Origin: Macrostomum lignano
Taxonomy: Eukaryota
NCBI GenBank assembly: GCA_002269645.1
Contig: NIVC01001181.1
Span: 186,001-250,000, forward strand
Direction of reading: 5' to 3'
Length of the DNA: 64,000 nucleotides
The notes under the pieces were generated by a model. It saw only the letters and a program-made list of their open reading frames with translations. It was not told the DNA's origin and ran no database searches. Below, one piece after another: positions 1-64,000 of this stretch. The translations under genes were made by a program, and so were the position numbers. Within the stretch, counting starts at the first letter, position 1. Every line of letters starts with the position of its first letter.

Positions 1-602
1 GACTGGGCACTGCAGATCAGTTGAGGCTAGATTATCAGTAGTAGTAGCACTAGTAGTTGCAGTAGTAGCTCGTAGTAGTAGTAATGGAAGTAGTAGTAGT
101 ACAAGTATTAGTAGAGTAGTAGTAGAGCAGTCGTAGGCGTAGTCGTAGTAGAGACGTACTGGTAAGCAGTTATTTGAAGTAGCCAGGCAGGCCACTAGTC
201 GCAGTTGGCGGCGTCTGGTCACAGATCGCCGCCTGCACAGCCCCTGGTCACAGGCGACTGGGCACTGCGGATCAGTTGAAGCTAGATTTTCAGTAGTAGT
301 AGCACTAGTAGTTGCAGTAGTAGTAGTAGTGGTAGTAGAGTAGTAGTAGTACAGTCGTAGTCGTAGCCGTAGTCGTAGTAGTGTCGTGCGTCTTAAATAT
401 TCAGCTGCAGAAATAGTACTCTTGCTTATCCCAAGTAGATTTTTGGCGGAGAATAGCTCGTATACGAAGATATTTTGTTGACAAACATGGCGAGCCTCAA
501 TAATAGTCCGGTCCTGGGTACAGATATTCATAAGGCAGTTTGAAACTGCAAACCACGCACTCGGAAGATATTGAAGGTTACCAGTTGTCGAATGTTCGAA
601 AA

Positions 603-643
603 AAACCGATATTTCGGCCCAGACTGGGCCTTCGTCAGGGTTT
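603..643 (-). ncRNA. Minimal type I hammerhead ribozyme, copy 1
   Basis: Minus strand reads AAACC-CTGACGA-A-GGCCCA-GTC-TGGGCC-GAAA-T-ATC-GGTTT. This gives stem I AAACC/GGTTT, a CUGANGA core, a 6-bp stem II, GAAA, palindromic AUAU in place of stem III, and an AUC cleavage triplet. Confidence 0.8.
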
Positions 644-2262
644 ATTTATTCGGGTTTAAAAACAAATATATTGGCAGTGAAGTTATTGTAACATAATTTC
701 AATATATATATATGCTACTTTTGGGGGTGCACTGAGCAGTGTTGAGTAAAGATGTGTACGTATAATTAGTTAAAAACGTGAGTTGAAGCACGCTGATTGG
801 TTAAAGATTGGCAGCTTAAAGCCTTGCACAAAAAATATTAAAGATGTTAGGTGCTATAGAAAAACAGATTTAGAGCGTAGAAGTGTATGAATAAGCATCT
901 TGAAAAGTTCAACAAATAAGTTATTTACGCCCGTAGAATTGAGAACAAATATTAAATTAAAACAGAGCACTGAGAACTTTTCAAAAAAAGTGCAAGTAAA
1001 TAGATGTTATTACATAAACAGTTGAGAACAAATATTAATTAAAACAGAGCACTCGCCATAAACAGTAAATAAATTGAGTCGCCAGGGCCACTAGTTGCAG
1101 TTGGCGGCGTCTGGTCACAGATCGCCGCCTGCACAGCCCCTGGTCACAGGCGACTGGGCACTGCAGATCAGTTGAGGCTAGATTATCAGTAGTAGTAGCA
1201 CTAGTAGTTGCAGTAGTAGCTCGTAGTAGTAGTAATGGAAGTAGTAGTAGTACAAGTATTAGTAGAGTAGTAGTAGAGCAGTCGTAGGCGTAGTCGTAGT
1301 AGAGACGTACTGGTAAGCAGTTATTTGAAGTAGCCAGGCAGGCCACTAGTCGCAGTTGGCGGCGTCTGGTCACAGATCGCCGCCTGCACAGCCCCTGGTC
1401 ACAGGCGACTGGGCACTGCAGATCAGTTGAGGCTAGATTATCAGTAGTAGTAGCACTAGTAGTTGCAGTAGTAGCTCGTAGTAGTAGTAATGGAAGTAGT
1501 AGTAGTACAAGTATTAGTAGAGTAGTAGTAGAGCAGTCGTAGGCGTAGTCGTAGTAGAGACGTACTGGTAAGCAGTTATTTGAAGTAGCCAGGCAGGCCA
1601 CTAGTCGCAGTTGGCGGCGTCTGGTCACAGATCGCCGCCTGCACAGCCCTGGTCACAGGCGACTGGGCACTGCAGATCAGTTGAGGCTAGATTATCAGTA
1701 GTAGTAGCACTAGTAGTTGCAGTAGTAGCTCGTAGTAGTAGTAATGGAAGTAGTAGTAGTACAAGTATTAGTAGAGTAGTAGTAGAGCAGTCGTAGGCGT
1801 AGTCGTAGTAGAGACGTACTGGTAAGCAGTTATTTGAAGTAGCCAGGCAGGCCACTAGTCGCAGTTGGCGGCGTCTGGTCACAGATCGCCGCCTGCACAG
1901 CCCCTGGTCACAGGCGACTGGGCACTGCGGATCAGTTGAAGCTAGATTTTCAGTAGTAGTAGCACTAGTAGTTGCAGTAGTAGTAGTAGTGGTAGTAGAG
2001 TAGTAGTAGTACAGTCGTAGTCGTAGCCGTAGTCGTAGTAGTGTCGTGCGTCTTAAATATTCAGCTGCAGAAATAGTACTCTTGCTTATCCCAAGTAGAT
2101 TTTTGGCGGAGAATAGCTCGTATACGAAGATATTTTGTTGACAAACATGGCGAGCCTCAATAATAGTCCGGTCCTGGGTACAGATATTCATAAGGCAGTT
2201 TGAAACTGCAAACCACGCACTCGGAAGATATTGAAGGTTACCAGTTGTCGAATGTTCGAAAA

Positions 2263-2303
2263 AAACCGATATTTCGGCCCAGACTGGGCCTTCGTCAGGG
2301 TTT
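2263..2303 (-). ncRNA. Minimal type I hammerhead ribozyme, copy 2
   Basis: Identical to copy 1. Confidence 0.8.
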
Positions 2304-3883
2304 ATTTATTCGGGTTTAAAAACAAATATATTGGCAGTGAAGTTATTGTAACATAATTTCAATATATATATATGCTACTTTTGGGGGTGCACTGAGCAGT
2401 GTTGAGTAAAGATGTGTACGTATAATTAGTTAAAAACGTGAGTTGAAGCACGCTGATTGGTTAAAGATTGGCAGCTTAAAGCCTTGCACAAAAAATATTA
2501 AAGATGTTAGGTGCTATAGAAAAACAGATTTAGAGCGTAGAAGTGTATGAATAAGCATCTTGAAAAGTTCAACAAATAAGTTATTTACGCCCGTAGAATT
2601 GAGAACAAATATTAAATTAAAACAGAGCACTGAGAACTTTTCAAAAAGAAGTGCAAGTAAATAGATGTTATTACATAAACAGTAAATAAATTGAGTCGCC
2701 AGGCAGGCCACTAGTTGCAGTTGGCGGCGTCTGGTCACAGATCGCCGCCTGCACAGCCCCTGGTCACAGGCGACTGGGCACTGCAGATCAGTTGAGGCTA
2801 GATTATCAGTAGTAGTAGCACTAGTAGTTGCAGTAGTAGCTCGTAGTAGTAGTAATGGAAGTAGTAGTAGTACAAGTATTAGTAGAGTAGTAGTAGAGCA
2901 GTCGTAGGCGTAGTCGTAGTAGAGACGTACTGGTAAGCAGTTATTTGAAGTAGCCAGGCAGGCCACTAGTCGCAGTTGGCGGCGTCTGGTCACAGATCGC
3001 CGCCTGCACAGCCCCTGGTCACAGGCGACTGGGCACTGCAGATCAGTTGAGGCTAGATTATCAGTAGTAGTAGCACTAGTAGTTGCAGTAGTAGCTCGTA
3101 GTAGTAGTAATGGAAGTAGTAGTAGTACAAGTATTAGTAGAGTAGTAGTAGAGCAGTCGTAGGCGTAGTCGTAGTAGAGACGTACTGGTAAGCAGTTATT
3201 TGAAGTAGCCAGGCAGGCCACTAGTCGCAGTTGGCGGCGTCTGGTCACAGATCGCCGCCTGCACAGCCCCTGGTCACAGGCGACTGGGCACTGCAGATCA
3301 GTTGAGGCTAGATTATCAGTAGTAGTAGCACTAGTAGTTGCAGTAGTAGCTCGTAGTAGTAGTAATGGAAGTAGTAGTAGTACAAGTATTAGTAGAGTAG
3401 TAGTAGAGCAGTCGTAGGCGTAGTCGTAGTAGAGACGTACTGGTAAGCAGTTATTTGAAGTAGCCAGGCAGGCCACTAGTCGCAGTTGGCGGCGTCTGGT
3501 CACAGATCGCCGCCTGCACAGCCCCTGGTCACAGGCGACTGGGCACTGCGGATCAGTTGAAGCTAGATTTTCAGTAGTAGTAGCACTAGTAGTTGCAGTA
3601 GTAGTAGTAGTGGTAGTAGAGTAGTAGTAGTACAGTCGTAGTCGTAGCCGTAGTCGTAGTAGTGTCGTGCGTCTTAAATATTCAGCTGCAGAAATAGTAC
3701 TCTTGCTTATCCCAAGTAGATTTTTGGCGGAGAATAGCTCGTATACGAAGATATTTTGTTGACAAACATGGCGAGCCTCAATAATAGTCCGGTCCTGGGT
3801 ACAGATATTCATAAGGCAGTTTGAAACTGCAAACCACGCACTCGGAAGATATTGAAGGTTACCAGTTGTCGAATGTTCGAAAA

Positions 3884-3924
3884 AAACCGATATTTCGGCC
3901 CAGACTGGGCCTTCGTCAGGGTTT
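3884..3924 (-). ncRNA. Minimal type I hammerhead ribozyme, copy 3
   Basis: Identical to copy 1. Confidence 0.8.
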
Positions 3925-4744
3925 ATTTATTCGGGTTTAAAAACAAATATATTGGCAGTGAAGTTATTGTAACATAATTTCAATATATATATATGCTACT
4001 TTTGGGGGTGCACTGAGCAGTGTTGAGTAAAGATGTGTACGTATAATTAGTTAAAAACGTGAGTTGAAGCACGCTGATTGGTTAAAGATTGGCAGCTTAA
4101 AGCCTTGCACAAAAAATATTAAAGATGTTAGGTGCTATAGAAAAACAGATTTAGAGCGTAGAGCTAACCCTAAATGCGCGAGCGTCTCCAATATTAGAGA
4201 TATACATCTATTCCTGTTCTGAGTTCACACGTCATTGAACCATAAATTCGCACATACAGATAGATCTGTCACAGGTATCTATCTGTTTGCGAAATTCCTA
4301 AGCTTGTCCAGTTTGCGTAATACCCTCAGGGGGGTTGCCGAGGGGTGTTGGGCCAGCCCAATAGCTCCAACCCCTCTAGACTAAAACCGAAAATGACTCG
4401 CGAAAGAATTTATAAGGGATGAGTAATCAAAAATCGCCCCCCCTTCCCAACCTAAACGTATTGAAGTGGCCATTCTTACAGCTTTAAGAATCTTTTAAAC
4501 CCCTTCTGGAAACCTTTGGAAAAGAGATTTAGACTGGAGCCGAGCTGAGGAAGACTGACCCCGGCCCATTGTGCAATCTGTGTCCACTCTTCATTCTCGG
4601 GCTTGAGTGGTTTCAAATTGCTATATAGAAAATTATTCTTCGGAGAGTTTTGAGGGACTGGAGTTTGGCGCTGGAGACCCTGGGTTGCGCAATGCGATCC
4701 GCTTGAGATAGAAAAGCTAAGGCTATTCAATATGCTATCTGTCT

Positions 4745-8184
<3,440 letters not shown>

Positions 8185-8260
8185 TTCATAAGGCAGTTTG
8201 AAACTGCAAACCACGCACTCGGAAGATATTGAAGGTTACCAGTTGTCGAATGTTCGAAAA

Positions 8261-8301
8261 AAACCGATATTTCGGCCCAGACTGGGCCTTCGTCAGGGTT
8301 T
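8261..8301 (-). ncRNA. Minimal type I hammerhead ribozyme, copy 4
   Basis: Identical to copy 1. Confidence 0.8.
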
Positions 8302-9626
8302 ATTTATTCGGGTTTAAAAACAAATATATTGGCAGTGAAGTTATTGTAACATAATTTCAATATATATATATGCTACTTTTGGGGGTGCACTGAGCAGTGT
8401 TGAGTAAAGATGTGTACGTATAATTAGTTAAAAACGTGAGTTGAAGCACGCTGATTGGTTAAAGATTGGCAGCTTAAAGCCTTGCACAAAAAATATTAAA
8501 GATGTTAGGTGCTATAGAAAAACAGATTTAGAGCGTAGAAGTGTATGAATAAGCATCTTGAAAAGTTCAACAAATAAGTTATTTACGCCCGTAGAATTGA
8601 GAACAAATATTAAATTAAAACAGAGCACTGAGAACTTTTCAAAAAGAAGTGCAAGTAAATAGATGTTATTACATAAACAGTAAATAAATTGAGTCGCCAG
8701 GCAGGCCACTAGTTGCAGTTGGCGGCGTCTGGTCACAGATCGCCGCCTGCACAGCCCCTGGTCACAGGCGACTGGGCACTGCAGATCAGTTGAGGCTAGA
8801 TTATCAGTAGTAGTAGCACTAGTAGTTGCAGTAGTAGCTCGTAGTAGTAGTAATGGAAGTAGTAGTAGTACAAGTATTAGTAGAGTAGTAGTAGAGCAGT
8901 CGTAGGCGTAGTCGTAGTAGAGACGTACTGGTAAGCAGTTATTTGAAGTAGCCAGGCAGGCCACTAGTCGCAGTTGGCGGCGTCTGGTCACAGATCGCCG
9001 CCTGCACAGCCCCTGGTCACAGGCGACTGGGCACTGCAGATCAGTTGAGGCTAGATTATCAGTAGTAGTAGCACTAGTAGTTGCAGTAGTAGCTCGTAGT
9101 AGTAGTAATGGAAGTAGTAGTAGTACAAGTATTAGTAGAGTAGTAGTAGAGCAGTCGTAGGCGTAGTCGTAGTAGAGACGTACTGGTAAGCAGTTATTTG
9201 AAGTAGCCAGGCAGGCCACTAGTCGCAGTTGGCGGCGTCTGGTCACAGATCGCCGCCTGCACAGCCCCTGGTCACAGGCGACTGGGCACTGCGGATCAGT
9301 TGAAGCTAGATTTTCAGTAGTAGTAGCACTAGTAGTTGCAGTAGTAGTAGTAGTGGTAGTAGAGTAGTAGTAGTACAGTCGTAGTCGTAGCCGTAGTCGT
9401 AGTAGTGTCGTGCGTCTTAAATATTCAGCTGCAGAAATAGTACTCTTGCTTATCCCAAGTAGATTTTTGGCGGAGAATAGCTCGTATACGAAGATATTTT
9501 GTTGACAAACATGGCGAGCCTCAATAATAGTCCGGTCCTGGGTACAGATATTCATAAGGCAGTTTGAAACTGCAAACCACGCACTCGGAAGATATTGAAG
9601 GTTACCAGTTGTCGAATGTTCGAAAA

Positions 9627-9667
9627 AAACCGATATTTCGGCCCAGACTGGGCCTTCGTCAGGGTTT
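9627..9667 (-). ncRNA. Minimal type I hammerhead ribozyme, copy 5
   Basis: Identical to copy 1. Confidence 0.8.
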
Positions 9668-10992
9668 ATTTATTCGGGTTTAAAAACAAATATATTGGCA
9701 GTGAAGTTATTGTAACATAATTTCAATATATATATATGCTACTTTTGGGGGTGCACTGAGCAGTGTTGAGTAAAGATGTGTACGTATAATTAGTTAAAAA
9801 CGTGAGTTGAAGCACGCTGATTGGTTAAAGATTGGCAGCTTAAAGCCTTGCACAAAAAATATTAAAGATGTTAGGTGCTATAGAAAAACAGATTTAGAGC
9901 GTAGAAGTGTATGAATAAGCATCTTGAAAAGTTCAACAAATAAGTTATTTACGCCCGTAGAATTGAGAACAAATATTAAATTAAAACAGAGCACTGAGAA
10001 CTTTTCAAAAAGAAGTGCAAGTAAATAGATGTTATTACATAAACAGTAAATAAATTGAGTCGCCAGGCAGGCCACTAGTTGCAGTTGGCGGCGTCTGGTC
10101 ACAGATCGCCGCCTGCACAGCCCCTGGTCACAGGCGACTGGGCACTGCAGATCAGTTGAGGCTAGATTATCAGTAGTAGTAGCACTAGTAGTTGCAGTAG
10201 TAGCTCGTAGTAGTAGTAATGGAAGTAGTAGTAGTACAAGTATTAGTAGAGTAGTAGTAGAGCAGTCGTAGGCGTAGTCGTAGTAGAGACGTACTGGTAA
10301 GCAGTTATTTGAAGTAGCCAGGCAGGCCACTAGTCGCAGTTGGCGGCGTCTGGTCACAGATCGCCGCCTGCACAGCCCCTGGTCACAGGCGACTGGGCAC
10401 TGCAGATCAGTTGAGGCTAGATTATCAGTAGTAGTAGCACTAGTAGTTGCAGTAGTAGCTCGTAGTAGTAGTAATGGAAGTAGTAGTAGTACAAGTATTA
10501 GTAGAGTAGTAGTAGAGCAGTCGTAGGCGTAGTCGTAGTAGAGACGTACTGGTAAGCAGTTATTTGAAGTAGCCAGGCAGGCCACTAGTCGCAGTTGGCG
10601 GCGTCTGGTCACAGATCGCCGCCTGCACAGCCCCTGGTCACAGGCGACTGGGCACTGCGGATCAGTTGAAGCTAGATTTTCAGTAGTAGTAGCACTAGTA
10701 GTTGCAGTAGTAGTAGTAGTGGTAGTAGAGTAGTAGTAGTACAGTCGTAGTCGTAGCCGTAGTCGTAGTAGTGTCGTGCGTCTTAAATATTCAGCTGCAG
10801 AAATAGTACTCTTGCTTATCCCAAGTAGATTTTTGGCGGAGAATAGCTCGTATACGAAGATATTTTGTTGACAAACATGGCGAGCCTCAATAATAGTCCG
10901 GTCCTGGGTACAGATATTCATAAGGCAGTTTGAAACTGCAAACCACGCACTCGGAAGATATTGAAGGTTACCAGTTGTCGAATGTTCGAAAA

Positions 10993-11033
10993 AAACCGAT
11001 ATTTCGGCCCAGACTGGGCCTTCGTCAGGGTTT
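10993..11033 (-). ncRNA. Minimal type I hammerhead ribozyme, copy 6
   Basis: Identical to copy 1. Confidence 0.8.
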
Positions 11034-11369
11034 ATTTATTCGGGTTTAAAAACAAATATATTGGCAGTGAAGTTATTGTAACATAATTTCAATATATATA
11101 TATGCTACTTTTGGGGGTGCACTGAGCAGTGTTGAGTAAAGATGTGTACGTATAATTAGTTAAAAACGTGAGTTGAAGCACGCTGATTGGTTAAAGATTG
11201 GCAGCTTAAAGCCTTGCACAAAAAATATTAAAGATGTTAGGTGCTATAGAAAAACAGATTTAGAGCGTAGAAGTGTATGAATAAGCATCTTGAAAAGTTC
11301 AACAAATAAGTTATTTACGCCCGTAGAATTGAGAACAAATATTAAATTAAAACAGAGCACTGAGAACTT

Positions 11370-12617
<1,248 letters not shown>

Positions 12618-14155
12618 TTCTTCAGTCTCTCTCACTACAAAGACTCATTCGCAGCCCACCTGTAATTAATGAAGTCACGTGTGTCCTGAGCTGCTTTCAT
12701 CTGTCAGGCAGACCTTGACTCCATGAAGAATTCGCCTTCTATAAAATTGCTCGAACTGTCCCTAATCCGCAAAGGCAAGCATTCTCAATTAGTCAGCTCA
12801 TCGTCTTTGATGCGATCGGATTCCCTAATAGTTGAAAAAATCAAAATCTGTTTTTTCCCTCTGTTCCTTTAGTATGGTCAGCTGATGATTAATGAAAATT
12901 GATTCCTCTGGTATGGAAGAAAATCTCTTTGGGAGATGATGTGGCAGCAGGGATTAAGAGATACAGGTAACGCTTTTGATCTACAAAATTAGGTTAGTTA
13001 GATGAGTTTAATCAAGTTGAACTGCTTCAAGTTCACGGAAAAGTGCCGCAGTCCGGAAAAAAAACAAATCTTCTGATGAAAATTAGTGCTAGTGAAGGCT
13101 TCGAAAAAATGTCATTTCTGTTCGGGTTATATGAATAGATAAAAACCACAAAAATGGATGCTTTACAGAAATGTCACAAAACATACTTAATAGTCAAGGA
13201 CAGCATAGACTGGAGAGAGTTGCCCTTGCTTGATAAAGCCAGTGCGCTTTACCAGGCACCTGACTAGATTTCAATTTCGGCCCATCCTACTAGAAATGCC
13301 GAACGGCAGGGCTCCAGAGTGTTTGCGTGAAAACTTTCGGCAACGGAAGCAGACAGCTCGGCGCCAGGCTTTGGTGCTGCTTTGGGAGTTTTCTCTGCTT
13401 TTCTGGTCGCCGCGGCGCCGGCTGCTGCTGCTGCTGCTGCTGCTGCTGCGGATTCTGGCTTTCCCAGGTGCCACTTCTCTCTCACCCTCTCTGCCCCCCT
13501 CTCTGTCTCTCTATTTTCTCTGAGTCATCCGCGGTGCACAAGGCTGATATCACTATTCGGGGATAAAACACACACACACTAAATGCTGCCCTGTATCCAA
13601 ATCCCCCTACAATATTGCACCTGTCGCTCTTTGTGCCCGCTGAGTGCTGAAGCCCCCAGCTAACACTATGCATAAATAGCCGCCTATGTTTTGTAATTTA
13701 CCGTGGTATTGGAAATCGAGTGCAGAGTGTTTTCACTTTGACTTGTGATTTGGGTATTTGCTTTTTTGTTTAACACCCGACTGCCCGAGCCGAATCGCCT
13801 CTAGCTCTCGATAAAATTGTGTTACTCACTCCGTTCCCAGTTTGAAAAATTTTGGGTTGTTTTCAATCAAAACAGTTTTCTGACTGTGTGAGTGAAGGAT
13901 GGCTGGCGGCCACACAGTGGGACTTGTTATAACACGGCTTATTAGCCATGCATTAATAGGCTTTAGCCTCCCTGAAGGGGATTAGCGAGAAATTTTCAAT
14001 TCCCCTATGGGAGTTGTTTACAGCCAGGTGTTAGTATCTGAGGGGCCCACCTGGCTGCGAAGCAGGCATCCCGCCGTCTGTTACAAATGACTGGATGGGT
14101 CGTTTCTTGGGATTTAACAAAGACATCTGTGCCGACAGCTAGACGGACAAACACG

Positions 14156-14497
<342 letters not shown>

Positions 14498-15049
14498 GTA
14501 GAAATAGTGAAGGCCAATCTAAGCATAGAAACCAAGAGTTTATTATTATTCGCCTCTCATCTTCAATAGCCGGCGCGATCAGGCCAGAGCCAGCACTGGT
14601 ATTGGAGTGACGACACCAACAAAGAGCCGCTTAAAGAGTCAGCGGATGAACGGTTTTGGGGTAGCTGCAGCTGGCTGATTCACATGGAACAGAGAGTTGT
14701 AAAGCCACGAAGGACGGGGGTGTCGAGGAATCCGTTCACACCTTTATCTCTCTCTGTTGTCAAGCTTTTAAAACCCTCAGATTAGCCAAAAAATCGCGGC
14801 CCCGTCTGTTGCTGTCTCCAAGGCCTATCTGTGTTCTGTTCTCTGCACCAACAGGCGGTAAGAATTGAGGCCCCCTCCCCTATTTGCTGTTGGATGAAGG
14901 CAGGTCTGACTCACTGGCTTGGATCCGTTCTTCAGCCAAGCAGGCAATCACCCTTATTTTGGTTTCCTTTGTTTCACTCGAAATTTTAATATCAATCAAT
15001 CTCGCAGGCAAATGATTGAGCAATTTTAACTGTTTTAACCTTTATCTCC

Positions 15050-16640
15050 CTCCCTTGTCTCCCTCTCTCTTCCCCCCCCCTCTATTACCTCTCTACTGTC
15101 TCTCTTTTGTCTCCCTCTCTCTTCCCCCCCCTATTACCTCTCTACTGTCTCTCTTTTGTCTCCCTCCCTCTTCCCCCCCTCTATTACCTCTCTACTGTCT
15201 CTCTCTTGTCTCCCTCCCTCTTCCCCCCCTCTATCATCTCTCTCTTGTCTCTCTGTTGTCTCCCTCTCACTTGTCCCCCCTCTCTTGTCTCCCTCTCTCT
15301 TGTCTCTCTCTTGTCTCTCTCTTGTCTCCCTCTCTCTTGTCTCTCTCTTGTCTCTCTCTTGTCTCCCTCTCTCTTGTCTCTCTCTTGTCTCTCTCTTGTC
15401 TCCCTCTCTCTTGTCTCTCTCTTGTCTCCCTCTCTTGTCCCCTCTCTTGTCTCTCTCTTGTCTCCCACTCTCTTGTCTCTCTCTTGTCTCCCTCTCTCTT
15501 GTCTCTCTCTTGTCTCTCTCTTGTCTCCCTCTCTCTTGTCTCTCTCTTGTCTCCCTCTCGCTTGTACCCCCACTCTTGTCTCCCTCTCACTTGTCCCCCC
15601 CTCTCTTGTCTCCCTCTCTCTTGTCTCTCTCTTGTCTCCCTCTCGCTTGTCCCCCCTCTCTTGTCTCCCTCTCACTTGTCCCCCCTCTCTTGTCTCTCTC
15701 TTGTCTCCCTCTCGCTTGTCCCCCTCTCTTGTCTCCCTCTCACTTGTCCCCCCCCTCTCTTGTCTCCCTCTCTCTTGTCTCTCTCTTGTCTCCCTCTCGC
15801 TTTTCCCCCCTCTCTTGTCTCCCTCTCACTTGTCCCCCCTCTCTTGTCTCTCTCTTGTCTCCCTCTCGCTTGTCCCCCTCTCTTGTCTCCCTCTCACTTG
15901 TCCCCCTCTCTTGTCTCCCTCTCTCTTGTCTCTCTCTTGTCTCCCTCTCTCTTGTCTCTCTCTTGTCTCCCTCTCTTGTCCCCCTCTCTTGTCTCCCTCT
16001 CTCTTGTCTCTCTCTCTCTTGTCCCCCCTCTCTTGTCTCCCTCTCACTTGTCCCCCTCTCTTGTCTCTCTCTTGTCTCCCTCTCGCTTGTCCCCCCTCTC
16101 TTGTCTCCCTCTCGCTTGTCCCCCCTCTCTTGTCTCCCTCTCACTTGTCCCCCCTCTCTTGTCTCCCTCTCTCTTGTCTCTCTCTTGTCTCCCTCTCGCT
16201 TTTCCCCCCTCTCTTGTCTCCCTCTCGCTTTTCCCCCTCTCTTGTCTCCCTCTCACTTGTCCCCCCTCTCTTGTCTCTCTCTTGTCTCCCTCTCGCTTGT
16301 CCCCCTCTCTTGTCTCCCTCTCACTTGTCCCCCCTCTCTTGTCTCCCTCTCTCTTGTCTCTCTCTTGTCTCCCTCTCGCTTTTCCCCCCTCTCTTGTCTC
16401 CCTCTCTCTTGTCTATCTCTTGTCTCCCTCTCTCTTGTCTCTCTCTTGTCTCCCTCTCGCTTTTTCCCCCTCTCTTGTCTCCCTCTCTCTTGTCTCTCTC
16501 TTGTCTCCCTCTCGCTTTTCCCCCTCTCTTGTCTCCCTCTCGCTTTTCCCCCTCTCTTGTCTCCCTCTCACTTGTCTCTCTTTTGTCTCCCTCTCTTGTT
16601 TCCCTCTATCTTGTCTCTCTTCTCTCCCTCTCTCTGTCTC
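15050..16640. repeat. Pyrimidine-rich degenerate tandem repeat built on CTCTCTTGTC
   Basis: Direct reading. It produces the L/S/P/C-rich pseudo-ORFs. Confidence 0.95.
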
Positions 16641-17271
16641 CCTATCACCCGACTTTTATCTCGCATGTGTCCCTCTCCTCTATCTACTTCTCACATGTCT
16701 ACCTCTCATACCTGCTTAATACTTCTCAAACCTGTTTTTCTCTCTCCTGTCCACCTCTCACACGCACCTCTTTACCGTCTCCCATCCTCTCTCTCCTTCC
16801 TGCCTCTGTCCTGTCCTGTCCTGTCCGGAGTCCACCTCTGTCTCAGTCTCAATAGAACTCAGCCAGCGAGATTGCCACGCAGAAGAACTCTCTGATCACT
16901 GAGTGGAAGTCACAAAATGGGGTCAGAAACAATCCACCCCATCCCCTTGTCTGAATTCGGTGCTAAAACAGGGCATTCTTCCGTGTGTAGCTCATATATT
17001 TCTTTCCAAACAGACCTTCCAATAGCCGTGTTATACAGCAAACTTCATTTTTTTCTTTTCTGTCTCCACAAGCTCTCCGTATTGCTCATTCATTTTGTCT
17101 GCACAGATAAATTCAAGTTTATAATTTGCAAGTTTTCAACTTAATACCGGAAAGAACAGAGGACTATAAAAGCGAGTATTAGTCATGGGGTATTACTCAT
17201 GGGTGTTTGTCGCTGAGTTGACGAAACGGTAAATTCTCGAGAATCTAGCCAAATCTGGAAACTTGTAGGTT

Positions 17272-17958
17272 AAAGCTAGAGAAGTAGATAGATTGGTCGG
17301 TTAGAGCTAGAGAAGTAGATAGATTGGTCGGTCAGAGTTAGAGAAATAGATTGGTAGGTTAGAGCTAGATAAGTAGATAGATTGGTAGGTTAGAGCTAGA
17401 TAAGTAGATAGATTGGTAGGTTAGAGCTAGAGAAGTAGATAGATTGGTGGGTTAGAGCTAGAGAAGTAGATATATTGGTAGGTAGAGCTAGAGAAGTAGA
17501 TAGATTGGTAGGTTAGAGCTAGAGAAGTAAATAGATTGGTAGGTTAGAGCTAGAGAAGTAGATAGATTGGTAGGTTAGAGCTGGATAAGTAGATACACTG
17601 GTAGGTTAGGGTAGAGAAGTAGATAGATTGGTAGGTTAGAGCTAGAGAAGTAGATAGATTGGTAGGTTAGAGTTAGAGAAATAGATTGGTAGGTTAGAGC
17701 TAGATAAGTAGATAGATTGGAAGGTTAGCGTAGAGAAGTAGATGGATTGGTAGGTTAGAGCTAGATAAGTAGATAGATTGGTAGGTTAGAGCTAGATAAG
17801 TAGATAGATTGGTAGGTTAGAGCTAGAGAAGTAGATAGATTGGTGGGTTAGAGCTAGAGAAGTAGATAGATTGGTAGGTAGAGCTAGAGAAGTAGATACA
17901 TTGGTAGGTTAGAGCTAGAGAAGTAGATACATTGGTAGGTTAGGGTAGAGAAGTAGAT
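17272..17958. repeat. 31-bp minisatellite TTAGAGCTAGAGAAGTAGATAGATTGGTAGG
   Basis: About 22 tandem copies. Confidence 0.95.
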
Positions 17959-18532
17959 ATGGCGGTAGGCCTAAGTAAGAGCGCTAGAGATTTACGACCT
18001 ACATCAGCCTGGCCGACCATCTCCAAGAGTTGCTATTCCACAACCTGCAGAGTATGTAGTTGCCAGGCAGAAAGTATAGGAATGCATAGGCAGGATGAGC
18101 CCAGACTCTTCTCCATCTGTGTGTCCCTTCTGAGCCTAATTAATGATGTTAACACCGCTGTGTCAGCCTTCACAATAAGAGCCCTTAATGCTGCGCGCAA
18201 GGCACTGAAATTATCTGTAGCCACCCATCTCTCATTCAGATTCCCTGTTTGAGTCCGCTCTTGGTCTCTCATACATTATAGAGCATCCATGGCCTCACCT
18301 ACGCAGGCATATAGCCTTCAAAACACATACCGAGTCTAAAACAGAAAATGTACTTTTCACTTTGAAAATCTATTTGAGGATTATTTTTTCCAACTGAAGT
18401 GCTTCTCATCTCGTTTGGTTGTCGATAAAAACAACTAAAATGCCTCATCAGTTTCAGAGCACTTTAACTCATTGAGATTTCTTAGAAACACCTGATTGGC
18501 TGATGATTCTTATCTGGAAATTAATGTCTGAC

Positions 18533-19395
18533 GCTGGGTCACTCAGTCCTGACCCAAGCTGACCCAAGAGACCACATAGCACTGGGTCACTCAGTCCTGA
18601 CCCAAGCTGACCCAAGAGACCACATAGCACTGGGTCACTCAGTCCTGACCCAAGCTGACCCAAGAGTCCGCATCCCACAGGGTCACCAGTCCTGACTTAA
18701 GCTGACCCAAGAGACCACATAGCACTGGGTCACTCAGTCCTGACCCAAGCTGACCCAAGAGACCACATAGCACTGGGTCACTCAGTCCTGACCCAAGCTG
18801 ACCCAAGAGACCACATAGCACTGGGTCACTCAGTCCTGACCCAAGCTGACCCAAGAGTTCGCATCCCACTGGGTCACTCAGTCCTGACCCAAGCTGACCC
18901 AAGAGTTCGCATCCCACAGGGTCACCAGTCCTGACTTAAGCTGACCCAAGAGACCACATAGCACTGGGTCACTCAGTCCTGACCCAAGCTGACCCAAGAG
19001 ACCACATAGCACTGGGTCACTCAGTCCTGACCCAAGCTGACCCAAGAGTTCGCATCCCACTGGGTCACTCAGTCCTGACCCAAGCTGACCCAAGAGTTCG
19101 CATCCCACAGGGTCACCAGTCCTGACTTAAGCTGACCCAAGAGACCACATAGCACTGGGTCACTCAGTCCTGACCCAAGCTGACCCAAGAGACCACATAG
19201 CACTGGGTCACTCAGTCCTGACCCAAGCTGACCCAAGAGACCACATAGCACTGGGTCACTCAGTCCTGACCCAAGCTGACCCAAGAGTTCGCATCCCACT
19301 GGGTCACTCAGTCCTGACCCAAGCTGACCCAAGAGTCCGCATCCCACTGGGTCACTCAGTCCTGACCCAAGCTGACCCAAGAGACCACATGACCC
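18533..19395. repeat. 48-bp minisatellite CTGGGTCACTCAGTCCTGACCCAAGCTGACCCAAGAGACCACATAGCA
   Basis: About 18 copies, with higher-order variants. Confidence 0.96.
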
Positions 19396-19984
19396 AATTC
19401 AAGCCACTAAAATATCTAAATTTCTTGTCACTCAGAGATCTGTGCCTCTTAACTTCGGCAAGCGTGAGAATGGTGAGAACAAGCAGGAGGATTAGGAGTG
19501 CATGGGGATTACTGCACTCACTGTATAGGGATTATCACAGTCTGATGGGATTACCAGAGCCGAATGAGGGAAGATGGAAAGAGGAGGAAAAAGATGTTGC
19601 TAACTGGGAGAGGCCTGCCCAGATCCCAGTTGGGCAAACTAGGCAAGGGGTGGCTGGTGATGCAGAGGATACATGATCAATCCATGAGCTCAGTTCGAGC
19701 GCCGAGTATCTAGCTAAGGGAAAGTTTGGGTTGGGAAGTTGAGGCTGCAGTAGCAGTGGGAGAAATGTGAGACACATTTGCGCTGTGCACGATGAAGAGT
19801 TGCCTGGGTGAAAGCTTGGTTTAGTTTATTTTTAGTAACTCTTGGTTATAACGAATACATTGTTAGCTGTTCTTTTGAGCTGAGTGAGATGAAGGGGGAG
19901 AGGGAGAGGAGGGATATAGGGAGATGAAGGGAGACAGTGAGAGGAGGGGAGAGAGTGAGATGAATAGGGAGAGGGAGATTAAGG

Positions 19985-20447
19985 GAGAGAGTGAGGGGAA
20001 GGGAAAGTGAAAGGAAGAGGGACAGTAAGAGGAAGGGAGAGAGTGAGAGGAAGGGAGAGAGTGAGAGGAACGGAGAGAGTGAGAGGAAGGGAGAGAGTGA
20101 GAGGAAGGGAGAGAGTGAGAGGAAAGGAAAGAGTGAGAGGAAGGGAGAGAGTGAGAGGAAGGGAGAGAGTGAGAGGAAGGGAGAGAGTGAGAGGAAGGGA
20201 GAGAGTGAGAGAAAGGGAGAGAGTGAGAGGAAGGGAGAGAGTGAGAGGAAGGTAGAGAGTGAGAGGAAGGGAGAGAGTGAGAGGAAGGGAGAGATTGAGA
20301 GGAAGGGAGAGATTGAGAGGAAGGGAGAGAGTGAGAGGAAGGGAGAGAGTGAGAGGAAGGGAGAGAGTGAGAGGAAGGGAGAGAGTGAGAGGAAGGGAGA
20401 GAGTGAGAGGAAGGGAGAGAGTGAGAGGAAGGGAGAGTGAGAGGAAG
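19985..20447. repeat. 18-bp purine minisatellite GAGAGAGTGAGAGGAAGG
   Basis: Direct reading of the sequence. Confidence 0.95.
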
Positions 20448-21270
20448 GCAAAGGCAGGTGAGGTTCCACCAGCTTCACCCACGCCAAAAACCAGTAAGGC
20501 TGTTGAAGCTACAGACGAAAACGCAGAACAAAAAACGTTAAATCCCAAAGCAAAATTGAAAACTGTTTGTTGCCTCACAGTGGAATTCGCAGGTGATTTC
20601 CCCTCCCCCCCCCAACGGACGGGCCACCTCCCAGACTTGACATTTTCGCCGTCTGCCCGTGGAAAGTCCCCCAAAAAAGTTGTGCTTTTTCCAGTTTGCA
20701 CCAGCGGACCTTACGGGGCACCAAGTAAAGCCACACACCTGTTGTTTAGATTATCAGTCAAGATTCGCCGGTCCCGGGTTCGAGTCCCGTAAATTGTTTT
20801 GATTGTCCATCAAATTGGCACAGCAGTGGAGCCAGTCTGCAATGTGTGTGTATTTTGCATCGGTTTGTTTCTGCCCAGCATCTGCCGGTTTCTGGGCTGT
20901 GGCGAGGCGAAAAGAAACCAACAGTAGCCATTTGGATTGGGGTTGATTAATTGCTGACGTTTGCCCTGGGCCGGTCTGAATTCTGGTCTCGATTAGTTTT
21001 CGGTATAGTTTTCGACATTGGGTTACCATGGGAATTCGCTAACCATAAACTGCATAAGAAAAAGAATGAATCATAACTTTTTTCTGTTTGGGTTGTTAGG
21101 CAGGTGACGAAAGATTGTTGATAGATTTATTGGTTCGATAATTCCTGGAAAGGAGAGGGACGTTTTTTGATTGCTTCGATTTTTTTGTGCATTCTTTAAT
21201 AAATAACAAAACAAGCTAATTAAGATTTAAATGGTAGAGAGATAAAGAGACAGGTTGGAATAACGCAGAT

Positions 21271-22368
21271 GGAGACGAAGGGAGAGACGAAGGGAGAGAC
21301 GAAGGGAGAGACGAAGGGAGAGACGAAAAGAGAGACTAAGGGAGAGACTAAGGGAGAGACGAAGGGAGAGACTAAGGGAGAGACGAAGGGAGAGACGAAG
21401 GGAGAGACGAAGGGAGAGACTAAGGGAGAGACGAAGGGAGAGACTAAGGGAGAGACGAAAAGAGAGACTAAGGGAGAGACGAAGGGAGAGACGAAGGGAG
21501 AGACGAAAAGAGAGACTAAGGGAGAGACTAAGGGAGAGACGAAAAGAGAGACTAAGGGAGAGACGAAGGGAGAGACGAAAAGAGAGACTAAGGGAGAGAC
21601 TAAGGGAGAGACGAAAAGAGAGACTAAGGGAGAGACGAAGGGAGAGACGAAAAGAGAGACTAAGGGAGAGACGAAAAGAGAGACTAAGGGAGAGACGAAG
21701 GGAGAGACGAAGGGAGAGACGAAAAGAGAGACTAAGGGAGAGACTAAGGGAGAGACGAAAAGAGAGACTAAGGGAGAGACTAAGGGAGAGACGAAAAGAG
21801 AGACTAAGGGAGAGACGAAGGGAGAGACGAAGGGAGAGACGAAAAGAGAGACTAAGGGAGAGACGAAGGGAGAGACGAAAAGAGAGACTAAGGGAGAGAC
21901 TAAGGGAGAGACGAAAAGAGAGACTAAGGGAGAGACGAAGGGAGAGACGAAGGGAGAGACGAAGGGAGAGACGAAGAGAGAGACTAAGAGAGAGACTAAG
22001 GGAGAGACGAAGGGAGAGACTAAGGGAGAGACGAAGGGAGAGACGAAGGGAGAGACTAAGGGAGAGACGAACGGAGAGACGAAGGGAGAGACGAAGGGAG
22101 AGACGAAGGGAGAGACGAAGGGAGAGACGAAGGGAGAGACGAAGGGAGAGACGAAGGAAGAGACGAAGGGAGAGACGAAGGGAGAGACTAAGGGAGAGAC
22201 TAAGGGAGAGACTAAGAGAGAGACGAAGGGAGAGACTAAGGGAGAGACGAAGGGAGAGACGAAGGGAGAGACTAAGGGAGAGACTAAGGGAGAGACTAAG
22301 GGAGAGACTAAGGGAGAGACGAAGGGAGAGACGAAGGAAGAGACGAAGGGAGAGACGAAGGGAGAGAG
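21271..22368. repeat. 12-bp minisatellite GAAGGGAGAGAC
   Basis: About 90 copies. It is the source of the ETKG pseudo-ORF. Confidence 0.97.
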
Positions 22369-23377
22369 ACCTGAACAAGAAAGTGGCTTGAAAGGCGAGG
22401 CGGCAAGCACCAGAGGCACGAAGACATAAAAGTCGGAAATGAAGTTACAGATTCCCGGGATCAAAATAAAGACGAAGCAAAGTCAAAGCCTTATTTGAGG
22501 CGAAGCCTCTCCCCGACAGCAGTGAGACAATTTTATTGAGGCTTAAAGCCAGTAAAAGTCCAGGCTAAGCCGATGCGGCTGCAGTATGGAAAGCGGCCTA
22601 TTCAGAATTCATGGAGTTTCGCCTTATCAATAAACGGGAAGCCGGCAGGCTTGAGGTGAAACCCAGAAGATTCCCTGCAGTCTGCCCGGCAATAGACCAG
22701 AGAGAGGAACCGGCATCCCCTTATCGGCAACAGAAATCCGCTACCAAAATGTCTTCTTTTATACATTTATCGCCCATTCCGTTTGTGCCAACTGGCAACT
22801 TGTCTGTCTGCCTGCCTGTCTGCCTGTCTGTCATGCAGGATTAAAACCACCTGACATTTCATTCGCCATCTCCCTCACCCCCAGGATCATCAAATACACC
22901 CTGCACCCTCATTCCAGATCCCCATTCTCCACTTCGAGTCCCGGAACAGCCAGACTGGCTGTCGCCACTCCATAGAAATGCTTTCAACCTTTGTCCTTAT
23001 TCTGAAATATGGTTCGCCATTTCGAAATCATATTACAGTAACTGCACTGAGATTGGCGTATTTCGAATTCTGAAAAAATGGAATGGAAAGTTTAAACAAA
23101 CTGTGATATTTTGTGTTCTCTGGGTCAATCGTTATTGTTGCAGCGCGTGTAGGCGGGCGTGGGCGACGCGTGACACAGTTGATGTAATGTTCCCAGGTTT
23201 ACAAAAGTTGATGGTTTAATGGCGTGTAACCTTTGCCAGAACTGAAAATTACGGAACTGTAAAGAATAACAAAAGCGATTATTTTTTCATTGAATTTTAT
23301 TCGTTAGCCATCTGAAACTAAAGCTTACAAGATATGGTCCCGATACGCTAGTACTAAATAAGGATATTAACTCAGAT

Positions 23378-23835
23378 TACATGATACTAGGTAGCACACA
23401 ATATCAGAGTACATGATCCTAAAATAGTACACAATCCCAGAGTACATGATCCTAAAATAGTACACAATCCCAGAGTACATGATCCTAAAATAGTACACAC
23501 CCCAGAGTACATGATCCTAAAATAGTACACAATCCCAGAGTACATGATCCTAAAATAGTACACAATCCCAGAGTACATGATCCTAAAATAGTACACAATC
23601 CCGGATACATGATCCTAAAATAGTACACAACCCCAGAGTACATGATCCTAAAATAATACACAATCCCAGGGTACATGATCCTAAAATAGTACACAATCCA
23701 GGATACATGATCCTAAAATAATACACAATCCCAGGGTACATGATCCTAAAATAGTACACAATCCAGGATACATGATCCTAAAATAGTACACAATCCAGGA
23801 TACATGATCCTAAAATTAGTACTCAATCCCAGATT
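23378..23835. repeat. 33-bp minisatellite TACATGATCCTAAAATAGTACACAATCCCAGAG
   Basis: About 13 copies. Confidence 0.95.
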
Positions 23836-23924
23836 ACACAATTACAGTTGAACTAACCCTACACAAGCCTTATAAAATGTTGACAAAATGCACCTTTAAG
23901 CCTCTATTAACTTCAAATTTCCAG

Positions 23925-24020
23925 ACCGAACTCTCAGTTCAGCTGCAAAGTTTGTCCGAGAAAGCAAAAATCGGCTCCGAGTTTCATCAGCAACTCAAAT
24001 CGAGTCCGGAACGGATCAAG
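23925..24020 (+). CDS. TRIM9: TRIM9/TRIM67-like E3 ligase, coiled-coil exon (TELSVQLQSLSEKAKIGSEFHQQLKSSPERIK)
   Basis: Acceptor ttccag and donor GTGAG; 96 nt, phase 0/0. Resembles the TRIM9 segment AQLSQALNGLSDRAKEAKEF that follows B-box2. Confidence 0.8.
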
Positions 24021-24339
24021 GTGAGAATTATAATTAGTTGCGTTTTGTTTAATTTTCGAGTGTTTTTTTGTTGAAACAGACTCCATTACTTATCATTCGA
24101 GTAATGTAATGTGTGTTTCTAGGGAAAAGGTTTCTTTAAGGCCAGCCTGCAAAGCACAAGGGAGTGTACATGCCGCTAGAAAGTCAAAAGGGCCTCTCAC
24201 CCGGTGTGAGCGGTGCATGAGTGCGTGGCTGTGTACAGTATTGGCGTGCTTGCATTGTGCCCAGGAGTCTGCGGAATGTGTAGCATAGGTAGTCAACATT
24301 GAAAATACATGATTTTCGCCGCCATCAAACCCACTCAAG

Positions 24340-24573
24340 GCCAACTGCGAGTCCATGTCTGAGATCATTGCTGGCCAATTCGACTCATTAATCGAGGCAC
24401 TGCAGTCAAAGAAGCAGGTGATGCTGAGCCAGCTGCAGTCTGAGCAGGAGCACAAGACACGGCTCATCCGGGATCAGGCGGCGCATTGCAGTTCCGTTTT
24501 GAGCAGGACAACCAGCCTGCTGCAGTTCTGCGTCGAGATGCTCAAGGAAACTGACCCTGCCGCTTTCCTGCTG
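24340..24573 (+). CDS. TRIM9: TRIM9/TRIM67-like, coiled-coil (BBC) exon
   Basis: AGQFDSLIEALQSKK...EQEHKTRLIRDQAAHC...TTSLLQFCVEMLKETDPAAFL matches TRIM9 VAQCDALIDAL...EHEHKLKVVRDQISHC...[21 protein letters not shown]. Bounded by AG and GTGAG; 234 nt. Confidence 0.9.
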
Positions 24574-24616
24574 GTGAGTTGAGTCAGCATGTTGGCCTTG
24601 GAGTACCTGAGTATCC

Positions 24617-25850
24617 GGTCTTGACTGAGTGTACCAACCTGACTTGGTCTTGACTGAGTGAACTGGTCTTGACTAAGTGAACTGGTCTTGACAGAGTGAA
24701 CTGGTCTTGACAGACTGAACTGGTCTTGACAGAGTGAACTGGTCTTGACAGAGTGAACTGGTCTTGACAGAGTGAACTGGTCTTGACTGAGTGAACTGGT
24801 CTTGACAGAGTGAACTGGTCTTGACAGAGTGAACTGGTCTTGACTGAGTGAACTGGTCTTGACAGAGTGAACTGGTCTTGACTGAGTCTACCAACCTGAC
24901 TTGATCTTGACAGAGTGAACTGGTCTTGACTGAGTGAACTGGTCTTGACTGAGTGAACTGGTCTTGACTAAGTGAACTGGTCTTGACTGAGTGAACTGGT
25001 CTTGACTAAGTGAACTGGTCTTGACAGAGTGAACTGGTCTTGACTAAGTGAACTGGTCTTGACTGAGTGAACTGGTCTTGACTGAGTGAACTGGTCTTGA
25101 CTGAGTCTACCAACCTGACTTGATCTTGACAGAGTGAACTGGTCTTGACTGAGTGAACTGGTCTTGACTGAGTGAACTGGTCTTGACTAAGTGAACTGGT
25201 CTTGACTGAGTGAACTGGTCTTGACTAAGTGAACTGGTCTTGACAGAGTGAACTGGTCTTGACTAAGTGAACTGGTCTTGACTGAGTGAACTGGTCTTGA
25301 CTGAGTGAACTGGTCTTGACTGAGTCTACCAACCTGACTTGATCTTGACAGAGTGAACTGGTCTTGACTGAGTCTACCAACCTGACTTGATCTTGACAGA
25401 GTGAACTGGTCTTGACTAAGTGAACTGGTCTTGACAGAGTGAACTGGTCTTGACTAAGTGAACTGGTCTTGACTGAGTGAACTGGTCTTGACTGAGTGAA
25501 CTGGTCTTGACTGAGTCTACCAACCTGACTTGATCTTGACAGAGTGAACTGGTCTTGACTGAGTGAACTGGTCTTGACTGAGTGAACTGGTCTTGACTAA
25601 GTGAACTGGTCTTGACTGAGTGAACTGGTCTTGACTAAGTGAACTGGTCTTGACTGAGTGAACTGGTCTTGACTGAGTGAACTGGTCTTGACTGAGTGAA
25701 CTGGTCTTGACTAAGTGAACTGGTCTTGACAGAGTGAACTGGTCTTGACAGAGTGAACTGGTCTTGACTGAGTGAACTGGTCTTGACTAAGTGAACTGGT
25801 CTTGACTGAGTGAACTGGTCTTGACTGAGTGAACTGGTCTTGACTGAGTG
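24617..25850. repeat. 19-bp minisatellite GAGTGAACTGGTCTTGACT
   Basis: About 60 copies in a TRIM9 intron, with periodic longer variant units. Confidence 0.97.
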
Positions 25851-26523
25851 CCATCTTCTGCACGTATCAAATGGCCACACATGAGTGTCAGTCCTTCGCT
25901 TGCAATCAACAGCCTTGATCATATTTTTTATACATACTTGTTTCGCATGGTCCATAGCTGGGCCATAGTCGAGGCCCTATGAAAGACTATAGCGCAATTT
26001 GTTTTCGGAAACGTGACACCAACAAGAGACTGGAAGCTTTGCGTACCGCCTGTTTACAGTTGGTCCCTTGGCTAATGGCCACAAAAAATATGACTAACCA
26101 CTATAACACCCCTTAACAATGCGCGAAACTGCGCTGCATGAAATGCAACGTTTGGAAACCGAAAAAAATGGGGACAGTTTTCCCTGTGGGATTATTAATT
26201 ACCATCGGGTTATGGGTAGAACACAAGAGTATATATATTTATAAATCATGTTTTATAGTTGTTCGCTAAGCTTCGAGAGACGAAATTATTTGGCACAATT
26301 TCCGGAAACGAAAGAAAAGAGAGAGAGAGAGAGAGAGAGAGAGTGCAATTCTTCAAAGTTAGATCATGGACATCTAATAGATCTTGTCTGGAATGGCGAT
26401 TCTATTATATGACAGTTTACATCGGAAAATTAAAAAACGGTTAATTTGATTCACTTTCTAAGAAACAGTGTCATTTGGTCTGGTGTATCGTCATTGAAGA
26501 GCAGTTTTTGCGTGTCTATTCAG

Positions 26524-26680
26524 GTGTCCAACTCGCTCCTGCACCGGGCGGTCCATGCCGAGTCAGTGTTCAAAAAGGACATCGACTTGCGGCCCAGGGT
26601 CAGTCATGAGTTCGAAATTCGACTAGACGTGGAACCGGTTCTGGTGGCGATTAACAGCTTGACCTTCACTGAGCACAAGG
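26524..26680 (+). CDS. TRIM9: TRIM9/TRIM67-like, COS-box exon
   Basis: [14 protein letters not shown]...[25 protein letters not shown] resembles ISDALIRRVHLTE...PRMTTDFDLSLDNSPLLQSIHQLDF. Bounded by cag and GTGAG; 157 nt, phase 0/1. Confidence 0.88.
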
Positions 26681-26761
26681 GTGAGCACACGTTATTGTTG
26701 TGGTTCTGTCCGTGACAAATGATTCTTTTTACTGATTATCGCAACTATTAAATTGCAGTTA

Positions 26762-27640
26762 CCGATCTCGACCTCTATGATCTCGACCTCTGTGATCCTG
26801 ACATCACTGAATCCCGACATCCCTGATCTCGACCTACCTGATCCCGACATCCCTGATCCCGACATCCCTGATCTCGACCTCCCTGATCTCGACCTGCCTG
26901 ATCCCGACCTCTGTGATCTCGACCTCTGTGATCCTGACATCCCTGAATCCCGAAATCCCTGATCCCGACATCCCTGATCCCGACATCCCTGATCCCGACA
27001 TCCCTGATCCCGACATCCCTGATCCCGACATCCCTGATCCCGACATCCCTGATCCCGACATCCCTGATCCCGACATCCCTGATCCCGACATCCCTGATCC
27101 CGACATCCCTGATCCCGACATCCCTGATCCCGACATCCCTGATCCCGACATCCCTGATCCCGACCTCTATGATCTCGACCTCCCTGATCTCGACCTGCCT
27201 GATCCCGACCTGCCTGATCCCGACAACCCTGATCCCGACATCCCTGATCCCGACATCCCTGATCCCGACATCCCTGATCCCGACATCCCTGATCCCGACA
27301 TCCCTGAATCCCAACATTCCAGACCCCTACCTTGCTGACCCCGATATCCTTGATGCCGACACCCTTTATGCCGACACTCATGATTCCTACATCCCTGATC
27401 TGACATCTCTGATCCCGATATCCTTTATCCCGAAATCCTTGATGCCGATATCCTTGATCCCCACATCCTTGATCACGCCATCCTTGATCCCGACATCCCT
27501 AACCCCGACATCCCAGACCCCTACTCTGCTGATCCCGATATCCCTGATCCCCGATATCCCGGATCCCCGACATCCCTGATCCCGACATCCCAGACCCCTA
27601 CTTCGCTGATCCCGATATCCTTGATCCCAACATTCTTGAT
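26762..27640. repeat. 15-bp minisatellite ATCCCTGATCCCGAC, degenerating at both ends
   Basis: Direct reading; intronic. Confidence 0.95.
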
Positions 27641-29118
27641 GTCAAACTCCCAATGAAGGACTTTCACCAATTTGTTTTCTCCGGATATAGTGTTTAGTTT
27701 TTCGTTCGCTATTCCGAGCTACCAGTTCAGTGGCAGCCAGGCCTGCGGAAATGCGGAAATACGAGCCTAGCTTTTTTTGCTAAAAAAGCAAACAGCACTA
27801 CATCAAAATCAGAGACTTGGAAGAATAACAAACCTGTAAAAAGGCTTTGGAATCTGACACAGTTCTGCGCAGAAAGAATTCTACCAAGTTTGAGGTTCTG
27901 AAGTGTTGGACCAGTTTTGGGAAAGCGCAAATTAGGAAAAGGATGAACAGAAAATTGAAAATCGTAACTTTCAACTTTGGTCGCGCGCAGAAATCTCAAC
28001 TGTCTGTCTTCTGCTCTTTTAAAGAAAAATGTTGCAAAACTGTTTTTAGTGGAATGAAAAATATTTGCAAGGAAAGGTGTCAGGTAGACATTTACGAAGA
28101 TATTTCTTCTTTTAGCGTTTGATACAATATACCGGGGTAGGTTAGACAATTGTATCCAACAATGCGACTGAAACGTGCTTTTTGGTATTCTTAGAATGCA
28201 TAAATTTAAATTGCTGCTGGATTTATTTACGTACTAAAATTTTCTTTGCCTCTCGTTTTTTTTCTATTTTGCTCAATAAAAAGTTGTTCAACTGGCAGAA
28301 GCTGCAGAGGATGACAAACGAGTGGCCTCTCTGGTCAGAGGTTCGTGTACATTTTATTTATTCGTTTTTTTCAATTTTTCTACTCACATTTCATTATTTA
28401 GTTTGGAATGTTCATCAATTTAATTAATTATTACTCCATATTTCACACACCTGCGCGTCTTCTTGCTAATTGCATTTTAAACAAATCGCTAACTTTTTTC
28501 CGGCTTTAACGAAAGAGTTTTGTTAGAACTGGGCGACTTCTAAATAGGATATGAATTATTACGAATAATTGTGTCAAAAGTCTGTTTAACTATATATTCA
28601 TTAACCGTTTGCATGTAATTTAATTAGTTTATTAATCCTTCTCCTTACGAATGCATATGGCGGCTACTCCTATCTATAAATAATATATTTTCAGACTAGA
28701 GTGTCGACCTAACTAAAGAAGCCGCTTCCTTATAAAACTTTATTAAAACATGAAATAATTTTACCTATTTAATACGCCAAGCAAAACTACCAAGCCAAAT
28801 TGTCAAGAAATTAACTGACACTTGAGTATGTTGAAGGAGCTTAATTATTTAATTAAACTTTTACATTACCAGATTTTTAAACTATGAAATGCTTGCATTA
28901 TTTCATTAGAATATTGAAGTACTTCGTATCTTAAAGTAAGTTAGAAACCACTCAATAGTCGATCTGAGTACCCCAACCGTCTCCAGAATCTATTCTGACT
29001 GTGTCAAGATATAAATTTTTCACTGTTTGAGTACTTTTATATTTGCCATACGCGAAAAATTTCTATGATTAATGACAATCTTGAGCAAGAAATTTCCCTA
29101 TTTAATTTCCTCTTTCAG

Positions 29119-29258
29119 TTCCACCAGCGCCTGTAATCATTGCCGAACGGAGTCACGCAGAGAACAACACGGTCACAGTTTGCTGGAGTCCCTGTCCCGG
29201 TTCGCAGGCCGAATTCTACACGCTTGAAATGGACGACGGAAGGGGCGCCGGGTTCAAA
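29119..29258 (+). CDS. TRIM9: TRIM9/TRIM67-like, FN3 domain first exon (VPPAPVIIAERSHAENNTVTVCW...FYTLEMDDGRGAGFK)
   Basis: Manual translation; absent from the ORF track. Acceptor tctttcag and donor GTGAGT; phase 1/0, compatible with neighbouring exons. Matches VPATPILQLEECCTHNNSATLSW...YILELDDGNGGQFR. Confidence 0.9.
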
Positions 29259-29346
29259 GTGAGTTAGTTGAACGTGACTTCATTGCCTGGATAGTGAATG
29301 ATCGCTTCTCGTTGAAATTAGCTTGTATTTTAATTTTATCGCCGCA

Positions 29347-29885
29347 ATGTGCAGCAATGGTTTTATTGCCCTGGATAGCGAGAAGGGTTTATGTGAAATT
29401 TGCAGCGATGTTTTTATTGCCCTGGATAGCGAGAGGGGTTTATGTGGATTTTGCAGCGATGGTTTTATTGCCCTGGATAGCGAGAAGGGTTTATGTGGAA
29501 TTTGCAGCGATGGTTTTATTGCCCTGGATAGCGAGAGGGGTTTATGTGGATTTTGCAGCGATGGTTTTATTGCCCTGGATAGCGAGAAGGGTTTATGTGG
29601 AATTTGCAGCAATTGTTTTATTGCCCTGGATAGCGAGAAGGGTTTGTGTGGAATTTGCAGCGATGGTTTTATTGCCCTGGATAGCGAGAAGGGTTTATGT
29701 GGATTTTGCAGCGATGGTTTTATTGCCCTGGATAGCGAGAAGGGTTTATGTGGAATTTGCAGCGATGGTTTTATTGCCCTGGATAGTGAGAAGGGTTTAT
29801 GTGGAATTTGCAGCGATGGTTTTATTGCCCTGGATAGCGAGAAGGGTTTATGTGCAATGTGCAGCAATGGTTTGATTTCCCTGGA
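29347..29885. repeat. 51-bp minisatellite GCAGCGATGGTTTTATTGCCCTGGATAGCGAGAAGGGTTTATGTGGAATTT
   Basis: About 10 copies; intronic. Confidence 0.96.
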
Positions 29886-31639
29886 TAGTCGAATGTCGAA
29901 TGTTTAGAAGCTGGGGTTTTAACGAAATTAACTTTAGCTCCGTGGTGCTAAAGAACTGGGCAAATATTAGCTACTCCTTTAAACTCCTTCATTTCGCCAA
30001 CTTTTTCTAGCCCATGGATTAGATAAACGTCCATTTGAGCCGTCTATTTGTAGCCTTGTCAGGCTTAAGGACAAGAATTGACCTTAAGTCCAGCCAAACG
30101 TGCAGACTTTGCAGAAAACTGCATATAAAGGAAATGGCTTCCAATTAAGGGCCAATTCCCAAATAGTCTATTGGCCGCGCAAATTTATATAGAAGAGACA
30201 TCTGCTGAGTCCCAGAGGCAGAAGAGCCAGCAGAGAGTTGGAATCAGAAAGGAGCTTCTGTGTCCACACTGGCACCGACCCCCTTCCCTACCCAATCCCT
30301 CTCCTGCCCAATTTCCCGCAATCCAAAATCCCAATTAGCACTAGAGGGGAAAAGTTTAAAGCTGCAAGCCTAAACTCCCCAAAGCAGACTGTCGCCATCT
30401 CTTAGAGTCCCACCATCGTCACGCCACCCTCTGCTGCCACCCCCTCCCCCATCGCCCGAGGTGGACAACAAAAATAGGGCGAGGCGCGATGAAAGGCTGA
30501 TTGACAGCGAAGTGGGAGAGAGAGAGATGAAGAGAATTAGAGGAGAGAGACGCCAGCTTCCCGCGCAGCCAAACGACTGGCCTTCCACCTAGCAGCCATC
30601 CCAGCTACATTATGCATACAGTATAGTTGATTTGATTTTCCACTATTTCTTTCTCATCCGTGACCGTTGGGGTCAATGAATATTGGCCGCTGCAATGTAT
30701 GAGGCAAATTCACTGAGATGCGCTGGTGCATTGTGCCATGACTGTTGATGCTTCGGTCAGTCGAGTTAAATACCTGCGCACAGGTACCCCCCACTGCCTA
30801 TTATTTTGATATCTCTTGATTAAAATGGACGGAAAAATTCTCTGGGATTTTGTAGCAGAAAGAAGCCCCGAGGGAAGAGGAGAGATATATTGCAGGTCCC
30901 AGCATCTTATCAGAAGACGAGAAGCGACCTCATCAAAGCCGGAGAGCCAAGGTGCGCAGGTTTAGGTTGGGGACACCTGAATTCTCTGCACTCACCTATG
31001 CAGAGCCCTCACCGCGGCCTGCTCCATCCATCGAAGGCACAGAAAAAGTACACACTAAGTAGAAATAGAAAAAACCTCAACAGATGGCAAGCTGAAATTT
31101 CTCAATGCATTTGCCTCGGGGACTCTCATCTTCGCATTTCCGACAGTTCAAAGCCAAAAAAACGTCTGCACAAAATTTTATCCGGGAAGCAGAATCTTCT
31201 TCAAAAAGTGCGGAAGATTAAAAAATATCTCCAGTTTTTTATGAAATCGCATTTTTGGTGTTTATTGTTGAATTATTGGACTAAAAAGTTTTGATTGTGT
31301 TGCACGAGTGGGATCGACCGGATCGTGTACTTTTAGAACTTAAGCGCCGCGTTTAGCGCATGGGGGGTTCATGGCGACTCCATTAAGCTAAGCATCAATT
31401 TAGGACCATTATAACCATTTCATTTTTTTGTATCCTTTTATAGAAGCTGCAATATGGCTTTGTCGGCATTTTCCTTTGAAAATCAGAAAAGTAATATTTT
31501 CGAGAAAATCAAATTGCGACTTTTTTACAATAGAATTTTGAGTATAGAATTCAACTATTTGTTAGGAATTTTTGTTGTTAAAAAAATACAACTGCAAAGG
31601 CTGAAATGTTGGCAGGACATGAACTGGCTGGCTTAGTGA

Positions 31640-32335
31640 AATCCCAACTGCTTAGAAATCCCAACTAATCGAAAATCCCATTAATTAGAAGTCCAAACTA
31701 ATTCGGAAATCGCAACTAACTCGAAAGTCCCAAATAATTAGAAATCCCAACTAATTAGAAATCCCAACTGATTAGAAATCCCAACTAATTAGAAATCCCA
31801 ACTGATTAGAAATCCCAACTAATTAGAAATCCCAACTGATTAGAAATCCCAACTAATTAGAAATCCCAACTGATTAGAAATCCCAACTAATTAGAAATCC
31901 CAACTGATTAGAAATCCCAACTAATTAGAAATCCCAACTGATTAGAAATCGCAACTAATTAGAAATCCCAACTGATTAGAAATCGCAACTAATTAGAAAT
32001 CCCAACTGATTAGAAATCCCAACTAATTAGAAATCCCAACTAATTAGAAATCCCAACTGATTAGAAATCCCAACTAATTAGAAATCCCAACTGATTAGAA
32101 ATCCCAACTAATTAGAAATCCCAATTCCCAACTAATTAGAAATCCCAACTGATTAGAAATCCCAACTAACTAGAAATCCCAACTAACTAGAAATCCCAAC
32201 TAATTAGAAATCCCAACTAATTAGAAATCCCAACTGATTAGAAATCCCAACTAATTAGAAATCCCAACTGATTAGAAATCCCAACTACTGTAATTAGAAA
32301 TCCCAATTCCCAACTAACTAGAAATCCCTACTAAT
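31640..32335. repeat. 17-bp minisatellite AATTAGAAATCCCAACT
   Basis: About 40 copies. Confidence 0.96.
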
Positions 32336-32576
32336 CGGACATCCCTGAAAATCCTAATCGATCGATCATTTATATATCATAAGAAATCAATAGTCGCGAC
32401 ATTCAAACTCTTAGAAATCTTATATCAAAGTTTTGGTCCACCGCAATTTAAATTTTCCAAAGTTCCCAATGTCCTAAAGAAAATTTCGTCGAAGTCAAAA
32501 AACGCGACGGCTAAGTACCCGATGGACTATGTAAATGAACGATTCGAATCTCAAGTCTCTTCATCATTCATTACAG

Positions 32577-32940
32577 CGCTGCTACCGAGGCCCAGAGACC
32601 ATCTGCTGTGTCCAGGGTCTCCAGTTCGACACGGTCTACCAGGCCCGAGTCAAGGCGCACAACACCGCCGGAGAGTCAGTCTACAGCGATTTTGTTAAAC
32701 TGCGCACCGCCGGTCGGGCTTTTTTTCAATTCTCCCCAGAAGAATCGCACGCGGAGCTGGTATTCACTAATCAGGGCATGACCGTCACTTCCGTGTCATT
32801 GGAGGAACGAATCGCAGTGTGTACAACCGGCTTCTCTAGAGGGGTTCACTACTGGGAGTTCACTGTCGACAGATACGACGACAAAGGAGATCCAGGATTT
32901 GGCGTTGCTCGTTTGGACTGTCGCAAAGATGAAAAACTTG
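32577..32940 (+). CDS. TRIM9: TRIM9/TRIM67-like, FN3 end and PRY/SPRY start
   Basis: Contains [27 protein letters not shown] and [28 protein letters not shown]. Bounded by ttacag and GTGAG; 364 nt, phase 0/1. Confidence 0.93.
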
Positions 32941-33011
32941 GTGAGAAAATTTTCTTAATGGTTATTCCTGATTATTGGGTAGTTGATTAGTCTTTGTGTG
33001 AGTTTATTGTT

Positions 33012-33808
33012 TCAGGGGTTTAATAAGAAGCTGAGCGGCCGGCGTGAAGTTGCGAGAAGGGTTTAATCAGAAGCTTCGCGGCAGGCGTGAAGTTGCGAGA
33101 AGGGTTTAATCAGAAGCTTAGCGGCAGGCGTGAAGTTGCGAGAAGGGTTTAATCAGAAGCTTAGCGGCCGGCATGAAGTTGCGAGAAGGGTTTAATCAGA
33201 AGCTTCGCGGCAGGCGTGAAGTTGCGAGAAGGGTTTAATCAGAAGCTTCGCGGCAGGCGTGAAGTTGCGAGAAGGGTTTAATCAGAAGCTTCGCGGCAGG
33301 TGTGAATTTGCGAGAAGGGTTTAATCAGAAGCTTCGCGGCAGGTGTGAATTTGCGAGAAGGGTTTAATCAGAAGCTTCGCGGCAGGCGTGAATTTGCGAG
33401 AAGGGTTTAATCAGAAGCTTCGCGGCAGGCGTGAAGTTGCGAGAAGGGTTTAATCAGAAGCTTCGCGGCAGGCGTGAAGTTGCGAGAAGGGTTTAATCAG
33501 AAGCTTCGCGGCAGGCGTGAAGTTGCGAGAAGGGTTTAATCAGAAGCTTCGCGGCAGGCGTGAAGTTGCGAGAAGGGTTTAATCAGAAGCTTCGCGGCAG
33601 GTGTGAATTTGCGAGAAGGATTTAATGAAAAGCTTCGCGGCAGGCGTGAATTTGCGAGAAGGGTTTAATCAGAAGCTTCGCGGCAGGCGTGAATTTGCGA
33701 GAAGGGTTTAATCAGAAGCTTCGCGGCAGGCGTGAAGTTGCGAGAAGGGTTTAATCAGAAGCTTCGCGGCAGGTGTGAATTTGCGAGAAGGGTTTAATCA
33801 GAAGCTTT
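33012..33808. repeat. 43-bp minisatellite GAAGGGTTTAATCAGAAGCTTCGCGGCAGGCGTGAAGTTGCGA
   Basis: About 18 copies. Confidence 0.96.
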
Positions 33809-36800
33809 TAGGGTGAGATTTTGATGGGAAATTTTACGGAACGAACGAGTCTGGAGGGGGTTTACTAGTAAGATGTAGGAACGAAAGGTTCTTGCTGAAT
33901 CTTTGAAGACTGTATGGTTACCGGAGGCTGAGGTTGTGGAGGTTTATTTGAGTCTTCATGAAGGGTAAAAGGCTACTGCCTGAATTCAGTTGCTTCAGGA
34001 AATAAATGTCTGTAGCCTATACAACCATCGCTCAACCTGAAATTGATTAGCATATTCCCTTTATATGGCCATTTATACTACCTAAATTATATCCCAGTTG
34101 ACCCCTTCTGACCCCCCGGGTCTCCACAGAAACTGCTCAATTCAATTCAGTGTTTCGCCATTCTCCTCAACTCTCCCCCTTGTTAAAAAATGCGTGACTC
34201 ATTTCTCTCAGCTGGCAAACTTCCAGCATGCACGCATTCGCGCTGCATATGGCGCCGTGTCTAACAACTCAAAGTGGAACTGCACTGCCTTGTTGTGTAT
34301 ATATGCACGGACTCTCTTCTTGATTTTATTACCTTGGCGAGGTCATCAGAGATCTAAAATTGATTGCCTACAGTCACTGAGGATGCAGTTACCAGTTAGG
34401 TTGTAAAACACAGCGTGCATAGCATTAGTCAGTGGTACTGCATCCGGGCAGTGGTTGGATAGCGGCTATTGTAGTTCTGCAGACTGCGTAAGAACAATAT
34501 AAAATATCAACGGTATTGGCTTGCTATTTTAGCTTCTAACCAATCAATGATTAGTAAAATGCCATCGATTATTAAACTTAAAACTACGTGAAGAATTTGA
34601 GAATTGATGGCGCGCCCATTCAGTCAATAGCGGCTGTTCAATCGGATGCTGACTAAAGCCATGGGAAAAATGGGGAATTTCTTGTTCAGGAAGGAACTTG
34701 AACCAATGCACGCGAACTCAGTGTAGGACAGCGGCGTCGGTAAGTCTGCGCCTTCCCGGCATCCCATTTTGAATAGGAAATTCCTCCCAACGAATGCGAG
34801 TATGGGATTGATGATTGTATTTGGACTGACCTTGCAGAGGCAGAGAGCTGCAGGTTCAATGCATCATTCGCGTGTTTTGCATGTATTATTACATCATCTA
34901 CCTGCCTGTCTTCAATCGAAAGCTGAACTGAAGCCAACACGGCGGTATACAGACCTGCAGCTTCGCCCTATATTTCTCCATCCTTTCCTCTCAATCACTG
35001 TTCTCTCCCACTCTCTCTCTCTGCCTGTCCGGTGCATTATCCAGAAACTGCGGTGAGTCACTCTTTAAACCTGCACCATGTCGCTCTCTCCCCCCTCTCT
35101 CCAGCAAACAACATCTCCAGAGAACATGTCAGATAAGCGCGTACAACTCTCTAATCTTTCTTTATACACGTGTGTAAATTATACAGTCAGTCAATGATAA
35201 AAATTCGTTTTTCTCTCTATTTGCATCACTTTCTAGTTTCTATCGGCCCTCTATAGAGACGAGACCGAAGATAGCTCGGATTTAACGGTTGAATCTGGAT
35301 AATTTAGCAGATAGAAGCGATTCCGCTTCTCAGCTGGATCTGGTTAAATAAGAAACAAACCATTTTAGTATATCAAAAAGAAAATCACACCCTTATAAGG
35401 TTTTTTCTTTTTTAAGAAAACTTACTCCAGACTTATGATTGTACACATTTTCCATTTCGTAAAAATGTTCCTGCCTAAAATATCCCAGGAAGACTTGTAC
35501 TGCGTGTATAGGAATAAATTTGCTGGAAAAGAATGACATTGTTGAAATTGTACGCAGGTAAAAACTTCTCTGGCATTGGTCTCTGGTTGATTTGGAAACA
35601 AGATTTTTCCCTCCCGGAACACCGGAAGAAATTGCAAAACTCTTCTTTTTGAGCAGCCTCTTCTTGAAAAAAATGCTCAAGCGCATTGTCAGGTCACGCA
35701 CAGCTAGCAGGAAGGCCACTTAACCCCATAGGTTGTCCCTCTGCCTAATAAAGTTCTAAAAATTTTCCACTATACAGTAAATAAAATGCAAGCAGCTTTG
35801 CCATGAGCAAGCATGCTCAAGCTCAGGGCCTCCTCTCTTCTCTCCCTCTCTGTCGCCGACACAGACGTCCTGAACAAGCACAAGAGAGCAGTGAATGAAC
35901 GGCGAGGGAAAAAGAATAGAGTTGAGAGGAAACTCAAAGTAATTGCAATAGAAAGAGCCGATCGCCCCGCTCAGCATTTGACTAGTGTATAGGGACTGAG
36001 CTGAAGGGAGTAGATTGTATTGCAGTTGAGTTGAACTCCAATTACTGCATGCCCATTTAATGCTGCTTGTTTGGTCTAGAATCTAAGAATATTCCGAAGT
36101 GGCCGAAAATTATTGAAGTCTATTATACTACTATGTAATAATAAGTTCAACAGTACCCGGTGCTTCTCTTTAATAACCGAACTGATTTCCTTCTAACAAA
36201 TATTTTCCGAAGGATTAACTTTCAAATTTATATAGTTGAATAGTATTGGTACTGTATAAGCTATAGCATATAATTGATATAAATGTACTTTATTCAAACT
36301 GTCTCTTGTCCATTTTTACTTGCTTAATCATGGGCAGAAAATACAGCATGCAACTTACACAGCAACAGTTCTTATGTCACATTAAATACATATTTATTGC
36401 AGATAGTTTAAACAAACATAAGCATTTTTAGCGCCATTGTCAGGAGGTCATGCACGCAGCTCAGAAGGTCTTGGAAAAAAATCGGAAAAAATTATAATTG
36501 TCTGCAAAAAATGGCTCCTTCGTCAGAAACATGTAGAAAAGCACAACTAATGGGCAAGGCTAAGACAAGTTGACAGGGAAAGAGAGAGATTTAGATTGCG
36601 TGTTAACAAGCAAGGACAGGCTTGTGAAGAAGTTCAATCTCCATTTGGTTACATGTCGTGATTCGACAGGTGAGGGGTCACTTGACAAGTTTCTGTTGCT
36701 AATTGGGCCTAACTATTTTGCCTGACATCTTGTCACTTTCTAAAGTAGAAAATATTAATATCTATCAGGTTGTATTTTGCATTAGCTTTGGAGCCACATG

Positions 36801-37888
36801 AAGCTTAGGCAGAATTTACAGATATCAGTCCTGTATTAAGTAGTAGTAATATTAGTAATATTGTTTACTTAATAAATTTAATGCAGACCCGCCCGAAACT
36901 TTGCACTGGACTGGCTTGCGATCTCCCCCCATATCCATCTCTATCTCTATTATATATCTCTCTGCCTCCATGCCTGTGCAGATATTGGAATAATTGATTG
37001 GCAGCGGTTGTGTGTCTGTCAGATCCTCCATTGCGCTGGCAGAGAAGGGCGAACGTTTTCCATACAGGGATGTATAATTATTATTACAATGAGAGCCAGC
37101 TATACATCGTACAGAACTGCTGGCCAATATACACCGTTCTCATATAGTGAACGTTTATCAGCTGCTTATGATAAACCAGGGTGGGAGTATACTTTACCAT
37201 AAAAAATCAAATGATTGCGTCATCGCTTGTAATTCTGTCCATTCCGCTGACTCGGTGTACTACAGCAGCCCTGACTTTCTAATCGTCAGGCACGTACACT
37301 CTGTGTCTTGGGGGTCGCTAAAAATGATCAACATATAGGACTAGCAGACTTTATGTCGTCTCTCAAGTCAAGTGTAGCCTTTGCTCTGTCTGAAGCTTCT
37401 GAGCTTCTAAGTCCACGTCGATCTCTTTTTTGGCAGAACATTAGTAGCGTTTTCGCGAATCTTTAGAAGCCGAAGAAGGCTATTAGCAGTTTCCAGGGTC
37501 CTTGACCTTGAGATTTACTTTCCTTCTCTGCTTATATTATATATGAGAAAACCTTCGAGTCAGAACTGAGCTTTTAGAATTGCTATGGAGAAAGAGAGAG
37601 AAAGAGAGAGAGAGCGAAGAACCAAAGGCAACTTAGCGTGTCCATCTATATAGAGTTAGGGGGGCCGCCTAGACCTATATAGATATATAGGCCCGTGGAT
37701 ACATTAGCTATAGCTAGCACACTCTTAAGTGGGGGGAGAGGGGAGTTTGTTAAAGCATTCGACAAGGGCCAGCAGCCAGCAACTTGGCTTAGGCGAGGGT
37801 TGAGGCGTGGAAGAGATTTTCTCTCAGCGGCACAGGGGATATCGTTACGCCTCATTTGGCTGGCGAAAAGCAGCTGAGCTTGAGAAAG

Positions 37889-37946
<58 letters not shown>

Positions 37947-38234
37947 ACTCGAGCTAGGCAGGCTATAAAGAGACTGGTATAGAACTTTTCCATATAATCC
38001 ATCCTTGAGTTCGTGACCGAAAATCTACTGCTATAACAGCTAACCAGCAGAGAAAAACGATGCATCAATTTTGCATTCGACTCTGATCTTTCTATAGGCT
38101 GCATGCTGTAGTTGCTACTATTACTGATTCAGTGATACTTCTACTACTTCTATTATTAAGTAGTAAGCAGCAGAGTTTTTTTATAATATTATCGAGCTTG
38201 GAGAAACTCAGTCATTGAGAAATACGAGTGCATA

Positions 38235-39288
38235 GCTTTTTGCAGCCTATTTGGGCTTACGGCATTTAATTTAATCCAAGATACGTTTGCCAATGTAAAG
38301 GAGCTTTTGTCTATGACTCTATGGTCACAAGGATGGCACAGCAGCATTTAATTTAGTCCAACAAGAATCAATTTGGTACATAGCGGCTCTAGATTTCAAT
38401 TTAGACATGACTGACAAAAGCAGTGAGGACGGAAGCGATGGGGGGGTTGTCTGGAAGTGAGAATTCATGGTAATGGCCATAGACACGAGCGGCTGCATGC
38501 TGTAGTGGCCCCCTCGTGTCTGTGGTCATTATCATGTTTTCTCACTTTCAGCTAACTTCATTGGTCAATTTGTCCATCAGGATCCGAGTGGGAACGGGGA
38601 ATTGGGGTGTGGGGGCAAAGCCCCCACTTACAACCATAGACTATTTTATTTTACGCTCATAGACTCGTTTGTTTTCTAATATTATATCCCGGTAAATTGC
38701 TTTATTGTCAATTTCGAACAATGACCGGTCATTGCTTGAATTTCATTGACTTAACGTAAATTACCATAGAAATTTTGAAGAATGCTTCATTTGCAACTGC
38801 TGCGGAGGAGCAAGATCAGCCCCATAATCGTGGACAATATGCTAAGCTTGTGATCGAAGCACTCGATAGAGGTGAACACCCAATGGACATCGCTAGGTTG
38901 CTGAATGCCAAAAAAGACAATTTACAGCATCCGTCAGCGGGTTGAAACCACTAGCAGAAGAGATCGTCTGCGAAGGGGCGGCAATCTCCAAAGCAAGTTG
39001 TTAGAACCCCAGGTCCAACTGCTATTGGATGCAATTGAGAAAAACCCTCTGTTGACGTTGCAGTAAATGCAGCAGAAGTTGAACCAACAGTTTCCAGTTG
39101 GTTGTCAGTATTTCGACTATCAGCAGAGCTCTGGAAAAGCGACAACACTGAAACTTCTTGGAAGAGATGCTGACATTCCAGTGGTACGCAACAGTCCTCA
39201 GACGCGGTTGCGAGAAGGCTCGTTTATATTGGCAAACGTATCTTGAATTAAATTAAATGCGCGTAAGCCCATATGGGCTGCAAAAAGC
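38235..39288 (+). mobile_element. Degenerate Tc1/mariner-IS630-like DNA transposon (1054 bp) with ~65-bp TIRs and flanking TA
   Basis: TIRs at 38235-38299 and 39223-39288 (GCTTTTTGCAGCC...GGGCTTACG...ATTTAATTTAAT.CAAGATACGTTTGCCAAT), with TA on both sides. A frameshifted HTH-type N-terminus lies at ~38800-39220 (VIEALDRGEHPMDIARLL / TIYSIRQR / QVQLLLDAIEKNPLLTL / VSISTISRAL). No DDE region. Confidence 0.8.
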
Positions 39289-39374
39289 TATACTATTTCT
39301 TCTTTCGAAGTACAATATAATTCAAATACGTTTCATTTTTAATGGACTTCCATTACACACCACACCAAAAACAG

Positions 39375-39679
39375 GCCGCGATAACCGAGGCTGGTCAATG
39401 TACATTGACTTCAAGCGCAGCTGGTTCTTGCACAACGGAGAGCACGCCGAACGATGCGACGGAGGCATTGCCAAAGGCAGCATTGTCGGGGTGCGTCTAG
39501 ACTGCGACAAAGGCACTTTGTCCTACTATGTTAACGATGAGCCACACGGACCAGTGGCTTTCCTCGACTTAAAAGGCACTTTCTATCCGGCCGTTAACCT
39601 CAACCGTAATGTGCAGCTCACTCTACATCCGGGGCTAGAGGTGCCATCGGAGTCAGACGACAGTTCCGAGGAGAATTAA
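39375..39679 (+). CDS. TRIM9: TRIM9/TRIM67-like, terminal SPRY exon
   Basis: GRDNRGWSMYIDFKRSWFLHN...GGIAKGSIVGVRLD...FYPAVNLNRNVQLTLHPGL matches the TRIM9 C-terminus. Phase 1 acceptor acag; stop TAA at 39677-39679. Confidence 0.94.
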
Positions 39680-42384
39680 AGCTAACTTTTGTCGAAATCG
39701 CTTCAATCACAAACTGACGCCTGTGTTAAAACCAAAGAAACAATTGCCATGTGTCATGCCATGCTACATGTAATTACTTTATTTTTGTCCACTCTAGTCT
39801 GTCTCTATAGTCGCACTTTTAGTAATTAAATTTGTTTTGAGTGGGTTGTAAACAAGGCCTGCATGGTCTGTGACGATTGGTTTGCCTAGAATTCCTGTGG
39901 TGAGGGGGGTGGGGGCTAGATAAAAAGCAACCCACTTCCAATCCAAATATAGAGGTTCGTTCAAGCGCAGTGTACATTCAACTCCTACCCCTTTTTATTA
40001 TCGATCGATGTACACCCCTTCCTCCACGCCCACCCTAGTGTACATTCTTATCAAACGGGGTGATAAGAAAACTCTTGGTGAGAGAGGGCAAATGATTTCT
40101 TCGTTCGGTTTAAACTTGTGAAAGAAGCATTAATCTGTATTGTGTGTATGACAAGCTAGTAAGATTTTATAAGTAAATCATTTGGTTTTTGATACTGTTG
40201 AGATATCAATTATCAACCATTGAGACAGTCAACGCGCCCAATATTCTCGCCCTCCTAAGGTGTACATTGCGTAATTATGTTTCCTTATTTTTTCTGCTTG
40301 TATTTTAAATATATTTTGTTGTGCGTTTGTTTGTACATCCGTCTTCTATCCAACTGAAATCACAAAAGCTAACCTTTACCCTGTAGTTTATCTTCTAGTT
40401 TCTAAAAGCAGCTGGTGTACATATTGGATCAAAAATCTACATATTACATTACTTGTGAATGGCAACTGGAATACAATACTTTTCTATAAGAAATATTCAT
40501 GCAAGTGTATCTATATGTACATTTATCAATATTTGATATTTTCTTACTCGTTTATGATTTTCAGTCCGACCTGTCATTTGCATGCGAATCATATTATTTT
40601 ATCTGCTGCCGTGTATTGATTATTAGCTAGCCATAGGAAGTGTGAAAACGTGTCACTAAAACATTGGTAGGATTCGAGCCATGCACTCACTGTGCCCCCC
40701 ATTGTATTACTAAACTAAACCCTGTAGAGATTCTAGAAACCCATGCAGTTTTCTGTTCTTTGACGAATCTCAGAAATATTTTTTACATCGAGTTCATCGT
40801 GCAGGCTGTACAGAATAGTCCGTATGGTTTTATGAATCTATGATAATCTGCAGCTCAACACTAATTTATCCCAATTATCCGTCTTGAAAACTTTTTGCCA
40901 CAAATAGTTTTTTATTTAACTCCACTATTTTCTTGTGCGAGGTACAGTTAGGTTAGGTTGAACAGATCTTGTTCCACCACACTTAACTCTCAGTGGCAAC
41001 ATAATACTCAATTTATAATTTTTGTCTTGTCCATTTTGCTCATAATAATCTAATATTGCTATTATTTGTTATAATGATAATCGAGTAAGAATTGATGCAT
41101 AGTGGTCTGGCAGATTCAGTATTTTTATTTTTAAGTCAATAATTTTTTGATACCTAAAATTATATTTCGAGCATGTATTTAAACAACTCAAAAAGTAGTC
41201 ACCAATTTCTAGTTGCCGTGCTTTAAGAAATACTTTTAAATTCGAACTATTACTTGCCCACCATAGTAAAAGTAAGCAAGTCATTTTATCTCTATAATTT
41301 TTTTTTCAGATTTTTACGCTCGTAATTGACTATTCATTCACTGCGGCAAGAGGTTGTTAATCGAACAATTTAAACAAAAATGGCCGCGATTTTTAAGCAT
41401 ATTCAATTACAACAAATCGTGAAATTTACCTAACAAATATATCAAAACGATTTGTAACAATTCAGTTCTATCCAAAAGTGCAAACTGTCCTTGCATGATA
41501 TTGCGTTAGGTAAGTTGCTCATTTTGTCGTTAAAAATCGATCGTTCAAATCAGTCGTTAAAATGGAGAAAGTCGGTATTTTGTGAATTATTAAGACAAAA
41601 ATTGCTAAGAAAATTTAGTGTTCTTGTATTTTACATCCTTAGTTATGAAGGAAAATTAATTTAAAAAACTTCATTTTAGTTTTTCTTTTGAGTAAAACCC
41701 TCAGGACAAAACTCTATTTTCCTGTTTCAGTTCATTACGGTGGAGATTAAAAACATATTATTGACCAGGGAAGCACTAATAAAATAAATGAGATTAAAAT
41801 CGAAAAGTTGCGTGAAATTCTAGGATATCATCGCATTTTTAAGTAGATTGGAATTAAATTTACGCATTCGATAATACTGATGAAAAACATGTCAGTAGTG
41901 CAATACGAATAGGCAACGTTTTATCAGTGAATCTGGGAGAAAAATCTTACTGAACTCACCTGACGCTAAACCAAAATTATCACTTGTTTTAGAGCAACCG
42001 AAAAACAACATTATTGGAAATGGTTTTATTATTGTGGCACAATAAATAGAATCTCCAGATTTTACACCTACGCAAAAGATAACGACATGTACAGACCAGA
42101 ATAGTAAAGGAACACTGGTACTGCAAATCATAATCATAGAAAGATACGCAACAAATTTGAATTGCAGAAAGTTAATAAAATATTAATCGTTTTTTGATAG
42201 ATTTAGCCTAGTTAATATGAAGGAATTGAAGTAACTTTTCCGAACAAGATATATGATTAAGCCTCTCTTGATAATGAATTCTTACACTGAAATGAAGTCA
42301 ATAATAACAACTCTGAATATAGACAAATAACGATAGAATAAAAAATATCCTCCACAGGCCGAAACCTTATCTCTAAGTCCGCCA

Positions 42385-43630
42385 TTCACTCCTATAGCAA
42401 CCACCAAATAAGGCAACGGGGTCATAAATACTTTGACCAAGTCAGCCAGCCACTCCCTCTAACCGCCACCAATTAAGGCAACGGGGTCATAAAATTAACC
42501 AACTTTGACCAAGTCAGCCAGCCACTTCCTCAAGCCACCAATTAAGGCAACGGGGTCATAAAATTAACCAACTGTGACCAAGTCAGCCAGCCACTTCCTC
42601 AAGCCACCAATTAAGGCAACGGGGTCATAAAATTAACCAACTTTGACCAAGTCAGCCAGCCACTCCCTCTAACCGCCACCAATTAAGGCAACGGGGTCAT
42701 AAAATTAACCAACTTTGACCAAGTCAGCCAGCCACTTCCTCAAGCCACCAATTAAGGCAACGGGGTCATAAAATTAACCAACTGTGACCAAGTCAGCCAG
42801 CCACTTCCTCAAGCCACCAATTAAGGCAACGGGGTCATAAAATTAACCAACTGTGACCAAGTCAGCCAGCCACTTCCTCAAGCCACCAATTAAGGCAACG
42901 GGGTCATAAAATTAACCAACTGTGACCAAGTCAGCCAGCCACTTCCTCAAGCCACCAATTAAGGCAACGGGGTCATAAAATTAACCAACTGTAACCAAGT
43001 CAGCCAGCCACTTCCTCAAGCCACCAATTAAGGCAACGGGGTCATAAACACTTTGACCAAGTCAGCCAGCCACTCCCTCTAACCGCCACCAATTAAGGCA
43101 ACGGGGTCATAAAATTAACCAACTTTGACCAAGTCAGCCAGCCACTTCCTCAAGCCACCAAATAAGGCAACGGGGTCATAAAATTAACCAACTTTGACCA
43201 AGTCAGCCAGCCACTCCCTCTAACCGCCACCAATTAAGGCAACGGGGTCATAAACACTTTGACCAAGTCAGCCAGCCACTCCCTCTAACCGCCACCAATT
43301 AAGGCAACGGGGTCATAAAATTAACCAACTTTGACCAAGTCAGCCAGCCACTTCCTCAAGCCACCAATTAAGGCAACGGGGTCATAAAATTAACCAACTT
43401 TGACCAAGTCAGCCAGCCACTCCCTCTAACCGCCACCAATTAAGGCAACGGGGTCATAAATACTTTGACCAAGTCAGCCAGCCACTCCCTCTAACCGCCA
43501 CCAATTAAGGCAACGGGGTCATAAAATTAACCAACTTTGACCAAGTCAGCCAGCCACTTCCTCAAGCCACCAATTAAGGCAACGGGGTCATAAAAATTAA
43601 CCAACTTTGACCAAGTAAGCCAGCCACTTC
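42385..43630. repeat. ~62-72-bp minisatellite (CCACCAATTAAGGCAACGGGGTCATAAAATTAACCAACTTTGACCAAGTCAGCCAGCCAC...)
   Basis: About 18 copies between the converging gene ends. Confidence 0.96.
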
Positions 43631-43863
43631 TTCCTCTAGCCACCTAGTTTGTTTAAGACAACGAGGCGGTAAAATCAAAGGACTCCGAATCGACTTTAAC
43701 CAACCTTTTAGTTGGTCAAAGCAACTGGGTTATAAAATCAATCAAGTACTAATTATTGCTGAAAAACAAGAGCAAATTTGGCAAGTAAGTTTTTTTCTGC
43801 GATCGACGAACGAAAACTTTAAAGCACTTGGCACAGAAACAGTAGTTTAAGAAGGCAAAAAGT

Positions 43864-44082
43864 TCAGCCTGGTGGCCTCGATGCAATCCACTTGTCAGCC
43901 ATGTCCCTCAGCGGCGCCTGCCCCCTACGAGCAGCTTCGTCGCGAACTTGTGTAACCAATTCCAGATTGTTGCAACTAACGGCTAATAGATACGCTTTCT
44001 TCAACTTTCCTGTCACTATTAGGGCTTCGACACGCTTAGCAACCGAGCTGATTAGTTTGAGCAGATCCTCGGAGATGCTCGG
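43864..44082 (-). CDS. ZFYVE26: ZFYVE26/spastizin terminal exon (PSISEDLLKLISSVAKRVEALIVTGKLKKAYLLAV...DMADKWIASRPPG*)
   Basis: Manual translation; 219 nt, acceptor caacag, stop TGA. Resembles human ELEGLIQAI...CKLRSAYLIAV...DICAQWL. Confidence 0.87.
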   Translation of the reverse strand, partial: PSISEDLLKLISSVAKRVEALIVTGKLKKAYLLAVSCNNLELVTQVRDEAARRGQAPLRDMADKWIASRPPG

Positions 44083-44398
44083 CTGTTGGGAATCGAATTA
44101 AAAAAGTAGCAGGGGATGGATAAGTGAAACGAGGACTGATTGATAGTCACTGACTATTGCACTAGTTCATTAAAGCTGGAAAAATAACGTTTGGCTTTAC
44201 TATTGCTTTTGTCATGCTATGTGGAACTGGGGACATCCAGAAGCGAATACGCTAACGAAGAGTTGACCTTTTTATATTTGATGGTTTCGATTTGTGACTT
44301 AAAATGTGCTTCATTAATGTCTGTATTTATTCTTTCTGTAAATAAAACTCAAACCGTTCCTTCTATTCCGGCTCATTGTTCCATATTGCATGATAATC

Positions 44399-44599
44399 CA
44401 TAGAAATAGACTTTCCGTGACAATATTTGCGTTCTCCGGGATTTTATTTGGTAATATTCAATAATATCCCGTAAAGTCTTTATGTCTATGGTTTATACGA
44501 GATTACACATGCCTTTTTCGGGAGTTATTTTCATAAATCCCTCGGGCCTCAGGCCCTCGTGATTTATACAAATAACTCCCTCAAAAGGCACGTTTAATC
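44399..44599. mobile_element. Compound palindromic (MITE-like) element
   Basis: 48-bp imperfect inverted arms at 44501-44599 centred on GGGCC-TCA-GGCCC, plus a second inverted pair at ~44399-44491. Confidence 0.5.
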
Positions 44600-45164
44600 T
44601 GATACACAAATCGAGTTGTCTATGGCTTGCTTTCCGGCCCCGAGTTAATTCAACACTTGGCTATAGAATTCTATGGGCCGTTCCGTTTTGCATGCCCACT
44701 GTTACATATAGCACGACCAAAGCAATACTAGAAGTTAGTTGATACTTGTTAGAATTTCAATGGATTAGCGCTTATAGCAGAACTTTCTGTGGACTTTCAA
44801 TATCAAAAGTTAAATTCGAACTTTCACCGGTCGGACTACCAGAATCTGATTCTAGGAAACGACATACATTGATTCTCTCAAGATAAAAATTGTATCCCAA
44901 GGAAGGTTTTTAAGGATACACCAGCTGGGATCAGTCAAAATAATACCCTACACTGCAAAGCCTCTCTGCAGACTTCATGTTTACAGATTACCTAAATAAA
45001 AAATTAATAGAAGTCTTGAATTCACAGCTCACAGAATTCAATTAAAATATGAATTACAAAAAATATCCAACTTAAATTGAATGCCATCCAGCTAGGGAAA
45101 ATAACAGAGCGCCAATTCGGCATCCGTGGTAGAAATTCAGGATGCAAAACTCAAAGTTGACGTG

Positions 45165-45608
45165 CTGGCCAGCCACCCAGATCCTCAGTTGCTGGGCCAG
45201 CCTCCCAGATCCTCAGTTTCTAGGCCAGCCACCCAGATCCTCAGTTGCTGGGCCAGCCTCCCAGATCCTCAGTTGCTGGGCCAGCCTCCCAGATCCTCAG
45301 TTGCTGGGCCAGCCTCCCAGATCCTCAGTTGCTGGGCCAGCCTCTCAGATCCTCAGTTGCTGGGCCAGCCTCCCAGATCCTCAGTTGCTGGGCCAGCCTC
45401 TCAGATCCTCAGTTGCTGGGCCAGCCTCCCAGATTCTCAGTTGCTGGGCCAGCCTCTCAGATCATCAGTTGCTGAGCCAGCCTCTCAGATCATCAGTTGC
45501 TGGGCCAGCCTCCCAGATCCTCAGTTGCTGGGCCAGCCTCCCAGATCCTCAGTTGCTGGGCCAGCCTCCCAGGACCTCAGTTGCTGAGACAGCCTCCCAG
45601 ATCCTCAG
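45165..45608 (+). repeat. 28-bp minisatellite GGGCCAGCCTCCCAGATCCTCAGTTGCT
   Basis: About 15 copies. Confidence 0.96.
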
Positions 45609-45629
45609 AAAAAACAAATGAACACTCAC

Positions 45630-46153
45630 ATTGGTCTGCTGTAACTCCGGAGTTAATTTACGCATAGCCGTGACAGCTAATGAGTCCACTTGGTCCCGGC
45701 TCAGTCCCAGACTCAAACGCGGCTCGGAAGCCCAACAGGCCAACAGTTCGCAGAGCGCGTCGGCTCGACAATCCTTGGCCAGGTAGCGAACTGATAAATC
45801 AGCGATTCGATCTGCCGGCAGAGGCACGTCGGAGTGCAGGCGGGTGAGCAAGCTCAGACCGTCGGCAATCACAGGTGAGGACAGCAGCACTAGCAGGCCC
45901 AAGTCTACTAGCGCTTCAGCGCGATTTCTCGATAGCAACGTTGGCAATGGGCTGGCCAGACGGAGGGACGAGATCGGCTTCCTGTCAGCGATTGCCGCCT
46001 TGCCCAGGTAGGCCACAACGTCCAGGTGAAGCTGCAGACAGCGGATGAGGCTGCGCAGCTCCTTCTCGGGCAGGCGGAGAATTCTGGCAGCTTCGGGGCC
46101 GCCGGCGGCCGGGTCCTGCTGGGTCAGGGACTTCATGGCCTGGCGGAGGTGGC
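45630..46153 (-). CDS. ZFYVE26: ZFYVE26/spastizin exon (HLRQAMKSL...LQLHLDVVAYL...PLPTLL...LQQTN)
   Basis: Acceptor tccgcag and donor GTGAGT; 524 nt, phase 1/0. Matches DHLKIYL...LQLQMEVTRFL...LPLPTLFG. Confidence 0.85.
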
Positions 46154-46251
46154 CTGCGGAGTCCGAAGGGGGGTATTATTTTGCAGTGGACAGCTCCGTA
46201 ATGACTGGGATCTTTGTACTGCTGAGGGTCGTGGAGGTGTTGAATAAGTAT

Positions 46252-46769
46252 GCTGAGAATCTGGGAGGCTGGCCCTGCAACTGAGAATCTGGGAGGCTGG
46301 CCCTGCAACTGAGAATATGGGAGGCTGGCCCAGAAACTGACACTCTGGGACCCTGGCCCAGCAACTGAGGATCTGGGAGGCTGGCCCAGGAACTTGGGAT
46401 CTGGGAGGCTGGCCCAGGAACTTGGGATCTGGGAGGCCAGCCAAGAAACTGGGGATCTGGGAGGCCAGCCAAGAAACTGGGGATCTGGGAGGCTGGCCCA
46501 GCAACTGAGGATCTGGGAGGCTGGCCCAGCAACTGAGGATCTGGGAGGCTGGCCCAGCAACTAACACTCTGGGAGGCTGGCCCAGCAACTGAGGATCTGA
46601 GAGGCTGGCCCAGGAACTTGGGATCTGGGAGGCCAGCCAAGAAACTGGGGATCTGGGAGGCTGGCCCATCAACTGATGATCTTAGAGGCTGGCCCAGCAA
46701 CTGAGGATCTGGGAGGCTGGCCCAGCAACTGGCACTCTGGGAGGCTGGTCTAGCAACTGAGGATCTGGG
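46252..46769 (-). repeat. Inverted array of the same 28-bp minisatellite (CTGGGAGGCTGGCCCAGCAACTGAGGAT)
   Basis: The unit is the reverse complement of the 45165-45608 unit. Confidence 0.96.
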
Positions 46770-46853
46770 AAGATAAAGACTTAACCAGATTAACAGAAAA
46801 TTTGAACTAGACAGAGCGCAAAAACTGACACAGCTGTCACCATAGCAACCCAC

Positions 46854-47307
46854 CAATAGCCCTCTCTAGCGGCTCCTTCCTACTCGCAGCAGCTAGCTGA
46901 GCGTAGCTGGTCGCACCGCGCAGGTGAAACTCGTGCACGCAGGTCATGGCGGCTCGAACGTGGTCCCCGGTTCGACACTGCAGCTGGTAGAGCGGCTGAA
47001 ACAGGCCGGCCCTGTCTAAACAGCCGCAGATTCTGGGCAGGCACGGCTGCCAGAAATCCGGTTGTTGGTCCAAGGCTCTCTCTAGGAGCAGCACAAGCAC
47101 TTCTGCGTTGCCAGACTGAATCGCTGGATTAACCAGGCCCTCCACTATCGGCTCAATGGATACCGAGTGTTCAACGCAGAAGGCCAACGCAGATTCTAGT
47201 CGTTTATGACGCATAAGAAAGTTTAGCCGGCTAAGGTAAGTGCCGTAACGGTGCAGGTAGTATTGGCACTCAGACTCTAAGTCAAACTGGCAAAACCGTC
47301 GCAATTG
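46854..47307 (-). CDS. ZFYVE26: ZFYVE26/spastizin exon (ECQYYLHRYG...DHVRAAMTCVHEF...SYAQL)
   Basis: Matches human ECLFYLHNYS...DQVRAAMTCIRFF...SYTEL. Acceptor ccacag and donor GTGGGT; 454 nt, phase 0/1. Confidence 0.9.
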
Positions 47308-47367
47308 CTGTGGAAATGTTTTGTTTAAAAATAATAAGTGGTTTTATAAAGACTAACAGTCAGTCAG

Positions 47368-48330
47368 TTTGCAGTGCCTACCACTGTCTCGGTGAATGTG
47401 TCTGCCACTGTTTCGGTGAATGTGTCTGCCTGCCACTGTCTCGGTGAATGTGTCTGCCACTGTCTCGGTGAATGTGTCTGCCACTGTCTCAGTGAATGTG
47501 TCTGCCACTGTCTCGGTGAATGTGTCTGCCAATGTCTCGGTGAATGTGTCTGCCACTGTCTCGGTGAATGTGTCTGCCACTGTTTCGGTGAATGTGTCTG
47601 CCTGCCACTGTCTCGGTGAATGTGTCTGCCTGCCACTGTCTCGGTGAATGTGTCTGCCTGCCACTGTCTCGGTGAATGTGTCTGCCACTGTTTCGGTGAA
47701 TGTGTCTGCCTGCCACTGTCTCGGTGAATGTGTCTGCCTGCCACTGTCTCGGTGAATGTGTCTGCCTGCCACTGTCTCGGTGAATGTGTCTGCCTGCCAC
47801 TGTCTCGGTGAATGTGTCTGCCTGCCACTGTCTCGGTGAATGTATCTGCCTGCCACTGTCTCGGTGAATGTATCTGCCACTGTCTCGGTGAATGTATCTG
47901 CCTGCCACTGTCTCGGTGAATGTATCTGCCACTGTCTCGGTGAATGTGTCTGCCTGCCACTGTCTCGGTGAATGTATCTGCCTGCCACTGTCTCGGTGAA
48001 TGTATCTGCCTGCCACTGTCTCGGTGAATGTATCTGCCACTGTCTCGGTGAATGTGTCTGCCTGCCACTGTCTCGGTGAATGTATCTGCCTGCCACTGTC
48101 TCGGTGAATGTGTCTGCCTGCCACTGTCTCGGTGAATGTATCTGCCACTGTCTCGGTGAATGTGTCTGCCACTGTCTCGGTGAATGTGTCTGCCACTGTC
48201 TCGGTGAATGTCTGCCACTGTCTCGGTGAATGTGTCTGCCACTGTCTCGGTGAATGTGTCTGCCTGCCACTGTCTCAGTGAATGTGTCTGCCTGCCACTG
48301 TCTCAGTGAATGTGTCTGCCTGCCACTGTC
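47368..48330. repeat. 24/28-bp minisatellite CTGCCACTGTCTCGGTGAATGTGT
   Basis: About 37 copies. Confidence 0.96.
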
Positions 48331-49059
48331 GCTGTCACAGCGACTGTCAGTCTTAGATGGATCTGCCATTGTGACCTTCCAGTGGCCCTTGTTGCGGCCC
48401 TATTTAATATATATTTATCACAGTGATATTTTTCTATTGAAAAAGCTACCTGTCATCCAGCTGAGGAAACTCTAATGAAAAGCACGCACTAAACCGAGCG
48501 AACTCAAAGATGTCAAACAAAAAAGCAAATATGGAACGGAAAATGAGAGCCGCTCGAAGAGGCGGCCTGGGATGGCAAAAAGGTTTTGACCAAAATTGGG
48601 AAGCCGAAATTTGATCCCAGAGAGGAACTGAGGCTGCTTCCGAGAGCTTAGCAAAATAGCGACATCACTGTTTTAAAAATCGGCATGGAGAGATTCTCAT
48701 GATGAAGGGGGGATGCTGAAAAATGACGAACCCCCAAAGATTGATGGGAAACCAGAGTGCTCAGGGTTATGCTAATTACTTTGGCTAAATTTATCCCCAG
48801 GATCACAAAACATCTTTACCGTTTTCCTCTTTGAAAGCGAAGACCCGCAATGTCTCAGAAGAAATGCATTTGCCAGCAATCTGCCCGTCAAACTGTTATT
48901 TCAAAATAAATAAATGGATTCCCACTGTACTGTTTGACTGTTATCTGGCGAAAATAATACAGAATATTTGAGCATAGTACCGGAGCAAAACCATTCGCGC
49001 TTTTGTGTGATTGACTATTTAATTTGGAGTACGATTGAATTTTGTGTATTTATTCACCC

Positions 49060-49330
49060 AGACACTCAACTCATTTACTCACTCATTAAAATGAGTGAAT
49101 AAGCGAGTGAGTGAGTCCTTTCACTCACTCACTCACTCATTCACTCACTCACTCACTCACTCACTCACTCACTCACTCACTCATTCACTTATTCACCTGC
49201 TCTCTCTTTCACTCACTCACTCACTCACTCACTCACTCACTCACTCACTCACTCACTCACTCACTCACTCACTCACTCACTCACTCACTCACTTCCTCAA
49301 CTGTTCACTAACTCGGCCACTTATGCATGA
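49060..49330. repeat. (TCAC)n microsatellite
   Basis: Direct reading of the sequence. Confidence 0.95.
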
Positions 49331-50007
49331 ACTCACTCGCTAACTAAAAAAAGCAAGCGAACTAACACTTAAATGTTTTCGAACTGACAAATCTACAAAA
49401 CCTACCCAAAAAACCAACTTACTCACTAGCTAATTACATTTCTCAATCGGGCACGACAAAAACTGATAGAAAAATCAGCTAGCCCAGACTCCATTAAGAA
49501 ACAAATTATTGTCGAAAGCGGAAAATTAAATTACATATAGTTGTAACTTGAAACTGTCTCTCTTGTCCTACAAAATCCAGCTTCTCTGGCACACAAATTC
49601 GAGTATAAGGCGATCAACAAAATGTACAAAACGCAACTGCAGGCCTCAAGACCTTAGTAATAACTAATGGATAGGCCTCGCGACCAATGGAGCAATGGAT
49701 GGACGAGGGTAGGAGGAGAGGAAGGGAGGAATCGGCCAGGCCACAAATGATAGAAGAGCCAACTGTGAAAGCAAAATCTAATAAAGACGACTGAGAGACT
49801 CTTTTATAGCAAACGGAGGCAAGCAAAAAACGAAGAATTGTGGAATCCTTGCACCAGGAATTCTAAAGAGCTAGTGAATAAAAATTTCTATTGCAATACC
49901 TGTAACAAAATTCTATTGCTAATCCAATGAGCAGTATAAGGAATATGTAAGTTTGAATTGACTTTCGATGACGTAAATTTCGCATACAGTGATGGCTTGA
50001 TGGGTGC

Positions 50008-50762
50008 AGAGTAGAGAATGGGAGAGAGTAGAATATAGAATAGGAGAGAGTAGAATATAGAATGGAAGAGATTAGAATACAGAATAGGAGAGAGTAGAAT
50101 ATAGAATGGGAGAGAGTAGAATATAGAATAGGAGAGAGTAGAATATAGAATGGAAGAGATTAGAATACAGAATAGGAGAGAGTAGAATATAGAATGGGAG
50201 AGAGTAGAATATAGAATAGGAGAGAGTAGAATATAGAATGGGAGAGAGTAGAATACAGAATAGGAGAGAGTAGAATATAGAATGGAAGAGATTAGAATAC
50301 AGAATAGGAGAGAGTAGAATACAGAATGGGGGAGAGTAGAATACAGAATAGGAGAGAGTAGAATATAGAATGGAAGAGAGTAGAATACAGAATAGGAGAG
50401 AGTAGAATATAGAATGGGAGAGAGTAGAATATAGAATAGGAGAGAGTAGAATATAGAATGGAAGAGAGTAGAATACAGAATAGGAGAGAGTAGAATATAG
50501 AATGGAAGAGAGTAGAATATAGAATAGGAGAGAGTAGAATATAGAATAGGAGAGAGTAGAATACAGAATGAGGGAGAGTAGAATATAGAGTGGGAGAGAG
50601 TAGAACATAGAATGGGAGAGAGTAGAATATAGAGTGGGAGAGAGTAGAACATAGAATGGGAGAGAGTAGAATACAGAATGGGAGAGAGTAGAATATAGAG
50701 TGGGAGAGAGTAGAACATAGAATGGGAGAGAGAGTAGAATATAGAATGGGGGAGAGTAGAAA
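50008..50762. repeat. 22-bp minisatellite GAGAGTAGAATATAGAATAGGA
   Basis: About 34 copies. Confidence 0.95.
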
Positions 50763-51308
50763 ACCTAGAATTTCTAAGAATCGTCGTTGCACCGTGATGC
50801 AATGCGCAAAAGGAAATAGAAATGAGATGCATAAATACTTATCTAATATTTGAGGCGTTACTAAGGCTAAGCCAATGTAAAGATGCAGACACATTGATAA
50901 ATAAAAAATTAAAATATGACCCAGCTAATAGACGCAACAATAAATTGAAGAGAGCGTTGAGCGCGTGATACTTAACTCGGTGTGTGAGTTTTATGATGCA
51001 TTTTTTCGACAAAATTAAACTACAAAAGCTTTATAATCCTAAAAGAAAGGATTATGTCGCATATTTAGCGCTCACAGACAGTAGACTGTAGACATCAATT
51101 TTTAATGGACAAATGCAGTAAGGATGTTCCCGAAAAAAATTGATAAGATCGATTGATAGATTTTTATTTCACTCACCAATTCTGGCTCCTTGAGCAGTTG
51201 ATCAGCAGATTTTGTAATCTCAATGATTTTTGGCAGCTGTAACGAAGTAAATATGAGTGCATTATATCTTAGTTTGAGGTTTCTTTGCAACTTTACAGAA
51301 ATAGTCCT

Positions 51309-52140
51309 CTAGCAATAGACTCCGACACAGGGTGAGGACCCTAGCAATAGACTCCGACACAGGGTGAGGACCCTAGCAATAAACTCCGACACATGGTGAG
51401 AACCCTAGCAATAGACTCCGACACATGGTGAGAACCCTAGCAATAGACTCCGACACAGGATGAGGACCCTAGCAATAGACTCCGACACAGGATGAGGACC
51501 CTAGCAATAGACTCCGACACAGGGTGAGGACCCTAGCAATAGACTCCGACACAGGATGAGGACCCTAGCAATAGACTCCGACACAGGATGAGGACCCTAG
51601 CAATAGACTCCGACACAGGGTGAGGACCCTAGCAATAGACTCCGACACAGGATGAGGACCCTAGCAATAGACTCCGACACAAGATGAGGACCCTAGCAAT
51701 AGACTCCGACACAGGGTGAGGACCCTAGCAATAGACTCCGACACAGGGTGAGGACCCTAGCAATAGACTCTGACACAGGGTGAGGACCCTAGCAATAGAC
51801 TCCGACACAAGATGAGGACCCTAGCAATAGACTCCGACACAGGGTGAGGACCCTAGCAATAGACTCCGACACAGGGTGAGGACCCTAGCAATAGACTCCG
51901 ACACATGGTGAGAACCCTAGCAATAGACTCCGACACAAGATGAGGACCCTAGCAATAGACTCCGACACAGGGTGAGGACCCTAGCAATAGACTCCGACAC
52001 AGGGTGAGGACCCTAGCAATAGACTCCGACACATGGTGAGAACCCTAGCAATAGACTCCGACACAAGATGAGGACCCTAGCAATAGACTCCGACACAGGG
52101 TGAGGACCCTAGCAATAGACTCCGACACAGGGTGAGGACC
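51309..52140. repeat. 32-bp minisatellite CTAGCAATAGACTCCGACACAGGGTGAGGACC
   Basis: About 26 copies. Confidence 0.96.
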
Positions 52141-52242
52141 GTATCTATATTAAAATATAGTTCAAAAGAGGGTAGGAGCCGATGAATAGACTAAATTCCA
52201 ATTCCGGCACAGGGTAAGGGTGCCATACTGCCACTCACTCAC

Positions 52243-52347
52243 CATGCCAACGGTACCATTGGCGTGCATCTCTTCCAGCTTTTTAATCACTTCATCCAGC
52301 AGCTGAGTGGACGAACTCTTTTGAACGGAATTTTTGTCCACAGCGAC
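52243..52347 (-). CDS. ZFYVE26: ZFYVE26/spastizin small exon (VAVDKNSVQKSSSTQLLDEVIKKLEEMHANGTVGM)
   Basis: Manual translation; acceptor tttacag and donor GTGAGT; 105 nt, phase 0/0, bridging the flanking exons. Resembles GSRLVQDVVEYLE. Confidence 0.78.
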
Positions 52348-52769
52348 CTGTAAATTGTTTGGGCGTTATTCCATTTTTGTAGAATCTCAACGAACTTGAA
52401 ACTAGATTGAAAAAAAGACGACTACGCAGCAATTATTTTTCCTTTCCATTGAATAAAAAAACAGGATTGCACAGGCGCATTTGCATATAGTCAAAACAGA
52501 ATCCAACTCTGTTGAAACTCGAAAGCAATTTTTACACTAGGGATGCAACTAAAACCTAAAAAAACTATTAAATTTTTAAGTTGTAGTTTTCATTTACATG
52601 TAAATGTTGCAACGAGCCAGAGTTTTGACAAGATTTCGCCTCTAATCTATCGGAATTTCCAGTACTCGATTGAAATATGACGATATGTCTACAACCGTAG
52701 GAAAAATTACAAAGACATTGAGATGCAAGACGAAAGAAACTGGAATGATAAATAGACAGATACAAAACA

Positions 52770-52959
52770 CAGACAGAAAGACAGACAGACACTAAGACAG
52801 ACACACTAAGGCAGATAGACAGACAGACAGAGAGACAGACAGACAGACACTATGACAGGACACTATGACAGGTAGACATGAATACATACAGACATACATA
52901 CAGACAGACAGACAGATACTAAGACAGACAGACAGACACTAAGGCAGACACACTAAGGC

Positions 52960-53000
<41 letters not shown>

Positions 53001-53110
53001 CTATGACAGGACACTATGACAGGTAGACATGAATACATACAGACATACATATAGACAGACAGACAGATACTAAGACAGACAGACAGACACTAAGGCAGAC
53101 ACACTAAGGC

Positions 53111-53155
<45 letters not shown>

Positions 53156-53352
53156 CTATGACAGGTAGACATGAATATATACAGACATACATACAGACAG
53201 ACAGATACTAAGACAGACAGACAGACACTAAGGCAGACAGACAGACAGACACTAAGGCAGACACACTAAGGCAGACAGACAGACAGACAGACAGACAGAT
53301 AGATAGATAGATAGACACTAAGACAGGTAGATAGACAGACAGGTAGATAGAT
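52770..53352. repeat. GACA-derived complex microsatellite with CACTAAG variants
   Basis: Direct reading of the sequence. Confidence 0.93.
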
Positions 53353-53442
53353 AGCCAGTAGTTCATGCAATTTTTAACTTTACTCGCACTTGTCAGCTAT
53401 TGACTACAAGTTAATCGCAACACCATCGCATTTCTTCCACAG

Positions 53443-54224
53443 AAGCTGCATCAAGAATCTGAGCATCGAATGGGAGGATTGCTCCGGCTGCGGTCCATTG
53501 CGTCTGGACGAGGCCTCGTGGTGGAGAGCAACAATCGTGCTAGTGATTTCTCTGCTAGCAGTGCCAACCAACCTGCTAGTAATAGTGGTTGTCAAACAGA
53601 CGCCAGCTCTGCACAATAATCAGTGCATCTACATGGTGGCGCTGGCTATTAGCGATCTTAGCGCCGGTCTGTGCTTTCTATGCACATCGTTTCGCTACGC
53701 TGTGACAGGCTACGGGCCAAGGAGCTGGGTAGAACTGGAACTCGGAGCTTGGATGTACTACCTGGCGTTGACCACCGGACTAATACTGACGGTGAGCATC
53801 GGACTGGACAAATTGCACCAGATTAACTGGCCATACAGCTACGACCGAGTCATGTCCAGACGCAAAGTGATTGGCATCGTTCTCGGCATCTGGCTGGGCA
53901 TAGCTGTGCTCAGTTGCTTGCCAACACGTATAGTACCAATCAGCGGTTACTATTACGAGTTTACTAGCAGCACTCTAATGTTTAATACTAGAGCGTGTAA
54001 AGGCGAAAATGAACCCGATATGAGTCTGTTAATAGTCCGCATCTCTCTGTTCCTGTTCCTAATTCTGGTACTGTTCGGCGGCTACGGAACTATATTAGTC
54101 ATTACACGACGCCACGTGAGACGAATGCGCAGCATGCAGCACTGCAGTGTACCGCTGGCTCCGACTAGCAGCAAAGAGGACGGACAGGCTCAGGAATCGG
54201 CTCTCGACACTGCTGAGACAAAAG
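53443..54224 (+). CDS. Class A (rhodopsin-like) GPCR, TM1-TM5 exon; the 3' boundary is uncertain
   Basis: TM1 PTNLLVIV, TM2 LAISDL, TM3 ending LDKL (DRY position), TM4 GIW..P, TM5 ..GGYGTI. Likely acceptor ttccacag at 53441-53442. There is no upstream in-frame ATG, so a 5' exon is missing. The donor could be at 54224 (G/GTCTTC) or earlier (CAC/GTGAGA). Confidence 0.85.
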
Positions 54225-54634
54225 GTCTTCTTTTATTTCATCTGGGTCCGTTGTCAGTTCCATTTTTCTAGTTGGGACAAAATTTTTCCTAAGTAGTAAA
54301 TACCAAAATTATCCGGACATTAAGATATAGGAAAGGTCCTGGAAGATAGGAAACTTTTACGTCAGCCGTACTTTCTAACTTTCGAATAAAAAACAATATT
54401 ACAAGTTCATTGTTCAATTTTTAGTTTCTGGTGGCCATGCCTCAAAATTTGATTAAAGCAGTTAAAAAAAATAAAACATCTTTTTCCCAAAAAGCAAATG
54501 CCTCGTCATCTAAACTTTGAACGCATCTTTTATCAGAATATTCGATCACAACCAAAGTACGAACGTGTGATATCATGATTCTAGAATTCAGCAAACTATC
54601 ATTCATCTCCCCACACTCCTACATAATAATAAAG

Positions 54635-54978
54635 GCACTAACAGTCTGCAGAACAAATGGGAACGGACCAAAGGTAATTTACGCGGCTGGATCACTAACG
54701 CTTGCATCATATTGGGCTTCTTAGTCTGCTGGCTGCCATTCTTTATCTACAAGATAGTAATAGCGAGAACAGCCAGCAGCGAGACAGAATCTGCTCAGTT
54801 TGTTATCGCCTGGTTCGCCATCATCTACACCAGCCTGAACGCTGTGATTTACGGCGGCACCTATCGACCGTTCAAGAACGGCCTAGCCAGGTATACGAGC
54901 CGTTTTCGTAACAAAAGACAGCAGCAATTGTTGCAGACAATGGGACCAAGGGGAAGCCATTCTGCTGGTCGAGGATAA
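54635..54978 (+). CDS. Class A GPCR, TM6-TM7 and C-tail exon; the 5' boundary is uncertain (54635 or 54652)
   Basis: GFLVCWLPFF (CWxP), WFAIIYTSLNAVIYG (NPxxY position), helix 8 RPFKNGL, stop TAA at 54978. Confidence 0.85.
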
Positions 54979-57349
54979 AACACAAGTTTTTAAACAAATA
55001 CTTGAATTTTTCGTTCATTTTTTTTCCTAAACTAGCTTTTGTTGACGTGTTGGTGAATACTACGTAAAATAGAATTTTCTGAATGTATAAAAAGATGTGT
55101 TTATTAGTGTTGTAATTATTTTATTCTATAAAATACTTAAGCATATACTATCAAACGATTTATTACATTCTGTGTCCTACTTTTGTGTACGAGCGTATGG
55201 GTACAAGCTTTCAATTTTCAAGCCCTTGCCATTAAATTCGCGAATATTAAGGGAATTAGTAGCTATTATTTTATTATTCTTTGTAAATGCAGTCTAATAA
55301 TTACACTAGTTAAATGGTAGGTAGATTTCTCTCTATTAGAATTAGGTTCTTCTGTATGTCTAAACGTGCATATGGGCTTATTTTTGTGGTTAACTGAGCT
55401 TCGTTGTCGCCTGCGAGATTTATATTGCCTCCAATATAATATTACAATAAAAAAGTACGAGTGTATAAGCGCACTGGCTGGCGCGAATTGCTAACCAGCT
55501 ATGCTATTCACGCTTATCCACGGAAACATTGGCCTCATTAGGCTCAACAATAAAAGTTGGAAACTACGCAGAATACTGCAGTGTATCTCAGTCGCACACT
55601 TCCTCGGGCCAATTAGTCATTTTTCTTACCTCGAATTATTACTAATAAAGTTTGACTGCGCTGGTAAATTTCTTCCTAGAAGAAATCATGGCCCACTTTC
55701 AAGAAGGGAATGCTTTCAAAAAAGTTTTTCTTTAGTGTCTGCGAGGCACTTAAAGAGGCCTGGGAGGTCTGGTAAGGGTTCATAGGACCTGGGGACTTTG
55801 GTTACTTTGGCCTGTTGGATCCAAATTTGCAATTCGGTGTATGTCTACACTCGTACAGAAAATAATTCGATGCTTAAATCAGTTCATAAACCTTACTAAA
55901 GCTCCAAAAGAAAGATTATAATAAGGTCGCTCACAAGAATAGAGAGCGCAGAAGAGATCCTTACGCATCTTATTCACTTGATTTTAGATCCGCAACCTTC
56001 TCTCATCCTACTCTTCATTCATTCACTGTAAAGGAAGTTCGTGCATTCAGGTAGAAAACTGGCCAAGGTTTGAAAGAAAGTGGAAAGCAAAAGCGTGCAA
56101 GCAGTAAAACGGGTATATACACTCGTTACTTGCGTACTTCCGATGAAAGTAGAGAGGAGGAAGAGACCGTATAGGAGGAAAGAGAAACTGCGCAGCAAAG
56201 AGACCAAGATGGAGATCCAAAAAGAAACTATCAAAAAGACGGAGCGTTTTAATCGTTACAAAAGCCTACGGGTCAAGACGTCTTAACAGACAATCTTTCT
56301 TATAGATTTTTCACCTTTCAACGAAACTCTTAGAGCATAATCTATTCAATTTCTGCACTGGTTGTCTCTTTTAGTCTTTTTGTCTCCAAATCTTTGTCAA
56401 AACAATTAGGAGAATGCAAAAGATTGAGGCGACGAAACCCCCGTTGTTTGTTGCAGTTGAGCCCAGCTTCTGACTTTGAGCTACGGACTCCTAAAAAATT
56501 GACAGATAGATGCGAGATGCCCAGTCGCTGAAAACAAAAGAACCTTTTTTATTGCCAAACAGAGACCAGCTCTGACTAAGTCTGTCAGGGGGGATGTCTC
56601 TCCAAATTTAGTATTAGAATTTAGAACTGGCGTTTGTTTCATTGTCTGCCAGACAAATGCTGCAAAAAAGGGGCTTTGAAACGCCCCAATGCGCCAGGAA
56701 GCTTTGAACAGGCTCGAGCTTAACAAAGGGTGAAAACTTTTTCTCTTTCAGAGGCAGATGGATTCTAAATGCATTGGTTTCGTTTTGTTCATTTAAAAGT
56801 GCAACTTTATGACCGAATTGGATTAGGGATAGCAGATCAAGCGATTTAAATAGGGAAAGCAGATCAAGCGAGGTTAATAAATTAGCGTACAAATATTTAC
56901 CCAGTTATACGTGAAGGGCTCGGAGACTCCCAAATCGTTAAGGAATGGATAGATCCTGACGAATATATCTCTTTCAATTAGGGGGGCAACAAATACCAAA
57001 GTTTATGGCAGAACCAAGCACCTGGAGTGACTGCGTGCCACATGTGACTGTTCACTACGCTTCCACTAGTGAGCCCGACATGTAGTATATACAAAACCAG
57101 TCTTTAATGACCTTTCTTGACTGTTGAAGTGTAGAAATTTGCTAACGATGCATTTGGAATACTTGTAAAGATTGTACCCAACTGAGGTTAGGGCTCAAGA
57201 GCCCCCCTTCAAGACAGTGCACAGTCAGTCCAATTGGCTGGTTAGATTTTCAGATCCTTTTGAATTAGTTTGCCACGGAAAAAGAGAATTTCATTCAGTG
57301 CAATGGCATCTGCCCAGTGCTATTTTTTTGCTATTTTAAGTACTGAACT

Positions 57350-57735
57350 CTCTTCTCTCTACTGAGTACACCCTCTCCCCTACTCTCGCACTCCATATCT
57401 CAGACACCCCAACTCTCTCTCTCTCTCTCTCTCTCTCTCCCCCAAACACTACTCTCTCAGACTATCCCTCTATCCCACACTGTCCATTTCTTCCATTCTC
57501 ACTCCCTCCCACACTCTCCCTCTGTCTAACACTTTCCCTATCTTCCACTTCCCCTCTCTCCTCCCACAATTCCTCTCCCCCTCTTTCCCACACACTCTCT
57601 CTCACTCCCCTATCTCCCAAACCCCCCCTCTCACCCACACTTCCTCTCTTCCACTTCCCCTCTTTACCACATTCCCTCTCTCCACTTCCCCCCTCTCCTA
57701 CGCTCCTCTCTCTCTCACGCTCTCCACTCTCTCAT
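57350..57735. repeat. CT-rich low-complexity tract
   Basis: Direct reading of the sequence. Confidence 0.85.
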
Positions 57736-57795
57736 CAAGGTCCAAAATCAAATATAGAAACTGAGCATTTAAAAACTCTAATCACCTCTACTTAC

Positions 57796-58370
57796 CTTCA
57801 AGCACCTGTCAAACCGTTCTCTAGCCTTTTCAACGCCGTAAAGACTCAAATCTCGGACACCCATGGCAAACCACACGCCAGTTGGATCCAAATTGCATTT
57901 AGTTGACACCTGCAATGCCAAGTCCAACCGTTCATGCCGAACCAATCGATCTCGAAGCAATTGCAAAGTACGCTGATTATTCAAGGTAGACAATTTTGGT
58001 AGATCGTGATAATTGTGCCGAACTAGAAGCGACATGAGCTCCACCTGGCTCAGGTAGAGTTCGCATAGTTCCACGCCGCCCTGATTATTGGCCGTAGTGC
58101 AAGCAACTTTGGCGTGAAATAGCAGCGACCTGATCGTGTCCAACAATAGGGGATAGTCCACTTCGGGATTCGGGGTGCCAGATCGGTCAACTGGGCTCAG
58201 GTAAGCTGACAGCTGGTCGCACAATTGCAACAGGTGCTCGGCTGGTTCCGTGTGCATTTCGAGTAGAGCAATGGCTAAACTGGCGCTGGGGCTTTGCTCG
58301 TAGTAGAAATCTTCTCTTAGACTGTCGTTAAGATCTTCGTTGTCTGGCGACAGAGTCCACTGGCTGCGAT
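57796..58370 (-). CDS. ZFYVE26: ZFYVE26/spastizin exon following the FYVE domain (WTLSPDNEDLNDSLREDFYYEQSPSASLAIALL...NPEVD...ARERFDRCLK)
   Basis: Matches human WILD...VRSEFYYEQAPSASLCIAIL...NPEVDAGLL...STKTGLD...AREKFSRCLK. Acceptor ccccag and donor GTAAGT. Confidence 0.92.
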
Positions 58371-58572
58371 CTGGGGTGTGTGTAAGGTTAAGTTTTTGGA
58401 TATTTTTTAAATAGGGAATTTAGCATCGATTAGGGAGTAATGCAGCGATTGTAATATGACTTATGCTTGTATATGATTTCTATTTTTATAGTTAGAGGCA
58501 TTACTTGCCCATTCCGAAGACTCCCCTGAGCAGGCAAACAAGCGCGCGGATACGTACGCAGTCATACGCACA

Positions 58573-58881
58573 GTGGGTTATAGTCTAGCCTAGTGGTTAA
58601 AGCGTCGGACTCACGACTGAAAGGTCTGGAGTTCGACTCTCGACTCACTCGGAACAATTTTTACCCTTGAGCAAGACACTTAACTCTGCATTGCTTCAGT
58701 TCACCCAGCTGTAAAATGGGTGCCAGCATTAGCTGGGGTAATTGAGGGTGTGTGGCGACCCCCCAGTCCTTGGACTGAACAGCCGTACGCAGCCTTCAGA
58801 TGCGCCGCGCAATAGCTGCGGCTGAGCTGTCGGTTGCACATCTCCCATTAGGCCAGGCGTAATGAATTATTATTATTATTA
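58573..58881 (+). mobile_element. tRNA-derived SINE with a CORE-like central domain and (ATT)n tail
   Basis: A box TAGCCTAGTGG at 58586 and B box GAGTTCGACTC at 58629. Positions 58664-58720 read CCTTGAGCAAGACACTTAACTCTGCATTGCTTCAGTTCACCCAGCTGTAAAATGGG, similar to the MIR CORE as recalled (CCTTGGGCAAGTTACTTAACCTCTCTGTGCCTCAGTTTCCTCATCTGTAAAATGGG). The tail lies at 58866-58881. Confidence 0.8.
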
Positions 58882-59110
58882 TCATCCTACGTAAGGCACA
58901 CACTAACACAGGAGTGTACAACATCCCTAACTTTATTTATCGTTGGGCATGTACACTTCACTGTGCCTTGGGGTCAAGATAATCGCACGAGCAGAGCCAA
59001 GCCGAGATTCCAATTTAATCCCAAATTAATGTGACTGCACTGCACTTGGAATCGAGCCTGGGCCGCTGGCGCATCAGGGCGCCGCTTTAGACCACTAAGC
59101 TACAGTCGCC
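58882..59110 (-). mobile_element. Second tRNA-derived SINE-like element, tail-to-tail with the first
   Basis: Minus-strand head GGCGACTGTAGCTTAGTGGTCTAAAGCGGCG...CCCAGGCTCGATTCCAAG with A box at 59092-59102 and B box at 59048-59058. It does not form a clean tRNA cloverleaf. The 3' extent is approximate. Confidence 0.65.
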
Positions 59111-59574
59111 TAAGCTACAGTAGCTACAGTAAGCTACAGATAAGTCGATGTTTATGGGATGGCATGGACTTATTTTTGGATTAATTTGATTTTATGATAC
59201 GCTCGTACTTGCCGAACTGTCATGAGATTTCTGTTAGGATTTTAACTTTCATGAAATATTTGGTGGGATTTTCTGATTTCCCTCCAACGTACAATCTAGC
59301 CCAGAATCACGCAGACAAAAACGCACTCACGGCTGATCCAATCAACTTTAAAAAAGCAAAATATTAATCGAAAAAACTGTATGTCTAAAAATATCTGGGG
59401 CCAGTTAAACAGTGCATCGAAAAAATGCATTAGGGAAATTAAAAAAAAGCTGAGCCAACTCGGGAATATGGGTAATCCAGACATCTCAGTGCCAGTAACA
59501 TTTGTGAGCTTTCTATAGCTAAGCCGTTGCAAAACAGCTCGAAGAAAATAGATAGAGCCTATGAATAAAATCTC

Positions 59575-60232
59575 ATCATGAGATCCAAAATAAGACTAAG
59601 ATCTCCAATAAACAGTCGAGATCTCACTATGAGATCCAGAATGAGATCAAGATCTCACGCAACACAGTCGGGATCTCCCTATGAGATCCATAATAAGATG
59701 AAGAACTCAAACAACACAGTCGAAATCTCACTGTAAGATCCAGAATGAGATGAAGATCTCAAACAAAACATTCAAGATCTCACTATGAGATCCAGAATGA
59801 GATTAAGATCTCAAACAAAACATTCAAGATCTCACTATGAGATCCAGAATGAGATGAAGATCTCAAACAACACAGTCGAAATCTCACTTTAAGATCCAGA
59901 ATGAGATGAAGATCTCAAACAAAACATTCAAGATCTCACTATGAGATCCAGAATGAGATGAAGATCTCAAACAACACAGTCGAAATCTCACTTTAAGATC
60001 CAGAATGAGATGAAGATCTCAAACAAAACATTCAAGATCTCACTATGAGATCCAGAATGAGATTAGGATCTCAAATAACACAGTTGAAATCTCACTGTAA
60101 GATCCAGAATGAGATGAAGATCTCAAACAAAACATTCAAGATCTCACTATGAGATCCAGAATGAGATGAAGATCTCAAACAGAAAATTCAAAATCTCACT
60201 ATGAGATCCAGAATGAGATTAAGCTCTCAAGC
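59575..60232. repeat. 52-bp palindrome-rich minisatellite GAGATCCAGAATGAGATGAAGATCTCAAACAAAACATTCAAGATCTCACTAT
   Basis: About 12 copies. Confidence 0.94.
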
Positions 60233-60926
60233 AAAAGTTGCAAGAAATGAAACTTCCTAATTAGCGGCTACATTTCTTATACATAATCCATTAGTCAAAA
60301 GGTAGTTAGTAGCAATAAGCTAATTAAGAAAAATGAGAGCTTCAAAAACAAAAGATAAAGCAGAACTAGCTCGGTCTAATGCTCAAAGCTCCAATCCCCA
60401 ATGCAGTCTAGGATATAGGATACTCTGTAATCCACTACCTAGTAGTAGCACCTGCCAAGCCCCGCTAATAAAGCCGACACACAAAGGCGAGAGACGCACA
60501 CAGAGGACTGGATGGTGGTGTGCAGAGTTGTATCTTATTACTCTATAACACCTTGATCTGAGAGACATCGGCCCAATACACCTCTCTCATCCTTTGCTTT
60601 TATCTAGCTCAGATCTTCATCAGTGCCTATTTTTGAGAGGGGAAAATTGATGAACAGAGGCAAAACCTGAAAATCAATTTGGACGATGTGAAGTCGGTTT
60701 TTGTCACACCCCTTGCCATTGAGATCCTGTTCCTGTTCGACAAAGAGATTTCTTTTGCCGCTAATAAAAATTTTGCTAGGATTGCTGCAAGGGTTCGAAA
60801 GCAGTGGAGTTAATTAAAAAAAGATAATAAACATTGCCTGCCTTGAAGTCTTGGGTACCGTAGGCACCCAGTTCAGAGAGTCCTACAAAATAGCTAATGA
60901 GGGTTGAGATAGAGGATAGCCACTGG

Positions 60927-61842
60927 CAGGTGCCTACCTGATAGCTGGTTAGGGCTCAGGTGCCTACCTGATAGCTGGTTAGGGGTCAGGTGCCTACCTG
61001 ATAGCTGGTTAGGGGTCAGGTGCCTACCTGATAGCTGGTTAGGGGTCAGGTGCCTACCTGATAGCTGACTAGGGGTCAGGTGTCTACCTGATAGCTGACT
61101 AGGGGTCAGGTGTCTACCTGATAGCTGACTAGGGGTCAGGTGCCTACCTGATAGCTGACTAGGGCTCAGGTGCCTACCTGATAGCTGACTAGGGCTCAGG
61201 TGCCTACCTGATAGCTGACTAGGGCTCAGGTGTCTACCTGATAGCTGACTAGGGGTCAGGTGTCTACCTGATAGCTGACTAGGGGTCAGGTGTCTACCTG
61301 ATAGCTGACTAGGGGTCAGGTGTCTACCTGATAGCTGACTAGGGCTCAGGTGCCTACCTGATAGCTGACTAGGGGTCAGGTGCCTACCTGATAGCTGACT
61401 AGGGCTCAGGTGCCTACCTGATAGCTGACTAGGGCTCAGGTGCCTACCTGATAGCTGACTAGGGGTCAGGTGTCTACCTGATAGCTGACTAGGGCTCAGG
61501 TGCCTACCTGATAGCTGGTTAGGGGTCAGGTGTCTACCTGATAGCTGACTAGGGGTCAGGTGTCTACCTGATAGCTGACTAGGGCTCAGGTGCCTACCTG
61601 ATAGCTGACTAGGGGTCAGGTGCCTACCTGATAGCTGACTAGGGGTCAGGTGCCTACCTAATAGCTGACTAGGGGTCAGGTGTCTACCTGATAGCTGACT
61701 AGGGGTCAGGTGTCTACCTGATAGCTGACTAGGGGTCAGGTGTCTACCTGATAGCTGACTAGGGCTCAGGTGCCTACCTGATAGCTGACTAGGGGTCAGG
61801 TGCCTACCTGATAGCTGACTAGGGGTCAGGTGCCTACCTGAC
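60927..61842. repeat. 30-bp minisatellite CAGGTGCCTACCTGATAGCTGACTAGGGGT
   Basis: About 30 copies. Confidence 0.97.
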
Positions 61843-62332
61843 TTTTATTCCTTCTAGGCACAGCAAAAGTGCAGATATGTACTAAAAACGTATACGTAGC
61901 TTGTATCAGACATCTCACAGTTTAACAAGAATTTACTTTCTAAACAAATTTAACTTTACGACTTACACCGAAAATTTGAAAATTTATTATTATTACCTTT
62001 CCTATTGCGCAGAGAGTTTGTGTTTAGCTACAGAAAAGCAGCTGAGCTTAAATTTAATGCTAGAAATTCAGTTGAATGCACAAGACAGCCACTGTTCCTA
62101 GAGGCTGTAAAAGAAAAATCCTTTTTTGGGCAAATACTTGGGCTACGGCAAGCCTGGCGTAACGCCTTCGGCGACATCGCTTCAAAACCTGCGCTGATGG
62201 CAATTCTGCACATTCCGCAGACCCCTGAGCACAAATAAGCACGCCAATACTGTACGCAGGCACGCACTCATACAGGGTTTGTTTCTTACAGCTCACAGAC
62301 CTGCTGACTGAGAAAATCTGTCCTGTTCGTCG

Positions 62333-64000
<1,668 letters not shown>

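Follow-up and report, generated by a model that had tools for sequence, protein, structure and literature searches.

What kind of element repeats a small ribozyme motif six times on one strand of a Macrostomum lignano contig, and how did its copies come to lie where they do? These questions are raised by a 64-kb stretch of genomic DNA (hereafter the window), which we consider together with five further places on five contigs of the same assembly (GCA_002269645.1) at which the element is found: NIVC01002743.1 (L001), NIVC01000001.1 (L002), NIVC01000269.1 (L003), NIVC01001962.1 (L004) and NIVC01001007.1 (L005), the last carrying a distinct copy that is ~80% identical and has its own 5′ end. The observations are best explained by a young, non-autonomous, retrozyme-like retroelement family of this species derived from Penelope-like elements (PLEs), a reading that we hold to be probable.

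Six copies of a candidate minimal hammerhead

The minus strand of the window carries six identical motifs, AAACC-CUGACGA-A-GGCCCA/GUC/UGGGCC-GAAA-UAUC followed, after the predicted cut, by GGUUU. With their helix I arms included, they lie at 603–643 (predicted cut 608/607), 2263–2303 (2268/2267), 3884–3924 (3889/3888), 8261–8301 (8266/8265), 9627–9667 and 10993–11033, and successive motifs are spaced by 1660, 1621, 4377, 1366 and 1366 nt. The 31-nt core, CTGACGAAGGCCCAGTCTGGGCCGAAATATC, has six exact matches in the window and no mismatches, all on the minus strand (608–638, 2268–2298, 3889–3919, 8266–8296, 9632–9662 and 10998–11028), where none is expected by chance. Our own descriptor of a minimal hammerhead (a CUGANGA box, no or one bulged nucleotide, GAAA, UH, a palindromic segment for helix III, and helices I and II each of 4 bp or more) matches only these six loci in the window and nothing on either strand of 400 sequences of 64 kb simulated with a first-order Markov model; an analytic estimate puts a motif of such quality at ~6e-11 per position. 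Likewise, a looser descriptor applied to the window and the five related loci (~175 kb, both strands) matches copies of the element only. The six minus-strand hammerhead motifs reported in the earlier note are thus confirmed by both the exact core match and the descriptor. Rfam 15 returned no match, whether the gathering score was applied or E was relaxed to ≤ 10. Rfam hammerhead models presuppose a helix III hairpin, and the miss is expected because the motif has none.

Independently of any descriptor, the minimal hammerheads of PLEs are distinguished by an extra nucleotide between A9 and G10.1, pairing of G10.1 with C11.1, a helix II that is long where helix I is short, and a palindrome at 15.2–16.2 (Cervera & de la Pena 2014, PMC4209133). 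All four hallmarks are present here, and the sequence therefore supports the earlier identification of the motif as a genuine minimal hammerhead of type I and of the PLE kind. The likeness extends to the type I topology, the CUGANGA and GAAA boxes, C17, the single unpaired nucleotide between A9 and G10.1, the lengths of helix II (6 bp) and helix I (5 bp), the lack of a defined loop 1, and the replacement of the helix III hairpin by a palindromic AUAU that could pair only with a second copy; the setting in direct repeats is also shared, and the family is known from flatworms (Schistosoma). In contrast to PLE minimal hammerheads, those of the element lie 1.4–1.9 kb apart with no reverse transcriptase (RT) reading frame between them, and its young copies are identical, whereas the PLE ribozymes are usually very variable within a genome.

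Across the window and the five loci there are 27 hammerhead copies, all but three of them identical. The variants are 1-nt deletions in L001 (~19535) and L004 (~17617) and a G-to-A change in L005; each weakens helix II with no compensating change. Hence the copies, the young ones identical and the three variants uncompensated, contain no covariation supporting the ribozyme. The identity of the six copies in the window is uninformative about selection because whole units there are 99.7–100% identical, and in L005 the 400 nt preceding the hammerhead are at least as well conserved as the hammerhead itself.

Two insertion blocks in the window

The earlier note took the six motifs to form a single tandem array, but they belong to two separate insertion blocks, 11369–8180 (block B) and 4162–<1 (block A), both on the minus strand. 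The 4377-nt interval between motifs contains a 3.4-kb (GATA)n tract (4745–8184) and 582 bp of unrelated sequence (4163–4744). Block B (3190 nt) comprises a 5′-truncated unit of 372 nt (11369–10998), two identical full units of 1366 nt (10997–9632 and 9631–8266) and the initial 86 nt of one more unit (8265–8180), so that the motif at 8261–8301 is its last ribozyme. Block A comprises a 5′-truncated unit of 274 nt (4162–3889), units of 1621 nt (3888–2268) and 1660 nt (2267–608), and the start of another (607–1); it runs beyond the window and its 3′ end lies outside. Downstream of block B the microsatellite at 4745–8184, its target or flank, reads (TATC)n on the hammerhead strand, and at the 5′ end the block adjoins a 1.25-kb (TAGA)n microsatellite (11369–12617), past which unique DNA starts. 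The unique, non-element stretch at 4163–4744, which separates the microsatellite from the 5′ end of block A, is probably target DNA, because this layout matches that of a duplicated 373-bp stretch at L004 (stretch X, below).

Two of the window's units, U4 and U5, are the same over 1366 nt, and the remaining units vary solely by indels and by the number of an internal 255-bp repeat. That inter-unit differences are nearly all indels, several of them in homopolymers, and that a 530-bp gap lies within the L001 array, could suggest that the arrays are artefacts of assembling noisy long reads across repeats. We regard this as the least credible of the explanations weighed here: the same architecture recurs on several contigs with differing flanks, 5′ ends and unit numbers, and long reads far exceed the unit length.

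Unit anatomy and the orphan reading frame

Over all loci covered, units measure 1.37–1.88 kb (1366–1876 bp), which bears out the earlier remark that the unit is longer than those of described animal retrozymes, given as 150–450 nt (Cervera & de la Pena 2020, PMC7229834) and 51–972 bp (Li, Clavereau & Pollet 2026 preprint, 10.64898/2026.07.22.740005). The GC content is low (43–44%). Each unit contains an AT-rich, pLTR-like “tail” of 440 nt with the hammerhead at its end (9632–10071, minus strand), an 86-nt 3′-terminal region and an internal 255-bp minisatellite, an (ACT)n-like tract plus a GC-rich segment, whose copy number sets the unit length: 2.7 copies at 10058–10772 (minus strand) and at 8692–9406, and 3.7 at 2694–3663 and at 1086–2042. 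Unit lengths within one block are sometimes unequal (L002, L004), and simple rolling-circle copying of one circle is therefore insufficient without later slippage. We consider the tail pLTR-like because, with the hammerhead, it is the best conserved part (~90–100%) of the diverged L005, in which the internal repeat has been remodelled to 214 bp. A stem-loop, GCAGUU-UCA-AACUGC (unit positions 58–72; 10926–10940, minus strand), lies 10–14 nt upstream of the element's 3′ end and is retained in L005 through a U–A to U–G change.

The unit also holds an orphan reading frame of 347 codons (9878–10921, minus strand), with its first ATG at unit position 77. The open frame around it, 385 codons long and taking up 76% of the unit, starts 38 nt ahead of the cut site, and the same ORF recurs at 8512–9555 and 2514–3812. 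This invites the thought that the locus is a tandemly duplicated gene for a repetitive Thr/Cys-rich protein, with the hammerhead in its leader. None of 3000 shuffles gave so long a frame, changes in the number of 255-bp repeats (85 codons) preserve it, and NCBI and UniRef include proteins from these loci. Against such a gene, the frame has no Pfam domain and no homologues other than element copies among 5.8 billion word-indexed and 1.84 billion exhaustively searched proteins, and its translation is that of a degenerate (ACT)n tract in shifting frames, with no signal peptide evident by eye. Furthermore, the frame is shifted in unit 1, and L005 has neither the ATG nor the long frame, its 214-bp repeat not being a multiple of three. 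We find a gene of this kind very improbable. As the earlier note had stated, the window encodes no recognisable RT or endonuclease, a result that covers reading frames of at least 120 aa; since RT and GIY-YIG endonuclease are absent, the element is non-autonomous.

The insertion footprint

Read on the hammerhead strand, the layout of a block is (ATCT)n, a 5′-truncated unit, a number of full units, the first 86 nt of the next unit, and (ATCT)n again. All seven readable 3′ ends, which represent five independent events (window block B, L002, L003, L004 and L005), fall at unit position 86 and are followed by (ATCT)n, whereas the seven 5′ ends are all different. In block B this terminus, reading ...CTTATGAATATCT and then (ATCT)n, lies at 8180–8185 (minus strand) and shares the 5-nt microhomology TATCT with the microsatellite; the equivalent internal positions are 522, 2182, 3803, 9546 and 10912. 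We infer that reverse transcription starts here, at a distance of 86 nt beyond the ribozyme cut. In the unit, ten sites match the microsatellite over 5 nt or more and only one of them is ever used; microhomology alone thus does not explain the choice of site. At L004, the 11.3-kb block is flanked by a perfect target-site duplication of 1,203 bp, made up of 830 bp of microsatellite and 373 bp of unique DNA (stretch X), a geometry expected if the first nick fell inside the microsatellite; the 5′ junction there has seven filler bases. The fixed 3′ end, the variable 5′ ends and the duplication together are what target-primed reverse transcription leaves behind, with a hammerhead-strand RNA as the template. 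With the dispersal to several contigs and the insertion into microsatellites, they support the earlier note's proposal of a non-autonomous element mobilised through RNA.

It is worth considering whether unequal crossing-over between microsatellites could have produced these arrays as ordinary satellite or segmental duplications, with the hammerhead-like motif a chance match. Some copying has plainly occurred at the DNA level: blocks 1 and 2 of L002, and likewise blocks 1 and 2 of L003, are duplicates with common 5′ ends and internal rearrangements. The near-identity of units in a genome extremely rich in tandem repeats is also what such a process would give. However, it is contradicted by the chance figures for the motif given above, by the single invariant 3′ end set against seven different 5′ ends, by the use of one microhomology site in ten, and by the target-site duplication and filler bases. 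The loci are, moreover, dispersed with unrelated flanks: those of the window, L001, L003 and L004, the four compared, are mutually non-homologous (the flanks of L002 are all repeat). As a general account this seems to us highly unlikely.

A different retrotransposition route deserves somewhat more weight, while still being unlikely: the element could be a SINE-like passenger of a microsatellite-specific non-LTR element (LINE), or carry an (AUCU)n tail of its own, with the hammerhead-like motif an inert relic. At every site the invariant 3′ end adjoins (ATCT)n in the same orientation, and microsatellite frequently lies on both sides; similar flanks are left by R1/R4-type LINEs that target microsatellites and by SINEs with tails. 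The uncompensated ribozyme variants would also suit a relic. Yet at L004 the microsatellite and the 373 bp beyond it pre-existed and were duplicated, and the repeat is therefore target and not tail. Likewise, a bulged nucleotide together with a palindromic AUAU in a minimal hammerhead is characteristic of PLEs, the 86 nt separating cut and terminus match a PLE start site, and PLEs typically insert as multi-unit tandems (PMC8557442). We therefore return to the PLE-derived reading, on which the element is young and non-coding and, as PLEs do, uses RNA to copy itself into microsatellites, here (GATA)n.

Predicted folding, cleavage and mechanism

The isolated 41-nt hammerhead RNA is predicted to form helices I and II with the catalytic core unpaired (−14.3 kcal/mol). 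An AUAU/AUAU helix III is computed to be unstable by itself (+1.6 kcal/mol), potential partner ribozymes are 1.4–1.9 kb from each other, and in the predicted fold of a longer context helix I is out-competed and absent. The structure of the long transcript is not unusual (z = −0.7), in contrast to rod-like retrozyme circRNAs. It is plausible that the predicted ribozyme can cut itself (probably weakly, and as a dimer or helped by protein) and that monomers circularise. Each genomic block continues straight across the ribozyme adjoining its 3′ end, so that every inserted copy must have been templated across a ribozyme that was uncut or re-ligated. In vitro, insertion by the one PLE tested did not require cleavage (PMC11167929), a result that would also accommodate the inert motif of the LINE/SINE alternative.

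The following mechanism can be proposed. The RNA intermediate would be the hammerhead strand, as the polarity of truncation indicates. An RT/endonuclease provided in trans, which the ribozyme type and the geometry of cut site and start site suggest to be a PLE RT/GIY-YIG protein, would nick the (GATA)n.(TATC)n microsatellite. Synthesis of cDNA would begin at one internal site in the RNA, UAUCU at unit positions 82–86, able to pair with the microsatellite primer strand and located at the 86-nt distance 3′ of the cut site; it would go back across the hammerhead, continue along a multimeric or circular template for another one to seven units, and end at a variable point. Downstream cleavage of the second strand would give rise to the target-site duplication, which would be invisible if it fell inside the microsatellite.

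Comparison with known elements

The geometry resembles that of Poseidon PAc of Anolis carolinensis, in which the ribozyme cuts at ORF position +26 and a stem-loop contains the start of reverse transcription at +111 to +118, 85–92 nt farther 3′ (Frangieh et al. 2024, PMC11167929). In both, the 3′ boundary lies inside the repeat unit at a like distance from the cut and adjoins a stem-loop, and the frame is open across the ribozyme (the PAc ORF starts in stem II), although the element's start site has 5 nt of homology to its target and PAc starts without homology. More generally, partial tandems and 5′ truncation are features of PLEs, whose hammerhead sits in the pLTR and whose preferred targets are microsatellites (Craig et al. 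2021, PMC8557442). The element shares the head-to-tail partial or multiple tandems, the frequent 5′ truncation, the hammerhead in a repeated pLTR-like part and the target bias. It differs in encoding neither RT nor GIY-YIG endonuclease, in targeting (GATA)n rather than AT-rich DNA, (TA)n or (CA)n, in lacking at its loci the 30–40-bp “tail” signature or variant of PLEs, and in the 1.2-kb length of one target-site duplication.

With metazoan non-LTR retrozymes the element shares non-autonomous tandem repeats whose units each carry a single type I hammerhead on one strand, low GC content, tandem copies that fit multimeric or circular RNA templates, and proposed mobilisation by PLE machinery; an origin of animal retrozymes from PLE pLTRs is argued for in the 2026 preprint (10.64898/2026.07.22.740005). 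Besides the greater unit length, it is unlike them in its ribozyme, which is of the minimal PLE type with neither loop 1–loop 2 contacts nor a helix III hairpin, in its 255-bp minisatellite and long orphan reading frame, and in an RNA that is not predicted to be rod-like. Of the earlier label, retrozyme/Penelope-like, the PLE-type hammerhead stands, while the canonical loop–loop type that defines metazoan retrozymes does not apply. Finally, the endonuclease-deficient PLEs (Athena/Coprina, Terminons) attach to telomeric repeats (PMC8557442); the element differs in that its target is internal (GATA)n rather than a chromosome end and its complementarity is only 5 nt, but in both the hammerhead adjoins a short 3′ sequence that is complementary to a simple repeat and able to prime reverse transcription by annealing.

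A minimal hammerhead motif in six identical copies

The minus strand of the window reads AAACC-CUGACGA-A-GGCCCA-GUC-UGGGCC-GAAA-UAUC|GGUUU at positions 603–643, and the 31-nt core of this motif recurs on the same strand with 0 mismatches, its six copies lying at 608–638, 2268–2298, 3889–3919, 8266–8296, 9632–9662 and 10998–11028 (successive spacings of 1660, 1621, 4377, 1366 and 1366 nt). The six identical minus-strand hammerheads that the earlier note had picked out are thus borne out, as is its reading of helix III as no more than the palindrome AUAU. All six carry the conserved core CUGACGA ... GAAA ... U-C (C3-U4-G5-A6-N7-G8-A9 ... G12-A13-A14 ... U16.1-H17), arranged in the type I order with a 5-bp helix I (AAACC/GGUUU) and a 6-bp helix II (GGCCCA/UGGGCC) closed by the loop GUC, and the minimum free energy fold of the 41-mer consists of these two helices around an open core (−14.3 kcal/mol).

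Such a motif is not expected by chance. A relaxed minimal-hammerhead descriptor, which asked for both core boxes, U-H, a palindrome at helix III and at least 4 bp in each of helices I and II while tolerating a bulge, matched only these six loci in the window and matched nowhere among 400 simulated 64-kb windows; analytically, a motif of the observed quality is estimated to arise at ~6e-11 per position, well under once per gigabase genome. A looser descriptor that also allowed the U3-A8 core variant matched this element only in ~175 kb comprising the window and related loci. Detection by Rfam, suggested in the earlier note as a check, failed: Rfam 15 returned no family at gathering score in the whole window or at E≤10 in positions 1–12000, a silence that is expected because the motif lacks a helix III hairpin. 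The rigid pattern CTGANGA-N17-GAAA had its sole match at 45217, a chance occurrence within a minisatellite.

Comparison with known ribozymes places the motif firmly, as far as sequence can, among hammerheads of the minimal type found in Penelope-like elements (PLEs). The minimal hammerheads of metazoan PLEs have a long helix II, a helix I of 4–5 bp without a clear loop 1, an extra nucleotide between A9 and G10.1, a conserved G10.1-C11.1 pair, and a 15.2–16.2 palindrome in place of the helix III hairpin (PMC4209133). The window motif shows all of these features, including the bulged A, the G...C pair closing helix II and the AUAU palindrome, whereas canonical retrozyme hammerheads, with their loop–loop contacts and short helix III hairpin (PMC7229834), differ from it in that it has neither that hairpin nor a closed loop 1; the assignment to the PLE type follows from these two observations.

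How active the ribozyme might be is a separate matter. Pairing of AUAU with AUAU is possible, at a nearest-neighbour energy of +1.6 kcal/mol and between partner ribozymes at least 1366 nt apart, and when contexts of 241 and 670 nt are folded in silico, helix II is kept and helix I displaced. Published minimal hammerheads cleave poorly in vitro (PMC4209133), and cleavage by the hammerhead of PAc, the Poseidon PLE of Anolis carolinensis, requires the element protein (PMC11167929). An AUAU/AUAU helix that is unstable by itself, the distant partners, the displaced helix I and the precedent of poor cleavage would all count against efficient activity.

Two blocks of long repeat units

The earlier note described the six hammerheads as one tandem array; mapping with head and tail probes and BLAST with whole units resolve them instead into two blocks, both on the minus strand. 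Block B (11369–8180) begins with a 372-nt 5′-truncated unit, continues through two full ones and breaks off 86 nt into a third, and is preceded by a 1.25-kb (TAGA)n tract. Block A (4162 to <1) opens with 274 nt leading up to a hammerhead and continues past the edge of the window. Between the blocks lie a 3.4-kb (GATA)n tract (4745–8184) and, beside it, 582 bp of unrelated sequence, such that block A has the layout microsatellite, 582 bp, block, the same as at the related locus L004. A comparison of variant patterns between the two window microsatellites, made for a hidden target-site duplication, was ambiguous.

Read from the predicted cut site on the hammerhead strand, each unit consists of a ~285-nt “head”, a 255-bp minisatellite present in 2.6–4.7 copies and composed of a degenerate (ACT)n tract and a GC-rich segment, and an AT-rich 440-nt “tail” that ends in the hammerhead. 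The block B units U4 and U5 are identical over 1366 nt, the only departures in U1 and U2 being the number of 255-bp copies, a local duplication of 44 bp and small indels. Units measure 1366, 1621, 1660 or 1876 bp; as a rule, with exceptions, those of one block have the same length and those of another block a different one. The GC-rich segment of every 255-bp repeat (for example at 10580–10680) contains the motif CTGTGACCAG twice as well as the inverted repeat GGCGGCG...CGCCGCC, and L005, the diverged copy, retains both features. The U1 tail (1022–1057) holds a 34-nt copy of nearby sequence between the 10-bp repeat ACTGTTTATG, and in the L003 tail (10870–10882 and 13429–13441) 47 nt are deleted and an 11-nt filler is present; both are small, local rearrangements that resemble template switching.

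The hammerhead strand of the unit is open for 385 codons in a frame that begins 38 nt before the cut site and has its first ATG at unit position 77. That this frame is a genuine coding gene is an unlikely reading: none of 3000 shuffles contained one as long, which speaks for it, but it has no Pfam domain, its homologues in a protein search and an exhaustive HMMER search were element copies only, it runs through the degenerate triplet repeat in changing frames, a frameshift disrupts it in U1, and L005 lacks it altogether, having neither the ATG nor a repeat length divisible by three. A search for a parent PLE reading frame with the 54 N-terminal residues gave no match, with a query that missed the element's own proteins as well. 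The frame is therefore probably a by-product or a recent relic. No reverse transcriptase (RT) or endonuclease was recognised among the window ORFs of at least 120 aa, in keeping with what the earlier note had said.

Further copies in the M. lignano assembly

Copies of the element elsewhere in GCA_002269645.1 (NIVC01..., identified in papers as the Mlig_3_7 assembly of Macrostomum lignano) were reached through the 347-codon orphan frame within the unit: two by way of proteins, two more from the cluster of those proteins, and one diverged copy by exhaustive search. They lie on NIVC01002743.1 (L001), NIVC01000001.1 (L002), NIVC01000269.1 (L003), NIVC01001962.1 (L004) and NIVC01001007.1 (L005). 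Flanks were compared for the window, L001, L003 and L004; they have only short dispersed repeats in common, and these four are therefore separate sites. That the four are homeologues from the known genome duplication is ruled out by the same unrelated flanks. L002 has no non-repeat flank. One dispersed repeat, at ~58494–59103 of the window, is common to the L003 and L004 flanks at 81–94% identity.

L005 is ~80% identical overall and clearly a distinct copy, with an internal repeat of 214 bp and a position between (TCTA)n tracts. Its tail and hammerhead are 90–100% conserved, its head ~80% and its repeat ~78%; because the tail is kept best, the part that resembles the repeated terminal portion of a PLE (the pLTR) and carries the ribozyme is the constrained part of the element. 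When L005 is compared with the window copies, conservation of the hammerhead itself is not distinguishable from that of the 400 nt upstream. Of the 27 hammerhead copies in the window and L001–L005, 24 are identical; helix II has a 1-nt deletion in two others, and the last carries a G-to-A change giving a C·A mismatch. In this sample, so young as to say little on the matter, there is no covariation or compensatory change, the three variants weakening helix II without compensation, and the six identical ribozymes of the window are uninformative about selection because the units as wholes are nearly identical.

Two of these loci carry further peculiarities. At L002, a 1.2-kb hAT-like MITE (7514–8740) sits within a 255-bp repeat, with terminal inverted repeats that start CAGTGTTGGGCAA and an 8-bp target-site duplication, CTTACCAG. 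At L001 (10001–16085), the annotated protein P0012 joins upstream host-gene exons to the first AG of a 5′-truncated block and ends in the tail, as though the hammerhead strand of the element had been exonised.

The insertion footprint

On the hammerhead strand, the blocks share one form: (ATCT)n or unique DNA, a 5′-truncated unit, zero to six full units, the next unit as far as nucleotide 86, and (ATCT)n. All seven readable 3′ ends (window 8180; L002 3520 and 12996; L003 11340 and 13899; L004 17732; L005 11151) fall at one nucleotide, ...CTTATGAATATCT|ATCTATCT..., and represent five independent events, since two pairs among them are DNA-level duplicates. Ten sites in the unit match the microsatellite over 5 nt or more (for example TATCT at 38 and 136, and ATCTAT at 968), and the insertions use only the one at 82–86. 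The seven 5′ ends, by contrast, are all different. At each of six places the element lies in (GATA)n in the same orientation, and orientation and phase are alike at every 3′ junction.

Because the 3′ ends are fixed and the 5′ ends ragged, the hammerhead strand would be that of the RNA intermediate; and because every block reads through the hammerhead beside its 3′ end, the template was either an uncut multimeric RNA or a re-ligated circular one. L004 provides a target-site duplication: the microsatellite (830 bp) and unique DNA (373 bp) that lie 3′ of the block recur in front of it with 100% identity. The upstream microsatellite there is longer than the downstream one, at 1770 bp, and the 5′ junction has 7 filler bases. 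This layout is the outcome that target-primed reverse transcription predicts for a first nick inside the microsatellite and a second 1.2 kb downstream, and since the duplication includes the microsatellite, (GATA)n was present at L004 before the insertion. The footprint as read from these genomic copies argues strongly for mobility.

Relationship to Penelope-like elements and retrozymes

It is informative to set this footprint beside that of the PLEs, which form partial tandems, are frequently 5′-truncated, carry a hammerhead in the pLTR and prefer microsatellites (PMC8557442). The element shares the partial and multiple tandems, the 5′ truncation, the hammerhead in the repeated terminal part and the bias toward insertion in microsatellites. 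In PAc, the hammerhead cuts 26 nt into the ORF, and reverse transcription begins in a stem-loop 111–118 nt into it, which is 85–92 nt past the cut; insertion does not require hammerhead cleavage (PMC11167929). The terminus of the element is 86 nt past the predicted cut, and a 6-bp stem-loop at unit positions 58–72 is kept in L005 through a U-A to U-G change, such that the distance from RT start to cut corresponds closely in the two (86 nt against 85–92 nt), in both cases near a stem-loop. By analogy, this match in geometry may reflect a shared internal RT start. The optional “tail” extension of 30–40 bp known from PLEs was not seen, all 3′ ends lying at one nucleotide.

Unlike an autonomous PLE, the element has no recognisable ORF in the window for an RT with a GIY-YIG endonuclease, and for want of either activity it is not one. 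With metazoan non-LTR retrozymes it shares a tandem repeat, one type I hammerhead per unit and the absence of an RT, but its ribozyme is minimal rather than canonical and its units measure 1366–1876 bp, against 150–450 nt, up to 972 bp, in the reported cases (PMC7229834; 2026 preprint), so that the unit is indeed as unusually long for a retrozyme as the earlier note had supposed. From these sequence features, the element probably behaves like a non-autonomous PLE. A 2026 preprint (10.64898/2026.07.22.740005) regards animal retrozymes as PLE derivatives, and on that derivation an element of this kind is to be expected. In the searchable literature, “Macrostomum” and “hammerhead ribozyme” did not occur together in any paper, and nothing relevant came up for Macrostomum with Penelope.

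Significance and the flanking (GATA)n arrays

M. lignano thus gains a clear case of a non-autonomous element that bears a hammerhead; the element is very young and probably still active, and the species is presented in a bioRxiv preprint (10.1101/151654) as a laboratory flatworm open to transgenesis, which would allow direct tests of ribozyme cleavage, circular RNA and trans-mobilisation. The genomic copies lend in vivo support, from a distant phylum, to two PLE features hitherto demonstrated in vitro with a single lizard element: a fixed internal RT start ~86 nt past the cut, and insertion that needs no prior ribozyme cut. With them, retrozyme-like tandem elements now reach unit sizes of 1.4–1.9 kb, and surveys that set a ceiling of 1 kb on the repeat period or rely on Rfam will miss such families. 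Finally, they offer a natural example of strict (GATA)n targeting and of target-site duplication on the kilobase scale.

The RT of PLEs is the closest relative of telomerase RT, which invites the speculation, one we regard as very improbable, that the element RNA may also act as a telomerase-like template that builds or lengthens the flanking (GATA)n arrays. A PLE RT primed on a GATA end paired to UAUCU at 82–86 would copy and slip repeatedly before moving on, and this slippage would leave kilobase-long, near-pure (GATA)n arrays flanking every copy. The arrays that adjoin the element run from 0.57 to >7.8 kb, and two element-free GATA arrays at the same loci measure 0.12 and 0.23 kb. The longer element-adjacent arrays and the uniform phase of the junctions are compatible with such a role; preferential insertion into long (GATA)n arrays explains the same observations equally well.

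Other features of the window

Beyond the element, positions 12618–64000 hold minisatellites in 22 arrays, unrelated to one another and each at least 300 bp long (periods of 4–206 bp). These arrays make up 37% of this sequence and occur among the exons and around them at intervals of ~0.5 kb; a similar minisatellite-rich appearance marks the flanks of L001, L003 and L005. In a masked self-BLAST, the spacers among the window arrays showed no shared homology, which rules out that these arrays are one element family with conserved spacers. A 28-bp minisatellite occurs at 45163–45608 and 46253–46770, in opposite orientations and ~650 bp apart, flanking an exon-like minus-strand ORF (45549–46136). 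Other exon-like minus-strand ORFs, at 46837–47304 and 57778–58257, have no Pfam match. On the plus strand, exon-like ORFs with FN3 and SPRY domains (32535–32990 and 39257–39679) have TRIM9/TRIM67-like nearest relatives at up to 67% identity, and an ORF at 53390–54271 encodes a rhodopsin-family GPCR (Pfam 7tm_1, E = 1.5e-17). The arms of a 77-bp inverted repeat pair (38232–38307 and 39215–39291) are ~1 kb apart, and the right one reaches into the beginning of the SPRY ORF; two palindromes of ~100 bp lie at 38446–38556 and 44500–44600.
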